Assembly: GCA_029775855.1 (NCBI GenBank)
Contig: JARVJZ010000002.1
Location: 95,800-159,799 of the forward strand
Length of the DNA stretch: 64,000 nt
Origin: Nitrososphaeria archaeon
GTDB lineage: Archaea > Thermoproteota > Nitrososphaeria > Nitrososphaerales > JAAOZN01
Reading direction: 5' to 3'
Numbering within the stretch: position 1 is the first letter of the stretch; each line of letters begins with the position of its first letter. A model generated the notes under the pieces. That model was given only the letters and a program-made list of their open reading frames with translations, did not search any database and had not been told where the DNA came from. Positions 1 to 64,000 of this stretch are shown here, piece by piece. The position numbers were made by a program, and so were the translations under genes.

Positions 1-1
1 G

Positions 2-415
2 ACGAGAGGTAGAGGGTGTAGAGTAGATGGAAGAGAAGCACACCCCTCAAGGACAGATGATTTAAGAAGCGCAGTAGTTTCACTAAGCCTAAGAGTCAAA
101 GGAGAATACCGGAACGACCCAAATATTTTGGTCAACCTAATCAATAACATAAGACACCCAAGAATACTCGGCACAGCAGCCTTAGAGACGGCTTACGTCG
201 CGATAGGTAGAGTCGATGGTTTTGTTGAGCCTTACCCTAGACTAAGGACTTACGACTGCCTACCTTCACTATTTTTAGTAAAAGAAGCCAAAGGCACATA
301 TAAGATGCTTCAGCGGAGCCTACAGGACATTGACCTTAGAACAAAAGAGACGATAGGCTACGCGGCAGCTGGATGTGGCAGCTTGTTAGAAAAGCTTTTG
401 AAGCTACTCGCTTAA
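2..415 (+). CDS. Inositol monophosphatase/FBPase-family protein, C-terminal fragment (5' end outside window)
   Basis: The frame is open from nt 2, with no stop before the TTG at 128 that the track uses. RILGTAALETAYVAIGRVDGFVE...YDCLPSLFLVKEAKG resembles the C-terminal IMPase-family pattern (GSAAL..VA.G..D.y...WD.AAG...EAGG) but is diverged. Confidence 0.55.
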   Translation, partial: TRGRGCRVDGREAHPSRTDDLRSAVVSLSLRVKGEYRNDPNILVNLINNIRHPRILGTAALETAYVAIGRVDGFVEPYPRLRTYDCLPSLFLVKEAKGTYKMLQRSLQDIDLRTKETIGYAAAGCGSLLEKLLKLLA

Positions 416-454
416 AAAGCTAAATAAACGGATATTTAGATGGTATATTGAGCC

Positions 455-877
455 TTGCTTGAGGAAAAGTCTGCTGGCGCAATAATCATCTACAAATCCG
501 ATAACAATGTTGAATACCTTATACTACACTACCCAGCAGGCCACTGGGACTTCCCGAAAGGGAACATTGAAAAAGGTGAAAGCGATTTTGATGCCGCAAT
601 AAGAGAAATCACGGAAGAAACAGGTTTAACCGATCTGAAATTTATTAACGGCTTTAAGAAGACGATACAGTATTACTATAAGAAGGGTGACCAGCTGGTT
701 AAGAAGAGTGTAACATTTTATCTAGCTGAAGCCAACACTAAAGATATCAAACTATCTTTTGAGCATCAAGGCTATATTTGGCTTCCTATAGATGAAGCAT
801 TGGCAAAGGTTACTTATCAAAATGCTAAGAATGTTCTAAAAGAAGCTCATCGATTCTTAACTCAAAAAATTCAATAG
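455..877 (+). CDS. NUDIX hydrolase (Ap4A-hydrolase-like, single domain)
   Basis: A Nudix box is readable: GNIEKGESDFDAAIREITEETGL (GX5EX7REUXEEXGU). At 140 aa it fits a single Nudix domain. Confidence 0.85.
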   Translation: MLEEKSAGAIIIYKSDNNVEYLILHYPAGHWDFPKGNIEKGESDFDAAIREITEETGLTDLKFINGFKKTIQYYYKKGDQLVKKSVTFYLAEANTKDIKLSFEHQGYIWLPIDEALAKVTYQNAKNVLKEAHRFLTQKIQ

Positions 878-879
878 GT

Positions 880-1638
880 TTAGTGTTCTAACCAAGTCTC
901 TTCCCTAAGCCTTCGAGCCTCAGTGAGCATAGTGGGTGAGTCAAGAATAGCGCGACCAACTATTAAATAGGTTGCACCAGCCTTAAGAGCTTCTAAAGCT
1001 GAGCCTCCTTGCTTACCAACGCCGGGAGAGAATATTGGCAGTGTGTTGTGTGTCAACTTGGCTACTTCTCTTATGATCTTTGGTTTGGTAGCGCCAACAA
1101 TTAGACCATCTGCGCCCCACTTGATCGCCCTTTCAGCAAAGAGTGTGTAGAGAGGCTTCATGGAGCTGGGTGTTTTTAATCTAAGCCCATAGCCTTCTGA
1201 AGCGCCTTTGTGGCTCATGTATGTAAGAAAGATTACACCCATCCGCACTTTATGGGCTTCATCTATAGTCTGCTGTAAAGCATCTCTGTAACCTACTATT
1301 GGGTTAACTATAAGAGCATCAAACTGTGCTTGCTGCAAAACTTTAAGCACAGCTAAGTTAGTTGATGATATATCGTTGAGCTTGAGGTCTGCTATCGTCT
1401 GTAACCCCTTCTTATGCGCATCTTTGACTATACACATTATATCTTTTAAGGCAAGGGGTAAAAGAAGATGGTAGTTTATCTTCAGAGCAGCGAACTCGTC
1501 TCCAACCAGACCTATAACCTTTAATGCTGAATCAAGAAGTGTTTGATCCTCAACACTTAGATCAAGAGCCAACACCAGCCTACTCTTGTGTGAAAGGGAA
1601 GCCTCAGCTAGGCGCTCCTTAAAGCTCAAGCTGTTCAA
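880..1638 (-). CDS. pyrF: Orotidine 5'-phosphate decarboxylase
   Basis: Contains LVLALDL, ADLKLNDISSTN (the DxKxxDIxxT catalytic motif) and the C-terminal YLIVGRAI phosphate-binding motif. Confidence 0.85.
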   Translation of the reverse strand: MNSLSFKERLAEASLSHKSRLVLALDLSVEDQTLLDSALKVIGLVGDEFAALKINYHLLLPLALKDIMCIVKDAHKKGLQTIADLKLNDISSTNLAVLKVLQQAQFDALIVNPIVGYRDALQQTIDEAHKVRMGVIFLTYMSHKGASEGYGLRLKTPSSMKPLYTLFAERAIKWGADGLIVGATKPKIIREVAKLTHNTLPIFSPGVGKQGGSALEALKAGATYLIVGRAILDSPTMLTEARRLREETWLEH

Positions 1639-2311
1639 CCTTCGACACCAGAGGGTGAGGAGCCTTTAGTCTGATAACTTTAAGATATACATACCCATGC
1701 TCTTCAATCTTATCTGTAAAGGAAACCTCAGATGCCTTAGTGGAATACCTTATGAAGCTGCCATTCGGCTCCTTCTCCAATCGGCAGTAGAAGAAGATAG
1801 AAGATTCATCAGAATCATCTAAACGGGCGAATATACCAGCAACCCAACCTCCATCAGATTTGAATGCAAAGATGGGCATAGGAGCTTCCTCAAACAACAA
1901 CCTATAAGCACTAATCTTGGCTAAACTTACCAGATCTACTACTTCTATCGAAGAGAGCTTCCTAATACCCTTAACCTCACCAGCGAGTCCAAATGTGCTA
2001 GGTATGTTCTTTACAGCAACAATTGGTGCATAGAGTAAGAATGTTGGCGAGTTGGAGATGCGTACATCTTCTAAGCCTGCTGAATTACGATATTCGAGAA
2101 AATGACCAAACTTATCTGACTTAACATAGTAGAATATAGGGTTGCCAAAATATGTGTCCAAATGAACAGCCAACTTCACTTCATCCTTAGAATTAAAGGC
2201 GAAGACAAGCATAGGCGCTCGCTCAAGCGCACAACATAGCCGACCTAACTCTTTGATGCCAAGCAGCTCTACGAATATAGGTGAACCTAACTTCTTCTTT
2301 GAGCCCATCAC
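1619..2311 (-). CDS. Hypothetical protein with internal two-fold duplication
   Basis: 230-aa ORF whose 3' end overlaps the pyrF start by 20 nt. It has two related halves (ERAPMLVFAFNSKDE...IFYYVK and EEAPMPIFAFKSDGG...IFFYCR). No family recognised. Confidence 0.5.
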   Translation of the reverse strand: MMGSKKKLGSPIFVELLGIKELGRLCCALERAPMLVFAFNSKDEVKLAVHLDTYFGNPIFYYVKSDKFGHFLEYRNSAGLEDVRISNSPTFLLYAPIVAVKNIPSTFGLAGEVKGIRKLSSIEVVDLVSLAKISAYRLLFEEAPMPIFAFKSDGGWVAGIFARLDDSDESSIFFYCRLEKEPNGSFIRYSTKASEVSFTDKIEEHGYVYLKVIRLKAPHPLVSKVEQLEL

Positions 2312-2378
2312 CTAAACTTTCTATGGCGGATTAAATAGGTTTTTACATAACTTATTATCTAACCTCTTCAGAAAGACG

Positions 2379-3119
2379 ATGGATGTAAAGATTGGGTGTT
2401 GCGGTTTAGCTGGACTAACCCTATCTAAGTATGCAGAGAGGTTTAATGTTATTGAGCTTCAATCAACCTTCTATAAGCTCCCCTTACCTGAGACTGCTTT
2501 AAGATGGAGGAGAAGCGTCTCTGAGCGATTTGAATTCACTATGAAGGCTTTCCAAGGTATCACACACCCTATATCAAGCCCAACTTGGCGAAGAGCGGGC
2601 AGCCAAAAACCGACGATAAAGCAAGAATATTATGGGCATCTACAGCCTAGCAGCGAAACCTTGGAATGCTGGCGTAAAACGCTACAGATCTATTCACTAC
2701 TCAAAGCAACATTCTGCGTCATCAACCTCCCACCATCATTCAACAAGACTGATGAGAATGTAAAGAGAATTTTAAACTTCTTCAAAGAAAAAAGCGCCAA
2801 CATAGGCGTCGAATTTAGGCACCCAAGCTGGATTAAAGAAAGCCAAGAAACCGCAGAAGTCCTTAAAAAAATCAATGCTGTGCATATCGTGGACCCCTTC
2901 AAATCAAAGCCGCTTATAGAAAGCAGCATACAATACTTCAGACTACACGGATTAGGCTCAAGACCATACATCTACACATATAGTGATGACGATCTAATAA
3001 AGCTGAGAAAGATAGTGCAGGAGCAAGACGCAGAAAGGGTCTATGTCATGTTCAATAACACATCTATGCGCGATGATGCCTATCGCTTTATCAAATTGTT
3101 ACAGAGAGGAGAAATTTAA
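2379..3119 (+). CDS. DUF72 (UPF0759) family protein
   Basis: N-terminal IGCCGLAG...FNVIELQSTFY and C-terminal YFRLHG patterns are typical of DUF72 proteins, and the size (~246 aa) fits. Confidence 0.75.
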   Translation: MDVKIGCCGLAGLTLSKYAERFNVIELQSTFYKLPLPETALRWRRSVSERFEFTMKAFQGITHPISSPTWRRAGSQKPTIKQEYYGHLQPSSETLECWRKTLQIYSLLKATFCVINLPPSFNKTDENVKRILNFFKEKSANIGVEFRHPSWIKESQETAEVLKKINAVHIVDPFKSKPLIESSIQYFRLHGLGSRPYIYTYSDDDLIKLRKIVQEQDAERVYVMFNNTSMRDDAYRFIKLLQRGEI

Positions 3120-3121
3120 AG

Positions 3122-3475
3122 TTGGATAATGCTAGAGAGAGAAGATTGACAAACGCGAAAATTGAAATTCAATCAGCCTATACCATACTAGAACAGATCC
3201 AAACCTCAAGTAAATCGTTTGATGAATACAAACTGGATCTCTGGAAGGCAAGAAGTAGGCTCGAACTGGCTATATTGTTGATAAAGCTTGCTGCGAACAT
3301 TGACCACGAAGACAGAAGACGACTATTCATCTTAAGAGATGAACCTCATACACTACTCAACAAAGCTAAGGAGATGTTATGTGAAGCTTTAAACAACTTT
3401 CAAAACATCAACACAACTTTAGAGAAGGTGAGGAGGGTGAGAGACCTCCTTCTGCTTCTTGAGACCAGCGTGTAA
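3122..3475 (+). CDS. Hypothetical helical protein
   Basis: 117-aa ORF starting 2 nt after the DUF72 gene. The composition is charged and helical. No recognisable family. Confidence 0.4.
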   Translation: MDNARERRLTNAKIEIQSAYTILEQIQTSSKSFDEYKLDLWKARSRLELAILLIKLAANIDHEDRRRLFILRDEPHTLLNKAKEMLCEALNNFQNINTTLEKVRRVRDLLLLLETSV

Positions 3476-3477
3476 AC

Positions 3478-3753
3478 TTAACCCTCTTCTTTTATCTTTA
3501 TAAAATTCAACTCACCGCTCTTAATTAAAACGCGATACTTCTTCCTTAAGCCTTCTATGTGTAAAAACCTCTTTAGATAGACCTTCAGTCTTCTAGCGTT
3601 GAGCTTTTCATTATCGCTTCTGCTAACAACTAAAGTATCTCCCTGCACTGAAACATCTACACCAACACGCTCTTTAAGGAAGTTGGCAAGATTTTGCGCG
3701 AGATCCTTAAGTTCGTTCAATTTGACTGTAACTGAATCGCCAACTTTACTCAA
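3478..3753 (-). CDS. Small basic protein with a eukaryotic ribosomal protein L22e-like motif pattern
   Basis: 91-aa ORF lying 2 nt downstream of purA on the same strand. FLKERVGV...ARRLKVYLKRFLHIEGLRKKYRVLIKSGELNFIKI parallels human RPL22 FLQERIKV...[34 protein letters not shown]. This is an alignment by eye from memory only. Confidence 0.5.
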   Translation of the reverse strand: MSKVGDSVTVKLNELKDLAQNLANFLKERVGVDVSVQGDTLVVSRSDNEKLNARRLKVYLKRFLHIEGLRKKYRVLIKSGELNFIKIKEEG

Positions 3754-3755
3754 TT

Positions 3756-4766
3756 CTACACTTCACCTCTTCTATCTATCATATCCTCGACGCTAGGTCC
3801 TGTGCCTATAAGTGTTACCCTTACTCCAGTCGCAGCTTCAACCTTCTCCACGAACATTTTAGCTTCTGTAGATAGATCTTGGAAGCGTTTAACATTTGCG
3901 TCATCTTTGAATAGCACATCAAGCTTTGTCAAGGCGATCTGTGTTGCGCTATTGAGTAGACACGCTCTTTTAGCCAGCTTAAAGTTGAAAGGCGCTGCTC
4001 TCCTCATCCTTCCAGTTACTGTGCCGAATTCACTCCAACCCAGTTTAACCACTTCTTCAGCCGGCAACTCATTTTCAAGAGGACCTTCGCCCACTCTAGT
4101 CAGATAGGATTTCAACACAACTATGACTTCACCTACTCTAAGAGGACCTATGCCAACATCAGCACACACCGCTGAAGCGGTTGTGTCTTTTGATGTCACA
4201 TAGGGGTAAGTTCCGTGATATAGTGATAGGAAGGTGCCTTGAGTCCCTTCGATTAAAACACGCTTGCCCAAATCTAAGGCATTATTTACCTCTCCTGCCA
4301 CATCGGTTAAGAATTCTTGTAGAGTGGGTATCTCTTTTGCAACCTTACCTTTTCTTAGAACCCTGTCAGCGTTTGCTGGACCTGTGCCTGTGCCCGTTGT
4401 TCCAATCTTCTCTTTTAGATGTCCCATTCTGTCCCGCTGAATATGCTCTTCTTCAATAACCCCAGTCTGATAATCGATACCTATCCTTGACCTAACATCT
4501 GTCAACTTGATCTCTTCAAGTAAAAGTTGGGGGTTAACTAACACACCTGACCCTATTAGAAGTCTGGTTTGAGGGTTCGTAAAGGCGCTGGGCACTAACC
4601 TAACTTTATAAGTCTTACCTGAGGAGACTACCGTGTGTCCAGCGTTTGGTCCAACACCTCCTCTTACAGCCACATCTATTTTATCTTTTATGGCTAAGTA
4701 GGAGATTACTTTCCCTTTGCCTTCGTCTCCAAACGCTCCTCCAACCACTAAAACGGCTTTTGACAT
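3756..4766 (-). CDS. purA: Adenylosuccinate synthetase (short archaeal form)
   Basis: Contains the GDEGKGK P-loop and GTTGTGTGPA (GTTxxGIGP motif). Length is 336 aa. Confidence 0.9.
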   Translation of the reverse strand: MSKAVLVVGGAFGDEGKGKVISYLAIKDKIDVAVRGGVGPNAGHTVVSSGKTYKVRLVPSAFTNPQTRLLIGSGVLVNPQLLLEEIKLTDVRSRIGIDYQTGVIEEEHIQRDRMGHLKEKIGTTGTGTGPANADRVLRKGKVAKEIPTLQEFLTDVAGEVNNALDLGKRVLIEGTQGTFLSLYHGTYPYVTSKDTTASAVCADVGIGPLRVGEVIVVLKSYLTRVGEGPLENELPAEEVVKLGWSEFGTVTGRMRRAAPFNFKLAKRACLLNSATQIALTKLDVLFKDDANVKRFQDLSTEAKMFVEKVEAATGVRVTLIGTGPSVEDMIDRRGEV

Positions 4767-4802
4767 ATCTTACCCTCCGCAAGTTAACCTTAATTAAAGT
4801 GA

Positions 4803-5597
4803 TTATTTACCAAACCTTCTGTCGCGCTGCTGATAAATTCTTATAGCCCTCATGAGGTCTATCTTCCTGAACTCTGGCCAAAAGACATCTAAGAAGACCA
4901 ACTCGCTGTATGCTGACTGCCATAGAAGAAAGCCGCTAAGCCGCTCCTCCCCGGATGTTCTAATGATCAGGTCTGGTTCTGGATGTGGTAAGTGGGATGT
5001 ATAGAGGTAGCGTTCTATTGTTGCAGTGTTTATGCTGGAGGTGTCGAGTTTACCAGCCTTTACATCTTCGCATATCTTCTTAACAGCTTCTACAATCTCG
5101 ATTCTTCCCCCGTATGCTAACGCTATGTTGAGGAAGTGTTGGTCATAGTTCGCCGTGCTCCTCTCAACCTCATCAAGGATAGATCGGATGCTTTCAGGGA
5201 GTAGGTCCTTTTTACCAATACCCTTTACTCTGACTTTATATTTGTGTATACGCTCATCTCTGAGAAGCTCTTTTAGCTTTTCTTCTATGATAGCGAATAG
5301 TTCATCAACTTCTTCCTTCGGTCTGTTAAAGTTTTCTGTTGAAAAGGCGTAAATAGTAACGCTTTCTACACCCAGTTTATAACACCAGTCCAGCAGATTT
5401 TTAGCGTTTTCAGCACCAAAATAGTGCCCCAGTTTTGTAGGCAAGGATTTTTCTCTAGCCCACCTTCTATTTCCATCTAAGATAAGGCCGATATGTTTTG
5501 GCTTCTCTTTTTTGGATATCTGGCGTTCAAGGTATCGAGAATATATCTTATAAGCACCTAGTAGCCTCAGAAGCATTCTTAACACACTCTCACCCAC
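4803..5597 (-). CDS. uppS: cis-prenyltransferase (undecaprenyl/di-trans,poly-cis polyprenyl diphosphate synthase)
   Basis: Contains HIGLILDGNRRWA and IRTSGEERLSGFLLWQSAYSE, the hallmark motifs of the UppS family. Confidence 0.9.
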   Translation of the reverse strand: MGESVLRMLLRLLGAYKIYSRYLERQISKKEKPKHIGLILDGNRRWAREKSLPTKLGHYFGAENAKNLLDWCYKLGVESVTIYAFSTENFNRPKEEVDELFAIIEEKLKELLRDERIHKYKVRVKGIGKKDLLPESIRSILDEVERSTANYDQHFLNIALAYGGRIEIVEAVKKICEDVKAGKLDTSSINTATIERYLYTSHLPHPEPDLIIRTSGEERLSGFLLWQSAYSELVFLDVFWPEFRKIDLMRAIRIYQQRDRRFGK

Positions 5598-6699
5598 GCA
5601 ACCGCTTTACGATGATATATTGGTAGACTAAGGATACAACCAAAAAGAGGATAGCCAACCCTATTAGTAGTAGTGATATAAGATAAGCTGGGCTACCCTT
5701 ACCTAAGAGTATCAGTGATATCTGAGTCATAGGAAAGTAGAGCAGCAGTAAGATAAGCAGCGTCGTAGCAGTCCTCACAAGCTTATAACTCTGCCTAATC
5801 CAGTGATATAGCACTGAACCAGCCAAGAAAACTCCAAACCCTATCCAGATTAGATTAACAGTCTCCTGCAGAAAAAGCCCTATAAGGTATGGCCCATATT
5901 CAAAGAAAAGCTCCGGTCGAACAACGATCTTAGCGTATTCTGGTGTGCCGCTTATAGTGGTAAACCCAACATACAGCGACGAGATAAGTATAAGGACCGC
6001 CGCTAATGTTGAAAATAGCCTTAAGTATCCAGAGGGTCTCATCTGAGTTAAAGCTGAAGCGAGCTTATCTAAATCAAAACCTCTAACAACAAACGCTAAG
6101 CCCAATATAAGTAGAGAAGCAGCTATAGCTTCAGCAGTTTTGCCTAAAACAGTTAAAATACCGAATGTAAGAAGCAGTACACCAGGAACTCCTAGAAAGA
6201 ACCTTGAATACCTTGGGTCGTAGATGAGCATCTTAAGGTACTTTGACAGAATTATGTAGGATGCTTCGACGCTTTCACTATGTTTTATGACGACTCTGCG
6301 TACAGATATGACGGGCTTAAGGTTCTGGATGATTGGTATTACAAATTCGTCTTCCGCCCCATCTGAGACAAAGACGATGCCATCAACCTTATATGAGTTG
6401 AGTATGCTCTTTGTTTCCTGCATTATCTTCTCGTCTGCTTCAACCCCTCTCTTTTGTGTACCAGCAACAATCGCTACTTCAGCTAAATATCCCTTATGTG
6501 TTAGATCATCGTGCTCCTTTACAGCGGCGAAAACGGTGTTAGCATCTGCTTCCTCAGGGTCGGCTAAAGCCAGCCTTGTTGCAGCTACTATGCATTTGTC
6601 TCTTCCTACAATGGGGGTAGGTAAGCCGGTCTTTGCGCCTATATCATTGTCTCTATCGATACATAAGACGAGTAGCGTAGGCTTGCCTTCTTTTTCCAA
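5590..6699 (-). CDS. DUF373-like polytopic membrane protein
   Basis: The N-terminal soluble part begins LVLCIDRDNDIG. The C-terminal half has about 6 hydrophobic helices. It overlaps uppS by 8 nt, which suggests an operon. Confidence 0.65.
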   Translation of the reverse strand: MEKEGKPTLLVLCIDRDNDIGAKTGLPTPIVGRDKCIVAATRLALADPEEADANTVFAAVKEHDDLTHKGYLAEVAIVAGTQKRGVEADEKIMQETKSILNSYKVDGIVFVSDGAEDEFVIPIIQNLKPVISVRRVVIKHSESVEASYIILSKYLKMLIYDPRYSRFFLGVPGVLLLTFGILTVLGKTAEAIAASLLILGLAFVVRGFDLDKLASALTQMRPSGYLRLFSTLAAVLILISSLYVGFTTISGTPEYAKIVVRPELFFEYGPYLIGLFLQETVNLIWIGFGVFLAGSVLYHWIRQSYKLVRTATTLLILLLLYFPMTQISLILLGKGSPAYLISLLLIGLAILFLVVSLVYQYIIVKRLRG

Positions 6700-6732
6700 C
6701 CTTTTCCCAAAAGCTTTACTTGGCTCTACTAC

Positions 6733-7602
6733 TTAAGTGATTTCATCTTCAGGATTTAGTAGAAGTTTCAATTCGTCTAAACCGACCTTCTTTCCTTCTA
6801 GAAAGCGGCTCTTAATATCTTCTTTTAGTTTGCTTATCTCTTTCTCCATCTTTTCTTGAGCCTTCTTCGCTTCTTCTAAGCGTCTTGCTTCGATGATCTC
6901 CCTACGCTTCGCTACGCTGGCTTTGAGCTGGGTTTGTAGAAGGTTAAGTTGCTGCTCTCTTTCTTGTATGGCTTGGTCTAACCGCTTTAAGTCACTTTGT
7001 TGGTCTTTCAATCTTTCAAGTAGTTTAATTATAGCATCTTTTGCCAAAGCTATCTTCTTTTTCGTGTCGTCAATCTTTGCCCTAATTTCCTTCATCTTCG
7101 TATTGAGGTTAGAGGATTCTAAAGAGAGCTGCTTCATCTTTTCTAAAGCTGCTTCTGTCTGTTTAAGTTCAGCCTTCTTCATGTGCAGCTCCTTTATTCT
7201 TAGCAACAAATTCTTTTCTTGGTCTCTGGTAAGCCTCTCTGTCTGAAGCCTCCATTCTAACTCAGCTATAGAGCGCTCTATGTCGTGTGATGTCTTTTCT
7301 CTGTGGGTTCTGCTTGTGATGTCTCTTTTGGTTTGTGAAAGAGCTTCGACCGCCTCTTGAACCCTCGATTCAATATTTCTGCTCTCCTCTATCAACTGTT
7401 TTAGCTCATTTATCCCCGTGTCTCTTAGGTTTCTTTGCTCTTTTAGTTGATTACGTATTTCTTTAAGGTTTGTTATTACATTTCTTCGTTCTTCTCTAAT
7501 TCCTTTGAGGTCTTCTATGACTCTCCTTTTTTCCTGCGTTAGATTGGCGATTTTGTCTTCTAAGAGCTTCAGTTCAGGGTTCACTCGGGGCTCGGTCATC
7601 AC
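6733..7602 (-). CDS. Archaeal coiled-coil protein
   Basis: 289 aa that are E/K/R/L/Q-rich with a heptad-like pattern throughout. It resembles the uncharacterised archaeal coiled-coil family (COG1340-like, from memory). Confidence 0.65.
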   Translation of the reverse strand: MMTEPRVNPELKLLEDKIANLTQEKRRVIEDLKGIREERRNVITNLKEIRNQLKEQRNLRDTGINELKQLIEESRNIESRVQEAVEALSQTKRDITSRTHREKTSHDIERSIAELEWRLQTERLTRDQEKNLLLRIKELHMKKAELKQTEAALEKMKQLSLESSNLNTKMKEIRAKIDDTKKKIALAKDAIIKLLERLKDQQSDLKRLDQAIQEREQQLNLLQTQLKASVAKRREIIEARRLEEAKKAQEKMEKEISKLKEDIKSRFLEGKKVGLDELKLLLNPEDEIT

Positions 7603-7732
7603 TACACCTTTCTAAACAAGTAGAATTAACCGTTTCTATATAGCAAGATGTTATAAGGGAGGCTTAATTTGATATTAGGTTACTAGATAATCTGACCAGC
7701 GCCGCCTATATTAGTGTGTGTTTACAAGGTAG

Positions 7733-8296
7733 ATGCGCATAGGTTTGGTTAAAAGAATCTGGCTGCTCACCGGAGAACCAGGCTCGGGAAAGACGACCGC
7801 AATAATGAAGATTGTGAACACCGTAAGAGCAAAGGGTTACTCCATAGGAGGGGTTGTCTCCTTAGAGAAGCGAGTTAAAGGGATTAGGATGGGCTTTGAT
7901 ATAGTAGATCTACTTTCAGGCAACAGAGTCATATTAGCCTCGGTTGAGCAGAAGATGGGTCCTAGAGTAGGCAAATATAGGGTTAATCTTAAGGGGTTAT
8001 CAGATTTGGCTGCAAAGGCGCTTATTGAGGCTGCACAGCGATGCGACTTAATTGTATGTGATGAAATTGGACCGATGGAGATGGCAAGCCCAGAGTTTCG
8101 AAAGGCGGTTAAAGAAGCTGTCTCGTCAGGTAAGCCAATAATAGGTGTAATACATAAGCATCTCCGTGACCCTCTCGCTGATGAACTAAGGGCTTCTGAA
8201 GATGTAGAAGTTGTAGAGATAGACCTCTACAACTCAGATGAGATAGTCTCAAAGATCTCGGAAGTGGTGCTTAACCTACTTGGTGAAAAAGGTTGA
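7733..8296 (+). CDS. Nucleoside-triphosphatase, THEP1 family
   Basis: Walker A LTGEPGSGKTT and Walker B-like LIVCDEIGPME. At 187 aa it matches MJ1559/THEP1-type NTPases in size. Confidence 0.8.
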   Translation: MRIGLVKRIWLLTGEPGSGKTTAIMKIVNTVRAKGYSIGGVVSLEKRVKGIRMGFDIVDLLSGNRVILASVEQKMGPRVGKYRVNLKGLSDLAAKALIEAAQRCDLIVCDEIGPMEMASPEFRKAVKEAVSSGKPIIGVIHKHLRDPLADELRASEDVEVVEIDLYNSDEIVSKISEVVLNLLGEKG

Positions 8297-8946
8297 GTAA
8301 AAAGTTAGTCGGCGGAGTTGATGACGCTGGTAGAGGGTGCATCATAGGACCTCTAGTCTTGGCTGGTGTAGCCTTAGAGGAGGGTAAAGTAGATAAGCTT
8401 ACTGAGATAGGTGTCAGAGACTCTAAAACACTTTCACCAGCGGCTAGAACCAAAATCTACTCGTTGATTAAGAAAGTAGCTGATAGAGTTGTTACAGTTA
8501 AAGTTCCGCCTGAAGAAGTCGATAAATATGTCATACGCCGAAAGAAGTTTGTAAGGCTAAACCTCTTGGAAGCAGAAGCTGCAGCTAGAGTTATCGAAGA
8601 ACTTGGCGCTGAAGTAGTCTATGTGGATGCTTCAGACACAGACCCTATACGCTTTAGAAACAATATACTTGCTTCACTAAAGCGGAAAGTTGTGGTAATT
8701 TCGGAGCACGCTGCTGATAGAACATACCCAGTTGTTTCAGCAGCATCTATAGTAGCAAAAGTGGAGCGTGATGCTGAAATCTCCATTCTACGAGAGAAGT
8801 ATGGAGATTTTGGAAGCGGATACCCTGCTGATCCTTCTACGATATCCTTTCTCAGAGATTGGTTGATAAAGTATGGTGATATGCCTCCTTTCGCTAGGAG
8901 AAGCTGGAGAACTTGGAAGCGATTAGTGGATGGAAGGCTTGTTTAG
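8293..8946 (+). CDS. rnhB: Ribonuclease HII
   Basis: Contains the GVDDAGRGCIIGPLVLAGV N-terminal catalytic motif and VYVDASD. It overlaps the upstream gene by 4 nt. Confidence 0.9.
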   Translation: MSKKLVGGVDDAGRGCIIGPLVLAGVALEEGKVDKLTEIGVRDSKTLSPAARTKIYSLIKKVADRVVTVKVPPEEVDKYVIRRKKFVRLNLLEAEAAARVIEELGAEVVYVDASDTDPIRFRNNILASLKRKVVVISEHAADRTYPVVSAASIVAKVERDAEISILREKYGDFGSGYPADPSTISFLRDWLIKYGDMPPFARRSWRTWKRLVDGRLV

Positions 8947-8948
8947 AT

Positions 8949-9371
8949 TTACATCTGACGCTGAAGCGATGAGAGCGCCGTGAATACTTCTAAGGTCTTT
9001 TCAGCTAACTCAGTTTGTGTTATTCTACCTATTATCTTCCCGCCTTCAGTAACATAGAGTCTCCTTACACCTTTAGTAGTCATGAGTTGAAGCGCCTCAC
9101 CAAGCGGTCTATCTGCTTCAATAGTTATCAGAGGACTGCTCATCAACTTCTCCACAGGGGTCTTACTCGGATCATAGCCTTTCATTACACATCGTCTTAT
9201 GAAGTCTCTTTCGGTCATCACACCTACTATAACTCCTTTGTCAGTCACCAGAACAGACCAAACACCGTTATCCAACATCAGCTTGAGAGCCTCGATGGCT
9301 GGCCTATCCTTCTCAATCTTAACCAGTTTGGTATCCATAGCATCCTTAACTCTAACGGTAAGCGGCGCCAA
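8949..9371 (-). CDS. CBS-domain pair protein
   Basis: 140 aa carrying two CBS-like repeats (VWSVLVTDKGVIVGVMTERDFIR and VRRLYVTEGGKIIGRITQTEL). Confidence 0.85.
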   Translation of the reverse strand: MAPLTVRVKDAMDTKLVKIEKDRPAIEALKLMLDNGVWSVLVTDKGVIVGVMTERDFIRRCVMKGYDPSKTPVEKLMSSPLITIEADRPLGEALQLMTTKGVRRLYVTEGGKIIGRITQTELAEKTLEVFTALSSLQRQM

Positions 9372-9434
9372 ATATCTTCACACCAATACCTATACAATAC
9401 TTGCATAAGTTTTTTACGCCGGTATACAGCGTTG

Positions 9435-10448
9435 CTACTTAGTGTGAAGGTAGCACGCTACACGCCTGCTACCCTTAATCTCAATAAGTTGGGGCTCCTC
9501 AACTTCGCACTTACCTTTAATAAGATAAGGACATCGAGGATGAAATCTACAACCAGAAGGAGGCGATACTGCGCTCGGCGGCTCACCGGCAGGCACATTC
9601 CTATACCGTTTTCTATTCTCAGGATTAGGATCTGGTATAGCTGATACTAAGGCTTGCGTGTATGGGTGCAGAGGCTCTTTAAGAATTTCTCTAGTAGGTC
9701 CAGATTCAACGATTTTACCAGCATACATTATGTAGAGGGTTTGTGAAAAGTATTTAATGGTAGCGAGGTCGTGTGTGATGTAGATAAGACTAGTTTTATA
9801 TTTTTCTTGTAACCCTTTGAGCAGATCCATAATTTCAACTCTTACAGAAGCGTCGAGCATGCTTACAGGTTCATCCGCTACTATGAGTTTTGGTTTAAGT
9901 ATCATAGCTCTGGCTATTGCTACTCTCTGTCTTTGCCCTCCTGAGAGCATATGAGGATGCTTTGATGCAAACATTTCTGGCGGTTCCAGTTTGACATCTG
10001 CCAACGCTTGGTTAACCATTTCTTTCATCTCACTATAGTGTTTTGCTATGTTGTGTATAGACAGCGGCTCTGATAATATACGCTCCACCGTGAAGAATGG
10101 ATTTAGGCTTCCAAATGGGTCTTGATATATGATCTGCGCCTCTCTTCTATACCACTTCAACTGATCTTCATTCAAGTTATCGATTCTTCTACTATCGTAA
10201 AGTATTTCACCTGAGATAGGTTTGTATAGCCTTAGAAGAGTCTTACCTAAGGTCGTCTTGCCAGAGCCAGACTCTCCTACTACAGCAACAGACTCCCCTT
10301 TGCCAACATCTACACTAACCCCATCCACCGCCTTAACATAAACAGACTTACCCACTATTCCTCTGCCTATACTAAACCAAGTCTTAACATCTTTTGCTTG
10401 CAGAAGCAAAGTTTCCGCAGGCATTAAACCCTCTCCCACAGTAGACAA
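9435..10448 (-). CDS. Peptide ABC transporter ATPase (OppF/DppF-type)
   Basis: Contains GESGSGKTT, LSGGQRQR and LIVADEP, plus the oligopeptide-type C-terminal extension with CRFHPRCP. Confidence 0.9.
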   Translation of the reverse strand: MSTVGEGLMPAETLLLQAKDVKTWFSIGRGIVGKSVYVKAVDGVSVDVGKGESVAVVGESGSGKTTLGKTLLRLYKPISGEILYDSRRIDNLNEDQLKWYRREAQIIYQDPFGSLNPFFTVERILSEPLSIHNIAKHYSEMKEMVNQALADVKLEPPEMFASKHPHMLSGGQRQRVAIARAMILKPKLIVADEPVSMLDASVRVEIMDLLKGLQEKYKTSLIYITHDLATIKYFSQTLYIMYAGKIVESGPTREILKEPLHPYTQALVSAIPDPNPENRKRYRNVPAGEPPSAVSPPSGCRFHPRCPYLIKGKCEVEEPQLIEIKGSRRVACYLHTK

Positions 10449-11386
10449 GAGACATAATGTTCGGATGAAACCTTTACTGGTTCAGGCTCTCTAACTTTAC
10501 AAACATCCATAACATAAGGGCAGCGGGGATGGAACCTACATCCTGGTGGTGGATAAGCTAGATCCGGAGGTGAGCCTGGGATAAACTCTAGTTTGGCATC
10601 TTCTAGGAGCTTCGGCGTCGCGGCTAGAAGCTTTTGTGTATAAGGATGTTTTGGCGCCGTCAAAATTGAAACTATATCACCTAATTCAACAACCTTACCC
10701 GCATACATGACAGCTATGTAGTCGCTGAGTTCACTTGAAAGACCTAAGTCATGGGTTATGAATATGTATGTGAGGTTTAGTTCCTCTTGAAGCCTCTTCA
10801 AAAGATTGATTATATTAGCTTGAGTTATAACATCTAAGGCTGAAGTCGGTTCATCTAAAATAAGAAACTTAGGTCTTAAGCTTAGCGCAGTCGCGATAAC
10901 AACACGCTGCTTCATGCCACCACTGAGCTCATGAGGATACTTATCCAATAAGGAATTAGGAAGCCTTACAAGCTCCAAGAGCTCGGCGGCACGCTTCAGC
11001 GCCTCTAGTTTATCCAAACCCAAGTGTATGGTAAAAGGTTCAGCCAGCTGTTCGCCTATATTAAGTACTGGGTTAAGAGAATTCATGGCGCCTTGAAAAA
11101 CCATAGCCATCTTCTTTAGCCAGAAGTCTCTTCTTAAATCGTTCTCTGTAAGATCCATAAGGTTTTTGCCATCAAATATCAGCTCTCCACAATAGGTATG
11201 AGTGTTCCTTGGGAGTAGCCGCATTATAGCGTAAGCCATAGAACTCTTTCCACAGCCAGATTCACCTACTAAAGAAAGGCAGCTTCCCTCTTTAAGATCG
11301 AAGCTTACACCGTCAACGGCTTTAACGACACCGCGTCTGGTTCGGTAGTAAAGTGTTAGACCCTTCAAGGATAATAAAACACTCAT
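10424..11386 (-). CDS. Peptide ABC transporter ATPase (OppD/DppD-type)
   Basis: Contains GESGCGKSS, LSGGMKQR, LILDEPTSALD and the C-terminal CRFHPRCP motif. Confidence 0.9.
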   Translation of the reverse strand: MSVLLSLKGLTLYYRTRRGVVKAVDGVSFDLKEGSCLSLVGESGCGKSSMAYAIMRLLPRNTHTYCGELIFDGKNLMDLTENDLRRDFWLKKMAMVFQGAMNSLNPVLNIGEQLAEPFTIHLGLDKLEALKRAAELLELVRLPNSLLDKYPHELSGGMKQRVVIATALSLRPKFLILDEPTSALDVITQANIINLLKRLQEELNLTYIFITHDLGLSSELSDYIAVMYAGKVVELGDIVSILTAPKHPYTQKLLAATPKLLEDAKLEFIPGSPPDLAYPPPGCRFHPRCPYVMDVCKVREPEPVKVSSEHYVSCLLWERV

Positions 11387-12798
11387 TCTTCTCTTAACCT
11401 CGGATTCAAAACCTTATCCAAGGAATACCACAGCAATGCGAAGGCTGTGCTAACAAGTACTATGAATATTGATGGTATAAGGATCCACCACCAATATCCA
11501 TAATATGCTGCACCGCCTGAAAAGGCTTCACTGATGATCTTACCCCAAGTGGGTAATGCTGGGTCGCCTAGGCCTAGTATGCTTAAGCTAGCCTCTAGGA
11601 ATACATATGCAGGCACTGAGACTGTTATGTTGGCGAATGTGTAGGGCAGTAGTCTTGGGAGTATGTAGAGGAATAGGATTCTGGGTCTGCTTGCCCCATA
11701 AGACTTCGCAGCTTCAATATATGGCTCTTCGCGTATCTGTAATGCCATGCTTCTAACAGACTTCGTTACCCCTCCAAATAGAGATAGAGCTATTACTGCT
11801 ATAAGCAGAGTCCAAATTGTGGTTTTATAAATAAACTGAATCGTTATGAGAAGGGATAGAAAGGGCAGAACAAGATAGATGTCTGTAACTCTTTGTATAA
11901 TCTCGTCAACCCTAGAGCCGTAGAAACCGCTTATAGCCCCAAATACAGCTTGAACAAGGGTCACAACTAAAGCGGCTACTAAGCCAAATGCTAAGGCAAT
12001 AGGTGCGCCCCAAACTATACCCACAAATATGTCACGCCTCATATTATCTGTGCCACAAAGACCATACACTGAGCCCAGAAGATTAAGCTGAGCGTTCACA
12101 TCGAAGAACTTACTCTCAGATACACCTTCAACCACAAGCTCATACGGTCTAGAAGGCTTCACATCACTAGACTTAAGGAGCTTGGCTGTACCTTTCAATA
12201 AAGAATCTTCGCTCGAAAATAAAACTTCTCCAACCGATAATGTAGATGGTGCAGCTAACTTTTGGAGATACGCTTGCACATTCTCAAAAACAGTTCTGTC
12301 CCTATAAGTGAATACGCTCTTCTGACCAGCTTCAACCGCTTCTCTGAGAAGCAAGACACTACTTCCATCTGGTCTGACCCACCTTACTGTGAGTAATGAC
12401 CTCGTCTCAGAAATGATCTCTAGGTTTAGATTTACCTCCGTTGGTATGGTATCATAATTGTAAGTTATCCGAGCCCTAAGTTCTATTTTTGTAGTATTGA
12501 GCCCTGCAACCTTCTGTACATCCTTTCTGAAGTCTTCTTGCTTAATTATAACAGTCTTTAAAGAGTTTTGGCCGGTAAAGATCGTAACCCACTCCGGCGC
12601 AGCAAGCCTCGGTTTATCAAGCCAAGCTTGCGGATCATTCCACTTTTCTATTATATTTTCTGGTGAGAAGACAGCAACCATTGATATCAATAATATGGAC
12701 GCTAAGATTATTATGCCAGCAAGCCCGCTTTTTGAATGAGAGACTTCGTATGCAACCGACTTTAAACCAACCGGCGCACTACTCACAAAATCACCCAA
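11383..12798 (-). CDS. Peptide ABC transporter permease (OppC/DppC-type) with a large N-terminal extracytoplasmic insert
   Basis: The C-terminal ~230 aa form a binding-protein-dependent permease core. It is preceded by one TM helix and a ~230-aa non-hydrophobic segment. It overlaps the ATPase gene by 4 nt. Confidence 0.85.
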   Translation of the reverse strand: MGDFVSSAPVGLKSVAYEVSHSKSGLAGIIILASILLISMVAVFSPENIIEKWNDPQAWLDKPRLAAPEWVTIFTGQNSLKTVIIKQEDFRKDVQKVAGLNTTKIELRARITYNYDTIPTEVNLNLEIISETRSLLTVRWVRPDGSSVLLLREAVEAGQKSVFTYRDRTVFENVQAYLQKLAAPSTLSVGEVLFSSEDSLLKGTAKLLKSSDVKPSRPYELVVEGVSESKFFDVNAQLNLLGSVYGLCGTDNMRRDIFVGIVWGAPIALAFGLVAALVVTLVQAVFGAISGFYGSRVDEIIQRVTDIYLVLPFLSLLITIQFIYKTTIWTLLIAVIALSLFGGVTKSVRSMALQIREEPYIEAAKSYGASRPRILFLYILPRLLPYTFANITVSVPAYVFLEASLSILGLGDPALPTWGKIISEAFSGGAAYYGYWWWILIPSIFIVLVSTAFALLWYSLDKVLNPRLREE

Positions 12799-13852
12799 CC
12801 TTCACTCTAGGATCTAATACACCGTAGATTATATCCAGTATTAGAACAGTCGCTACAAGCAGATATGCATAGACTACAGCAGCGCCGATAACAACTGGTG
12901 CATCTGTAGATAATATTGCTAGATTGAGCAGGTTGCCTATACCCGGCCAACCAAAAACTACTTCCGTGATTATAGCGCCTTGCCATGAAGCGATTAGAGC
13001 TAAAGCTACATTGGTTATTATAGGTGGCATAGATGGTCTGAGAACATATTTTCTCAGCACCATACCTTCAGATAAACCTTTGGCTTTAGCCATAGTAACG
13101 AAGTCTTCACCTATAGTCTGTATGACGATATTTCTAGTTATGTAAGCCCAGAACGGAAAGGAAGCAATGATCCAAGTTATAAGTGGTAAAACCATATGAT
13201 ACATAACATCAAGGGCATAAAGCAGAGGATCTGTAGGAGAGGGAACACTTACGAAACCGCCAAACGGGAAGAGCCTTATGTAGAAAGCAAATAAAAGCAA
13301 GAAGATGATAGCGAAGAACCAAGGCGGTATAACACCAGTTACCACAGCCAGCATGGTCATAAATCGGTCAAATAGACCCCCTGGTTTCCTAGCCATAACT
13401 AAACCTACAAGGATACCCAACACGCTATAGATTATTGTAGCTGTTGTGAAAAGGGCGACTGTTGCTGGTAATCTTTCCATTATTATGTCAACGACAGCCC
13501 TTGACCCTGTGTTACTCTTTATCACAAGAGCTTGACCTAGCCTTAGTGTTAACGCATCAACCAAATATATGAAACTTCTTACGATGAAGGGTTTATCTAA
13601 ACCTTTAGCTTGTATTGCTAGGTTTATCCTCTGCTCTAACATCTTTTCTCTTTCCTCTTCAGGAAGCCTATTAAATGACGGATCTCTGCTTAGTGTGGAT
13701 GATACATCAAACCTAATTTGACTTGCCAATATCTGATCTACTAGCCCGCCCCCGTTTGCAATAACTACTGTAAGATAAGTTGCCACAATTAGTGTTATGG
13801 CTAACAAAGAAATCCTCTTTGCAAAGTATTTTTTAGAGAATCCCACAAACAA
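12791..13852 (-). CDS. Peptide ABC transporter permease (OppB/DppB-type)
   Basis: A multi-TM protein with an EAA-loop-like EDFVTMAKAKGLSE and the characteristic C-terminal LDPRV. Confidence 0.85.
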   Translation of the reverse strand: MFVGFSKKYFAKRISLLAITLIVATYLTVVIANGGGLVDQILASQIRFDVSSTLSRDPSFNRLPEEEREKMLEQRINLAIQAKGLDKPFIVRSFIYLVDALTLRLGQALVIKSNTGSRAVVDIIMERLPATVALFTTATIIYSVLGILVGLVMARKPGGLFDRFMTMLAVVTGVIPPWFFAIIFLLLFAFYIRLFPFGGFVSVPSPTDPLLYALDVMYHMVLPLITWIIASFPFWAYITRNIVIQTIGEDFVTMAKAKGLSEGMVLRKYVLRPSMPPIITNVALALIASWQGAIITEVVFGWPGIGNLLNLAILSTDAPVVIGAAVVYAYLLVATVLILDIIYGVLDPRVKVG

Positions 13853-13909
13853 CCACTCTTTAATCTGCTTATTAAAGTTTAAATAGAAACATTAACCGAG
13901 AGTATTGTC

Positions 13910-16789
13910 ATGCGGAAAAAATCTTTGAAGAATTTAGCTATCGGATTAGTCGCCATCATACTGCTCTTACCCTCACTAACAGCATCTGTAGCAGCTCAAG
14001 CAGCACCTAAAGGGCCCTATGTGGATAAAATCATCTACTTCCAGCTGCCAAGTGATGAAGAAGCCATAACCAAGATTCAGACAGGCGAAGCACATATGCG
14101 GTGGTGGGGGCTAAGAACTATCGAAGCCGTCAAAAAAGCTCAAGAAGCTGGGTTAAATATACTTGAATCACCATCTGGAGCATACGACATTCTCGTGAAC
14201 CCAGTGCCATTCCGTGAAGGTTTCAACCCATTCACTATATCTGAAATCAGAGAAGCCCTCAACTACCTCATAGATAGGTCATTTATAGCTAATGAAATTT
14301 TGAAAGGACTTGCTGTGCCCCGGTGGACACTCCATAGGTCTTTCTCACCGGATTATGCGCGAAACATCGTCTTTATGAAATCCCTTGAATCAAAGTATGC
14401 TTACGACTTCGATAAAGCGAAGATGATTATCTTCGAATCTATGGGCAAAGCTGGTGCAACCTTTGAAGAAGGCAAGTGGATGTATAACGGTAAACCCGTC
14501 GTAATCAAATTCTCCATAAGAGTTGAAGATTTAAGAAGAGCTATAGGTGACTACATTTCATCACAGCTTGAGAAGGTAGGTTTCACAGTAGAGAGAATGT
14601 ATCAGAGGGCTGCAGTGGCATTCGGCATAGTTTACAGCGGTAATCCAGCTGATGGTGCCTGGAACCTATATACTGAGGGCTGGGCTTACACAGGCATATC
14701 AGCCTACGAGGACACAGACGCATACTTCTACTACGTCTCCCCTGGAACAGATGCTGTTCATACTGTGTATAAGCCATCCCCGCTGCTTGTTGATGTAGCT
14801 ACAAAGCTTAATGAGGGGAAGTATGCTGACCTAGATGAGAGAAGTAGATTAGTAAGGTCTGCTAACGAACTCGCATTGAAGGATTCTGTTAGAATCTTTC
14901 TGGTTGACCAGCTGGAGGCATTCCCCTACTCTAAGACATTGCAGATTGGTGTTTCAGACCTATATGCTGGACCCTATGGTGTGCTCTTTGGTAGAAGTAT
15001 GAGGTTTGTGGATAAAGTTGGCGGAGAGGCGAAGATAGGTAGCAGAGTCATGTTCGTATCATCTTACCTTGCGATGCCTGGCTCTGGGGGAGGCACAGAT
15101 ATAGGCTTCAACTGGCTGTTCGATGGCTTAGTATTCAACAACCTATTTGATCCAGGGGTTTGGGTACATCCGCATACTGGACGCTACATGCCAATACGCA
15201 CCACTTTTAATGTGCAGACTGGCGGAGTAAAGGTGCCTGAAGATGCCTTAACTTGGTCTTGGGAGCAAGGTAAATGGGTTGCAGTAGGCAAGAATGTTAC
15301 TGCAAAGAGCAAAGTAACGTTTACAGCAACATTAGGTAAGTGGCACGACGGTGCAAACGTAGGTAAAGAGGATATTATGATGTTCATATATGAAATACTG
15401 GGCATAGCCACTCCAGGAAGCCCAATCCACGACCCAGCAGCGATCTCACCAGCTGTTCAGACATTCACTAACACCTTTAAAGGTGTAAAGTGGCTTAGCG
15501 ACAACGTCTACGAGATATACTTAGACTACACACATCCTGATGAGACATTCATAGCAGCCCAAGCTGATGTCTTCCCCTTCATGCCTTGGCAAGTATATGC
15601 TTTAGTAAACGCCCTTTACCAAGATAAGAAAGCTGCTTTCTCAGAGACCACAGCTACAGAGCTTGGTGTGACACAAATAGATCTAACTAAAGGCGACACG
15701 CTTCCTCTACTAAAAGAATACTTCAGCAAGATGGCACCTTCATACATTCATCCAGCTGTGAAGGACTTTGTGAAGGATGCGTCTTCAAGATGGAATTCAC
15801 TTAAAGCCTTCTCAGACAAATATGGACACTACCTTGTTATGAGTGGCCCATTCTTTATAGAGAGAGTTGACCCAGTAGCAGCCCAAGTAATCTTAGCAGC
15901 CTTCAGAGACTACCCCTACACTGCTGACAAGTGGGATTACCTACTTAAACCGAGGGTTCCAACCATAGGCGTCGAAGTTCCTAATGAGGTAGTTCCAGGA
16001 TTACCGGCGCTTATAAATGTGACGAGCAGAGTTGAAGGAAAGCCTTACAGTGATGTTAACGTGCAGTATGTCCTTGAAGACCCAAACGGGGTTGTAGTAG
16101 AGTCAGGCTTGGCTTCTGCTAAGGGAGCGGGTGTCTTTACAGTAGAGTTCAGCAAGGAAGTTACTAGTAAACTTACATCTGGCATCTATAAGCTTACAAT
16201 TATAGGTGTTGGTGCAGAAGCAGCCTTAGCAGCGGTTAAAACAGCGCCTATCAACGTCATACCCCAACTCGAATATATACTCAGAGAAGTTGGTGGCGTT
16301 AGGGAAGATATATCGAAGAAGCTTGAAAGTGAAATCACAAGCGTCCAAGAAAGCATATCGAAGAAACTCGAGAGCGAAATTACGAGCGTTCAAGGCGGCA
16401 TATCAAAGCAGCTTGAGAGCGTGCAAGCAGGCATAGCTGATGCTCTTAAGACCGTAGCTGTAGGAGTTGATAAGATGGGCACATCTCTAACAGAGTCAGT
16501 TAAAGTCGTTGCCACTGGGTTGGACAAGACAAACACCGCTGTGACAGAGGTTAGAACAGCGCTATCAGATGTTAAATCTGCTGTTGCAGATCTAAAGAGC
16601 ACTCAGACAACAAGTAGTCAGAGGCTAGAGAGCTCAATAGCTTCTCTTGAGGACAGCATAAACTCACTCACATCAAGTATACTTCAAATTTCAACATATG
16701 TCACAATAGCTATAGGTGTGGCGGTGGTAGCGATAGTGGTGGCAATAGTAGTTCCACTAGCCGTCTTAAGGTCAAGGAAGACAGGCTAA
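13910..16789 (+). CDS. ABC substrate-binding protein (family 5, peptide/nickel type) with a long C-terminal extension and C-terminal TM anchor
   Basis: An N-terminal hydrophobic signal/anchor (LAIGLVAIILLLPSLTASVAAQA) is followed by ~700 aa of SBP_bac_5-like sequence. The extension adds a ~100-aa beta-rich segment, a ~150-aa Ser/Thr/Leu-rich helical repeat region and a terminal TM helix plus RSRKTG. The gene is divergent from the permease/ATPase operon. Confidence 0.8.
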   Translation: MRKKSLKNLAIGLVAIILLLPSLTASVAAQAAPKGPYVDKIIYFQLPSDEEAITKIQTGEAHMRWWGLRTIEAVKKAQEAGLNILESPSGAYDILVNPVPFREGFNPFTISEIREALNYLIDRSFIANEILKGLAVPRWTLHRSFSPDYARNIVFMKSLESKYAYDFDKAKMIIFESMGKAGATFEEGKWMYNGKPVVIKFSIRVEDLRRAIGDYISSQLEKVGFTVERMYQRAAVAFGIVYSGNPADGAWNLYTEGWAYTGISAYEDTDAYFYYVSPGTDAVHTVYKPSPLLVDVATKLNEGKYADLDERSRLVRSANELALKDSVRIFLVDQLEAFPYSKTLQIGVSDLYAGPYGVLFGRSMRFVDKVGGEAKIGSRVMFVSSYLAMPGSGGGTDIGFNWLFDGLVFNNLFDPGVWVHPHTGRYMPIRTTFNVQTGGVKVPEDALTWSWEQGKWVAVGKNVTAKSKVTFTATLGKWHDGANVGKEDIMMFIYEILGIATPGSPIHDPAAISPAVQTFTNTFKGVKWLSDNVYEIYLDYTHPDETFIAAQADVFPFMPWQVYALVNALYQDKKAAFSETTATELGVTQIDLTKGDTLPLLKEYFSKMAPSYIHPAVKDFVKDASSRWNSLKAFSDKYGHYLVMSGPFFIERVDPVAAQVILAAFRDYPYTADKWDYLLKPRVPTIGVEVPNEVVPGLPALINVTSRVEGKPYSDVNVQYVLEDPNGVVVESGLASAKGAGVFTVEFSKEVTSKLTSGIYKLTIIGVGAEAALAAVKTAPINVIPQLEYILREVGGVREDISKKLESEITSVQESISKKLESEITSVQGGISKQLESVQAGIADALKTVAVGVDKMGTSLTESVKVVATGLDKTNTAVTEVRTALSDVKSAVADLKSTQTTSSQRLESSIASLEDSINSLTSSILQISTYVTIAIGVAVVAIVVAIVVPLAVLRSRKTG
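16310..16432 (+). repeat. In-frame 45-nt tandem repeat (2 full copies plus 1 partial) inside the SBP C-terminal extension
   Basis: ISKKLESEITSVQES / ISKKLESEITSVQGG / ISKQLESVQAG. The two full copies encode the same 13 residues but differ at many synonymous sites (aagcttgaaagtgaaatcacaagcgtccaa vs aaactcgagagcgaaattacgagcgttcaa). Confidence 0.85.
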
Positions 16790-16796
16790 CCTCCAC

Positions 16797-16811
16797 TTCT
16801 TTTTCTTTTTG
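16797..16811. terminator. T-rich tract between the convergent SBP gene and tRNA (oligo-T archaeal terminator candidate)
   Basis: tctttttcttttt lies directly after the SBP stop codon (16787-16789). On the other strand, aatttt/atttttatc follows the tRNA 3' end. Confidence 0.4.
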
Positions 16812-16834
16812 ATAAAAATATATACGGAAAATTA

Positions 16835-16942
16835 TGGTGGGGCCGGCGAGATTTGAACTCGCGGTCGCCAGCGTTCTAGCCTTAGCCCCCAGGCTCACCG
16901 GCTCAGCCTCTGGTATCCTTGACCAAACTAGACGACGGCCCC
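16835..16942 (-). tRNA. Intron-containing tRNA with encoded CCA; best model is tRNA-Pro(GGG) with two introns (16 nt at 30/31, 13 nt at 37/38)
   Basis: Read on the minus strand: acceptor GGGGCCG/CGGCCCC, discriminator A and CCA. D-arm is GTCT-AGTTTGGTCAA-GGAT, with A14, G18G19 and A21. T-arm is GCGAG-TTCAAAT-CTCGC. The 108-nt length needs 29 extra nt between the anticodon-stem halves CCAG...CTGG. Removing 16894-16909 and 16874-16886 yields CCAGC-CUGGGGC-GCUGG. Both excisions sit in hand-folded bulge-helix-bulge motifs (see finding). Confidence 0.8.
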
Positions 16943-16965
16943 CGTGGTTCCTTGGCTAGTGTGGT

Positions 16966-16981
16966 AGTTTTTAATATTATC
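16966..16981 (-). promoter_or_regulatory. TATA-box-like element upstream of the tRNA
   Basis: On the minus strand, ataatattaaaaa ends about 26 nt upstream of tRNA position 1. That spacing is typical for archaeal promoters. Confidence 0.4.
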
Positions 16982-17069
16982 TATCTTTACGCTCAGTTTT
17001 CCGTCAACCGATTAGATAAAGATTCTTTGGGAACGTGGTGGCAGTTCCGTACAGCAAAGAAATGATTGT

Positions 17070-17405
17070 TCATATCTCGTTGATTTCAGTTATGAACCTC
17101 ATATACCATTCTTTAAACTCTTTTGTTGAAGCGATATGCAGTTCTATTGGTGCATATAGACCAACGGTTCTCAGTATGTTCGCCTTTAACTCCGCTCTTC
17201 TATCTTTATCTATGTTATCGCAAACTATGAGTATATCTACGTCGCTTGATGCTGTGAATCTACCTTTTAGGACTGAGCCAAATACGTATATTCTTGCATC
17301 TTTGTAATCATTTCTGACAATTTCCTTGACTTTTGCTGCTAACTCTCTGTATTTAGTCAAGAGCTCTAATCGCTCCTTACCCGAATTTATATATTGCTTA
17401 AACAT
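17070..17405 (-). CDS. Minimal nucleotidyltransferase (MNT-type antitoxin-like)
   Basis: Contains the GSVLKGRFTASSDVDILIV pattern (GS...DxD polymerase-beta-fold NTase) in 111 aa. Its ATG overlaps the stop of the upstream HEPN C-terminal reading frame (gaagATGtttaa). Confidence 0.85.
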   Translation of the reverse strand: MFKQYINSGKERLELLTKYRELAAKVKEIVRNDYKDARIYVFGSVLKGRFTASSDVDILIVCDNIDKDRRAELKANILRTVGLYAPIELHIASTKEFKEWYMRFITEINEI

Positions 17406-17780
17406 CTTCGACTACATCTTTGAATTTTTCGGCGAAGGCGATAAGCTGCTCAACTTCCTTCTTCTCATACCTCCTTGGAATATATCGTGAGATAATATAA
17501 ACGTCTTCCATCTTCGTCAGCAGTAGAATTTCTGAGTCTATAAAGGAGGCTAAATTTTTTCTGGGTAAGCAGCATCGAGTTCTCTTAATATCCTTATAAG
17601 CGAATATGTCCTTGGGTATGTTCCGGTCCTTATCAATAGTTTATATTTTAACAGAAGTTGACAAAACTGTTCTAGATTAAAAGCTGCTAAATCATACTCT
17701 TTCTCCTCGAAGAGCCGTTTAGCGTTTCTTAAGAAAGAGTAGGCTCTTTCTCTTAACACCTCTGCTTCATCTATAGACAA
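17398..17780 (-). pseudogene. HEPN-domain gene split by a frameshift
   Basis: The 76-aa N-terminal part (17550-17780) ends at a TAG. The expected C-terminal half continues in another frame from 17547 to the TAA at 17398-17400: SFIDSEILLLTKMEDVYIISRYIPRRYEKKEVEQLIAFAEKFKDVVEDV. The two parts together total about 125 aa, a normal HEPN size. Confidence 0.65.
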
Positions 17781-17823
17781 ACCGCTGAAGGAGGGTTGTC
17801 CATGCTTTTAAATTTGATGCATT

Positions 17824-18603
17824 CTAGAGGGTGTGTTTAGTAGCCTTTACCAGCTTTAACTGTTCGAGGAGTTGGTGATAGGCGTTTTGGCTTGCCTTCT
17901 GCTTTTTATAGTATCGTATCGCTTCGATGATAATATCTTGGTTTTTGAGATTTAGAATTCGTCTAGCTTTATTTGCTACCGGTCCTCCGACGAATAGGTA
18001 TTGTGCTGCAGATGTTAGGTTTCTTACAGCACGCTCTGTAGAGGCTGATTCGAAGTCTATTATTTCAACCCTATCTGCTACTAAAACGTGTTTGTTTAGG
18101 TTGCTTAGCTCGCCGTGATCTAAGCCTGCTTGGTCTAGTCTCCAACATTTATCAAGTAAGTTTTTACATACGCTTCTCAGCTTTGAAGCTGCGCCTCTTC
18201 CCTTTAGATCTTTAACCCATTGAGGTAAGTTTATGCCTTTTATCAGCTCCATCAATATGAAGTTGTCGCTATACTTGTAGAGTTTGGGGCCTACATCTAG
18301 TTTGTTTGCTGCTGTGAGTAGCTCTGCTTCTCGATTTAGGTTCGGTCTGTTTGCGTCTATTCGTCTGATCTTTAAGGCTGCTTCACCTTGTTCCCATTTT
18401 GCTATCACTACTATGCTTACGCAACCCTTACCTAAGACTTTAAGACCAGAGATTTCAACCCTACCATCTAAAATTATCTCTTTCACACCAAGATCTTTGA
18501 GCTCCTTTAGACGGAGTTGAATCTGTGGTGGTGTAGGGTTTGGGTAGCATAGTATGTTTGAGTAAGGTGCTTCTGCTAAGGCTTCAAGCTGAATTGAATA
18601 CAA
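17824..18603 (-). CDS. Atypical RIO/Bud32-like small protein kinase
   Basis: Contains an LGKGCVSIVV glycine-loop-like segment, AALKIRR (Lys) and LDHGELSNLNKHVLV...VEIIDFESAS (catalytic loop plus a DFG-like IDF). It overlaps the cca 3' end by 20 nt. Confidence 0.65.
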   Translation of the reverse strand: MYSIQLEALAEAPYSNILCYPNPTPPQIQLRLKELKDLGVKEIILDGRVEISGLKVLGKGCVSIVVIAKWEQGEAALKIRRIDANRPNLNREAELLTAANKLDVGPKLYKYSDNFILMELIKGINLPQWVKDLKGRGAASKLRSVCKNLLDKCWRLDQAGLDHGELSNLNKHVLVADRVEIIDFESASTERAVRNLTSAAQYLFVGGPVANKARRILNLKNQDIIIEAIRYYKKQKASQNAYHQLLEQLKLVKATKHTL

Positions 18604-19978
18604 GTTGGTCTGTGGATACGAATTTATGCACCTCCTTCCTAAGCCAAGATATGTTTTCTACAGCATCAAGCGCTTCTTTGCCGGTTAGGATAGTGGTGGA
18701 TGTCTTAAGCGCTTCTCTTAAGCCTTCTGATACACCAAGTTCCTTTGGGTTTTTTAATATGCTACTTAACACATCTACTATGTCTCTCTGAACTCTTTCT
18801 TGTAGACTTACTATCCTACCATCCTCAGTGAACCATGTTGCGGTTGAGCGGTTTAGATTCTTCTCGATGAAGCGCGCAGTATCTTCCTTACGATACACCT
18901 CTGGACCTACCTTAAGCACATAGTTTGGTAGGGTTGTAGATTCTGTTAGTAGGAGAATAGCGCTTTCATCCTTCTCACTGCTAGCTTCAGATACCTTCAA
19001 AATCTCAAATCCCCTTATCTCCAGCTGCTTCCTTATTGCTTCTGAGGTTTTGTGAAGTTGACCCCAGATTATATCTGGGCTTCTTGGTTTATGCTTAAAT
19101 TTAAGTAGTATAAGATTGTCTAAAATCTTTTTAAGTATATGTGAAGTTTCTTGGTTTGCATCTGGTATTTTGAAATATTCTACTCTAGGTTTTTTCAAGA
19201 AGCTGCGCGCAGATAAGATAAGGGTTGCGAGGCTCTCTTCCGATACCGCAGCTCCGAGGTTGCGCTCCGGGTCAACAGGATCAAGTATTATAATCGGGTT
19301 TTGAAATCTTAGTCTCACGTCTGCTGGAACCTCGCCTAAGCTGATTATACTACCCCGCTCAAAATTTGAGAACGCAGTTAAGGTGTTTATGAAGCTTTGG
19401 TATTTGAGGATTAAGACTTCACATACATACCCGCTAAAGCCTTTAGTTTTAACTTCAGCGCCATAGATGTTTCTTGCTTTAAGAAACTTTTTGAGAAGCC
19501 TAACATCAGCTTTTAACTCCTCTTTAAGATGCTCCTTTACGTATTCTGTGTGGTAAGGCGAGCGGTCTGCAGCGCTTATCCACCGCCTTGGCTCAACATC
19601 AAAGCAAGGAACTACATTAACACGTATACCGTTGACGAAGCCTTCTAGATAGGGATGCTCTGAGTATCTTACAAGTGTTGGGTATCCCGCTAAGGTTTCT
19701 TCAGCCATATCCATAGATAAGCGTTTAAATTCTTCTTGGCCTATTTTGGTTGGAAACTTTAAGAAGAGGTCTATGTCGCAGTCTCCTTTAAGCCACGTGT
19801 CTTTAGCGTATGATCCTCCTATTACAGCTTTCCCCTCGATCTTTCTCTTCGCTATAACTTCTGAAGCTTTTTGGAGAATTTCTTGGGCTACCTTTGCTAC
19901 TCTTTTGCGTTCTTCTTCGTCTGGCTCACAAAGTTTGCGTGCTTCGACGAGTATATCATCGAGCATAGTGTGCATCAA
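18584..19978 (-). CDS. cca: CCA-adding enzyme (class I archaeal tRNA nucleotidyltransferase)
   Basis: Contains the GGSYAKDTWLKGDCDIDLFLKFP motif of archaeal CCA-adding enzymes. Length is 464 aa. Confidence 0.9.
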   Translation of the reverse strand: MMHTMLDDILVEARKLCEPDEEERKRVAKVAQEILQKASEVIAKRKIEGKAVIGGSYAKDTWLKGDCDIDLFLKFPTKIGQEEFKRLSMDMAEETLAGYPTLVRYSEHPYLEGFVNGIRVNVVPCFDVEPRRWISAADRSPYHTEYVKEHLKEELKADVRLLKKFLKARNIYGAEVKTKGFSGYVCEVLILKYQSFINTLTAFSNFERGSIISLGEVPADVRLRFQNPIIILDPVDPERNLGAAVSEESLATLILSARSFLKKPRVEYFKIPDANQETSHILKKILDNLILLKFKHKPRSPDIIWGQLHKTSEAIRKQLEIRGFEILKVSEASSEKDESAILLLTESTTLPNYVLKVGPEVYRKEDTARFIEKNLNRSTATWFTEDGRIVSLQERVQRDIVDVLSSILKNPKELGVSEGLREALKTSTTILTGKEALDAVENISWLRKEVHKFVSTDQLVFNSA

Positions 19979-20538
19979 CCTACTAGATTCTTCACATAAA
20001 GATCGGTGTAGATTGGTCCCTTGGGCGTTAAGTCGCTTTTTTTGAGCTTAATTTGAGTAAGAAGGTCTTCGCCGAAGACTGTGTCGAGGTTGGAGTTTAT
20101 GAGCTTTATTAGCGCTTCTTTGTTCCTCCCACTTTTAACCCTAGCTACTGTTAAATGTGGTGTAAAGGGTTTATGGTCGCCAACTTTAAGGTGAGCTATC
20201 TTAGATTCGACTATTTCAGCAAGATTACTTAAAAGCGCCCCACCCTCCCTATCTGAACCAACCCACAAGACATTCGGGCGCCATATCGAGGGAAAAGCGC
20301 CTACACCTTGATACACAACCTTAATCTGAGGCGCATCTATTTCTGAAAGGGCTTCCTTTACCTTTAAAATCAAGTTAGCATCTACTTCGCCTAAAAATTT
20401 TAAAGTAAAATGAAGGTTTTGGGGTTCAACAAGTTTAACATCAGCCCCGGTTTCAACGATAGCTCTCTGTAGTGCGGTCAACTTAGCTAAAGCATCTTTA
20501 TTCTCTAAGTCAACGGCTATGAAGACCCTCATCACCAT
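19975..20538 (-). CDS. thpR: RNA 2',3'-cyclic phosphodiesterase (2H phosphoesterase, LigT/ThpR)
   Basis: Carries two HxTx motifs (HFTLKFLG and HLTVARV) in 187 aa. It overlaps the cca start by 4 nt. Confidence 0.85.
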   Translation of the reverse strand: MVMRVFIAVDLENKDALAKLTALQRAIVETGADVKLVEPQNLHFTLKFLGEVDANLILKVKEALSEIDAPQIKVVYQGVGAFPSIWRPNVLWVGSDREGGALLSNLAEIVESKIAHLKVGDHKPFTPHLTVARVKSGRNKEALIKLINSNLDTVFGEDLLTQIKLKKSDLTPKGPIYTDLYVKNLVG

Positions 20539-20582
20539 ACTTCTAGGTAAACGGTGATTAAAAGGAATCTCTATTAAGAAGT

Positions 20583-21179
20583 TTGAGGAGAGGTGAATAT
20601 GTAAGGTTGCGTAAAGAGAGGTTGGCTGTGTGTATAGTTGGTATGCCTGGTTCTGGTAAGACTACTGTAGCAGATATGTTGGGTCTGCTTGGGTTTAAGA
20701 TCGTCACGCTGGGTGATATCGTTAGAATGGAGGTTTCTAGAAGGGGGTTGCTTCCTACAGATGATAATTTAGGTAAAGTAATGCGTGAAATACGAATAGA
20801 GGAAGGGAGAGGAGCTGTGGCAAAATTAGCTCTAAATAGCATAAAAGAGGCGGGCAGACTCTGTGTGGTCGATGGAGTAAGGTGCCTAGAAGAAGTCGAT
20901 ATCATAGGCAGCGTCGCCGAAACGAAACTGCTTGCCATACACGCTTCACCACAAATAAGGTTCAAAAGGATATGCATCAGAAACCGAAGCGATATACCAG
21001 CAGACTTCGAGAAGTTTAAAGAGAGGGATAAAAGGGAACTTGAAGTGGGTTTGGGAGAGGCAATAGCCTTAGCTGATGAAGTGATTTCAAACAACGATTT
21101 AACTAAAGATGAGTTAAGGAAAGGAGTGTTAGCCATCGTTGGAAAATGGTTGAACGAATTTGAAGATAGAGCCGCTTAA
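20583..21179 (+). CDS. P-loop nucleotide kinase-like protein, UPF0200 family
   Basis: Contains VGMPGSGKTT, LGDIVRMEVSRRGL, DGVRCLEEV and RF..I..RNRSD.P..FEKFKERDKRELEVGLGEAIALAD. This pattern matches archaeal UPF0200 proteins from memory. Confidence 0.75.
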   Translation: MRRGEYVRLRKERLAVCIVGMPGSGKTTVADMLGLLGFKIVTLGDIVRMEVSRRGLLPTDDNLGKVMREIRIEEGRGAVAKLALNSIKEAGRLCVVDGVRCLEEVDIIGSVAETKLLAIHASPQIRFKRICIRNRSDIPADFEKFKERDKRELEVGLGEAIALADEVISNNDLTKDELRKGVLAIVGKWLNEFEDRAA

Positions 21180-21561
21180 CACACAAATCCAGATTTCTTA
21201 TGTAGCTGAGATTATGAAGACAGAAGATCCTGAGAAGGTTAAAAGGGCTGTGCTGAACATCCTACCAAACATTGAAATTAGAGAAGCAAACAATACAATT
21301 ACAGGAGAGAGCTCAGACCCGATGTGCCTAAGAGTGCTTTATGAGCAGATAAGAGCGCGTAGGATAGCTGGTGTTGTGAGAAGGCTCTACGAAGAGCATC
21401 TAGTAGGCAATAAAAGCTGGCTTTATTTTAACAAGCAAGCCGCTTATGTCGGCTCGGTGGTTGTGTGTGAAGATCCGTCTGAGTCACCTTTAGGTCCAAT
21501 TAAGGTGTTTTTTGAATGTGAGGATAAAGATATCTTTTTAGATTGGCTTGCACCTTGGTGA
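21160..21561 (+). CDS. UPF0201 family (COG1931-like predicted RNA-binding) protein
   Basis: Contains the TEDPEKVKRAVLNILPN motif characteristic of UPF0201 proteins in 133 aa. It overlaps the UPF0200 gene by 20 nt. Confidence 0.7.
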   Translation: MKIEPLNTQIQISYVAEIMKTEDPEKVKRAVLNILPNIEIREANNTITGESSDPMCLRVLYEQIRARRIAGVVRRLYEEHLVGNKSWLYFNKQAAYVGSVVVCEDPSESPLGPIKVFFECEDKDIFLDWLAPW

Positions 21562-21567
21562 AGAGCT

Positions 21568-22398
21568 TTGGTTTCAGCTGGTGTTTCTACACTCTACCTT
21601 ATCCATATGAGAGAGCCTTTTGAAGCTGTTGAGCGTGAAATCCTTTTTGAGAGAGAAGATGCTGAGAAGCCAGACCTATGGGAGGTTGTGGATAGTGAGC
21701 ATCACGCCTTAGATAAGAAGAGGATAAACAGCTTAAAGGAGCTGGTAAGTGTGGGTTTTAAATTAACAATACACTGCCCTTACGACCCTTGGATCAACAT
21801 AGCAGACAGAGAGCCAAGTCGAAGAAGGCAGTCAATCACAAGGATCAAAGGTTCAATAGATGCAGCCGCAGAGCTAGAGGCAAAATCCTTCAACTTACAC
21901 CCCGGAGGATACAGAGGCTTTAACGAAGATAGAAAGAGGCTAAGCATAATCAACTGTGAAGCGATAGCCAGTCTACACGACTACGCATCGTCAAGAGGCA
22001 TATTCTTAAGCTTAGAAAACATGCCACCGAACCAAGACTACTTTATGGTGGCTCCAGAAGAGTTCCTAGAATTAAAGGAGAAAAGCGGCATAGATCTGAA
22101 GGTAACCTTTGACCCTGGGCACGCTAATCTAGCTGGGTTTATTGACGATTTCCTTAACACTCTATCGAAGCATATTTTAGAGGTGCATGTGCACGATAAC
22201 AGAGGAGAGTTAGATGAGCATCTTGAAGTTGGGCTCGGCTCTGTAAATTGGACGAAGATATTCACAGAACTAGCCGCTAAGGAGCAGCGAGTCAATTATG
22301 TGCTCGAAACTTATAATCAGCCTTTTAAGAGCCTTGCTTGGATTAAGCAGCAACTCTCTGCTCTTGAGAAGCGGTTTAGGTTCACTCGGGGTATTTAA
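21568..22398 (+). CDS. Sugar phosphate isomerase/epimerase (xylose isomerase-like TIM barrel)
   Basis: NLHPG..., FDPGHANL and HVHDNRGELDEHLEVGLGSVNW are metal-ligand patterns of the AP-endonuclease-2/xylose-isomerase-like TIM family. Confidence 0.75.
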   Translation: MVSAGVSTLYLIHMREPFEAVEREILFEREDAEKPDLWEVVDSEHHALDKKRINSLKELVSVGFKLTIHCPYDPWINIADREPSRRRQSITRIKGSIDAAAELEAKSFNLHPGGYRGFNEDRKRLSIINCEAIASLHDYASSRGIFLSLENMPPNQDYFMVAPEEFLELKEKSGIDLKVTFDPGHANLAGFIDDFLNTLSKHILEVHVHDNRGELDEHLEVGLGSVNWTKIFTELAAKEQRVNYVLETYNQPFKSLAWIKQQLSALEKRFRFTRGI

Positions 22399-23299
22399 CA
22401 TCTAACTCCATAAGGTCTTCGGCTGCGACTACATTACTATGCACTTCTGAAGCCTCCTTTACCAATTCCGCGGTGTCATCATACCTCGCGCTGAAGTGTG
22501 TAAGAACTAATGTCTTCACACCAGCCTCCTTCGCTATCGTAGCCGCTTCCCTTGCGGTCGAATGCTGATTCTCCTCAGCCTTATCGGCGTGCCTATCTGC
22601 ATATGTCGAGTCGAAGATGAGAAGATCACAGCCTTTAAAGAATTTTATTAACTTCTTACTAGGCCTAGTATCACCCGAGTACCCTATCTTTCTACCTCTT
22701 CTCTTCGGCCCAGTTACTTGATCTGGTGTTATCGTTCTTCCTTGAAGGGTGATTGCTTCACCTTTTTGTAATAGGTGCCAAAGCCTACCTTCAGGTATGC
22801 CTAAACTTTTTGCAGCTTCTGGGTAAAATACTCCGGGTCGCGGTTTCTCCACGAGTAGGTATGCATATGTAAGCGGAGGGTGCTCTGCTTTGCAAGCGTA
22901 GATAGTGTACTCTTGTTCTTCAACAACGAGCTTCTGCTTAACAGTGTTTATTTGAAGGTTGAATGTCAGCTCGAATCCTAGGGCTTTTATGTTAGATTTT
23001 ATGAAGCTTTGTAAGCCTTTTGGTCCGTATATTGTTAGAGGTTTGTCTCGCCGCATCATTGACATGCTTTGCAGTAAACCAAGCAACCCAACACAGTGGT
23101 CTCCGTGAAGGTGTGTTATGAAGATCTTCATCGGCCTATTTAGCCCAAGCCCAGCGTTTATCATCGCTCTCTGAACACATTCACCAGCGTCGAAAAGGAG
23201 TATCTCTGCCCCTCTCTTTATGGCTATAGAGGAGAGACCACGCTTCTTGGTAGGCACAGATGAGGATGTGCCTAAGAAGACGACTTTAAGTTGAACCAC
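22382..23299 (-). CDS. rnz: Ribonuclease Z (tRNA 3' endonuclease)
   Basis: Contains FLGTSSSVPT, LLFDAGE and the ITHLHGDHCVGLLGLL metallo-beta-lactamase motif. At 305 aa it is the short form of RNase Z. Confidence 0.9.
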   Translation of the reverse strand: MVQLKVVFLGTSSSVPTKKRGLSSIAIKRGAEILLFDAGECVQRAMINAGLGLNRPMKIFITHLHGDHCVGLLGLLQSMSMMRRDKPLTIYGPKGLQSFIKSNIKALGFELTFNLQINTVKQKLVVEEQEYTIYACKAEHPPLTYAYLLVEKPRPGVFYPEAAKSLGIPEGRLWHLLQKGEAITLQGRTITPDQVTGPKRRGRKIGYSGDTRPSKKLIKFFKGCDLLIFDSTYADRHADKAEENQHSTAREAATIAKEAGVKTLVLTHFSARYDDTAELVKEASEVHSNVVAAEDLMELDVKYPE

Positions 23300-23324
23300 A
23301 GAGGGGCGCTACCTCCTTTTGACC

Positions 23325-24212
23325 TTAAGTGCATATTGTTGAGAGATGTGAGGCGCAGAGGGGTGCTACATCTACCTTTGATACTACACTTGGCACGGTA
23401 TTGGTTCCGATGATTTCAACATCAGCTTTAGCTAGCCGCTGTAGAGCGTCGCCTAAAAGAAGGGGGTGTGTGCACGCTGCATAAACCTTTTTCACTCCTT
23501 TTTTATAGAGTAGGGTTGCTGCTTTCTCTATGCTTCCTCCTGTGCTTATTATATCATCTACTAGCACCGCATCTCTTCCCTCTAAACTTACATCAATATC
23601 CTCCACACTTACATCTCCAGTAACCCTATCCCTCGCCTTCTTGAGTATGAGATGTTCGGTCTTAAGGATGCTTGCAAAACCTTCAGCCCTCGCAGCACCG
23701 CCCAAGTCTGGTGAGACAACTATCGGCTCTCTTAAACTGTAATTCGTCTTCAGATATTCTGCAAGAAGCGGTATGGCTGATATGGTGTGGGCGGGGAATG
23801 CAAAGTAAGCCAAGGCATTTATGCTATGGATATCAACGGTATCCAGCCTCTTTATACCGGCCGCCCGCATAAGCCTAGCTACAACCGCTATACTCACTAC
23901 TTCACCCTTCAGAAACTCTTTATCTTGCCTAGCGTAGGCTAGATAAGGCACAAACGCATATACCTCTGCACCCATCTCACTAAGTTTATGCGCGATAAAT
24001 AGTAGCTGCATGAGGTTTCTATCCACAGGTGGGTAGGTTGATTGTATAACTACAACTGAACTTCTCTGCACATCTCTCTTAATCTTTATCTTAGATTCCC
24101 CGTCTGGGAAGATTGTCAACTCTAAGTCGAGCAGATCTAAACCCAGTCTTCTTGCAACTTCTTCGCCAAGCTCTCTGCTTGCTGGACCTGGAGCTATGAG
24201 CCAATCGGGCAT
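23325..24212 (-). CDS. prs: Ribose-phosphate pyrophosphokinase
   Basis: Contains the AVLVDDIISTGGSI PRPP-binding loop and YLAYARQDK. Confidence 0.9.
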   Translation of the reverse strand: MPDWLIAPGPASRELGEEVARRLGLDLLDLELTIFPDGESKIKIKRDVQRSSVVVIQSTYPPVDRNLMQLLFIAHKLSEMGAEVYAFVPYLAYARQDKEFLKGEVVSIAVVARLMRAAGIKRLDTVDIHSINALAYFAFPAHTISAIPLLAEYLKTNYSLREPIVVSPDLGGAARAEGFASILKTEHLILKKARDRVTGDVSVEDIDVSLEGRDAVLVDDIISTGGSIEKAATLLYKKGVKKVYAACTHPLLLGDALQRLAKADVEIIGTNTVPSVVSKVDVAPLCASHLSTICT

Positions 24213-24305
24213 CTTCCCACACTAAGCCTATTCTTGCAACCCCTATAAGAGTGGTGCTTAATGTAAGGTTAATCTATCTAGAATGATTATGGTGGGTGGA
24301 GCATA

Positions 24306-24905
24306 ATGGAAGCTGCACAGATAGAGTGGCAGGCGCTCTTAAGAGCCATAGTGGCGCTCTTTGTTGTAGTCGACCCAATAGGTAATGTGCCGATATTCAT
24401 AGGGTTAACGAAGAATCTAAGCCCAGCTCAAAGAAGTAGAGCCTTTAGATCAGCGGTTATAGTCTCCGCTATTTTGCTTCTAATCTTCGCTTTTGCAGGT
24501 CAGCTTCTTCTGACGCTCTTCGGCATCTCAATCCACAGCTTTAAGATAGCAGGCGGGCTGCTGCTTCTCATACTGGCTATGAAGATACTCATCTCAGGCT
24601 CATGGGAGGAGAAGACCATCACACCCGAAGGCGCTGGCGCAGTCCCTATGGCCTTCCCGCTTCTAGCCGGTCCTGGAGCTATAACTACCACGATAGTTAT
24701 GCTTCAGATCACAGGATTTGTTGAAGTTATTTTAGCGGTGCTCTCTGTGATCTTCATAACCTCTGTCGTATTGATATTTATTGAGCGTATCTACATCATC
24801 CTAGGGGAGACAGGTTCGTCGGTTGCTGCTAGGCTTATGGCTGTTTTCATCGCAGCTATAGCGTTTCAGTTCATTATTGAGGGGATACGATTCTACTTTA
24901 CCTAA
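24306..24905 (+). CDS. MarC family (UPF0056) integral membrane protein
   Basis: 199 aa with about 6 TM helices, FVVVDPIGNVPIF near the N-terminus and PLLAGPGAITT, both typical of MarC. Confidence 0.8.
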   Translation: MEAAQIEWQALLRAIVALFVVVDPIGNVPIFIGLTKNLSPAQRSRAFRSAVIVSAILLLIFAFAGQLLLTLFGISIHSFKIAGGLLLLILAMKILISGSWEEKTITPEGAGAVPMAFPLLAGPGAITTTIVMLQITGFVEVILAVLSVIFITSVVLIFIERIYIILGETGSSVAARLMAVFIAAIAFQFIIEGIRFYFT

Positions 24906-24908
24906 CTA

Positions 24909-26363
24909 TTAGAATTCAGAATCAGCCCTAATCCCAACTCTATCCGAATATCTTTCTAGAATAGGGTTGATTTCCCTCTGCACAAACTCCAAGCACCGCT
25001 CAGGTGCATCACCGACGAGTTCACCATAACCCGATGAACCTAATAGGTCTTCTACTACTTTACGATTTAACTTACTTGCTATTCTACTGTCGCTTGACAA
25101 GAGAGATGCAAGTGGGTTTTCTGCTCCTTGCATAACGGCATCCCAAGCCTTAAAGGCGTAGCCTCTTATCAACTCATGCATTTCTTGTCTGCTCTCTCCA
25201 GCTTTAACAAGTTGCATGAGAAGCCTTTCTGTGGCTGAGAATGGAGCGAACCTCCTTAGATTTCTCTCAATAACTCTTTCGTATATCTGAAGGCCGCGCA
25301 TCACTTTATCGTATAAGATTAGGATCTCATCTACTGCCAGAAAGCCTTCGGGTATGATTATTCTCCTGTTAGCCGAATCATCGAGTGTTCTCTCAAGTAG
25401 AGATGATGAAGCGTTGATGTATGCTACTTGTGGAAGCACCGATACAAAACGGGCTAATGAGCAGATTCTCTCACTTAAAACTGGATTACGCTTAAACGGC
25501 ATAGCAGAGGAGCCTACTTGCTTTTCACCTATAGGCTCTGACCACTCACCAAAGACAGGAGACTGCATCAACCGAACATCAAACGCAAACCTATGTGCGC
25601 TTTGGGCGATAGAGGACAAAGTAGAGAGGACTAGAAAATCTAGCTTCCTTGGGTAAGTCTGGGTTGAGACGAGGTATGACTCTAACCCCAGCTTCTTCAA
25701 GAAGGCGGACTCAAGGTCAGCTGGTTGCGAAGCTCGTGAAAGCAGCTCCTTAAAGCTAGATGAAGTGCCTACAGAGCCTTTAAGCCCTTTTCCCTTCACC
25801 ACAACATTCAAAACAAATTCTACACACTTAACATCAGTTACTAAGTCTTGAGCATACTGTGCTATTCTATAACCTACTGTTGTAGGCTCTGCTGGCTGAA
25901 GGTGCGTCCAACCCATACAAGGCAGAGCACGGTATTCTTTTATCTTCTTGGACGCAGAGTCTAAGCAGTTTACCAAGCGTGTTAAGATGATATCTAGCGC
26001 CTTTCTGATCTTTAAAGCATCAGCATTATCCTCGATGTCTGCCGATGTTGCGCCTAGGTGTATCTTTCCTCCACCTATCTTAGCTTGTTCAGCAAAGACC
26101 TTTATTTCAGCCATAAGGTCGTGTTTAATCTGTCGTTCTATTTCATGTGCTCTACTTATGTTGACGCTTTCAGCATCTGCGTAAGCCCTTATATCCTCCA
26201 GCTCCTCTTTCGATACAAGGTTCTTTTCAGCCTCCGCTTCAGCTAGGGCTAACCATATACGCCTCCAAATAGCCCTTGTGGCAACTTCGGAAAAGAGTTT
26301 TCTCATCTCCTTGCTTCCGTATCTCCAAGTGAAGACTGAAAGGTAGTCGTCGTAATCGAACAT
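24909..26363 (-). CDS. purB: Adenylosuccinate lyase
   Basis: Contains GATSADIEDNA and the fumarate-lyase signature GSSAMPFKRNP. Confidence 0.9.
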   Translation of the reverse strand: MFDYDDYLSVFTWRYGSKEMRKLFSEVATRAIWRRIWLALAEAEAEKNLVSKEELEDIRAYADAESVNISRAHEIERQIKHDLMAEIKVFAEQAKIGGGKIHLGATSADIEDNADALKIRKALDIILTRLVNCLDSASKKIKEYRALPCMGWTHLQPAEPTTVGYRIAQYAQDLVTDVKCVEFVLNVVVKGKGLKGSVGTSSSFKELLSRASQPADLESAFLKKLGLESYLVSTQTYPRKLDFLVLSTLSSIAQSAHRFAFDVRLMQSPVFGEWSEPIGEKQVGSSAMPFKRNPVLSERICSLARFVSVLPQVAYINASSSLLERTLDDSANRRIIIPEGFLAVDEILILYDKVMRGLQIYERVIERNLRRFAPFSATERLLMQLVKAGESRQEMHELIRGYAFKAWDAVMQGAENPLASLLSSDSRIASKLNRKVVEDLLGSSGYGELVGDAPERCLEFVQREINPILERYSDRVGIRADSEF

Positions 26364-26449
26364 AGCCTACCATAAGCACTCTATTTCGAAGCAAATAAAC
26401 CCTTGCTTAAATTTAACCTTATTAGTCTGCAACCCCTAATCACCTTGGT

Positions 26450-27871
26450 TTGAAAACTGTAGTTCTAGCAGGCGGTGAAGGGACTAGGTTAAGACCCCTT
26501 ACACTCACCCGTCCAAAGCCTATGCTACCCTTAGGACCAACGCCTGTGATAGAGCATCTGATAAAGCATTTAACCAATATAGGCTTCAACGAAATAATCT
26601 TAACTATAGGATACATGGGTGAGCAAGTTAAAAGATATCTGGGTGATGGTTCAAGGTTTAACGCTAGAATACATTACTCCTTCGAGCCAGAAGACTATCT
26701 TGTAGGCACAGCCGGCAGCGTAAAGATGGTAAGCCATCTATTACAGCAGCGTTTCTTAGTCATACAAGGAGACACATACACAGAAGTCGACCTCTCCAAA
26801 TTGGTTAAAGCGCATATCGAAAGTGGTTGTGATGCAACAATCATGGTGAAAAGTGTTGAAAATCCTTGGCTCTTCGGCACAGTAGAATATGATGAAAAAG
26901 GCATCATAACAGGTTTCCAAGAAAAGCCTGAACCAGAACGGTGCCGCACAAACAAGATCAGCACTGGAGTTTATGTTTTTGAGCCTGATGTTCTAGACTT
27001 TATAACACAACCTCCATGCGACTTTGCAAGAAATGTTTTCCCCAAGATGCTAGCGTCTAGAAAGAAGATGTTAGCTTATGAGTGTGAAGGCTACTGGGTT
27101 GATGTAGGTAGCAGACAAGGGTATATTGAGGCGCAAGCACATCTCCTTAAGAAGCATATGAGAGAGTATAATGAACCTATCTGGAGATTAGGTGAAGCAG
27201 AGTTAAGTAAAGATGCAAGATTAGAACCGCCTGTGCTTATAGGATGTGATGTAAGAATTGAAGCTGATGCAACAATCGGGCCTTATACTTGCATTATGAG
27301 CGCGTCAAGAGTATCAAGTGGTTCAACGATAAGTTCAGCAACCTTATTTGAAAATGTCACAGTTGGCAGCGGCTCAAATATTTCGCATAGCATAATAGGT
27401 GAAAGAGCTATATTAAGGGAAAGAGTCGTGGTAAAAGATTCTATAGTTGGGCAAGCCGCCCTACTTAAAAACGGTGTTAACATTTACTCTGAGAGCAGAA
27501 TATGGCCTAATGTTATAGTAGAAGAAGGCGAGCAAGTAAAAGGTACAATTCTATTTACCCAAGAGAAACCATTCTACTTCTTTCTAGACTACGGAAAATA
27601 TACAGGCATAATAGCCTCATCTATTCCAACATTTATAGAAGCCTTAACGATTGTAGATATTAAATCAATAGAATTTCATCTTTATAGACGCGACTTTGAA
27701 CGCTGGATAAGAGATGTCATACAAGCCCCTCTCCTTGCTGAAGAAATAGCTTCGGTTAGAAAGCAGATGCTGGCTGGGGAAGAGGTTAGAGCTGCGCTTC
27801 TAAAGGTAGTAAAGGCTTGGTTCAGATATGTAACTGAAGGCTCTGAAACCAGCAGCTGTAGCAGAGGTTAA
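26450..27871 (+). CDS. Sugar-1-phosphate nucleotidyltransferase with a left-handed beta-helix and an extra C-terminal domain
   Basis: The N-terminus is VLAGGEGTRLRPLT...PKPMLP. The mid region has hexapeptide-like repeats. The ~110-aa C-terminal domain (FYFFLDYGKYTG...FERWIRDV) belongs to no family I recognise. Confidence 0.8.
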   Translation: MKTVVLAGGEGTRLRPLTLTRPKPMLPLGPTPVIEHLIKHLTNIGFNEIILTIGYMGEQVKRYLGDGSRFNARIHYSFEPEDYLVGTAGSVKMVSHLLQQRFLVIQGDTYTEVDLSKLVKAHIESGCDATIMVKSVENPWLFGTVEYDEKGIITGFQEKPEPERCRTNKISTGVYVFEPDVLDFITQPPCDFARNVFPKMLASRKKMLAYECEGYWVDVGSRQGYIEAQAHLLKKHMREYNEPIWRLGEAELSKDARLEPPVLIGCDVRIEADATIGPYTCIMSASRVSSGSTISSATLFENVTVGSGSNISHSIIGERAILRERVVVKDSIVGQAALLKNGVNIYSESRIWPNVIVEEGEQVKGTILFTQEKPFYFFLDYGKYTGIIASSIPTFIEALTIVDIKSIEFHLYRRDFERWIRDVIQAPLLAEEIASVRKQMLAGEEVRAALLKVVKAWFRYVTEGSETSSCSRG

Positions 27872-28029
27872 TAGAGTTCCCCCATTATATCTACCCACAT
27901 TTTATATTTATTAGCTTAATAATAGAGCCATTTATTAAAAAGTTTTGTGTAAAACCTTAGGAGAATCACCACTATAAGGGGATATAGTTAATAACCAGCG
28001 ATTAACCCACTCAACTTAAGGGTCTTAGT

Positions 28030-28290
28030 TTGCCGCAATTCAACATAAATGTCATCATAGAAAATAAGCCAACAATAAGAGACCCAGAAGGAGAAGTCAT
28101 AATGAGAGATCTCATGGTTAAAAACGGCTACACTCAAATAAAAGGCGTAAGAACAGCTAAACTCCTCAAGATCGTTGTAGAAGCGTCGAGCAGCCAAGAA
28201 GCAAAACAGATAGTATCAAAAATGTGTGATGAACTAAGAATCTATAACCCAGTTGTAAGCATCTGCTCAATAGAAGAAACAGGTGCCTAA
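28030..28290 (+). CDS. purS: Phosphoribosylformylglycinamidine synthase subunit PurS
   Basis: An 86-aa protein with [17 protein letters not shown] (the kpgv.DPqG pattern). It lies immediately upstream of purQ and overlaps it. Confidence 0.85.
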
Positions 28291-28993
28291 ACAAATGCGT
28301 ATAGCAGTCATAGTATACCCCGGAAGCAACTGCGATAGAGATGTACACCATGTGCTAACCAATGTGCTTAAAGTGGAGGCTGATTTGGTATGGCACACTG
28401 ATGGAAATCTAAAAGAATACGATGGCGTCGTTTTGCCCGGCGGCTTCTCCTATGGCGACTATCTTAGGGCTGGTGTAATAGCCGCCTTCAGCCCAATTAT
28501 GCGTGAAGTTAAGAGGATGGCAGAAGAGGGTAAGCCAGTTTTAGGGATCTGTAATGGCTTTCAAATACTTGTTGAGTCAGGTCTTCTACCAGGTGTGCTT
28601 ATGAGAAATGTAGGGTTAAAGTTTGTGTGCAAGTGGGTAAATCTTAGGGTAGAGAACAATGAGACATTATTCACTAAGAGGTATACACAAGGACAGATTC
28701 TGAGCATGCCTATAGCCCACAATGAGGGTAGATATTATATTGACCCTGATGGGCTTAGTGAGTTAAAGAAGCATAACCAGATCGTCTTCCGATATGTTGA
28801 CGCAGATGGAAAATTGTCAGAAAGGGCCAATCCTAACGGTTCGCTTGAGGCGATAGCTGGTGTATGCAATAGAAGGGGGAATGTTCTTGGTCTTATGCCT
28901 CATCCTGAAAGGGCTTCTGAACCCATCTTGAGCCCAACTGGCGCTACTGATGGTTTGGAGATCTTTAAGTCGATGCTGAATTTAGGTGATTAA
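28283..28993 (+). CDS. purQ: Phosphoribosylformylglycinamidine synthase, glutaminase subunit
   Basis: Contains [21 protein letters not shown] (nucleophile Cys) and LMPHPER. Confidence 0.9.
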
Positions 28994-28995
28994 AA

Positions 28996-31209
28996 TTGGA
29001 GCGTGAGAAGAAGCTTCGCTTAAATCTGACCGAAGAAGAAGTGGAGAGTCTCAGAAAGGCGCTTGGTAGAGAACCAAACGACCTAGAACTAGCTATGATT
29101 GACGCCGAATGGTCTGAACACTGCAGCTACAAATCCTCTAAACCCCTTCTGAAGCTACTACCCACTCAAGGAAAGCACGTTATTCTTGGCCCGGGATATG
29201 ATGCTGGCGTTCTGGATATAGGAGACGGCTATGTTCTCACCGCGCATATAGAGAGCCATAACCACCCCTCAGCCATAGATCCCTACGGTGGCGCAGCTAC
29301 AGGGGTTGGTGGGATACTTAGGGATATCATCTGTATGGGTACACGCCCTATAGCACTTCTGGACGTGTTAAGATTCGGCTCTATATCAGTAAGCAGCCAT
29401 TCAAGATGGCTCTTCAAGCACGTGGTTAGGGGAATAAGTGACTATGGGAACTGTGTGGGTGTGCCTACAGTTGGTGGAGAAGTTGAGTTCGACGAAACCT
29501 TCGAGAGAAACTGTCTGGTTGATGTAGTCTGCTTTGGTGTGGGGAAGAAAAGCGACCTTGTGCTTGCTGAGGCTAGGCATGTCGGTGATTCTATAATATT
29601 AATCGGCGGCTTAACTGGTCGAGATGGTCTGCACGGCTCATCATTCGCTTCAGCAGTTTTAACAGAAAGCTCTGAACAAGATAGGTCAGCGGTTCAGATA
29701 CCAGATCCCTTTGCTGAAAAGATGATTATGGAGGCAACGTTAGAATCTATAGGTACTGGTAGGGTAAGAGGACTAAAGGATCTAGGAGGAGGAGGATTGA
29801 GCTGCGGCTTATCTGAGATAGCAGACAAAGGAGGTACTGGTGTTGAGATCGAGCTTACACGAGTCCCCCTAAGTGAAGAGGATATGCATCCTATAGAGAT
29901 TATGATCTCAGAGTCCCAGGAGCGTATGCTCTTAGTTGTTGAAGGAGGCTATGAAGAGGAAGTAGCCAAGATATTCAGAAAATATGGTGTAAGATATTCT
30001 ATCATCGGTAAAGTAACTGATGATAAACATGTGACTGTGAAGAAAGCAGGAACGGTTTTAACGAAGATAAGGGCTGAGCTCCTCGCAAACGCTCCAATCA
30101 TTTACAGAAGAGCTGAGAAGCCTAAAAACATTGAATCATTGGCTAATACGCCGAGACCAGACGAACCCCACGACCTAGAAAAAACCCTCCTTCAACTTCT
30201 AAGCCTACCGAACATAGCTTCAAAGCAGTGGATCTACGAGCAATACGACCACGAAGTAGGCTTGAAGACGGTCATTAAACCCGGGCAGGCTGGAGCAGCT
30301 GTGCTACGCTTACCTAACAATAAATTCATTGCCGTCAGAGCTGATGGAAATTCTAAGCACTGCTACCTTGATCCTTACCACGGAGCCGCAGGCGTCTTCG
30401 CTGAGGCGTGTAGAAACGTTTTAGCCGTTGGTGCTAAGCCTATAGCTATGTTGGATCACCTCCAGTTCGGCGACCCTTCTAACCCAGAGGTATTCTGGGC
30501 GTTCAGCGAGTCTGTGAAGGGCATAGCTGATTACGCTAAAAACCTCAATATACCTTGCATAGGAGGGAAGGTGAGCTTCTATAACGAAGATAAGGTTAGC
30601 GGTAAAGCGATAAAACCCACACCAGTAGTAGCGGTAATAGGGTTAGCTGATGCTGTTGAGACATTGAAGAGTAACCGCTTGAGGGTGGGTTCAAGAATCC
30701 TAATATTAGGTGAAACTAAGCCTGAATTAGGTGGCTCTGAATATTATGAGGGTATACATGGTTTGGTAGGGGGAAAGGTGCCTAAAGTGGACTTTGAGTA
30801 TGAGAAAAGACTTCATAGATGCGTCTTAAAGATCGTATCTCTAGGTTTAGCTAAGAGCCTTGAAGATTTATCTAAAGGCGGGCTCGCAACAGCTTTGGCT
30901 GAACTAAGTATAAAATCAGGGGTTGGAATGAAGATAGATCTTAACAAAGTTCCTAATACATGTGAGCGGTTAGATGAAATCCTATTCTCAGAAACGCACG
31001 GAAGATTTGTAGCCGAAGCGAATGTAGGAGCAGAGGATAGAATAAAGAGAATCGCAGCGTCATTCAACATCCCTTGCGAAATTATAGGTGAAGTAGAAGG
31101 CGAGTATCTGTCATTCGAGAAAGGGGTGAAGAAGATTAAAGTGCAGTTACGCGAGTTAGAAGACACATGGAGATGCACAATACCTAAATTAATGGGTGAT
31201 GAGTGCTGA
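28996..31209 (+). CDS. purL: Phosphoribosylformylglycinamidine synthase subunit PurL
   Basis: Contains EWSEHCSYKSS, ESHNHPS and DYGNCVGVPTVGGE in 737 aa. Confidence 0.9.
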   Translation: MEREKKLRLNLTEEEVESLRKALGREPNDLELAMIDAEWSEHCSYKSSKPLLKLLPTQGKHVILGPGYDAGVLDIGDGYVLTAHIESHNHPSAIDPYGGAATGVGGILRDIICMGTRPIALLDVLRFGSISVSSHSRWLFKHVVRGISDYGNCVGVPTVGGEVEFDETFERNCLVDVVCFGVGKKSDLVLAEARHVGDSIILIGGLTGRDGLHGSSFASAVLTESSEQDRSAVQIPDPFAEKMIMEATLESIGTGRVRGLKDLGGGGLSCGLSEIADKGGTGVEIELTRVPLSEEDMHPIEIMISESQERMLLVVEGGYEEEVAKIFRKYGVRYSIIGKVTDDKHVTVKKAGTVLTKIRAELLANAPIIYRRAEKPKNIESLANTPRPDEPHDLEKTLLQLLSLPNIASKQWIYEQYDHEVGLKTVIKPGQAGAAVLRLPNNKFIAVRADGNSKHCYLDPYHGAAGVFAEACRNVLAVGAKPIAMLDHLQFGDPSNPEVFWAFSESVKGIADYAKNLNIPCIGGKVSFYNEDKVSGKAIKPTPVVAVIGLADAVETLKSNRLRVGSRILILGETKPELGGSEYYEGIHGLVGGKVPKVDFEYEKRLHRCVLKIVSLGLAKSLEDLSKGGLATALAELSIKSGVGMKIDLNKVPNTCERLDEILFSETHGRFVAEANVGAEDRIKRIAASFNIPCEIIGEVEGEYLSFEKGVKKIKVQLRELEDTWRCTIPKLMGDEC

Positions 31210-32645
31210 TAAAAGAGAAATGTGGCTTAGCTGCAGCGAGTTCGCAAAAAGAAGCGAATGTGCTACCCTTAATCGTCAACATGCTAAGGGCACTACAACA
31301 CAGAGGGCAAGAAGCTTGGGGTTTAGCAGTACCGGGCAAAGAACCTTGGCGAATGCTTGGTCTAGTCTCCGAAAGTTTGGGTAAAGCGGCTGCGATATGT
31401 GCTAGGTCCCCTTCACCATACGCAATAGGGCACACTAGATACTCTACTGTTGGAAGAACGGTGCTTGAAAATGTTCAACCAATGATGGTTGGTAGAGAGT
31501 TCGCCATAGCACACAACGGAACAATATCTAATACAGAAGAGATTGTTAGTAGACTCTCTAGCTACTATGATGTTCCGACGTGGGCTAGTGATACGCTGAT
31601 TGTTGGTTATAGGATTCATTACCTTCTATCGAAATTTAACGGGGATTGGTTTAAAGTCTTCGAGGAGCTCGCTCCTGAGCTAAATGGGGCATACTGCTTC
31701 ATAATCTTAACTAAAGCAGGCGAGGTCTACGCGGCTAGGGATGAAAGGGGTTTCAGACCTCTATGCTTAGGATGGCACGATGAAACATCATCTTATGTTG
31801 TGGCTTCAGAGTCTTGCGCTCTATCTGTTATAGGTGCTCAGTTGATTAGGGATGTTAAGCCTGGTGAGATCATTAGGATTAAGAGGGGGATTATTGAGAC
31901 ACATATGTTTGCAGAATCCGAGAGACCGGCTCATTGTGCATTTGAGTATACTTACTTTGCTAATCCGAGCTCTACGCTAGATGGTGTAAGTGTGTATGAA
32001 GCGCGAAAGAGACTTGGTTACGAGTTAGCAAGATTGTATAAGATTGAAGCTGATATTGTGATACCAGTCCCAGATTCAGCAAGACCAGCTGCATTAGGAT
32101 TCTCTCAAGTCTCTGGTATACCGCTTGAAGAAGGGCTTATGAAAGACAGATACAGCAAGAAGGGGGGGCTCAGAAGCTTCATTGAGCCCGCTCTAAAAGA
32201 TCGGCTTGAAATAAACCGTTGGGTTCTTCCTGTAGAGCAGACAGTGCGCGGTAAAAGAGTCGTCCTTATAGATGATAGTATAGTTAGAGGGACGAGTTCA
32301 AGAACCATAATTAAGGCTCTGCGTAAAGCTGGGGCTAAATCTATCTCTCTGCTCTCAACTTACCCGCCTATACGTTATCCTTGCTTTGCTGGAATAGACT
32401 TTCCAACAAAAGAAGAACTTGTAGCTCACAAAATAGGTAGTGATGTAGAAGATCTAGCTGAGATAAACAAGAGGGTAGCAGAAGAAGTAGGCGCGGACTT
32501 TGTAGGCTACAATACACTCGAAGGGCTTGCCAAAGGCATATGTAAACCGCTTACAGATCTATGCACCTCATGCCACACAGGCAACTACTCTTGCCTAAAG
32601 AAGACGCCTCAATACACTCAACGCATGAAGAAGGGAAGATGGTGA
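31203..32645 (+). CDS. purF: Amidophosphoribosyltransferase
   Basis: A short propeptide (MLIKEK) precedes CGLAA (Ntn Cys). Also has LQHRGQEAWG, CAFEYTYFANPSS and the VVLIDDSIVRGTS PRPP loop. Confidence 0.9.
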   Translation: MLIKEKCGLAAASSQKEANVLPLIVNMLRALQHRGQEAWGLAVPGKEPWRMLGLVSESLGKAAAICARSPSPYAIGHTRYSTVGRTVLENVQPMMVGREFAIAHNGTISNTEEIVSRLSSYYDVPTWASDTLIVGYRIHYLLSKFNGDWFKVFEELAPELNGAYCFIILTKAGEVYAARDERGFRPLCLGWHDETSSYVVASESCALSVIGAQLIRDVKPGEIIRIKRGIIETHMFAESERPAHCAFEYTYFANPSSTLDGVSVYEARKRLGYELARLYKIEADIVIPVPDSARPAALGFSQVSGIPLEEGLMKDRYSKKGGLRSFIEPALKDRLEINRWVLPVEQTVRGKRVVLIDDSIVRGTSSRTIIKALRKAGAKSISLLSTYPPIRYPCFAGIDFPTKEELVAHKIGSDVEDLAEINKRVAEEVGADFVGYNTLEGLAKGICKPLTDLCTSCHTGNYSCLKKTPQYTQRMKKGRW

Positions 32646-32646
32646 A

Positions 32647-33966
32647 ATGCCCGGCATAATAGGATTCTACCCATTCGGCGAAGGTAGAGAAAACTGGGAT
32701 GCATCAAGATTCCTCTACTATGGGTTAACGGCGCTGCAAGGAAGAGGAGAAGCTTGCACAAGCATAGCACTACTAGAAAGCGAATCTAAAAAGATAAACA
32801 TCTACAAAGATAACACACATGTAGAAGAATTCTACAAACGCCTTTCAGAGAATAAAGTAAGAGGCTTCATAGGTATAGGCCAAGTCTCACCAAACGAAGA
32901 CGACGGCTTAATAGAGGTTAAAGAACCCATTAGACTAGTCTTAGCTGGAGACGGTAAGCCTGGCTACCAGGGCAATAGAGTTGAAGCATTCTATAAGCTC
33001 GCACAGAGGCTTTCAACACTTCTAACCGAGAGGGAAGACCCTCTTGATGCAGCTACTCAGATCATTAAAGAGGCCGGTATAGGATTCTCTTTTGTTGCTC
33101 TAACAGAGAGAGAGGAGATGATATGCTGCAGAGACCCTTTTGGTGTTAAACCTCTTGAGGTTGGAGCAGTAGGTTTTGACCTAGGCATAGTATCTTCTGA
33201 AAGCGCGGCTTTAGATGTTGTAGGCGCTGTCCACTCCGGACCTATCCAAGCCGGCGAATGTGTAGTGTTTGACCCTTTAAGCATTAGGCGTCGAAATATA
33301 CCAAATTCAGAGAGTAGAGCGTATTGCGCATTTGAATACGTTTACTTAGCTCGGGTTGATTCGTTGTTAAACGATATGCCTATTTACAATGTGAGAGAGA
33401 GGATAGGTGAGATTCTCGCAGAAGAGAAAGAGGCTGAGGGGGATGTTGTGATAGGTATACCTGAGACCGCATTGCCATTCGCTTTAGGCTATTCAAATAA
33501 GACATCAATACCTGTAAAGCTTGGGTTTATGAGAACTGGTAGGCACATCAGATCAGCACTTAAGCCCACACAGTTCGAGAGGATAATGGGTGTGCAACTA
33601 AAGTTAAACCCAATTAAAGCAGCTGTAGATGGTAAAGACATCATACTCATAGATGATAGCGTTGTTAGAGGGAATACCCTAAAGAATACTGTTTTGAATC
33701 TAAGGAGGAAGGGTGCTAAAAGAGTTCACGTGAGGGTAGGCAGCCCAGCCATCATATCACACTGTCCCTTCGGCACAGAAGTCCCACCTATAGATGAACT
33801 TATAGGAAGAGCGTTATCAGAAGAGGAGATCGCTGAGATAATAGGTGCTGATAGCTTCGCTTATCTCTCAATAGAAGGCTTGCTTAAAGCTATAGGTCTA
33901 CCTAGAGACAGACTATGTTTAGGATGCTTTACAAGCGAATATCCAAACAAGGAGGTTAGAAAATGA
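32647..33966 (+). CDS. Amidophosphoribosyltransferase paralogue lacking the N-terminal nucleophile Cys
   Basis: It is collinear with PurF (CAFEYVYLARVDS, DIILIDDSVVRGNT). However, the N-terminus is MPGIIG instead of (M)CGI, and LQGRGEA replaces LQHRGQE. Confidence 0.8.
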   Translation: MPGIIGFYPFGEGRENWDASRFLYYGLTALQGRGEACTSIALLESESKKINIYKDNTHVEEFYKRLSENKVRGFIGIGQVSPNEDDGLIEVKEPIRLVLAGDGKPGYQGNRVEAFYKLAQRLSTLLTEREDPLDAATQIIKEAGIGFSFVALTEREEMICCRDPFGVKPLEVGAVGFDLGIVSSESAALDVVGAVHSGPIQAGECVVFDPLSIRRRNIPNSESRAYCAFEYVYLARVDSLLNDMPIYNVRERIGEILAEEKEAEGDVVIGIPETALPFALGYSNKTSIPVKLGFMRTGRHIRSALKPTQFERIMGVQLKLNPIKAAVDGKDIILIDDSVVRGNTLKNTVLNLRRKGAKRVHVRVGSPAIISHCPFGTEVPPIDELIGRALSEEEIAEIIGADSFAYLSIEGLLKAIGLPRDRLCLGCFTSEYPNKEVRK

Positions 33967-35480
33967 AGATATTAGGGGTAGGTTCAGGAGCCAGAGAGCA
34001 CGCAATAGCCAAGAAACTCTCCTTAAGCATATACAACCCAAAGATTTACTGGATAGGTGAAAACAAGAACCCTGGTATAGTAAGGATATGTATGAAGAGT
34101 GGAGGGGAGTTCATACAAGGCAGCACCACCGACCCTGAAGTAGTAAGCTCAACGGCAAAGAGGTTTAATGTTGACTTTGTATTCATAGGTCCAGAGGAAC
34201 CTAACTTTCACGCTGTCCCAGATCACTTGGAGCGTCTAAAGATACCCTGTATAGGTGCTAACAGAAGCGTAGCCTTAATCGAGATGTCGAAGGCTGAGAT
34301 GCGGCGCCTACAATGGGAGTATGATATCCCCGGTAAACTGCTCTTTCAGACATTTAAATCCGCTGAAGAAGCCTACTTGGTTTTGGAGAAATACGCTGAT
34401 TCACTAACTTGGCTACAAAACGTCGCTTTAAAGCCAGCTAGGCAGGCTGGTGGAAAGGGTGTAAAGGTTGTTGAGGATAGGCAGATTTACCTCCACGAGG
34501 AGAAGCAGAAGTTCAAGTCTAAGCATGTAAGTTGGCTTGAAGGATATATGCGTGGCTACGGCGACATTGAAGATAAGATTCTGGTTGAAGAAAACGTCTG
34601 GGGGCCGGAGTATACCCTACAATGCTTTACCGATGGCACAACGGTGCTTGGTATGCCGATGGTGCAGGATAATAAGAATGCCCACGAATTTGATATCGGA
34701 ACTGAGACAGGCGGTATGGGCTCCATCTCTGGGCCTGGTATGTGCTTACCTTTTCTGACTATAAGAGAATACGAAGATTCTATTCGCATAATCGGGAAGA
34801 TGGTTTCAGCCATACAAGATAAGACGGGTAAGAGGTATCATGGCGTAGTTGCTGGGCAGATGATGCTCACCGAAGTTGAAGGACCAACCATCATAGAGAT
34901 GTATAGCAGGCTAGGTGACCCCGAGGCGCTGAACGTGCTACATACACTTAAAACTGATCTAGTTGAAGTCTGCTTAGCGATAATTGATGAAAGGCTCAGC
35001 AAAATAAGATTAGAGTTTGAGGATAAAGCGGTGGTGGTGAAAGCTATAGCGCCCAAAGGATACCCAGATAACAGAAGCCTTGCAATAGGGCATCCTGTCG
35101 CTGTAGACGAAGCCAAGGTATCCGAGATTGGTTGCGAGTTATTCTGGGCTTCGTGTAATCTTCACGAAGACGGTAGGATTACTACCGCTGGTTCAAGGCT
35201 TGTTGAAATACTTGCAGAAGGCGAAACGTTGCCAGTAGCCTCCGCTCAAATAGAGAAAGCCATACCCTACGTAAAGCTTACAGATGGATGGGGTCTATTC
35301 CACAGAAGCGACATAGGCTCTGAAGCGCTTCTGAAGAGGAGAGAAGAACTTGCGGAAAGAGTTAGAAGGCTCTACCTCTATAGAGTGGAAAAAGGGACTG
35401 TGGGCAAAAGAGTAGATTGGCTTCCTGGTGTAGGTAAAGTAGATCCAGTAAGCATATTGAAAAATGGGTTGAGACGTTGA
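33963..35480 (+). CDS. purD: Phosphoribosylamine-glycine ligase (long form)
   Basis: The N-terminus is KILGVGSGAREHAIAKKL, followed by an ATP-grasp core. At 505 aa it carries a C-terminal extension. Confidence 0.85.
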   Translation: MKILGVGSGAREHAIAKKLSLSIYNPKIYWIGENKNPGIVRICMKSGGEFIQGSTTDPEVVSSTAKRFNVDFVFIGPEEPNFHAVPDHLERLKIPCIGANRSVALIEMSKAEMRRLQWEYDIPGKLLFQTFKSAEEAYLVLEKYADSLTWLQNVALKPARQAGGKGVKVVEDRQIYLHEEKQKFKSKHVSWLEGYMRGYGDIEDKILVEENVWGPEYTLQCFTDGTTVLGMPMVQDNKNAHEFDIGTETGGMGSISGPGMCLPFLTIREYEDSIRIIGKMVSAIQDKTGKRYHGVVAGQMMLTEVEGPTIIEMYSRLGDPEALNVLHTLKTDLVEVCLAIIDERLSKIRLEFEDKAVVVKAIAPKGYPDNRSLAIGHPVAVDEAKVSEIGCELFWASCNLHEDGRITTAGSRLVEILAEGETLPVASAQIEKAIPYVKLTDGWGLFHRSDIGSEALLKRREELAERVRRLYLYRVEKGTVGKRVDWLPGVGKVDPVSILKNGLRR

Positions 35481-36100
35481 CTATACATATAGGTGTGCTT
35501 GCTTCTGGAAGAGGCTCGAACCTCCAAGCTATAATTGATGCGATAAAATCCGGATACATAAAGAACGCTGAGATCAAAGTTGTGATAAGTGATAAAGCGG
35601 ATGCATATGCTCTAGAAAGGGCTAGAGCAGCATACATACCCGCGGTTTACATAGACCCGACACCCTACAAGGGGCGTAGAGAAGAATACGATAAGTTGAT
35701 TATTAATACACTCATAGAGCACGGTGTCACCCCTGATAATGGTCTTGTGCTTTTAGCTGGCTACATGAGAATACTTTCACAGCCGATTATTCAGTTATAC
35801 AAGATGCGTATCCTTAACATTCACCCATCACTCTTACCAGCCTTCCCAGGCTTAAAGGCGCAGAAGCAAGCTTTAGAGTATGGTGTTAAATACAGCGGCT
35901 GCACAGTTCACTTCGCTGATGTAGAGGTGGATAAGGGTCCTATAATACTGCAGGCAGTCGTTCCAGTGTATGATGATGACACTGAAGAGTCGTTGAGCGA
36001 GAGGATATTAAGGGAGGAGCATAGAATCTACCCTGAGGCTGTAAAGCTCTTTGTAGAGGGAAGGTTAAAGATAGAGGGTAGAAGAGTAAAGATACTTTAG
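35477..36100 (+). CDS. purN: Phosphoribosylglycinamide formyltransferase
   Basis: Contains VLASGRGSNLQAI, NIHPSLLPAFPG and VHFADVEVDKGPII. Confidence 0.9.
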   Translation: MTIHIGVLASGRGSNLQAIIDAIKSGYIKNAEIKVVISDKADAYALERARAAYIPAVYIDPTPYKGRREEYDKLIINTLIEHGVTPDNGLVLLAGYMRILSQPIIQLYKMRILNIHPSLLPAFPGLKAQKQALEYGVKYSGCTVHFADVEVDKGPIILQAVVPVYDDDTEESLSERILREEHRIYPEAVKLFVEGRLKIEGRRVKIL

Positions 36101-37137
36101 CTCTTCACGCTCTCTTTAAGCTTCTCTTCAATTATGCCGAGTGAGACCTTCTGCTGATCTATGTGTATAGTCATCTTTGGTGAAAGGAAGCTTATCTTTA
36201 TCGAGCCTAAGCATCCTGGGTATTTCTTAGCGTAGAGGTCTTCCCACCTCAAATAATCTTCGACGCTCTTGTAGCAGCCGAAGAGCAGCATGTTGTATCT
36301 GCCTTCACTTATATGGTAGGCTAGAGTTACATGCGGATCTTGAATAATCTGATTCGACACATCAGCTACAGCGCTCCTAACCTCAACCAAAGCTAATACT
36401 AGTAGATAGTTTGGTGGGACAAAAAAGTGTGGGAATCTGCACAGAGGATTCAAGATAACACCTTTTGCCTCTAACCTATTAAGCCTATTTATCACAGACC
36501 TTCTACTTACTTTCAGCTCTTTTGCCAATAGGGATTCGTTGATTCTTACACCTTCCCCTTTTAAAAGAGCTTTTAAAACTTGAACGCCTACTTCATCAAT
36601 CTTATAACCATTTACTTCAACCGAGCCTTCTGCTTGAAATTCTCTTTCGATGAGTTCAATCGATGTGCTTGGCTCATACTTGAATATCGCTTTATTTGAG
36701 AAGTAGTAGTTGTGCGAAGGAGCTCGTTTGCTTCTCTCAGGTATCTTCCCCTCTCTAACTATCTTCTCCCTCCAGAGGTGGTAGTCCCATACATCTTTAT
36801 GAAACTCAAAGATGACTGTGTTGCTCTCGCCTTCCCTAATCCTATAGGCTGCAAATATGTTCCTATCATTCTTTAACCACTCAACCGTCTTCTCATCATA
36901 AGGTAAATCAGCATAAGAGATTACAAGTAAAGGATATTCTTGAAAGAGCGCCTTAAAGGGGTAAACTGGTCTATCAATCACACCATAGCTCAATAGAGCC
37001 TTAACCCTATCTCTTATTGTATTTTTATGCCTCCCTAATCTCCTTGAGAGGCCGGCGATATTCACCTCTACACCATACCCAGAGCACACTCTTTTAAGAA
37101 GCATGAGATCCATTAGATCGTAGGTGTATCCAGACAT
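36097..37137 (-). CDS. Putative transcriptional regulator with two winged-helix HTH modules
   Basis: Two HTH-like segments are present: IAGLSRRLGRHKNTIRDRVKALLSYGVI and ESLLAKELKVSRRSVINRLNRLEAKGVI. It is convergent with purN, with a 4-nt overlap. Confidence 0.6.
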   Translation of the reverse strand: MSGYTYDLMDLMLLKRVCSGYGVEVNIAGLSRRLGRHKNTIRDRVKALLSYGVIDRPVYPFKALFQEYPLLVISYADLPYDEKTVEWLKNDRNIFAAYRIREGESNTVIFEFHKDVWDYHLWREKIVREGKIPERSKRAPSHNYYFSNKAIFKYEPSTSIELIEREFQAEGSVEVNGYKIDEVGVQVLKALLKGEGVRINESLLAKELKVSRRSVINRLNRLEAKGVILNPLCRFPHFFVPPNYLLVLALVEVRSAVADVSNQIIQDPHVTLAYHISEGRYNMLLFGCYKSVEDYLRWEDLYAKKYPGCLGSIKISFLSPKMTIHIDQQKVSLGIIEEKLKESVKS

Positions 37138-37215
37138 TGAGCTTTTACTCCCTATTAAATAGAAGTGGTAATTTAAAAGTAGTTAGTAGAGGAGGAATCT
37201 AATGCGCTTCGAATG

Positions 37216-38853
37216 TTAAGACAGCATCTGCTCAATAACTTGTTGGTCAAGCTCTTCAGGCAAGGGTATGCCCGTTGTTCTCGATGCAAATTCAGTTAGG
37301 GCTACAAGGTTGCTTCTATTTATAAGGTTAATTCTCCATTTTCTGCTACCCGCCATAAGATGCTGTAAGCCTACGCCTATGCGGTGTGTAAGGTATGTAT
37401 AAAGCCCTATGGCTTCCCAAGGTATCTCATTTAGTGTGCCATTCCCGTTATATTTTGCTGAAAGTTCAGCGTAGCCTGAAAAGAATTGCTCTGGTCTATC
37501 GCCATATCTATCTTTGAAATAGTGTGGGAGCTTACCTTCTTTCGCTAACTCTGCAAAGTAAGACGACTTCATTACCGCTGTTAAAGGCGCTCTTGCCATC
37601 AAAACAGCTTTCACATAGGGTTCATCCCCAAAGTTGCTGAGCGCTATAGCTTTATAGATCTGCGATTCGTTTATGAAGCCGCCAGCCATAACTATATCTG
37701 GCACATACCTACCCTTCTTCTTCAGGATCTCAGCACATCTTAATACAATAGCCTCAAGATGAACGGTGGGCAACCCCATTTCATCCATCATCGTTACTGG
37801 GCTCATACCAGTCCCTCCACCACTGCCATCGAAGCACACATAATCTAACTTAGCTTCAGAGGCAACCTTCATCGTAAAAGCTACTGCTGACGGCCTATAG
37901 GAGCCTGTCTTTAAACCTACATGCTTCGCACCAAGCTGCCTCAGCCACTCAACATCTTCAACAAAATCCTTTTGATTAGGCATACCAACTCTACTATGCC
38001 TCTCAAATGAGTCAATAGCGCCTGACTTGAATGCTTCTTGCACACGCTTATCTTCAGGGTCTGGTATAACAAGGTATCCCCGATGCTTAAGCTCTAACGC
38101 CTTCCATAGGTCTTTTACTCTAACTTCTCCTCCTATAGCTTTAGCACCTTGACCCCATTTACGTTCGATAACATTAACCTCGTGCTTGGAGATGACATAC
38201 TGGTCAACACCCATCCTCTGATCTTCAACGTTAGTTTGAACCGCTACTTCGCCGTGAACACCGTCCCAGAATCTTCTGAATGAGTTAATTCTACGCTCCA
38301 TCTCCTTAGAGTATGTGACTTTGCCGTTTGTGAATGTTGCAGCCATGTCCATTCCGCAAACATTTTCCCCTATTGTAATCATTAAGCCAGATAATGCTGC
38401 TCCTATAGCCAAACCATCCCAATTTACTCTAGCAACATCTGTAGAGCCGAAGGCCCCTAACACTATTGGGAGCTTAAGTTTTATTCCACCAACTTCGCTC
38501 TCAACGTTGACGTTTGTGAACAGCGCTTCATCAGGGGAAGCTTCTATACCATCTGCACCTAACAGCTCAGAGTTTATGTTAAAATGCGACCAATCTAACC
38601 TAAAATCTTTAACCGCGGCTGCGGTGCTTTCGCCAAACCTTCTTGGCACAGGGTATAGAGCTTCTCGTCCTCTAAATGCAGATAAGCCGACTTCACATAA
38701 GAGTTGGCACTCTCTTATACAGAGGGGACACAATCCACTCTGCGGGCAAGTGTCTAATACTCTTGTCTCAGTTTCTGTTACTGATCTCGAATTTAGGTAG
38801 TATGAGTCCCTTCTAACTGGCGTCCTCAAACTAAACAAACCCTTAAATTTCAC
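37216..38853 (-). CDS. Glutamate synthase-like FMN (GltB domain 2) family protein with an N-terminal Cys cluster
   Basis: Contains FDGSGGGTGMSP (FMN-domain GGTGA-type motif) and an N-terminal CPQSGLCPLCIRECQLLCEV. Length is 545 aa. Confidence 0.75.
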   Translation of the reverse strand: MKFKGLFSLRTPVRRDSYYLNSRSVTETETRVLDTCPQSGLCPLCIRECQLLCEVGLSAFRGREALYPVPRRFGESTAAAVKDFRLDWSHFNINSELLGADGIEASPDEALFTNVNVESEVGGIKLKLPIVLGAFGSTDVARVNWDGLAIGAALSGLMITIGENVCGMDMAATFTNGKVTYSKEMERRINSFRRFWDGVHGEVAVQTNVEDQRMGVDQYVISKHEVNVIERKWGQGAKAIGGEVRVKDLWKALELKHRGYLVIPDPEDKRVQEAFKSGAIDSFERHSRVGMPNQKDFVEDVEWLRQLGAKHVGLKTGSYRPSAVAFTMKVASEAKLDYVCFDGSGGGTGMSPVTMMDEMGLPTVHLEAIVLRCAEILKKKGRYVPDIVMAGGFINESQIYKAIALSNFGDEPYVKAVLMARAPLTAVMKSSYFAELAKEGKLPHYFKDRYGDRPEQFFSGYAELSAKYNGNGTLNEIPWEAIGLYTYLTHRIGVGLQHLMAGSRKWRINLINRSNLVALTEFASRTTGIPLPEELDQQVIEQMLS

Positions 38854-39056
38854 AGATTTATATCATATATACACGTTATATAAAGTCAAAAGTTCGAATT
38901 TGATATAGGTAATCTGTCTAAAATACCATTTTGGTCAATTTTCTACAGATATTTTATCCACGTTTAGACAGTGTGGATTGTTAAAATATTAGTTGAATTT
39001 CTGCTTTATTATGCAGACCGTGAATTTGTAGTGATGGTGACGGAAATTTTAGATGT

Positions 39057-39842
39057 TTATTCGAGACCGATAGGCTGATTTTTATCCAAGATTTGTTGAA
39101 TCTCCTGCCTCAGTCTCTGAATCTTTGATTGGTCATCCTTGAACGATGGTTCAACCTTTATGTCTGCAAGCACTTTAGCCGGTTTACCGAAGACTATGAT
39201 TCGGTTCCCAATTTCTATGGCTTCGTCGAGTTGATGTGTAACAAATACGGCGGTCTTTTTTGTAGAGTGAACTAGCTCCAAAAAGTCTTTACGAAGCTTG
39301 CTTGCAGTAACTTCATCAAGGTGTCCGAAGGCTTCATCAAGCAAGATTATCTTTGGATCTATGCAGAGTGCTCTGGCTAATGCTACTCTCTGCCTCATGC
39401 CTCCTGATAACTCGCTTGGGTAAGCGTTTAGGAAGTTTGCTAACCCAAGTCTGGTAAGCCACTCTGAAGCGCGTTTAATCTGCTCTTCAGGTGTATATCC
39501 TAATACTTCAAGCCCAATCTTCGTGTTATCTATGGCTCTTCGCCAAGGTAGGAGCCTATCTTGCTGGAAGACTATGCCTATCTTTCCTTTTAAGCTGTTG
39601 AAGTCTTTGTAGGGTTCTTTACCATCTACTTCTAGTTTACCTGAGGTGGGTTGCTCTAAACCCATGAGTATGTTAAGGAAGGTTGATTTACCGCATCCAG
39701 TCTGCCCAACTATCGACACTACTTCGTGCTCATTGATGTTGAAGGTTAGATTATCTATGGCTACAACTTTAGCCGATGAGATTGTTTGAACATACACCTT
39801 TCGTAAAGCTTCTACCTTTATAATGGGCATTACAGCCGCCAC
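39057..39842 (-). CDS. ABC transporter ATPase, NitT/TauT (nitrate/sulfonate/bicarbonate) family
   Basis: Contains GQTGCGKST, LSGGMRQRVALARAL and ILLDEAFGHLD. Confidence 0.85.
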   Translation of the reverse strand: MAAVMPIIKVEALRKVYVQTISSAKVVAIDNLTFNINEHEVVSIVGQTGCGKSTFLNILMGLEQPTSGKLEVDGKEPYKDFNSLKGKIGIVFQQDRLLPWRRAIDNTKIGLEVLGYTPEEQIKRASEWLTRLGLANFLNAYPSELSGGMRQRVALARALCIDPKIILLDEAFGHLDEVTASKLRKDFLELVHSTKKTAVFVTHQLDEAIEIGNRIIVFGKPAKVLADIKVEPSFKDDQSKIQRLRQEIQQILDKNQPIGLE

Positions 39843-40633
39843 CTCAAAGCTTTAGATTCAACCCAAGAGACAGGCACTTGAGCAGCAAGAAGTATGAGTA
39901 TCAACACAATAGTCCAAGCGAAGACTTCAGCTACTGAAAAGTTTGCTTGCGCGATGTTAAGAGCGAACCCTATACCAGACACAGCGCCTACTAGCTCAGC
40001 AATCGTAACTACTCTAATCGCTAGGCTTAGGTTGATCTTCCAGCTCGTCAAGACCGCCGGCACGATTGCTGGAAGCAGCAGCTTCCGAATATACTGCATC
40101 TTACTGGGTCTAAACGATAGTATCATATCTCTAAGGTCTTTAGGTACACCTTTGAGCGCATCGAGCACATCTATCAAGAAGACTGGGCAGCATACTATCA
40201 CCAATATGAAGAATATTCGAAACTCCACAGCACTAAACCACAATACGGCAAATAAAATCCAGCAGATGACTGGCACAGCCATAACCAGCTTCACGAGGGG
40301 GGAGATGTAATTCTCAAGCTTCTTGGAGAGATACATAACAACAGCACCAAGCACACCTAAACCAAAAGAGACTACTAGAGCGAGAACAACTCTAACCACA
40401 GTAACATAGATCTGATATGGTTGAAGACGGATCATCTTATCAAAAATAACTTGCCAACCAGGCACAATATATGAAGGTGTGAATAATGAGACGATCTGCC
40501 ACGCTACACCAAAGAATATTAAGGAGATTATCGCTTCTTTCCCAATTTTGAGTCTGCCTAGAGTCTTGGCTGCTATAGATTCTGGTTTAGCCCAATCTTC
40601 TGCCTCAGAAGATTTACCCAATTTTAACCGCAC
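39830..40633 (-). CDS. ABC transporter permease, NitT/TauT family
   Basis: A 267-aa multi-TM protein that overlaps the ATPase gene by 13 nt. No binding-protein gene is adjacent. Confidence 0.8.
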   Translation of the reverse strand: MRLKLGKSSEAEDWAKPESIAAKTLGRLKIGKEAIISLIFFGVAWQIVSLFTPSYIVPGWQVIFDKMIRLQPYQIYVTVVRVVLALVVSFGLGVLGAVVMYLSKKLENYISPLVKLVMAVPVICWILFAVLWFSAVEFRIFFILVIVCCPVFLIDVLDALKGVPKDLRDMILSFRPSKMQYIRKLLLPAIVPAVLTSWKINLSLAIRVVTIAELVGAVSGIGFALNIAQANFSVAEVFAWTIVLILILLAAQVPVSWVESKALRWRL

Positions 40634-40671
40634 ACTATAGGTTAGAGCGGTATTTAGGGTTAAAAGTGGTT

Positions 40672-41928
40672 CTAAATTTGAAAAGCTTCATTTGGTTTAG
40701 GGGCTTGAGCGTCGAATCCAAAGCTCTCTTTGACATTTTTAGCGAAAGACACGCAAGAGGGTTCTTCACCGTGCACCATAAGAACCTTTGGTCTGCCTTT
40801 AACTTTATCCAGCAGCTTCATCAACCCACTTTTACCGCTGTGTGAGGAGAAGTCAAAGCGTTTTACCTCGGCCTTCACCTTGGTTGGTCTACCATTTACA
40901 AGCGCCAAACCCTTCTCCAACAGCGTTCTACCTGGAGTTCCTTGAACCTGATATGCTACTATCGCTATAGCGTTCTTCTCTTTTTGCGCAATCTGCTGGT
41001 TGTAGAATACAGCTGCTCCTCCAACCAGCATACCTGCTGGTGAGATTATGACAGAGGGGGTGTTGATGATCTGCTTTCTCTGCTTCCAAGCTGTGACGAC
41101 TTCTACGCTGTTTATCGCTCTTCTGAAGGCTCTATAGTCTCTGAGATACTCTGGGTATCTGAATAGGATCTCGTTAGTCTTCAGAGCCATACCATCCATA
41201 TAAGTTGGGTATGGGAATTTATGTGAACTTAGTATGCAAGCGATCTCTTGTGCACGCCCGACTGAGAAGGCTGGCACAAATAGTGTTCCACCTCTTTCAA
41301 TCACTTCTTTTGCATAAGCTACAAAACTGTTTTCAACTTCCCTCCTTGGGGGATGGTCTTCGGTAGCGTAGGTGCTTTCTATTATTAGTAGGTCAAGTTC
41401 TCCTATGTCATAGTTAGCCCCTTTTAGAAGCTGTGTGTCTTCATCGTTTATGTCTCCTGTGTATAGGATGCGTTTTCCCTCGCCTTCTAATAGTATCGAG
41501 GTTGAGCCTGGTATATGTCCAGCATCGTAAAACCTTACATCAAAGTTAGATATCTTCACCTTATCATTTGGGTTTATTGTTGTAGTCTTCTTCATCATTT
41601 CAAGCAGATCGATGTATTCGAAGGGTAAGTAGAAGCCTGAAACCCTAAGAAGGTCTTCTATGAGGAGCCTTGTAAGCTCAAGTGTAAGCGGTGTTGTGTA
41701 GATTCTTGGACCATTGCTGAGGTAAAATAGAGGGAGAGCTCCCGAGTGATCGAGGTGTGCGTGGCTCAGCAGAATCGCATCTATGTCTCTAGGCTGTACA
41801 TGCACTGGGAAACCTATTTCACGCTGCATTAATACGCCGAAGTCGAGGAGTATATTTGTGTTACTGCTCTTAAGCAGCATCGCTGATCTTCCTACTTCTC
41901 TTGCTGAACCTAAGATTCTTACTTCCAT
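40672..41928 (-). CDS. Beta-CASP metallo-beta-lactamase RNase (aCPSF2-like)
   Basis: Contains LSHAHLDHSGALP (HxHxDH). At ~418 aa it has no N-terminal KH domains, and it ends with the MVHGE motif. Confidence 0.8.
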   Translation of the reverse strand: MEVRILGSAREVGRSAMLLKSSNTNILLDFGVLMQREIGFPVHVQPRDIDAILLSHAHLDHSGALPLFYLSNGPRIYTTPLTLELTRLLIEDLLRVSGFYLPFEYIDLLEMMKKTTTINPNDKVKISNFDVRFYDAGHIPGSTSILLEGEGKRILYTGDINDEDTQLLKGANYDIGELDLLIIESTYATEDHPPRREVENSFVAYAKEVIERGGTLFVPAFSVGRAQEIACILSSHKFPYPTYMDGMALKTNEILFRYPEYLRDYRAFRRAINSVEVVTAWKQRKQIINTPSVIISPAGMLVGGAAVFYNQQIAQKEKNAIAIVAYQVQGTPGRTLLEKGLALVNGRPTKVKAEVKRFDFSSHSGKSGLMKLLDKVKGRPKVLMVHGEEPSCVSFAKNVKESFGFDAQAPKPNEAFQI

Positions 41929-42000
41929 TCTTGAGTTACCCTTTTATAGTAAGTTTTCTGAATAGGTGATAAGTTAAGTCTTTCGGAAGAGGAGGATAGA

Positions 42001-42702
42001 TTGATACTCAAAGCATTCCCAGCAGATGTGCGCTTTGACGGATGCAGCTTGATCACTGGCTTCCACGGGATAGGTGCTACTGGGTACTGGACGGTAAAGC
42101 ATCTAATCAACATTCTCAAACCTAAGAGGGAGGTTATCTTCGATTCTGATCTCATATCGCCTATATCTTCAACATATATGGGCAGATTGGTCACACCTTA
42201 CGAGGTCTTTCGAAGAGATTTACTCGCCATATTGAAAGTAGAGGCGCCGCCTTATAAGGATTCTGAAGTTGAATTCTTTAGGGCTATCGGAGAATGGGTC
42301 ATACAATCTGGATTTAAAGAAGTAGCCTTAGTTGGCGGGCTTGACTCCAGCCTAAGATACGATAACTCAACCTATCGAATAGCTTACACCTCTAAATATA
42401 AGCCAAAGAACGATTTATTAAAAGCAAAGGTCTTAGAGGATGACCACATAATAGTTGGACCTGTAGCGATTCTTCTAAACTACTTCGAGGCAAGAGACTT
42501 CCCAGCATTCGCCATATTAGCTTATGCCTCTACTGAACGCATGGATCCTAGGGCTACCGCTGAAGCGGTGAAGGTGCTTTCAAGGTATTATGGTTTTGAA
42601 GCTGATGTTTCAACGCTTATTAAGGGTGCTGAGATCATAGAATCCGAATTGCAGAAGGCTCAAACAAAGTCGATTAAGCCTGGAGAATCCATCTACACTT
42701 GA
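42001..42702 (+). CDS. PAC2 (proteasome assembly chaperone 2-like) family protein
   Basis: Has the LITGFHGIGATGYWTVKHLI N-terminal motif typical of the PAC2/COG1938 family. Length is 233 aa. Confidence 0.7.
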   Translation: MILKAFPADVRFDGCSLITGFHGIGATGYWTVKHLINILKPKREVIFDSDLISPISSTYMGRLVTPYEVFRRDLLAILKVEAPPYKDSEVEFFRAIGEWVIQSGFKEVALVGGLDSSLRYDNSTYRIAYTSKYKPKNDLLKAKVLEDDHIIVGPVAILLNYFEARDFPAFAILAYASTERMDPRATAEAVKVLSRYYGFEADVSTLIKGAEIIESELQKAQTKSIKPGESIYT

Positions 42703-44300
42703 GTCTGGCTGCGTAGTATCTGCAGGATTTGTTCAGCAGCTTGGAGCTGCTTTGAGGCGCCTTGCTTACAGTAGTCGAGTAGTTTAAAGTTGAGTCTTCG
42801 CGATAGAGCATACAGTTTTGAGTGTAGATGCTTGTTTAGGCAAACGGCTATGAGCTGCTTATATCTGCCGAGCTTGAGTATTCTTTTAAGGTCTCTTTCA
42901 AGACTCTTGGTTGATAGATTTGTTGTTAAGCTGCTTGAGTAGAGTGTCTGTGAAAGTGGGTAGATTTCTGAGATCTCCGCAGGAATCAACCTATAGGGTG
43001 GAGATAGAAAGAGAAGCTGATAGTCTTTAAAGCCTTCTTTTAGCAGATGCTTACAGAAGGGTGTTGCCAACCACCGCTCTTCGCTTGTTATGGAAGCCAG
43101 TATCAGAAGCCTTCTTTCCTCGAACTTGAAGCTTTTCTTGATCTTTGCGTATGCTCTGGAGACCTCGGGCCTCCTTAAATCTTCTTTTGAATATAAGTTT
43201 ACTGCTTTAGGTTTGAATAGAGGTGTGCCATCTTCAAGAATCTTACTGTGGCGAGTCATCTCTTCAAATGCTGACCAGAGCTTTGGGTGGCTTCTACACT
43301 TAAGGGCAACAGCATCCCAGAGCCTTCCTTCAAATATAGCTTGTTTAATCCGCTTAACTTCTGATTGCAGGAGGTAGAGGTTGTGTGTGGCTAGCAACTT
43401 AATGCGCTCTGCTTTATCTGACGATTTGATCTCGGCTAATGTGTACTGTGTGCAAATTGGGCAAGGGCAAGCTAGTTCGATTAGCTCATCAAGTCTGATG
43501 GTTCCATGCGGTGTGAGGTAGCGATCATCTTTAGCATATAGGATGTATGAGGCTGAGTCAAATAGATCGCATCCTAAAGCGACTGCTATAGGCATGGTTA
43601 AAGGATGCCCAGCGCCGAATAGATGGAGAGGTTTGTTGAGTGGTGTGTTCGTCTTAGCCGCTATGATCATCTTAACTAGATGTTGGAAGTTGTAGGATTT
43701 CATAACCTCCGTTGGGCTGCCTAGAGCGTGTATGTCAAATGGTAGGGTTGAGGTCTTTCTGGCACTTTCAGCGACGAGGTCTGTGAATAACCCGCCTTGA
43801 ATAGGCCCAACCCAAAGCAAATCTTGCCTCTTCCTTACAGCTATGGTTTCCTCCGCTGCTTTCAGCGTTTCTTTGACTGTTTGCTCTGCGAATGCTCTGT
43901 TTCTACTGAATCCTGTTGGGCGGTCGAGGACTATGGCTATATCTGTACCTATGCTCTCCTCGAAGCTAGCCATCTCTGCTGGGGCTATATCCACATCGCC
44001 GTATTCGAGCATCTGGTAGCCGCCTGAGTCGGTCATAATTACGCCGTCAAAACCTATGATGGAGTGTATACCTCTTTTCTGAGCAGCCTCTCCGAGACGC
44101 TTAAAGGTTATGTAGGCGTTGGTCATAATAGCTTTAAAACCAATCTTCTTGATTATATCTACATCAAGCTCTTGATTTAGCGGATGTACTACTGGAAGAA
44201 GCGCGGGCGTCTCCAAAGAGCCACTTTTGGTGTAGAGCCTACCTACTCTACCTAAGAGATCCGTTGCCTTTACCTCAAAGCAGCCTCTTCCCCTATCCAA
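42693..44300 (-). CDS. tgtA: Archaeosine tRNA-guanine transglycosylase
   Basis: Contains MTDSGGYQ, LFGAGHP and the zinc motif CPCPICTQY. At 535 aa, no obvious PUA domain is recognisable by eye. Confidence 0.85.
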   Translation of the reverse strand: MDRGRGCFEVKATDLLGRVGRLYTKSGSLETPALLPVVHPLNQELDVDIIKKIGFKAIMTNAYITFKRLGEAAQKRGIHSIIGFDGVIMTDSGGYQMLEYGDVDIAPAEMASFEESIGTDIAIVLDRPTGFSRNRAFAEQTVKETLKAAEETIAVRKRQDLLWVGPIQGGLFTDLVAESARKTSTLPFDIHALGSPTEVMKSYNFQHLVKMIIAAKTNTPLNKPLHLFGAGHPLTMPIAVALGCDLFDSASYILYAKDDRYLTPHGTIRLDELIELACPCPICTQYTLAEIKSSDKAERIKLLATHNLYLLQSEVKRIKQAIFEGRLWDAVALKCRSHPKLWSAFEEMTRHSKILEDGTPLFKPKAVNLYSKEDLRRPEVSRAYAKIKKSFKFEERRLLILASITSEERWLATPFCKHLLKEGFKDYQLLFLSPPYRLIPAEISEIYPLSQTLYSSSLTTNLSTKSLERDLKRILKLGRYKQLIAVCLNKHLHSKLYALSRRLNFKLLDYCKQGASKQLQAAEQILQILRSQTQV

Positions 44301-44328
44301 CGGTAGTCAGCAGCTTCTCAAAGTTAGA

Positions 44329-44787
44329 TTAGGGTTGTGTCTGCTTTACTTCTTTTATGAACTGCTCATAGACGGTCTTGACCTTCTCAGCCGCTAAGCC
44401 GGTGCCCTCTACACCTTCAGGTGTGACCTTGATCTTCTCCATAACTATGATGGCTCCTATGTCTTCTCTTAGCTTAACCATACCTGGGAAGACTTTGCTC
44501 AGCCTATCGGCGAGGGCCTTTAAGTCGAAGGGCTTCTCAATTAAGCTGAGTTCTTGAACAAACTTACCGTTTATAACCACTTTAAAGACTTTATCACCTA
44601 CCCCACTAACGTTATTGAGTACTATGTTCAGGTTTTCGTCAATGCCTACCAAGTCTCCTTCATAGGTTTTATTGTATGTTGTTGAAACAGCAACCCGCTT
44701 ACCTATTAGTAGAATAAGCTCTTCAGCAAAGCGTCTAAATGTTGTTGCAGCCAGATCTATACTCACCACTTCTACTATGCTCAGCAT
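44329..44787 (-). CDS. Sm-like (LSm) protein with a C-terminal extension (SmAP3-like)
   Basis: The Sm1/Sm2-like core is YEGDLVGIDENLNIVLNNV...VVINGKFV. A ~70-aa C-terminal domain follows. Confidence 0.65.
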   Translation of the reverse strand: MLSIVEVVSIDLAATTFRRFAEELILLIGKRVAVSTTYNKTYEGDLVGIDENLNIVLNNVSGVGDKVFKVVINGKFVQELSLIEKPFDLKALADRLSKVFPGMVKLREDIGAIIVMEKIKVTPEGVEGTGLAAEKVKTVYEQFIKEVKQTQP

Positions 44788-44811
44788 ACTATTTGAAAAT
44801 ATTGGCTCTAA

Positions 44812-45798
44812 CTATTGTAGGTCTGGAGCAAGGTGGCACTCCACATAATGCTCCTTCAGAACCTCTCTAAACTCAGGCACCACATTCACGCATACATCTT
44901 TAGCGTATCTACACCTCGGATGAAACCTACAACCAGTAGGTGGATTTATGGGAGAAGGCACCTCGCCTTTTAAGATCAACCTATCTTGCCTCAACTCAGG
45001 GTCAGGCACAGGAACAGAAGAAAGCAAGGCTTGAGTATATGGATGAAGAGGCTTAGAGAAGAGCTCATTCTTTTCAGCTAATTCAACGATTCGACCAAGA
45101 TACATCACGGCAACCCTATCTGAGATATGCTTTATCACACTAAGGTCGTGCGCTATAAATAGGTAAGTGAGCTTAAACTTCTCCTGCAGATCAACCATTA
45201 GATTCAGAATCTGCGCTCTGATGCTCACATCTAGCGCCGAAATAGGCTCATCAGCAACTATAAACTCTGGGTTAACTGCGAGAGCTCTAGCTATACCTAT
45301 TCTTTGCCTCTGCCCCCCAGAGAATTCATGTGGGTAGCGGTCAGCATGCTCCGCAGCTAAACCTACCGTTTCAAGAAGACCTTTTATGCGCTCCTTTTGC
45401 TCTTGCTTAGAGTGGACAAGCCTATGCACTTTGAAGGCTTCTCCAATTATGCCGCTTACGGTCAACCTAGGGTTTAGCGAAGCATAAGGGTCTTGGAAGA
45501 TTATCTGCATCCTCCTCCTATATGGTCTAAACTCTTTATCAGGTATCTTGGTTATATCTACTCCATCAAATTTTATGATACCTTTAGTTGGTTTAAGAAG
45601 CTTAATAATTAATCGACCCAATGTGGATTTGCCGCAGCCTGATTCGCCCACAAGACCTAAAGTTTCGCCCTTGAAAACTTTTATGCTCACACCATCAACA
45701 GCTTTAACCGCACCCTTTACTCTCTTAAATAACCCAGACGAAAGTGGGAAATGCTTAACCAGATCGACTGTTTCCACTAATATTTCTCTACTTTGCAT
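44812..45798 (-). CDS. Peptide ABC transporter ATPase (OppF/DppF-type), second locus
   Basis: Contains GESGCGKST, FSGGQRQR, FIVADEP and the C-terminal CRFHPRC. Confidence 0.9.
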   Translation of the reverse strand: MQSREILVETVDLVKHFPLSSGLFKRVKGAVKAVDGVSIKVFKGETLGLVGESGCGKSTLGRLIIKLLKPTKGIIKFDGVDITKIPDKEFRPYRRRMQIIFQDPYASLNPRLTVSGIIGEAFKVHRLVHSKQEQKERIKGLLETVGLAAEHADRYPHEFSGGQRQRIGIARALAVNPEFIVADEPISALDVSIRAQILNLMVDLQEKFKLTYLFIAHDLSVIKHISDRVAVMYLGRIVELAEKNELFSKPLHPYTQALLSSVPVPDPELRQDRLILKGEVPSPINPPTGCRFHPRCRYAKDVCVNVVPEFREVLKEHYVECHLAPDLQ

Positions 45799-46787
45799 TC
45801 TAGATCACTATAGAGGAAACATCGAGCATATTGTCTTGATCCTACATTATAGAAAGGCGGTACTTCAACCCTACATCGATCAAAAGCCTTTTCGCATCTT
45901 GGATGAAAGCGGCACCCAGCCGGTATATTTATCATATCTGGCACAACCCCTTCAATAGAATAAAGCTTCTTGCCTAAGCCTACATTCAAACCAGGCAGTG
46001 ATCTAAGTAAACCACTTGTATATGGATGCGCTGGATTCTTAAATAGGCTGTACACATCAGCATACTCCACTATCTGACCAGCATACATCACAGCAACTCT
46101 ATCACACATCTCCGCAATCACACCTAGATCGTGTGTGATTAAGAGTATGCTTGTACCAATCTTAGCACGGAGATCCCTCATTAGCTCAAGAACTTGGGCT
46201 TGAATCGTGACATCTAACGCGGTGGTTGGCTCATCAGCTATCAGTAGCTTGGGGTTGCAAGCTATAGCCATCGCTATCATAATCCTCTGCCTCATCCCAC
46301 CTGAAAACTCGTGAGGAAAATCTTTCATCCTCTTTTCAGGAGAAGGAATACCAACAAGCCTTAGCAACTCAAGAACACGCTGACTGACTTCACTTCTAAG
46401 CATCTTCTTATGCGCCAAAATTGCCTCAGAGATTTGAAAACCCACATTATAAACCGGGTTAAGAGAGGTCATAGGGTCTTGAAATATCATAGAGATCTCA
46501 TTCCCACGAATCTCGCGTATCTCTGACTCACTAACTTTAACAAGGTCTTTGCCGTTGAAGAGGATTTCCCCTTGGACTATCTTAGCAAAACGTGGTAGAA
46601 GGCGTAGAATAGAAAGCGCGGTCATAGTCTTACCTGAGCCTGACTCACCGACCAACCCTAGCGTTTCACCTTGCTTGATAGAGAAACTCACATCATCCAC
46701 AGCTCTAATAGGCTTAGGCTTTGTGAGGAAGTAGGTCTTTAGGTCTTTAACTACCAGAAGGGCTGAAGATTCCTTCAAATTAGACAC
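45777..46787 (-). CDS. Peptide ABC transporter ATPase (OppD/DppD-type), second locus
   Basis: Contains GESGSGKT, FSGGMRQR, LIADEPTTALD and the C-terminal CRFHPRC. Confidence 0.9.
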   Translation of the reverse strand: MSNLKESSALLVVKDLKTYFLTKPKPIRAVDDVSFSIKQGETLGLVGESGSGKTMTALSILRLLPRFAKIVQGEILFNGKDLVKVSESEIREIRGNEISMIFQDPMTSLNPVYNVGFQISEAILAHKKMLRSEVSQRVLELLRLVGIPSPEKRMKDFPHEFSGGMRQRIMIAMAIACNPKLLIADEPTTALDVTIQAQVLELMRDLRAKIGTSILLITHDLGVIAEMCDRVAVMYAGQIVEYADVYSLFKNPAHPYTSGLLRSLPGLNVGLGKKLYSIEGVVPDMINIPAGCRFHPRCEKAFDRCRVEVPPFYNVGSRQYARCFLYSDLECKVEKY

Positions 46788-46933
46788 CTAATTAACTGAG
46801 ACACTTTTATATGCACCGATGTCTCAACTCGTCCTATCTAGGGTATGATATAAGGCTTTTAAATTTATACCGGCAGCAATTAACTGCTTTTATCATTGGT
46901 TGTTAATACTTTTTATTAATTAGAAGTCTAAAG

Positions 46934-46951
46934 GTTTATATATATAAATAT
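46934..46951 (+). promoter_or_regulatory. TATA-box-like element for the second SBP operon (probably a leaderless or short-leader transcript)
   Basis: tttatatatataaata ends about 10 nt before the ATG at 46961. Confidence 0.4.
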
Positions 46952-46960
46952 TTAGAATAT

Positions 46961-48679
46961 ATGCTGACTACAGATATGACTAGTACAGATTCTGAAAAAT
47001 CAGATAGAAGATCCTTCCTTAAGATCGTTGGAGGCACGCTTGTAGGATTAGTTGTAGGTTCTGCTGCCGGCTACTACCTTAGATCACCTGAGATCCGTGA
47101 GGTCATCAGAACAGTGACGCAAACGGAAGCAGCGCGGACAGTAACCCAAACAATTACTGCACCGGCAACCACAATCACACAGACCAGAACTATAACCCAA
47201 ACAGCAACGGTAACAGTGACACAGACCGCTACTCCAGTAGCCAGACCTAGGCTCACTATAGCTCAGGGTGTTGACCCTACTACAATGGACCCTGATATGC
47301 AGAGCGAGACCCCTACGTTTGTTGTGCTCTTTCACATATACGACAGCTTTCTGCAAGTCGATAGAGAAGGTAAGCTTGTACCAGTGTTAGCAACTTCTTG
47401 GACATATCAAGATCCTAGAACCTTAGATCTTGAGCTGAGGCGTGGTGTAAAGTTCAGCAACGGCGAAGAATTCAATGCTGAGGTCGCTGCATTCAACCTG
47501 CGTAGAATGACTACACCACCACTTATTCCAGACGCTAAGCCCACAGTCTTGGCACGAGACTATCTAACGGTGCAAGACGTTGAAGTATTGGATAACTATA
47601 GGATAAGGATAAAGATGAAGCAGTCTGATCCGCTTCTCCTACGCATCCTTAGAAACAAGCTTGTAATACCGAAGAAGTATGTGGAGGAGAATGGTTTTGA
47701 TATACTTGCAACGAAACCCGTAGGTACTGGACCCTATACTCTAAAGGAGTGGATAAAGGGAGACCACCTTACTCTAGTTAAGAGACCTGATTATTGGCAA
47801 GGACCAGCAGCGGTAGATGAGGTGGTTTTTAGACCCATACCTGAGGCGGCAACTAGGGTTGCGGAGCTGAGAGTTGGGAATGTGGATATTATAACTAATG
47901 TTCCTCCAGATCAAGCTGGTGCGCTTGATGCTGAGCCTAATATCGATGTGAGGACTGTTCCCAGTGTTAGAGTTGCTTTTGTGATGATGAATACTGAGAC
48001 CAATGAGAAGCTTAGAGATCCTAGGGTTAGGCAGGCTTTGAACTATGCGGTTGATGTGAACTCTATTATCCAGCATATCTTCCAAGGCTATGCTAAACGG
48101 GTTTCAACACTTTGCCCATCATTCTTCGCTCCCTATGATCCAAACAATAAGTTCTATGAGTATAATCCGGCTAAAGCTAAGCAGCTCCTTGCAGATGCTG
48201 GCTACAAGGATGGGTTTGAGATAGATATGGAGGTGGCTAGGGGTAGGTGGCTTGGAGCTGAAGCTGCTGCTGAAGCCATAGCGGGTATGCTGAACGCTGT
48301 AGGCATCAAGACCACACTCTACACACCTGAATTTGGTGTTTGGGCTAAAGGAACGCAAGAGCATAAAATCAGAAGCTTGGCTTACGCTGCTTGGGGTAAC
48401 AACACCTTTAATGTGCTTCAATCGATTAATGCTCTGCTACACAGCAACAGACCATTCTCATGGTATAGCAACAGTAAGTTAGATGCTCTCATAGATCAAG
48501 CATTCGACACACCGGATCCGGAAAAGCATAATGCCATCCTTAGAGAGGCTCTTGACTTGATATTTGAGGAGGCACCCTATATCTTCCTATATCAGCACGT
48601 TGACATCTACGGTGTGAACTCTAAGGTCAGTTGGCAGCCTAGACCCGATGAACTTATACTCGCGTACGAAGCAAGGTAG
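46961..48679 (+). CDS. ABC substrate-binding protein (family 5) with a Tat-like signal and Thr-rich linker
   Basis: The N-terminus SDRRSFLKIVGGTLVGLVVGSAAG is a twin-arginine-like signal. A low-complexity linker follows (TVTQTEAARTVTQTITAPATTITQTRTITQTATVTVTQTATP), then an SBP_bac_5-like body. Confidence 0.85.
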   Translation: MLTTDMTSTDSEKSDRRSFLKIVGGTLVGLVVGSAAGYYLRSPEIREVIRTVTQTEAARTVTQTITAPATTITQTRTITQTATVTVTQTATPVARPRLTIAQGVDPTTMDPDMQSETPTFVVLFHIYDSFLQVDREGKLVPVLATSWTYQDPRTLDLELRRGVKFSNGEEFNAEVAAFNLRRMTTPPLIPDAKPTVLARDYLTVQDVEVLDNYRIRIKMKQSDPLLLRILRNKLVIPKKYVEENGFDILATKPVGTGPYTLKEWIKGDHLTLVKRPDYWQGPAAVDEVVFRPIPEAATRVAELRVGNVDIITNVPPDQAGALDAEPNIDVRTVPSVRVAFVMMNTETNEKLRDPRVRQALNYAVDVNSIIQHIFQGYAKRVSTLCPSFFAPYDPNNKFYEYNPAKAKQLLADAGYKDGFEIDMEVARGRWLGAEAAAEAIAGMLNAVGIKTTLYTPEFGVWAKGTQEHKIRSLAYAAWGNNTFNVLQSINALLHSNRPFSWYSNSKLDALIDQAFDTPDPEKHNAILREALDLIFEEAPYIFLYQHVDIYGVNSKVSWQPRPDELILAYEAR

Positions 48680-48723
48680 AAGCGCCTTAGTTTAAGCGGA
48701 TGTGTTGAGGCGTGTTCTGAGCG

Positions 48724-49656
48724 TTGGCTAGAGCTAATATTGGACGCTACTTGGTTAAACGGCTGCTCTCAGCGTTAATAGTCGTAATTGGCGTGACCGC
48801 GGTTATCTTCGTAGTTTCAAGGCTGTCTGGAGACCCTGTCGATCTTATGCTTGGGTTAGAGGCTACTCCTGAGTCGAGAGCTGCGCTTAGACACGCATTA
48901 GGCTTAGATCAACCACTTCATATCCAATATTTCATCTTCTTATCCAACGCTATAAGAGGAGACTTCGGCGTGTCGATAAGGAATAATGTTCCCGCTATGC
49001 AGCTCGTTTTGGAGAGACTTCCGAACACAATCTTGCTCACATTGGTCACTGTTCTTTTGGCTGTGGCGGTAGCTATACCGATAGGTATCGTCTCTGCGCT
49101 CAAGCATAACACCATCTTCGACTACTTAGGCATGACTTTCACGTTTGTTGGGCAGTCGATACCGAGCTTCTGGCTCGGTATTCTGCTCATACTTTTTTTG
49201 GGTGTGCAGCTTCGCTTGCTTCCGATATCCGGTATAGGTACGCCTGCGCATCTAGTTATGCCCGCTATTACGTTGAGTTCTTTTCTTCTCGCTTCGCTAG
49301 CTAGGCTTACCCGTTCAAGTATGCTTGAGACTTTAAATAGAGACTATATTAGAACAGCGAAGGCTAAGGGGTTAAAGTACAGTAGGGTTATTATACGCCA
49401 CGCCCTTAGAACAGCGCTTATACCCGTTGTTACTGTGCTGGGCCTACAGATTGCAGCTTTAATGGGTGGTGCTGTGATAACTGAGCAGATATTCGCTTAC
49501 CCGGGTGTAGGTTGGCTCGCTATAACCGCGATCTACGCTAGAGACTTCCCTGTGGTTCAGGCGGTTGTCTTTGTGGTTTCCGTTATTGTTGTTCTGGCTA
49601 ATCTTGTAGTCGATATTGTTTACACATATCTTGACCCTAGGATAGGGTATGAGTGA
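48724..49656 (+). CDS. Peptide ABC transporter permease (OppB/DppB-type), second locus
   Basis: A multi-TM protein with RDYIRTAKAKGL (EAA loop) and a C-terminal LDPRI. Confidence 0.9.
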   Translation: MARANIGRYLVKRLLSALIVVIGVTAVIFVVSRLSGDPVDLMLGLEATPESRAALRHALGLDQPLHIQYFIFLSNAIRGDFGVSIRNNVPAMQLVLERLPNTILLTLVTVLLAVAVAIPIGIVSALKHNTIFDYLGMTFTFVGQSIPSFWLGILLILFLGVQLRLLPISGIGTPAHLVMPAITLSSFLLASLARLTRSSMLETLNRDYIRTAKAKGLKYSRVIIRHALRTALIPVVTVLGLQIAALMGGAVITEQIFAYPGVGWLAITAIYARDFPVVQAVVFVVSVIVVLANLVVDIVYTYLDPRIGYE

Positions 49657-50522
49657 TAATGCCTAGCGCACTTTTAGTTAGTATGCGGAGGACTCCTCTT
49701 TTCGTAATTGGAGCTGCTATTCTTGGAGTTATAATCTTGGCTTCGCTGTTTGCTCCTTGGCTAGCTCAAAGGGACCCTCTTCACCAGAGCCTTGCTGATA
49801 GGTTAAAGCCTCCTGTTTTTGTTGATGGTGCTTCTGAGTATTTGTTTGGTTCTGACCATCTTGGAAGAGATATCTTTAGCAGAATCCTCTATGGTATTAG
49901 GGTTTCACTGATTCTTGGTGTGTTGGCTGTCTTTATATCTGGGTTGATAGGCGTATCTTTAGGGTTGATATCTGGTTATTATGGCGGAGTGTTAGATCAC
50001 ATTATTATGCGTGTTACTGATATTATGCTCTCCATACCAGTTATTCTACTTGCGATAGCCGTTATAGCAGTTTTAGGCGTTGGCTTCACTAATCTTGTTT
50101 TGGTTATAGGTTTTACTCAGTGGATGGTCTACGCTAGAACCGTTAGAGGAGAAACGCTTTCACTAAAGGAGAAGGAGTTTGTAGAAGCTGCACGCGCATT
50201 AGGGGTTGGTGATCTCGGCATACTCTTTAGATGCATCTTCTTAAATGCTCTGCCGACAATAATCGTCGTCGCTACTTTGAATGTAGCTACAGTTATAGTG
50301 CTTGAAGCTGGGCTGAGCTTTCTAGGGTTAGGAATTCAGCCCCCTACACCTTCGCTCGGCTACATGCTTGCTGAGGGAAGGCTCTACTTGGAGAAAGCTT
50401 GGTGGTATGCCACTTTACCTGGACTTGTGCTTATGTTGATTGTGTTGGCGATAAACATGATGGGAGACGGGCTCAGAGATATCTTAGATCCTTATAGGAG
50501 ACAGGTCTACGCCAGAACATAA
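49653..50522 (+). CDS. Peptide ABC transporter permease (OppC/DppC-type), second locus
   Basis: A multi-TM protein with KEFVEAARALG and GDGLRDILDP. It overlaps the upstream permease gene by 4 nt. Confidence 0.9.
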   Translation: MIMPSALLVSMRRTPLFVIGAAILGVIILASLFAPWLAQRDPLHQSLADRLKPPVFVDGASEYLFGSDHLGRDIFSRILYGIRVSLILGVLAVFISGLIGVSLGLISGYYGGVLDHIIMRVTDIMLSIPVILLAIAVIAVLGVGFTNLVLVIGFTQWMVYARTVRGETLSLKEKEFVEAARALGVGDLGILFRCIFLNALPTIIVVATLNVATVIVLEAGLSFLGLGIQPPTPSLGYMLAEGRLYLEKAWWYATLPGLVLMLIVLAINMMGDGLRDILDPYRRQVYART

Positions 50523-51012
50523 CCCAAATACCTCCATAACTCCATACGGCGTGATAAACGCTTCTCGATAAACCAGACGGGCTTCTTAGAAATCACAATA
50601 GAATACGAACCCCAAAAAATGGTTCTACATAGGCTCCACACTCTAATCGCCTGCACCACCTACCTACTTTACGACTGGGCAAAGAAAAAAGCCATCCTAG
50701 AACGAATAAAGAAAAAATTTAAGCAAAACTATCATCCGCAGAATAAGAAACAATTAAAGAATGACGAAGAGGTTTCTCTGTGAATCTACTAGCTCACTCT
50801 CATCTGCGGGCGTTATAGGTTTAGCATTCGCCCTATTCAAAACACTAAAAGCAATACACCTAAACATAAAATGTACTAAACGAATCACCAATACTGCTTC
50901 AAATCTTGCTGTTGTAAATTTTTCGCGCAACAACACAAAAGCGGTATGCATCAGTTTTCGCGCCTGGATAAAGATTAGGTGGTGAGCAAGAAAAGTAAAC
51001 TTTGTAATGCTT

Positions 51013-51444
51013 TTAGATAAATCTCCTTTTTAATGGGGTTCTGTCGAAGTCCACGTCGTTTGATATTATTTCTTTTGCCCTACTCTTTAATGCGGAGGCC
51101 AAATGTATCGCGTCTTCATAGTCAAGGCTGTATTCTTTCATCAGTTTAGCTGCCTCAATTAAATCTTCCATTGTTAGAGGCATTATTCTCAAACTGGATA
51201 AGCCCTCTATCGAGTTTACTACCTCTTCGACTAATTCTTGGTTCTTTAGGTTTTTTCCCGTTAAGCCAGCTATTATCACCATTATTTGGTATAACGTTAA
51301 AGCTGATGTTACATATTTCCCTCGCGAAGCCCCTTCAATTTTCCTTACCCATTCATATGAAGTTCTGCCTAGGGTGGGATGGTTGCCAAGCCAATAAACG
51401 AAAACGTTTACGTCTATGTAGCCCTCTGAGTCCTGGTCCACCAT
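51013..51444 (-). CDS. vapC: PIN-domain toxin (VapC-like)
   Basis: Has YIDVNVFVYWL (first acidic residue), ...YEDAIHLASAL... and ISNDVDFD, which is the typical PIN acidic quartet spacing. I prefer the ATG at 51444 over the track's 51489 start. Confidence 0.75.
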   Translation of the reverse strand: MVDQDSEGYIDVNVFVYWLGNHPTLGRTSYEWVRKIEGASRGKYVTSALTLYQIMVIIAGLTGKNLKNQELVEEVVNSIEGLSSLRIMPLTMEDLIEAAKLMKEYSLDYEDAIHLASALKSRAKEIISNDVDFDRTPLKRRFI

Positions 51445-51665
51445 TTTCTCATGACCTCTGTTACAAATTCGTCGAGGTCTTCCGGCCATTTCGCTATTTT
51501 GAAGGCGCCAAAGTATTCGTCGGCTATAGGCTCAAGAGGCTCTATTATGATGCCCTTCTCGTCCACCCTTATTTTAACGTAGCCCCCCTCCTTCACTCCA
51601 GCCTTTTCTCTCACGCTTTTAGGAATGATAATCCTGCCTTTCTCGTCCACCTTTACGGTTTTCAA
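51414..51665 (-). CDS. vapB: AbrB/SpoVT-type antitoxin (VapB-like)
   Basis: Has the VKVDEKGRIIIPKSVREKAGVKEGGYVKI swapped-hairpin motif. It lies directly upstream of the PIN gene and overlaps it. Confidence 0.8.
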   Translation of the reverse strand: MKTVKVDEKGRIIIPKSVREKAGVKEGGYVKIRVDEKGIIIEPLEPIADEYFGAFKIAKWPEDLDEFVTEVMRKWWTRTQRAT

Positions 51666-51771
51666 ACTTATCCCACCAAAAATATGATTCCCACAGATTT
51701 AAATATTCCCGCCACGATGCCAAGGTGGAAGACTTCTATCTATTATCTTAGATTACTGCTTCTATGCAGGT

Positions 51772-52599
51772 TTATTGTGGGCTTCTCTTCTTATGTTTGC
51801 TCTTGGTTTCGGATGGTTTCAGGAAAGATTTTATTTCTTCTGTGAGTTTTTCTGCTGTTATTTCGAGGAGTTTTTTGCCTTCTTCTGCTGTGGCTCCTCT
51901 TGGGTCTCCTAATACTCCTACTGGGGTCAGTCTTTTGAGCCCATAGGTGAAGCTTTCTAGCTGTGAGATCTTGAGGCGTTCAGGTTTGTAGAATTCTTCG
52001 TTTGCTAAGCCTTCTACTGCTAGGTCCATTCTTGTTGCTTGAGGTTTTACGTGGAGCATCATAGATGTTTCTGCGTATCCCGCGTGCACGCCAGCCTTTA
52101 CTCTGCTTACACCTTTTTTCTCGAGGTAGTCGATGCTTGCGTTTATGTAGCGGTCTGTTGGTATGGCGAAGATCTTAGCTTTATCCATGAATACTTTTGC
52201 TATTCTTGGTGTGTAGGTTATTATGGTGTCTGAGTTGCCTCCGTGTGATGAGAGTATGATGATGTTTTTGAAGCCTGATTCAACTAGGCTTTCGCAGTAG
52301 TCGTAGAGTATGTTGACGAAGGTGTCTATTGATAGTGTTATTGTGCCTGGGAAGCCGATGTGGTGCTCAGATAACCCTGGTCTTATGACTGGTGCTACTA
52401 AGGCGTTTCCAAGTTTTTTTGCGCAGGCTTCTGCTAATGCGTAGCCTAGTGTTGTGTCGGTTGAGGTTGGTAGGTGTGGGCCGTGCTGCTCTATTGAGCC
52501 TGCTACTACTATTGCTGTGTCTTTGCCTGCTTTGATTGCTTCTTCTATCTCCTTCCAAGTCATATCCTCCATCAAAACTTTTTCAGCCAATTCTATCAT
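51772..52599 (-). CDS. Creatininase-family amidohydrolase
   Basis: Contains VVAGSIEQHGPHLPTSTD and SSHGGN in 275 aa. Confidence 0.8.
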   Translation of the reverse strand: MIELAEKVLMEDMTWKEIEEAIKAGKDTAIVVAGSIEQHGPHLPTSTDTTLGYALAEACAKKLGNALVAPVIRPGLSEHHIGFPGTITLSIDTFVNILYDYCESLVESGFKNIIILSSHGGNSDTIITYTPRIAKVFMDKAKIFAIPTDRYINASIDYLEKKGVSRVKAGVHAGYAETSMMLHVKPQATRMDLAVEGLANEEFYKPERLKISQLESFTYGLKRLTPVGVLGDPRGATAEEGKKLLEITAEKLTEEIKSFLKPSETKSKHKKRSPQ

Positions 52600-52788
52600 T
52601 TCGTTAAGGTTTGGTCGGCTAGATAAGCTTTCGCATTAATATATAGCTTAAATTTGTAGCGTAGGTTAGGGAGAAGATTAGTTTGCGAGCTACTTTGCCT
52701 ACCTAGAAGTTAGCCTTTCTTAGCTTAATCGAAGTTTTAAAGCAAGATTTTAATAGGTTATGGTAGGCGAGTTTTATTCTTTACTTTT

Positions 52789-53268
52789 CTATGTGGTGCT
52801 ACGCTCAAGTTTCTGCTTTAGCTCTTTCACTTCTGCCTCCAGTACTGCTACTCTTTGTAGGACATCAAGCCTCTTTTCAAGGCTGTCAAAGCGGACCATA
52901 GTTTCGTTTCTGAGTGAGATGAGGCGTTCGTCGAATGCTTTGAATTTCTCATCGAAGGCTGCTAGTTTCTCGTTAAACGCCTTTAGTTTCTCGTCGAATG
53001 CTTTTAGTTTCTCATCAAATGCTTTTAGTTTTTCGTCGAATGCTTTGAATCGGTCGTCGACGTAGGTGCGGAGGTCTGCTAGTTCGGTGCGAACGAGGCT
53101 TCTGATTTCTGGTAGTAGGAATCTTGCGACCCATCTTGGAACTCTTTCGACCGCCTTTTCAACCATAGTTGGATTGATTGTTGAGGTTGCTAAAAAAGTT
53201 ATAGGGGTTGCTTGGGTGAAGATCTTAGGGTGGCGTTGAGGGTGTTGCTGGATTGGCTTTTTAGGCAT
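52789..53268 (-). CDS. Hypothetical coiled-coil protein with KAFDEKL heptad tandem repeats
   Basis: Within 159 aa, the central stretch reads RFKAFDEKLKAFDEKLKAFDEKLKAFNEKLAAFDEKFKAFDERL. The C-terminus is also helical (LEAEVKELKQKLE). Confidence 0.6.
   Translation of the reverse strand: MPKKPIQQHPQRHPKIFTQATPITFLATSTINPTMVEKAVERVPRWVARFLLPEIRSLVRTELADLRTYVDDRFKAFDEKLKAFDEKLKAFDEKLKAFNEKLAAFDEKFKAFDERLISLRNETMVRFDSLEKRLDVLQRVAVLEAEVKELKQKLERSTT
52927..53058. repeat. About 6 tandem copies of a 21-nt unit (in-frame heptad repeat of the coiled-coil gene)
   Basis: The + strand units gaatgctttgaatttctcatc, gaaggctgctagtttctcgtt, aaacgcctttagtttctcgtc, gaatgcttttagtttctcatc, aaatgcttttagtttttcgtc and gaatgctttgaatcggtcgtc are near-identical. 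Confidence 0.85.
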
Positions 53269-53306
53269 GAGGGTTTAGTTGTGGATGATCTTGTTAGGAG
53301 GTTTTT

Positions 53307-53544
53307 GTGGTTGATGGTGTTGAGGTGGAGTTGAATTTGTATGGTGAGGGTTGTCATAGTTGGGGAGGATAGGTCGAGGATCTATGGGGATGATGTGAAA
53401 AGGTTCTTTGATTCGGTCATTAGGTTGTCCAAGATCTTTAAAGAGCAGGTCTACTTGCTTATGTTCGGCTTCTATGTTCATTCGTCTGCTGAGCGTGAAG
53501 CTGAGTCTAGAGGGGTGAGGCTTATAGCCTCATATATAAGGTAA
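53307..53544 (+). pseudogene. Possible frameshifted remnant of a small gene (nuclease-fold-like C-terminal fragment, tentative)
   Basis: The track ORF 53341-53544 reads VIVGEDRSRIYGDDVKRF...VYLLMFGFYV...AESRGVRLIASY. It is preceded, in another frame, by VVDGVEVELNLYGEG (53307-53351) with stops on both sides. Together these resemble a D...E.E...(E/D)xK/R-S core plus C-terminal strand. No intact N-terminus exists. Confidence 0.25.
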
Positions 53545-53809
53545 GGGTTCTTCTGTTGGCTCTAGCGGGGGTGTATTGAGCTGTTGTGTTGTTAGATGGT
53601 TAGTTTCTGTATTTGGTTGGAAATTTTTAGCACGTTATTTTTTTATGTGCGGGATGTTGGTAGCTTGGTGCTCTGTTGGTGTAAGTTTTGGTAGTGTAGG
53701 GTTGTGTTTTGATTTTCGGTTTTTAGTAAATGTTCTTTGACTCTTTTGCTAATTTCCGAAAAAAAGTCTATGTGCAGCTAGGTGGCATAGGGTAGGTGGA
53801 GGATCCAAG

Positions 53810-54358
53810 ATGAACAAGAAGATACCCTTAGCGGTGCTGGTTGGGGTTGTGGTTGTAGCCGCAGCGGCTGCCTTCGGCTACTCCGCTGGAGTGGCTGCTG
53901 TCAAGGAGCAGTTCGGAGTCAAGGGCTGGGTTCAAGTCAAGGTGGTCAGAGACGGGCAAGTCATATACTACCACGAAGGGCATAACGTCATAACTAATGC
54001 GGGTAAGGATGGTATCGCGAAGCAGATCGGTTCAACATCACCACACACCAACGGTGCAAACTGGATAGCGCTATCGACAAACAATGGCACGCCAGATGCA
54101 ACTTGGACATCGATACCAGATGAAATTACATCAGGGGGTTTAGAAAGAGCCCAAGGAACATATTCGCACACTAACGGAACCAACACATTCCAAGTTCAAA
54201 AAACTTTCACAGCAACTGCTACACATACTGGGGTTAGAATGGCTGGGCTATTCTTCGGACCTAACGGCGGCACACTACTAGCAGCAAACACATTCTCATC
54301 AGTCAACTTGATCAGCGGTGACCAGCTTACAGTGACGTGGACTATAACGATATCGTAG
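53810..54358 (+). CDS. Small secreted or membrane-anchored beta-rich protein (hypothetical)
   Basis: A strong SD-like ggtggagga sits 6-8 nt before the ATG. The N-terminus is MNKKIPLAVLVGVVVVAAAAAFGY (signal/anchor). The remaining ~150 aa are T/G/N/S-rich (HNVITNAGKDGIAKQIG...TVTWTITIS). No family named with confidence. Confidence 0.7.
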   Translation: MNKKIPLAVLVGVVVVAAAAAFGYSAGVAAVKEQFGVKGWVQVKVVRDGQVIYYHEGHNVITNAGKDGIAKQIGSTSPHTNGANWIALSTNNGTPDATWTSIPDEITSGGLERAQGTYSHTNGTNTFQVQKTFTATATHTGVRMAGLFFGPNGGTLLAANTFSSVNLISGDQLTVTWTITIS

Positions 54359-54396
54359 CGCGCATAAGCTGCTTAACCATAACCTCAGCTGAATTA

Positions 54397-54436
54397 GCCT
54401 CTCCTCTGCGATAGAGGGGAGGCACCCCCTCTTTTT
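54397..54436 (+). terminator. Stem-loop plus T5 tract downstream of the small secreted-protein gene
   Basis: gcctctcctct-gcgat-agaggggaggc forms an 11-bp stem with one G-U pair (54397-54423). ctttttc follows, with T5 at 54432-54436. Confidence 0.5.
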
Positions 54437-54511
54437 CCCCAGGTTTGCTAGCTTACGCTATCTAAGTTGGGTTCTCCGGGTTGAGTGTTGAGTGAGTTGG
54501 GTAGGGTGGCG

Positions 54512-57500
54512 GTGAAGGTTTGGAGCGCGGTTGCAGCGCTCATCCTAGCTGCTACTCTAATTCAAGATGCTTACGCCGCATCCTACTACCCTTCTAGCTA
54601 CAATCTTTTAGGCGGCACCACGCTTGTCTCAGGCACATTAAGCAACCTTCAAGCTGATGATGGTAGTTATATGGTGTTTAGGAGCGCTGGTAGCGCAACT
54701 AGCAACCGCATCCAGAACCCTAGCTTTGAATCCTCAGGCAGCTGGACGACTGCAACCTCTGCAGGTGGTCAAGCCCAAGTGCAAGACGGCACAGTAGCTT
54801 ACAGCGGCACCTACTCAGGCAGAACCTCAACAACAGCTCCCACAGGACTCAACAGCTACGCTAGACTGACGCAGACCTTCCCCTCACTGCTTCCAGTGTC
54901 GAGCATACCGAATCAAGCTGGAAGCCTAACCCTCTACCTTAGACATATGGGTTCAGCTTTGGATGGTAATAGAACCGCTTGGGTAGCGGTTGTGAGCAGC
55001 CAAGGTAGAACGCTACGCTACATCTGGAGGCTAGACGGCTCCGCAATACCATCAGATTCATCTACCATTAGATATATCGATATGGGGACTACCTTACCAT
55101 CAGGCTGGGTTCAGGTTAGCAGAAACTTCTATGAGGACTGGGTCGTTACTAAGGGCTGGCCGAGCACAGATACAATATCATCGATACAGCTGCAAAGTAA
55201 CGGAAGGCGAATAGGGATAGCGCCAGAGTACACTTATTGGGGGCAGCGCATCAACTGGGACTTGATAACCCTCCTCTACTACACCGAATACACAGCTGAA
55301 GTGGAGTTCACAGGCACATCAGACACAAACAGCTGGCATAGACTAATCTGGACTGTGGATTCATCTTGGACAGCAGCCTCAGTATCAGTGACGCTGCAAC
55401 TCTACAACTACCAAACAAACAGCTACCCCACTTCAGGAGACGGCTACATATCCTACACCTCCTCAGCCACACCAAATACAGATGAGACAAAAACACAGAC
55501 GATAACCACAAACCCAACAAACTTCAGAGACAACTCTGGGAACTGGAAGCTGAAGATAAAAGGTGTGAAGAGCACAACATCACCTTTTGATCTACGAATT
55601 GACTTAGTTAGATACGAGCCGTCAGCCACATACACACGAACAGCATCAGACACAACAGCGCTAACAGACACATCATCTAGGCTCTCAACCTTAACCAGAA
55701 CCCAGACAGAAACCTTCTCGATAACCGATGCAGTGTCAAAGATCTATACGCAAGTCAGACAGGTAGCGGAGTCGCTGAACATAGCGCCGCAAGTAGAGAG
55801 AGCAGCAACACTAACAAGAAGCATAACCCAAGACGTATCAATCACACCAGCAGTGTCAAGAGCGATAAATGTTGCAAGACACCTCTACCAAACCATCCAA
55901 CTATCCGATTCCATATCTAGAATGGTGCACTTCCTAAGGCAGATAACAGAGACACAAACCATCACAGACACTGTGCAAAGAGCGGTGAAACTCTGGCGCA
56001 CCCTAACAGAAACACCAGCAATAACAGACTCGATACAGCGAGTAGCCTACCTCACAAGAGCCATGACAGAAACATCATCAGTAAGCGATGCATTAGCCAG
56101 AGAGTACCAAGGCTACAGAACATTAAACGAAGCCCAAACAGTAGTCGATGCTGTAGCAAGAAACTTCGTAGGCACAAGAACCCTAACAGAAACACCAACC
56201 GTATCAGACCAGCTCTCGAGGCTAATATACGTGTTTAGAAGTATGAGTGATGGCACAGCAGTAAGCGAAACACTACAACGCATCCAATACCTCTTCAGAA
56301 ACATAGGAGAAGCATCAACCTACCTAGATGAAATAAGCAGATCACTAACAGCAGCAAGAACCGCAACACTAACAGTAAGCATATCTGATGAAGTGGCTAG
56401 AGCAGCGAACATAGCGAGAATAGTCTCAGACGCAACTGGGTTAAGCGACGCTGCGCAAAGATTTATACAGACGGCTAGAGCGCTAACGGAGACAAACACC
56501 TACATAGCGAACATAGCGAGAGCGGCAACACTGACAAGAACACTAAGCGATTCACAAACATTAGTAGATACAGTATCCAGAGCGGCAACATTAGCCAGAA
56601 ATCTAATCGACTCAGCACCTCTTCTGGATTCAATAAACAGAATGGTATCGTTAACAAGAAATGTAGCAGAAACACAGACACTCAGCGACTCAGTCTCAAG
56701 ACTCAGCACTTTAACAAGAGCAGCGGCTGACGCGTTAACAGCATCAGATGCGGTGTCTAGGCTAGCGTATTTAGCTAAAGCAGTAAGCGATTTGACAACT
56801 CTCTCAGACACAGCCTACAGAGCAGCTGCACTAACAAGAACGGTAGCCGAATCACCTATATTATCAGACCTAGCATCTAGAGCAGCCACACTAACTAGAA
56901 CACTCACAGACACAGGCGCTCTAACAGATTCAGCAACAAGGTTCATAAATTTAGCCAGAGCCTTAACCGAATCCTCAACAATAGAGGACACAATCTCCAC
57001 ATTCGCTTCATTAACAAGGTCTCTATCGGAAACACAACTATTTTCAGATTCTCTAAATAGGGCTACCGCATTAACACGCTCCTTAACTGATTCACAAACA
57101 TTTGTAGATGCGCTCTCTAGAGCAGCGACATTAACCAGATCTTTAACCGAGGCGCCTGCCATATCCGATTTGGTAGGCAGAGTAGCTCAATTAACACTCA
57201 CATTAACAGATGCCTCAACGCTATCTGATGTTGCATCAAGACTTCCAAACTTTATGAGGTTATTAACAGATGCTGCTGGCCTATCTGAGTATGTTGATAG
57301 GGCTGCTGTGTTATCAAGAGCCGTATTTGATGCGCAAGCTCTATCAGACTCTTTGAGTAGATTTAGCGCTTTAAGTAGAAGTGTTGCAGAGTCACAAAGC
57401 GTATCAGACTCTGTAGCGAGGCTTGTAGCGTTTGCTAGAAGCGTATCTGAAGCAGCATCCGTAAGCGATGCTTTATCAAGGTTAGCATACTTAACACGCA

Positions 57501-60500
57501 GCTTAACCGAAGACCAAACGCTACTTGACTCATTATCTAGATTTGCTACATTAACCAGAAGCCTCTTAGAAAGCCAAACTTTAACAGAGTCTGTTTCAAG
57601 GTTTCTAACCTTAAGCAGAGCCTTAACAGAATCTCCAACAATATCTGACACAGTAGATAGGCTTACATCTCTAACCAGAGCTTTAAGCGATACACAAGTT
57701 CTAACTGATTTAACGTCTAGGGCCGCTTCACTAACACGCACTTTAACCGAAACCCAAGGTTTAACAGATGCGCTCACAAGGCTGATAACTTCGGCGAGAA
57801 CAGTAACAGAGACTCCAATGTTCTCAGACTTGGTGTCAAGGGCAAGCACACTGACTCGAATATTGACAGAGGCTCCTTCGCTAACAGACGCTACTCAAAG
57901 AACGCTCCAACTGCTTAGGGCAGTAACAGAATCTCAAAGCCTAAACGACTCTATATCTAGACTACTAGCCTTAAGCAGATCACTAACCGAGGCGTCAACA
58001 TTAACAGAATACATCGATAGAGCAGCACAACTAGCAAGGAGCCTAACCGAAACACAACCGATCTCAGAAACCTTAGCTAGATACACATACCTTCTAAGAA
58101 CCATAACAGACTCAAACACCATTCAAGATACGCTCTCAAGACTAATCAGCGGAACAAGAGTGGTAGCGGACACTACATCACTCTCAGACATATTATCTAG
58201 GGCAGCAGAGTTTGCGAGAACCGCATCAGAAACGACTACGCTATCAGATATAGCAGTTAGATTTACCGCATTAACCAGAGCGTTAAGCGAAAACCAAGCC
58301 GTAGCAGATACAATAAGCAGATTAGCGGCATTAACCAGAGCAATAACCGAAACATCAAACCTCTCAGATGAAGTGCAAAGACTTGTTAATAGGTTAAGAG
58401 AACTATCAGAAACAGCAAGCATAACAGACACACTGGCAAGAACCTTAACACTAACAAGAACCTTAACCGAAGCCCAAAGCATATCAGACACCTTAACAAG
58501 AGCTACTGAATTAAGTAGGGTAGTTAGTGAGGCGCAGAGCTTCTATGAGGAGCTCTCTAGAAGCATACACTTTGCAAGAACCTTAACTGAGAGCCAGACA
58601 TTCTTAGATGATGTAAGTAGATTCGCTTCCCTTGCAAGAAACATTCTTGAAACACCTACTATATCAGACTCAATCAGCAGATTAACCACTTTAACTAGAA
58701 GCTTATCCGAGTCACAAACTATTAGCGATGCAGTCTCAAAGTTCATCACTCTCACAAGATCGATAACAGACACCACAACCCTAGCAGACACAGCCTCTAG
58801 ACTTACAGCCCTAACAAGAACCTTAGCAGACAGCCAAACCTTGGTTGACTCAATCTCAAGACTCGCCGCATTAACAAGAACCTTAATTGAAAACCCTTCA
58901 CTCACGGAGCAATTGGCAAGAACACTCACATTAAGTAGAGTGGTAAGCGAAACTCAGCCCCTAGCGGACTCAATAGTTAGACAGATATCCCTAACCAGAA
59001 GCTTAGAGGAGAACTCAGCGCTCACAGATATGTTAACAAGGGTTGCAACATTAACCAGAGCCGTCGAGGAGACTCCAACGATATCAGCTCTTGTAAGCAG
59101 AGTAGCATCACTAACCAGAACACTAAGTGAAACACAACTCTTCAACGACATATTAGATAGAACAGCAGCTCTCAGCAGATCCTTAAGCGAAAACCAAGCC
59201 ATAACCGATACTGTAAACAGATTCGTCTCTCTGAGCAGAAGCTTAACGGAGCAACCCTCATTCTCTGATGTAGCTACCAGAATTATTTCGCTAACTAGAA
59301 GCCTAACTGAAAACCCAAGTATATCTGATTCTGCTACAAGGCTCATTACTTTCGTAAGAAGTATATCAGAAGCAGCTTCGATTACAGATCTGGTTTCAAG
59401 AGCCGCAGATCTTAGCAGAAGCATACAAGAAGGCGTGCAAGTAGCAGACCTATTAACTAGGTTGACTACGCTAGCCAGAAGCCTAACTGATTCACAAGCC
59501 TTCACCGATTCCGTAGGTAGAGTAGCGGCTTTAACAAGAACCTTAAGCGAGAACGGGGCGTTCACAGACTTGGCATCCAGATTAGCCGCATTAACCAGAA
59601 CTTCAACTGAAGCATCTACTTTGTCCGACTCATTAAGTAGGTTAACCACATTAACCCGAACCTTAGCCGAATACCCAGCGCTCTCAGATCAAATTTTAAG
59701 GCTTGTAAACTTCCCCAGAAGCCTAAGCGACACACAAGTAATATCAGATTATGTTGAAAGATGGGTGATTTTAGCACGATCAATAACAGATAATCAAGCC
59801 ATTACAAGCTCGGTAGATAGAGCCCTATCTCTTACCAGAGCGATCTTAGAGGCGCAGAGCATAACAGATACGGTATCCAAATTCACCGCAGTCACAAGAG
59901 CCTTAGCAGACTCAGCAACCATAAGCGACTTTGCTACAAGATTAAGCGTCGCATTCAGAAGCATATCAGAAACACAAACAATACTTGATGCGGCAACCAG
60001 ACTCACTACATTAACCAGAACATTGAGCGAAACGCAAACAGTATCAGAGTCGATTTCAAGACTATTAAGCTTAAGCAGAGCCCTAAACGAATACCCAGCA
60101 CTATCAGAATCCTTAACCAGATTCACAATCCTAGTAAGAAGCTTAGCAGACTATTCAACAATCTCAGACACTACAGCCAGAATCTCCTATCTGGCAAGAG
60201 AGTTAACTCAACCCACTACTTTAAGCGAAAGCATCGATAGGTTGAGCGTGTTAGCTAGAAGCGTTACTGAAAACCAAGGTTTAACCGACATACTTTCTAG
60301 ACTCTTCTCACCAACAAGAACCCTAACCGAAACCTCAAGCTTATCAGAAGCAGCATCTACATTAGCAAACCTAGCTCGAACCCTAACAGAACAACCCATC
60401 TTCACAGACCTAACATCAAGAGCAGCATATCTAACCAGAACCCTAACACAAACACTAACATTTAACGACTTAGCCGCTAGAACAGCCACTTTAACCAGAA

Positions 60501-63500
60501 GCCTAACAGAAGACCAAACAATCTATGATCTAATCAGCAGAGTATCAGACCTAGCCAGATCTTTAACTGAGACACAAACCTTAACGGACATAGCTTCTAG
60601 AACCGTTTCCCTAACACGCGCTTTAACTGAAAACCAAGTTGTATCAGACATATTGACAAGGCTGATAAACACAGCAAGAAACCTAACAGAAACCACATCA
60701 TTATCGGATATAGCGTCTAGGTTTGCTTCATTAACTAGAGCGCTAAGCGAAAACCAAGCAATCATAGAAACAGTAAACAGACTAACAACATTAACAAGAG
60801 CGATACTAGAGACACCAAGCATAACCGACACACTAGCAAGAACCATAACCCTAACAAGAACCTTAACAGAAACCCAAAGCATAACGGAAGCTCTAACAAG
60901 AGCCGTTGACTTAACTAGGGTAGTTAGCGAAGCGCAAACCGTCGCTGATACTCTCTCAAGAAGTATACAACTAGCTAGAACATTAACAGAAGCGCCCAAC
61001 TTATCAGATTATGCTAATAGACTAACCTTACTAACCAGAACTGTCCTTGAAGCACCTACCCTATCGGATACAGCATCGAGAATAACCGCATTAACAAGAA
61101 CTCTAACTGACTTGCAGAACTTAGGTGATTCCGTCTTTAGATTTGTCTCCATCAAAAGAACGATAACAGATCATGCAATAGTATCAGATTTAGCTTCTAG
61201 AGTCGCTTCTCTGGCAAGGAGCCTAACTGAAAGCCAAGCAGTAATTGATTCTGTGTCAAGATTCACTACGTTAACGAGAACCTTATCTGAGCCAGCATCA
61301 CTTACAGACCAGTTAACAAGAGTAGCCACCTTAACTAGAGTAATAAGTGACACAGAGTCTTTCACAGACTTAATAGTGAGGTCGATATCTCTAAGCAGAA
61401 GCTTAAACGACGCACAATCCTTCTCTGATGTGATAACTAGATACGTCGACCTCACAAGAACACTAACAGCTACAAGTAGCATAGTGGATGGGGTGTCAAG
61501 GCTTACCAACCTTGCTAGGTCTGTAGTAGAGACTACTTCGTTCTCTGACATATTATCTAGAACAGCGCAGTTAGCAAGAACAGTAACAGAGACAACTACC
61601 TTAGCAGACGCCGCAAGCAGAGCAGCTGAGTTAACTAGAATAGTAAGTGAGAACCAAGCTATCACAGAAACAGCCAGCAGAGTATCTTTCCTGAGCAGAA
61701 GTTTAGTAGAGCAGCCTATCTTATCTGACGCCGCTAATCGGATGATCCAAACCATAAGAGTACTATCCGAGAGCCAAACCATAGTGGACACTGCTTCAAG
61801 ACTCATCACAGCCCTAAGAAGCCTTTCAGAAGCCGCATCAACTTCAGACACGGTTGCCAGAGCGGCAGACTTTTACAGAAGCGTAGATGTACATATACAA
61901 GTAGCAGACCTGCTGTCTAGAGTGGCTACGCTAACAAGACAAGTATATGAATCTCAAACTTACATAGACTCCATCTCCAGATTCGCCGCTTTATCCAGAC
62001 CTCTAACTGACAGTCAGATTTTCTTAGATATAGTATCTAGAGCCGCTGCGCTTAGCAGAAACGTGCTTGAAGTATCCTCCTTTACAGATATGGCGGCACG
62101 AATGTCTATCTTAACAAGATCCCTAACTGAGACAAATACTCTAGCAGACTCTATTCAAAGAGTTGCTGAAATGACTAGACTCTTAGCTGACTCCAAGAGC
62201 TTTAGCGACTCTATCTCTAGACTTCTACACTTTAGCAGAACTTTAACCGATTCATCTTTAATAACAGAATATATTGTGAGAGCCGCTTTGTTAGCAAGAG
62301 GGATAACTGATGCGCAGACCATCGCCGATGCTCTGACCAGATATGCCTACTTCATCAGAACACTATCAGAGACACAGACTGTAGCTGAAGGTGTGTCAAG
62401 AATACTGACACTTTCAAGATATATATCAGAATCGGTAAACACAACAGAGCTAATATCAAGAGCCGTAACCCTTGCTAGAACGTTAACTGAAACCCACATC
62501 TTAACAGACTTTGCCGAAAGGATAGCAACATTATCAAGGGCGCTACTAGAAGACTCAACATTCTTAGACCAAGCCTCTAGACTAGTCAACCTTACCAGAT
62601 ATCTAACCGAATCTCAACCTATAAACGATGCTGCATCCAGAATCTTAGCCCTATCTAGAATACTGACAGACATTCAAACCTTAAACGACAGCCTTCTAAG
62701 ACTAACAACGCTAACAAGATCTTTAACAGAGTCTGCAGATCTGTCAGATTTAACCTATAGGCTCACTACCTTAGCAAGAAGCGTTGCAGATAGCCAAACA
62801 ATCTCCGAATCAACACAGAGAGCGCTTGCAGCAATAAGGCTCCTCACAGAAACGCAGACCATATCAGATCTAGCATCAAGAGCCGGTTCATTAGCGAGAA
62901 CTTTAAGCGACGCTCAAACCTTAATCGAGTCTATCTCTAGGTTCACACCTCTAACCAGAGCGGTAAGTGAACAAGCAACCCTAACCGAATTAACAAGCAG
63001 AATAGCTACATTAGCCAGATCCTTGACCGATACACAGATTCTAACAGATGTTGCTGCGAGAATTGCAGCCCTTACTAGAAGCCAAGTAGAAACAACCACA
63101 GTTGCAGATCTTGTGACTAGACTAACCACGCTCTCTAGAACGTTAGCTGAGGCGCAAAGCATAGTAGACTCAATATCTAGAATCCTAACATCTATCAGAA
63201 ACCCGACAGACATATCAACAATATTGGACTACAGCAGCCGAGTTGCTGCATTATCTAGAAGCCTTATCGACCCATCAACCCTCTCAGATACACTAGGCAG
63301 ACTCACAGCATTAAATAGAGAGGTTATGGATAACCCAGCGCTAACTGAAGTAGTCCAAAGCATCTACACCGCCTTAAGAGCAATAACAGAGACAGCATCA
63401 TTTAGCGACACAACCACTAGAGCAGTAGAACTTACCAGAGCATTAATTGAAAACCCAGCTCTCGCAGAGACTGCACATAGACTCACATATCTAACAAGAG

Positions 63501-64000
63501 ACCTAGCAGACACCCAACCACTCAACGAAGCCTTAACCAGATTAGCTGGATTCTATAGGGTCTTAACCGACACACAACCCTTTACAGATCTAATCAAAGC
63601 GCTCACACTAGTTGTTAAGCTGGTATCTCATTATGCTGCTCAACTTTTTGATTCGTTAAATGTCAGCGAAGACCTAGCAAGAGGTGTAGATTTGATTAGG
63701 CTCCCGATAGATTTCATAATAATACAGGACGCCTCTGCAGGAAGCCGAAACGTGCTTAGATTTGTATCAGATTTTATGAAGGTGGCGGAAGAAGCGTCAA
63801 GGATAACAGAGATCTCTAGGCAAATAGAAGAATTGGTAAGAACAGCTGAAGCAACGCAGAGGATATATTCAACCGCTGCCGCTATAGTTGAACAACTCTT
63901 AGCACAGGACAGTATTCAAAGAACCTACTCAGCGTTCAGAGCAGTAGCAGATGAATTCAGCCTACTAGATATACAGACCAGAATACTATCTATGCTCAGA
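54512..64000 (+). CDS. Giant secreted repeat protein, 3' end beyond the window (over 3,160 aa visible)
   Basis: Frame 2 has no stop from 54485 to the window edge, and a codon ends exactly at 64000. The track omits it because it has no stop in the window. Candidate GTG starts are at 54506 and 54512. The signal-peptide-like start is VKVWSAVAALILAATLIQDAYA/ASYY. A ~375-aa non-repetitive head follows (NPSFESSGSWTTAT...), then ~130 units of 20 aa. The composition changes after ~63,600. Confidence 0.9.
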   Translation, partial: MKVWSAVAALILAATLIQDAYAASYYPSSYNLLGGTTLVSGTLSNLQADDGSYMVFRSAGSATSNRIQNPSFESSGSWTTATSAGGQAQVQDGTVAYSGTYSGRTSTTAPTGLNSYARLTQTFPSLLPVSSIPNQAGSLTLYLRHMGSALDGNRTAWVAVVSSQGRTLRYIWRLDGSAIPSDSSTIRYIDMGTTLPSGWVQVSRNFYEDWVVTKGWPSTDTISSIQLQSNGRRIGIAPEYTYWGQRINWDLITLLYYTEYTAEVEFTGTSDTNSWHRLIWTVDSSWTAASVSVTLQLYNYQTNSYPTSGDGYISYTSSATPNTDETKTQTITTNPTNFRDNSGNWKLKIKGVKSTTSPFDLRIDLVRYEPSATYTRTASDTTALTDTSSRLSTLTRTQTETFSITDAVSKIYTQVRQVAESLNIAPQVERAATLTRSITQDVSITPAVSRAINVARHLYQTIQLSDSISRMVHFLRQITETQTITDTVQRAVKLWRTLTETPAITDSIQRVAYLTRAMTETSSVSDALAREYQGYRTLNEAQTVVDAVARNFVGTRTLTETPTVSDQLSRLIYVFRSMSDGTAVSETLQRIQYLFRNIGEASTYLDEISRSLTAARTATLTVSISDEVARAANIARIVSDATGLSDAAQRFIQTARALTETNTYIANIARAATLTRTLSDSQTLVDTVSRAATLARNLIDSAPLLDSINRMVSLTRNVAETQTLSDSVSRLSTLTRAAADALTASDAVSRLAYLAKAVSDLTTLSDTAYRAAALTRTVAESPILSDLASRAATLTRTLTDTGALTDSATRFINLARALTESSTIEDTISTFASLTRSLSETQLFSDSLNRATALTRSLTDSQTFVDALSRAATLTRSLTEAPAISDLVGRVAQLTLTLTDASTLSDVASRLPNFMRLLTDAAGLSEYVDRAAVLSRAVFDAQALSDSLSRFSALSRSVAESQSVSDSVARLVAFARSVSEAASVSDALSRLAYLTRSLTEDQTLLDSLSRFATLTRSLLESQTLTESVSRFLTLSRALTESPTISDTVDRLTSLTRALSDTQVLTDLTSRAASLTRTLTETQGLTDALTRLITSARTVTETPMFSDLVSRASTLTRILTEAPSLTDATQRTLQLLRAVTESQSLNDSISRLLALSRSLTEASTLTEYIDRAAQLARSLTETQPISETLARYTYLLRTITDSNTIQDTLSRLISGTRVVADTTSLSDILSRAAEFARTASETTTLSDIAVRFTALTRALSENQAVADTISRLAALTRAITETSNLSDEVQRLVNRLRELSETASITDTLARTLTLTRTLTEAQSISDTLTRATELSRVVSEAQSFYEELSRSIHFARTLTESQTFLDDVSRFASLARNILETPTISDSISRLTTLTRSLSESQTISDAVSKFITLTRSITDTTTLADTASRLTALTRTLADSQTLVDSISRLAALTRTLIENPSLTEQLARTLTLSRVVSETQPLADSIVRQISLTRSLEENSALTDMLTRVATLTRAVEETPTISALVSRVASLTRTLSETQLFNDILDRTAALSRSLSENQAITDTVNRFVSLSRSLTEQPSFSDVATRIISLTRSLTENPSISDSATRLITFVRSISEAASITDLVSRAADLSRSIQEGVQVADLLTRLTTLARSLTDSQAFTDSVGRVAALTRTLSENGAFTDLASRLAALTRTSTEASTLSDSLSRLTTLTRTLAEYPALSDQILRLVNFPRSLSDTQVISDYVERWVILARSITDNQAITSSVDRALSLTRAILEAQSITDTVSKFTAVTRALADSATISDFATRLSVAFRSISETQTILDAATRLTTLTRTLSETQTVSESISRLLSLSRALNEYPALSESLTRFTILVRSLADYSTISDTTARISYLARELTQPTTLSESIDRLSVLARSVTENQGLTDILSRLFSPTRTLTETSSLSEAASTLANLARTLTEQPIFTDLTSRAAYLTRTLTQTLTFNDLAARTATLTRSLTEDQTIYDLISRVSDLARSLTETQTLTDIASRTVSLTRALTENQVVSDILTRLINTARNLTETTSLSDIASRFASLTRALSENQAIIETVNRLTTLTRAILETPSITDTLARTITLTRTLTETQSITEALTRAVDLTRVVSEAQTVADTLSRSIQLARTLTEAPNLSDYANRLTLLTRTVLEAPTLSDTASRITALTRTLTDLQNLGDSVFRFVSIKRTITDHAIVSDLASRVASLARSLTESQAVIDSVSRFTTLTRTLSEPASLTDQLTRVATLTRVISDTESFTDLIVRSISLSRSLNDAQSFSDVITRYVDLTRTLTATSSIVDGVSRLTNLARSVVETTSFSDILSRTAQLARTVTETTTLADAASRAAELTRIVSENQAITETASRVSFLSRSLVEQPILSDAANRMIQTIRVLSESQTIVDTASRLITALRSLSEAASTSDTVARAADFYRSVDVHIQVADLLSRVATLTRQVYESQTYIDSISRFAALSRPLTDSQIFLDIVSRAAALSRNVLEVSSFTDMAARMSILTRSLTETNTLADSIQRVAEMTRLLADSKSFSDSISRLLHFSRTLTDSSLITEYIVRAALLARGITDAQTIADALTRYAYFIRTLSETQTVAEGVSRILTLSRYISESVNTTELISRAVTLARTLTETHILTDFAERIATLSRALLEDSTFLDQASRLVNLTRYLTESQPINDAASRILALSRILTDIQTLNDSLLRLTTLTRSLTESADLSDLTYRLTTLARSVADSQTISESTQRALAAIRLLTETQTISDLASRAGSLARTLSDAQTLIESISRFTPLTRAVSEQATLTELTSRIATLARSLTDTQILTDVAARIAALTRSQVETTTVADLVTRLTTLSRTLAEAQSIVDSISRILTSIRNPTDISTILDYSSRVAALSRSLIDPSTLSDTLGRLTALNREVMDNPALTEVVQSIYTALRAITETASFSDTTTRAVELTRALIENPALAETAHRLTYLTRDLADTQPLNEALTRLAGFYRVLTDTQPFTDLIKALTLVVKLVSHYAAQLFDSLNVSEDLARGVDLIRLPIDFIIIQDASAGSRNVLRFVSDFMKVAEEASRITEISRQIEELVRTAEATQRIYSTAAAIVEQLLAQDSIQRTYSAFRAVADEFSLLDIQTRILSMLR
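55640..63600 (+). repeat. About 130 tandem, diverged 60-nt (20-codon) coding repeats
   Basis: The consensus is D-x-h-[ST]-R-h-x-x-L-[TS]-R-[ST]-L-[TS]-E-x-[QP]-x-h-[ST]. Example, 58667-58786: DSISRLTTLTRSLSESQTIS / DAVSKFITLTRSITDTTTLA. The phase stays constant wherever I aligned units by hand. Confidence 0.9.

What the first reader, a model, noticed from the sequence alone, without database searches (positions are those of the whole stretch)
16835..16942. 108-nt tRNA gene whose anticodon arm can only be rebuilt by removing two short introns (30/31 and 37/38), giving tRNA-Pro(GGG)
**Why two introns**
- The acceptor stem (GGGGCCG/CGGCCCC, A73, encoded CCA), D-arm and T-arm are canonical.
- However, 45 nt lie between the anticodon-stem halves CCAG and CTGG, where a mature arm has 9.
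- I tried every single excision. None gives a 7-nt loop with U33 and a sensible anticodon. The only U33 options give AGA with a mismatched 31-39 pair.
- Removing AGGCTGAGCCGGTGAG (16894-16909) and GCTAAGGCTAGAA (16874-16886) gives a perfect arm: CCAGC-CUGGGGC-GCUGG.

**Both excisions fit a hand-drawn bulge-helix-bulge**
- Intron 1 has a central helix UACC/GGUG and an inner helix GGC-UGA-GCC. Its 3-nt bulges AG|A and AG|C are cut at symmetric positions.
- Intron 2 has a central helix CUGG/CUAG, which includes the anticodon, and bulges GG|G and AA|C.

**Context**
- The acceptor stem matches what I remember for archaeal tRNA-Pro.
- Multi-intron tRNAs at non-canonical positions are known mainly from Thermoproteales-type and related archaea. 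This is therefore also a taxonomic clue.
Basis: partly seen in the sequence, partly recalled or inferred. Interest (0 to 1): 0.55.

Follow-up and report, generated by a model that had tools for sequence, protein, structure and literature searches.

The report
Two-intron archaeal proline tRNA gene
This is a real proline tRNA gene of an uncultured archaeon, interrupted by two very short introns. It is a well-documented kind of gene and ordinary, although related genomes carry the same gene with two, one or no introns.

Summary
On the minus strand, window 16942->16835 holds a 108-nt gene. Removing 16 nt (16909-16894, between tRNA positions 30/31) and 13 nt (16886-16874, position 37/38) leaves a 79-nt tRNA-Pro(GGG) with encoded CCA.

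- **Exon junctions.** At the same chromosomal position, related genomes carry this gene with no intron, with only the 37/38 intron, or with both. The uninterrupted versions read CCAG|CCTGGGG|CGCTGG, the predicted junctions.
- **Splice motif.** In both introns a 4-bp helix ends exactly 2 nt before each splice site (UACC/GGUG and CUGG/CUAG). In a positive control, 40 of 46 canonical tRNA-Pro introns showed the same geometry. Shuffled introns reached it 2.3% of the time. Shifted registers and ARAGORN's single-intron tRNA-Ser(AGA) layout fail.
- **Conservation.** In the one other two-intron orthologue, the four differences all lie at unpaired intron positions. The exons are 76/76 identical.

Corrections:
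- 38 nt, not 45, separate CCAG and CTGG.
- Intron 1 has a relaxed HBh' motif, not a strict bulge-helix-bulge.
- NCBI labels the source "Nitrososphaerales archaeon", not Thermoproteales. Multi-intron tRNAs and the 30/31 position are already documented for archaea.

Splicing itself has not been tested.

The parts
16835..16942 (-). Whole tRNA-Pro(GGG) gene: 108 nt with two introns and an encoded CCA (16837-16835).
   Evidence: Sequence read. The spliced 79-mer is called tRNA-Pro(GGG) by ARAGORN. The spliced 76-mer aligns without gaps to 13 other archaeal tRNA-Pro(GGG) sequences, with compensatory changes in the anticodon and T stems.
16910..16942 (-). Exon 1 (tRNA positions 1-30): acceptor 5' strand, D-arm, and CCAG of the anticodon stem.
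   Evidence: Identical to L132. Differs by only 1-2 nt (D-loop positions) from the intron-less or one-intron orthologues L129, L130, L133 and L138.
16894..16909 (-). Intron 1: 16 nt, AGGCUGAGCCGGUGAG, between tRNA positions 30 and 31 (non-canonical).
   Evidence: Absent from L130, L138, L129, L133, L141, L142 and L139, which read CCAG|CCTGGGG without interruption. Present in L132 with changes only at i6 and i16, both unpaired. Central-helix test 4/4.
16912..16915 (-). 5' strand (UACC, tRNA positions 25-28) of the central 4-bp helix of the intron-1 splice motif. It pairs with GGUG at 16899-16896. The 5' bulge is AG|A.
   Evidence: 4/4 pairs; registers shifted by 1-2 nt give 0-2. The same helix appears in the minimum-free-energy fold of the intermediate lacking intron 2.
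16896..16899 (-). 3' strand (GGUG) of the intron-1 central helix. It is followed by AG|C, which holds the 3' splice site.
   Evidence: Conserved in L132.
16900..16908 (-). Inner hairpin h' of intron 1: GGC-UGA-GCC.
   Evidence: Seen directly in the sequence. In L132 the only change is in the loop (UGA to UCA), and the stem is kept.
16887..16893 (-). Exon 2: 7 nt, CCUGGGG (tRNA positions 31-37). The anticodon GGG is at 16890-16888.
   Evidence: Invariant in all orthologues. Contiguous with both neighbouring exons in the intron-less genes.
16874..16886 (-). Intron 2: 13 nt, GCUAAGGCUAGAA, at the canonical position 37/38. The central helix is CUGG (positions 32-35, 16892-16889) paired with CUAG (16879-16876). 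The bulges are GG|G and AA|C.
   Evidence: Central-helix test 4/4. Orthologues L130 and L138 carry 15- and 14-nt introns at the same site ending GGCTAGAG. Many other archaeal tRNA-Pro(GGG) genes have introns ending ...C(U/C)(A/G)GA(A/G)|C.
16838..16873 (-). Exon 3 (tRNA positions 38-73): anticodon-stem 3' strand, variable loop CGACC, T-arm, acceptor 3' strand and A73.
   Evidence: Three T-stem pairs differ from the sister clade by compensatory double changes (G-C to C-G, C-G to U-A, A-U to G-C).
16968..16979 (-). TATA-box-like element TAATATTAAAAA, ending 25 nt upstream of the mature 5' end. Putative archaeal promoter.
   Evidence: TAAT(A/C)TTAAAAA is the only conserved block in otherwise diverged upstream flanks of six orthologues. 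Its function is inferred, not shown.
16814..16831 (-). T-runs (TTTT at 16831-16828, TTTTT at 16818-16814) just downstream of the CCA. Putative oligo-T termination signals.
   Evidence: Sequence read. Inference from general knowledge of archaeal termination; not tested.

Best explanation
This is a functional gene for tRNA-Pro(GGG) in an uncultured archaeon. The source is MAG GCA_029775985.1, which NCBI labels Nitrososphaerales.

**Proposed pathway:**
1. The gene is transcribed from a TATA-like box about 25-36 nt upstream, giving a precursor with two protein-spliced introns.
2. Intron 1 (16 nt, position 30/31) sits in the 5' strand of the anticodon stem. It presents a relaxed HBh' motif made of a 4-bp helix UACC/GGUG, a 3-nt 5' bulge AG|A, an inner hairpin GGC-UGA-GCC, and AG|C at the 3' site.
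3. Intron 2 (13 nt, position 37/38) presents the usual hBH motif. The outer helix is the anticodon stem. The 4-bp helix CUGG/CUAG includes the first two anticodon bases. The bulges are GG|G and AA|C.
4. The archaeal splicing endonuclease cuts 2 nt 3' of each strand of each central helix, and an RNA ligase joins the three exons.
5. The intron-1 helix borrows C27 and C28 from the anticodon stem, so the full outer helix of intron 2 exists only after intron 1 is removed. Intron 1 is therefore probably removed first.

**Shown here:** the gene anatomy, the exact exon junctions (from orthologues), the motif geometry and the conservation pattern.

**Inferred:** transcription, the enzymes involved, the order of the two excisions, and that splicing happens at all.
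For: 1. **Spliced product.** ARAGORN calls the 79-mer tRNA-Pro(GGG). The 76-mer aligns without gaps to 13 archaeal tRNA-Pro(GGG) sequences.
2. **Natural series at the same locus.** The locus lies between the MNT/HEPN pair and a peptide-ABC substrate-binding-protein gene.
   - L129, L133, L141 and L142 have no intron.
   - L139 has none as far as it reads; its contig ends in the anticodon arm.
   - L130 and L138 have only the 37/38 intron.
   - L132 and the window have both.
   - The exon junctions in the uninterrupted genes are exactly those predicted.
3. **Motif geometry.** A 4-bp helix ends 2 nt before each splice site, scoring 4/4 for both introns. In the positive control, 40/46 canonical tRNA-Pro introns score 4/4 and the other six 3/4. 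Shuffled introns reach 4/4 in 2.3% of cases each. All 1-2 nt shifts fail.
4. **Uniqueness.** Of 18 two-excision products with an acceptable arm, only this layout scores 4/4 for both introns. No single excision gives a 5-bp stem.
5. **Conservation, window against L132.** The exons are 76/76 identical and the introns 25/29. All four changes lie at unpaired motif positions. The upstream flank is only 20/53 identical.
   - In L132 the last intron-1 base is A. This removes the boundary ambiguity and fixes the site at 30/31.
6. **Selection on the exons.** There are compensatory double changes in the T-stem between the two clades, and the upstream TATA-like box is conserved.
7. **Literature.**
   - 30/31 is a listed non-canonical intron position (PMC4090602).
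   - hBH and HBh' motifs are accepted splice-site formats (PMC4090602).
   - Thaumarchaeota have alpha2beta2 endonucleases (PMC4090602).
   - Multi-intron thaumarchaeal tRNAs are known, and sequential removal of close introns is described (PMC8450103).
Against: - There is no RNA evidence of any kind. Everything here is in silico.
- Intron 1 lacks a proper outer helix. The best is a 3-bp AGG/CCU with a 1-nt offset that would open the D-stem, so cleavage needs an endonuclease with broad specificity.
- No endonuclease gene was looked for. Only 64 kb of the genome is held.
- Thermodynamic folding of the precursor does not give the cloverleaf or the motifs as the minimum-free-energy structure: -46.8 kcal/mol against about -30 for the motif-bearing structures. 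The mature sequence also fails to fold as a cloverleaf in this test, so the test is uninformative.
- Only two independent intron-1 sequences exist and they show no compensatory change, so the intron-1 helices have no covariation support.
Confidence: 0.92

Rival explanations
1. The gene has a single 29-nt intron at 31/32 and encodes tRNA-Ser(AGA). This is ARAGORN's call when intron search is switched on.
For: ARAGORN -i reports tRNA-Ser(aga) with intron i(35,29) on the precursor.
Against: - The arm would be CCAGA-CUAGAAC-GCUGG, with an A31xG39 mismatch.
- The splice-motif test at those boundaries scores 0/4.
- The variable loop is 5 nt. From general knowledge, archaeal tRNA-Ser has a long variable arm, and A34 is not normally used in archaea.
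- The segment CCUGGGG, which this model discards, is exon sequence in all nine orthologues.
Confidence: 0.01
2. The gene is a decaying or non-functional tRNA-Pro copy. The 16-nt insertion in the anticodon stem is a disruptive insertion rather than a spliceable intron.
For: - Intron 1 lacks a strict bulge-helix-bulge.
- Standard tools do not recognise the gene.
- There are no expression data.
Against: - It is the positional orthologue of intact tRNA-Pro(GGG) genes.
- The same insertion persists in a second species whose neighbouring proteins are only 70-90% identical. There the exons are 76/76 identical and changes fall only at unpaired intron positions.
- The 4-bp helix, 3-nt bulge and inner hairpin are all in the exact register needed for cleavage.
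- The promoter-like box is conserved.
Confidence: 0.05
3. The same mature tRNA is produced, but with other details: intron-1 boundaries shifted to 28/29 or 29/30 (the window sequence allows this because both the exon and the intron end in AG), or intron 2 removed first using the mimic helix AGC/GCU.
For: - The mature sequence is unchanged by a 1-2 nt shift in the window (sequence).
- A 3-bp mimic outer helix (precursor positions 48-50 with 71-73) is possible in the window (structure B).
Against: - In L132 the intron ends in AA, so shifting the boundaries would give CCAA and break the 30-40 pair.
- Shifted registers score 0-2 of 4 in the motif test.
- The mimic helix loses a pair in L132 (-27.3 against -30.7 kcal/mol).
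Confidence: 0.02
4. The locus is a tmRNA-like RNA, as the Rfam RF00023 hit would suggest.
For: The Rfam tmRNA model matches 16835-16942 at 33.3 bits, E = 1e-9, in E-value mode.
Against: - The score is below the gathering score of 47.
- Only the tRNA-like ends (acceptor and T-arm) align, and 108 nt are matched to a 374-position model.
- ARAGORN reports no tmRNA.
- From general knowledge, tmRNA is bacterial.
- The orthologues are plain 76-nt tRNAs.
Confidence: 0

Closest known systems
Archaeal tRNA genes with multiple or non-canonical protein-spliced introns. Examples are the Thermoproteales tRNAs found with SPLITS/SPLITSX, and Pyrobaculum islandicum tRNA-Pro(UGG) with introns at 25/26, 37/38 and 56/57 (PMC4090602).
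   Same: Short introns flanked by bulge-helix-bulge-type motifs. One canonical intron is combined with one non-canonical intron. 30/31 is already a listed insertion point. Relaxed hBH and HBh' motifs occur. Close introns are likely removed one after the other (PMC8450103).
   Different: The host is labelled Nitrososphaerales, not Thermoproteales. This particular combination (30/31 plus 37/38 in tRNA-Pro(GGG)) in this lineage was not found in the papers I read, though I could not consult GtRNAdb or SPLITSdb. No related intron copy was seen elsewhere in the data held, so there is no sign of the intron transposition reported for Thermoproteales.
Thaumarchaeal non-canonical tRNA introns. tRNAscan-SE 2.0 has a dedicated thaumarchaeal BHB covariance model and reports 107 non-canonical introns in the Thaumarchaeota genomes it analysed (PMC8450103).
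   Same: Same phylum-level label. Same phenomenon of several short introns per tRNA gene. An alpha2beta2-type endonuclease is expected (PMC4090602).
   Different: I could not run tRNAscan-SE, so fit to the thaumarchaeal intron model is untested.
Canonical 37/38 introns of archaeal tRNA-Pro(GGG).
   Same: Intron 2 has the same position, the same CUGG-containing central helix, and the same 3' end ...CUAGAA|C as introns in Desulfurococcales, Thermoproteales and other MAGs.
   Different: At 13 nt it is at the short end of the 14-28 nt range among the parsed examples. It has no inner helix.

Membership tests
Archaeal elongator tRNA-Pro (GGG isoacceptor) | After splicing, a cloverleaf with a 7-bp acceptor stem, 4-bp D stem, 5-bp anticodon stem, 7-nt loop with U33 and a purine at 37, 5-nt variable loop, and 5-bp T stem with a UUCAAAU loop. 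| tested here: met
   Sequence read. ARAGORN calls the 79-mer tRNA-Pro(GGG). Gapless 76-column alignment with 13 archaeal tRNA-Pro(GGG) sequences.
Archaeal elongator tRNA-Pro (GGG isoacceptor) | Anticodon GGG with G37, discriminator A73 and G1-C72. That these are proline identity features is my own knowledge, not tested biochemically here. | tested here: met
   Present in the spliced sequence. Invariant in the orthologues.
Archaeal elongator tRNA-Pro (GGG isoacceptor) | Positional orthology to uninterrupted tRNA-Pro(GGG) genes. | tested here: met
   Same gene neighbourhood in L129, L130, L132, L133, L138, L139, L141 and L142.
Protein-spliced archaeal tRNA intron (bulge-helix-bulge class) | A central 4-bp helix with both splice sites 2 nt 3' of its strands, inside 3-nt bulges. 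| tested here: met
   Intron 1: UACC/GGUG with AG|A and AG|C. Intron 2: CUGG/CUAG with GG|G and AA|C. Both score 4/4. Control 40/46; shuffles 2.3%.
Protein-spliced archaeal tRNA intron (bulge-helix-bulge class) | The strict hBHBh' form, with both an outer helix h and an inner helix h' flanking the bulges. | tested here: not met
   Intron 1 has h' (GGC/GCC) but only a weak, offset outer helix, so it is HBh'. Intron 2 has h (the anticodon stem, complete only after intron 1 is removed) but a 9-nt loop in place of h', so it is hBH. Relaxed forms are accepted members of the class in Crenarchaeota and Thaumarchaeota (PMC4090602).
Protein-spliced archaeal tRNA intron (bulge-helix-bulge class) | The host encodes a broad-specificity splicing endonuclease (alpha2beta2 or epsilon2) and an RtcB-type ligase. 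| not tested
   Only the 64-kb window and short loci of the genome are held, and no endonuclease gene was searched for. Thaumarchaeota are reported to have alpha2beta2 enzymes (PMC4090602).
Protein-spliced archaeal tRNA intron (bulge-helix-bulge class) | Excision and exon ligation are observed in RNA. | not testable with these tools
   No transcript data are available.
   NCBI names the window's proteins as from 'Nitrososphaerales archaeon'. The lineage was checked. The label is the depositor's and I did not verify it phylogenetically.
tRNA-Ser(AGA) with one intron (ARAGORN -i) | A 5-bp anticodon stem, a long variable arm, and a splice motif at the intron boundaries. | tested here: not met
   A31xG39 mismatch, a 5-nt variable loop, and a motif test of 0/4.
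tmRNA (Rfam RF00023) | A score at or above the gathering threshold, plus a tag-peptide reading frame and pseudoknots. | tested here: not met
   33.3 bits against a threshold of 47. ARAGORN finds no tmRNA.

The most novel reading that the evidence does not exclude
The locus captures a recent, lineage-specific gain of a non-canonical intron.
- The 16-nt intron at 30/31 is present only in the window/L132 clade, whose tRNA exons are identical to each other.
- It is absent from seven syntenic orthologues in the sister clade.
- The canonical 37/38 intron is itself present or absent among those relatives.

If the polarity is gain rather than repeated loss, this set of near-isogenic loci with 0, 1 and 2 introns would be a clean natural system for asking how archaeal tRNA introns are inserted at the DNA level. 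That mechanism is still unknown (PMC4090602). It would also allow a test of whether the intron's GCCGGUG segment, which can mimic the anticodon-stem 5' strand, reflects an origin by local duplication.
Probability: 0.3. Interest if true: 0.4.

Novelty: new member of a known kind. Interest (0 to 1): 0.22.

Why it matters
**Annotation.** This tRNA-Pro(GGG) is invisible to default ARAGORN and to Rfam. With ARAGORN's intron option it is mis-called tRNA-Ser(AGA). A genome annotated that way would seem to lack a proline isoacceptor, or to contain an impossible serine tRNA.

**Biology.** It adds a further example of multi-intron tRNA genes outside Thermoproteales. It also provides a tidy series of orthologous loci with zero, one and two introns, which could be used to study intron gain and loss. 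It does not reveal a new mechanism.

Tried and rejected
- **Default ARAGORN and Rfam gathering scan of the window.** Nothing found.
- **Rfam E-value mode.** It gave only a sub-threshold tmRNA hit on the gene itself, rejected as an artefact of the tRNA-like ends.
- **ARAGORN with introns.** It gave tRNA-Ser(AGA) with a 29-nt intron, rejected.
- **ARAGORN at a lowered threshold.** It gave three more 'tRNAs', none counted as a gene.
  - 57589-57679 and 58007-58086 have no Rfam match.
  - 30544-30711 has no Rfam match at E <= 0.01.
  - 57589-57679 also lies inside a 220-aa open reading frame.
  - My own T-arm/acceptor scan found only the one gene.
- **Unconstrained RNAfold of the precursor, intermediates and mature tRNA.** None folds as a cloverleaf, so free-energy folding says nothing for or against the motifs.
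- **Metagenome scan for relatives with an insertion after CCAG/CCAC.** Only two hits, from another lineage, with an intron inside the anticodon loop. They were of no use for intron 1.
- **More intron-1 carriers through homologues of the CCA-adding enzyme and the substrate-binding protein.**
  - Only L132 carries intron 1, so covariation in the intron-1 helices could not be tested.
- **Search for a donor copy of intron 1.** I allowed up to 3 mismatches in all held DNA (1.08 Mb). Only chance-level hits were found.
- **Sugahara et al. 2007 (PMC1852824).** Not held in the library.

Full report
**What is in the sequence.**
- The feature lies on the minus strand. Read from 16942 down to 16835, it is 108 nt long:
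  GGGGCCGUCGUCUAGUUUGGUCAAGGAUACCAG | AGGCUGAGCCGGUGAG | CCUGGGG | GCUAAGGCUAGAA | CGCUGGCGACCGCGAGUUCAAAUCUCGCCGGCCCCACCA
- These elements are all in place:
  - The acceptor stem GGGGCCG/CGGCCCC.
  - U8.
  - The D-arm GUCU-AGUUUGGUCAA-GGAU.
  - The 5-nt variable loop CGACC.
  - The T-arm GCGAG-UUCAAAU-CUCGC.
  - A73 and an encoded CCA.
- Between CCAG and CUGG there are 38 nt. The excess over a mature arm is 29 nt, equal to 16 + 13.
- Default ARAGORN and Rfam at gathering thresholds report no tRNA anywhere in the 64-kb window.
- A T-arm/acceptor scan of my own finds only this one candidate.

**Testing the two-intron layout on the sequence alone.**
- Removing 16909-16894 and 16886-16874 gives a 79-mer that ARAGORN calls tRNA-Pro(GGG).
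- With its intron option, ARAGORN instead proposes one 29-nt intron and tRNA-Ser(AGA).
- I enumerated every single 29-nt excision. None gives a 5-bp anticodon stem.
- I then enumerated every pair of excisions summing to 29 nt.
- I therefore applied the geometric rule of the archaeal splice motif: a 4-bp helix must end exactly 2 nt before each of the two cut sites. PMC4090602 describes this motif as a 4-bp helix flanked by two 3-nt bulges, with the first two anticodon bases in the helix.
- Results of the rule:

| Case tested | Pairs formed (of 4) |
|---|---|
| 46 single canonical introns parsed from archaeal tRNA-Pro genes (positive control) | 40 introns at 4/4, 6 at 3/4 |
| Window intron 1 (UACC/GGUG) | 4/4 |
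| Window intron 2 (CUGG/CUAG) | 4/4 |
| Either window intron shifted by 1-2 nt | 0-3 |
| ARAGORN's single 29-nt intron | 0/4 |
| Shuffled window introns | 4/4 in 2.3% of shuffles, for each intron |

**Comparative evidence.** This is the decisive part.
- The window matches contig JARVJY010000006.1 of MAG GCA_029775985.1, and three assemblies carry an identical tRNA gene.
- NCBI labels its proteins 'Nitrososphaerales archaeon'.
- I used homologues of two neighbouring genes to fetch syntenic loci from related organisms. The CCA-adding enzyme homologues were 66-70% identical and the peptide-binding protein homologues 79-90%.
- At the same position, between the MNT/HEPN pair and the binding-protein gene, the tRNA-Pro(GGG) gene occurs in three states:

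| State | Loci |
|---|---|
| No intron | L129, L133, L141, L142, and L139 (as far as its contig reaches) |
| Only a 37/38 intron (15 or 14 nt, ending GGCTAGAG) | L130, L138 |
| Both introns | L132 and the window |

- The uninterrupted genes read ...GGATACCAG-CCTGGGG-CGCTGGCG..., which are exactly the predicted junctions.
- L132 differs from the window at 4 of 105 positions. All four are in the introns, and all are at positions unpaired in the splice-motif model:
  - intron 1, base 6, in the loop of the inner hairpin;
  - intron 1, base 16, in the 3' bulge;
  - intron 2, base 1, in the 5' bulge;
  - intron 2, base 3, in the loop.
- The exons of L132 and the window are 76/76 identical, while the upstream flank is only 20/53 identical.
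- Intron 1 of L132 ends in AA. This removes the 1-2 nt boundary ambiguity present in the window and fixes the insertion at 30/31.
- Between the two clades, three T-stem pairs change by compensatory double substitutions. This is the signature of a tRNA under selection.
- A TAAT(A/C)TTAAAAA box, ending 25 nt before the mature 5' end in the window, is the only conserved block in the upstream flanks. It fits an archaeal promoter; that reading is an inference.

**Motif anatomy and likely order of events.**
- Intron 2 is a standard hBH site.
  - The outer helix is the anticodon stem.
  - The central helix is C32-U33-G34-G35 paired with CUAG.
  - The bulges are GG|G and AA|C.
  - There is a loop instead of an inner helix.
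- Intron 1 is an HBh' site.
  - The central helix is U25-A26-C27-C28 paired with GGUG.
  - The 5' bulge is AG|A.
  - The inner hairpin is GGC-UGA-GCC.
  - The 3' site is AG|C.
  - The outer helix is at best a 3-bp, offset AGG/CCU that would open the D stem.
- The intron-1 helix uses C27 and C28, so the full anticodon stem that serves as the outer helix for intron 2 can form only after intron 1 is gone. Removal of intron 1 first is the simplest order. This is an inference.
  - tRNAscan-SE 2.0 describes such dependent, closely spaced introns (PMC8450103).
- Free-energy folding does not help. Neither the precursor nor the mature sequence folds into a cloverleaf as the minimum-energy structure.

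**Comparison with what is known.**
- Archaeal tRNA genes with non-canonical and multiple introns are well documented.
- 30/31 is explicitly listed among the insertion points (PMC4090602).
- hBH and HBh' sites are recognised formats (PMC4090602).
- Thaumarchaeota, Crenarchaeota and Nanoarchaeota carry the alpha2beta2 endonuclease associated with such sites (PMC4090602).
- tRNAscan-SE 2.0 includes a covariance model trained on thaumarchaeal introns, and counts 107 non-canonical introns in the Thaumarchaeota genomes it analysed (PMC8450103).
- The finding is therefore a new member of a known kind.

**What remains open.**
- There are no RNA data, and no endonuclease or ligase genes were examined.
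- Only two independent intron-1 sequences exist, so there is no covariation support for its helices.
- No related copy of intron 1 was found in the 1.08 Mb of DNA held, so its origin is unknown.
- The distribution of intron 1 suggests a clade-specific gain, but I did not build a species tree. It is present in 2 of 9 syntenic loci, and those 2 share identical exons.

**Verdict.** Confidence that this is a spliced, two-intron tRNA-Pro(GGG) gene is about 0.92. Interest is low to moderate: it is useful for annotation and gives a tidy example of intron presence/absence variation, but it is not mechanistically new.

Noticed in passing
window 17070-20538 (minus strand), next to the tRNA gene: A conserved run of RNA-related genes lies directly upstream of the tRNA.
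- A LigT-type 2'-5' RNA ligase/phosphoesterase, 19975-20538.
- The CCA-adding enzyme, 18584-19966.
- A weak RIO1-like protein, 17824-18603.
- A HEPN protein, at about 17400-17780.
- An MNT nucleotidyltransferase, 17070-17405.

The same order recurs in relatives whose proteins are about 70% identical. Whether the linkage to the tRNA gene means anything was not examined.
   Followed up: partly
window 16835-16942: The Rfam tmRNA model (RF00023) matches the intron-containing tRNA at E = 1e-9 (33.3 bits, below the gathering score of 47). The acceptor and T-arm ends align and the long insert is tolerated. This is a possible source of false tmRNA calls in archaeal genomes.
   Followed up: yes
Orthologous loci L129, L130, L132, L133, L138, L141, L142: 3' end of the tRNA gene: The 3'-terminal CCA is encoded in the window, L132 and L130. 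It is not encoded in L129 and L133 (CCT) or in L138, L141 and L142 (CTT, CTT and CTA). Genomic CCA is therefore variable within this small group.
   Followed up: no
L140 5848-6010: In one relative the tRNA gene and the MNT/HEPN pair are missing downstream of the binding-protein gene. A large N6-methyltransferase/Eco57I-like restriction-modification gene sits there instead.
   Followed up: no
L071 135-230 and L096 2239-2341: Archaeal-type tRNA-Pro(GGG) genes with introns occur on contigs of MAGs labelled as bacteria (Spirochaetes; Candidatus Sulfotelmatobacter). This probably reflects mis-binned archaeal contigs. The L096 gene has a roughly 27-nt insertion in the D-loop region.
   Followed up: no
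L127 43-113 and L128 3807-3875 (JGI metagenome contigs): Two tRNA-Pro(GGG) genes from another lineage carry a roughly 30-nt intron inside the anticodon itself (CCTG...GGCTA|GGGGC, around position 33/34 or 34/35) rather than at 37/38.
   Followed up: no
L022 6347-6437 (Candidatus Njordarchaeum guaymaensis): A tRNA-Pro(CGG) gene has a 17-nt A/T-rich insertion in the 5' strand of the anticodon stem, flanked by the direct repeat CCGGA. This is a non-canonical intron near 30/31 in an Asgard archaeon, and its exact position is ambiguous.
   Followed up: no
window 13910-16789 (plus strand): The 959-aa peptide/nickel-type substrate-binding protein that ends 46 nt from the tRNA gene has a repeated ISKKLESEITSVQ motif and a C-terminal hydrophobic anchor. 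Its closest homologues outside the clade are from Nezhaarchaeales, Aigarchaeota, Thermofilaceae and unclassified Thermoproteota MAGs.
   Followed up: no
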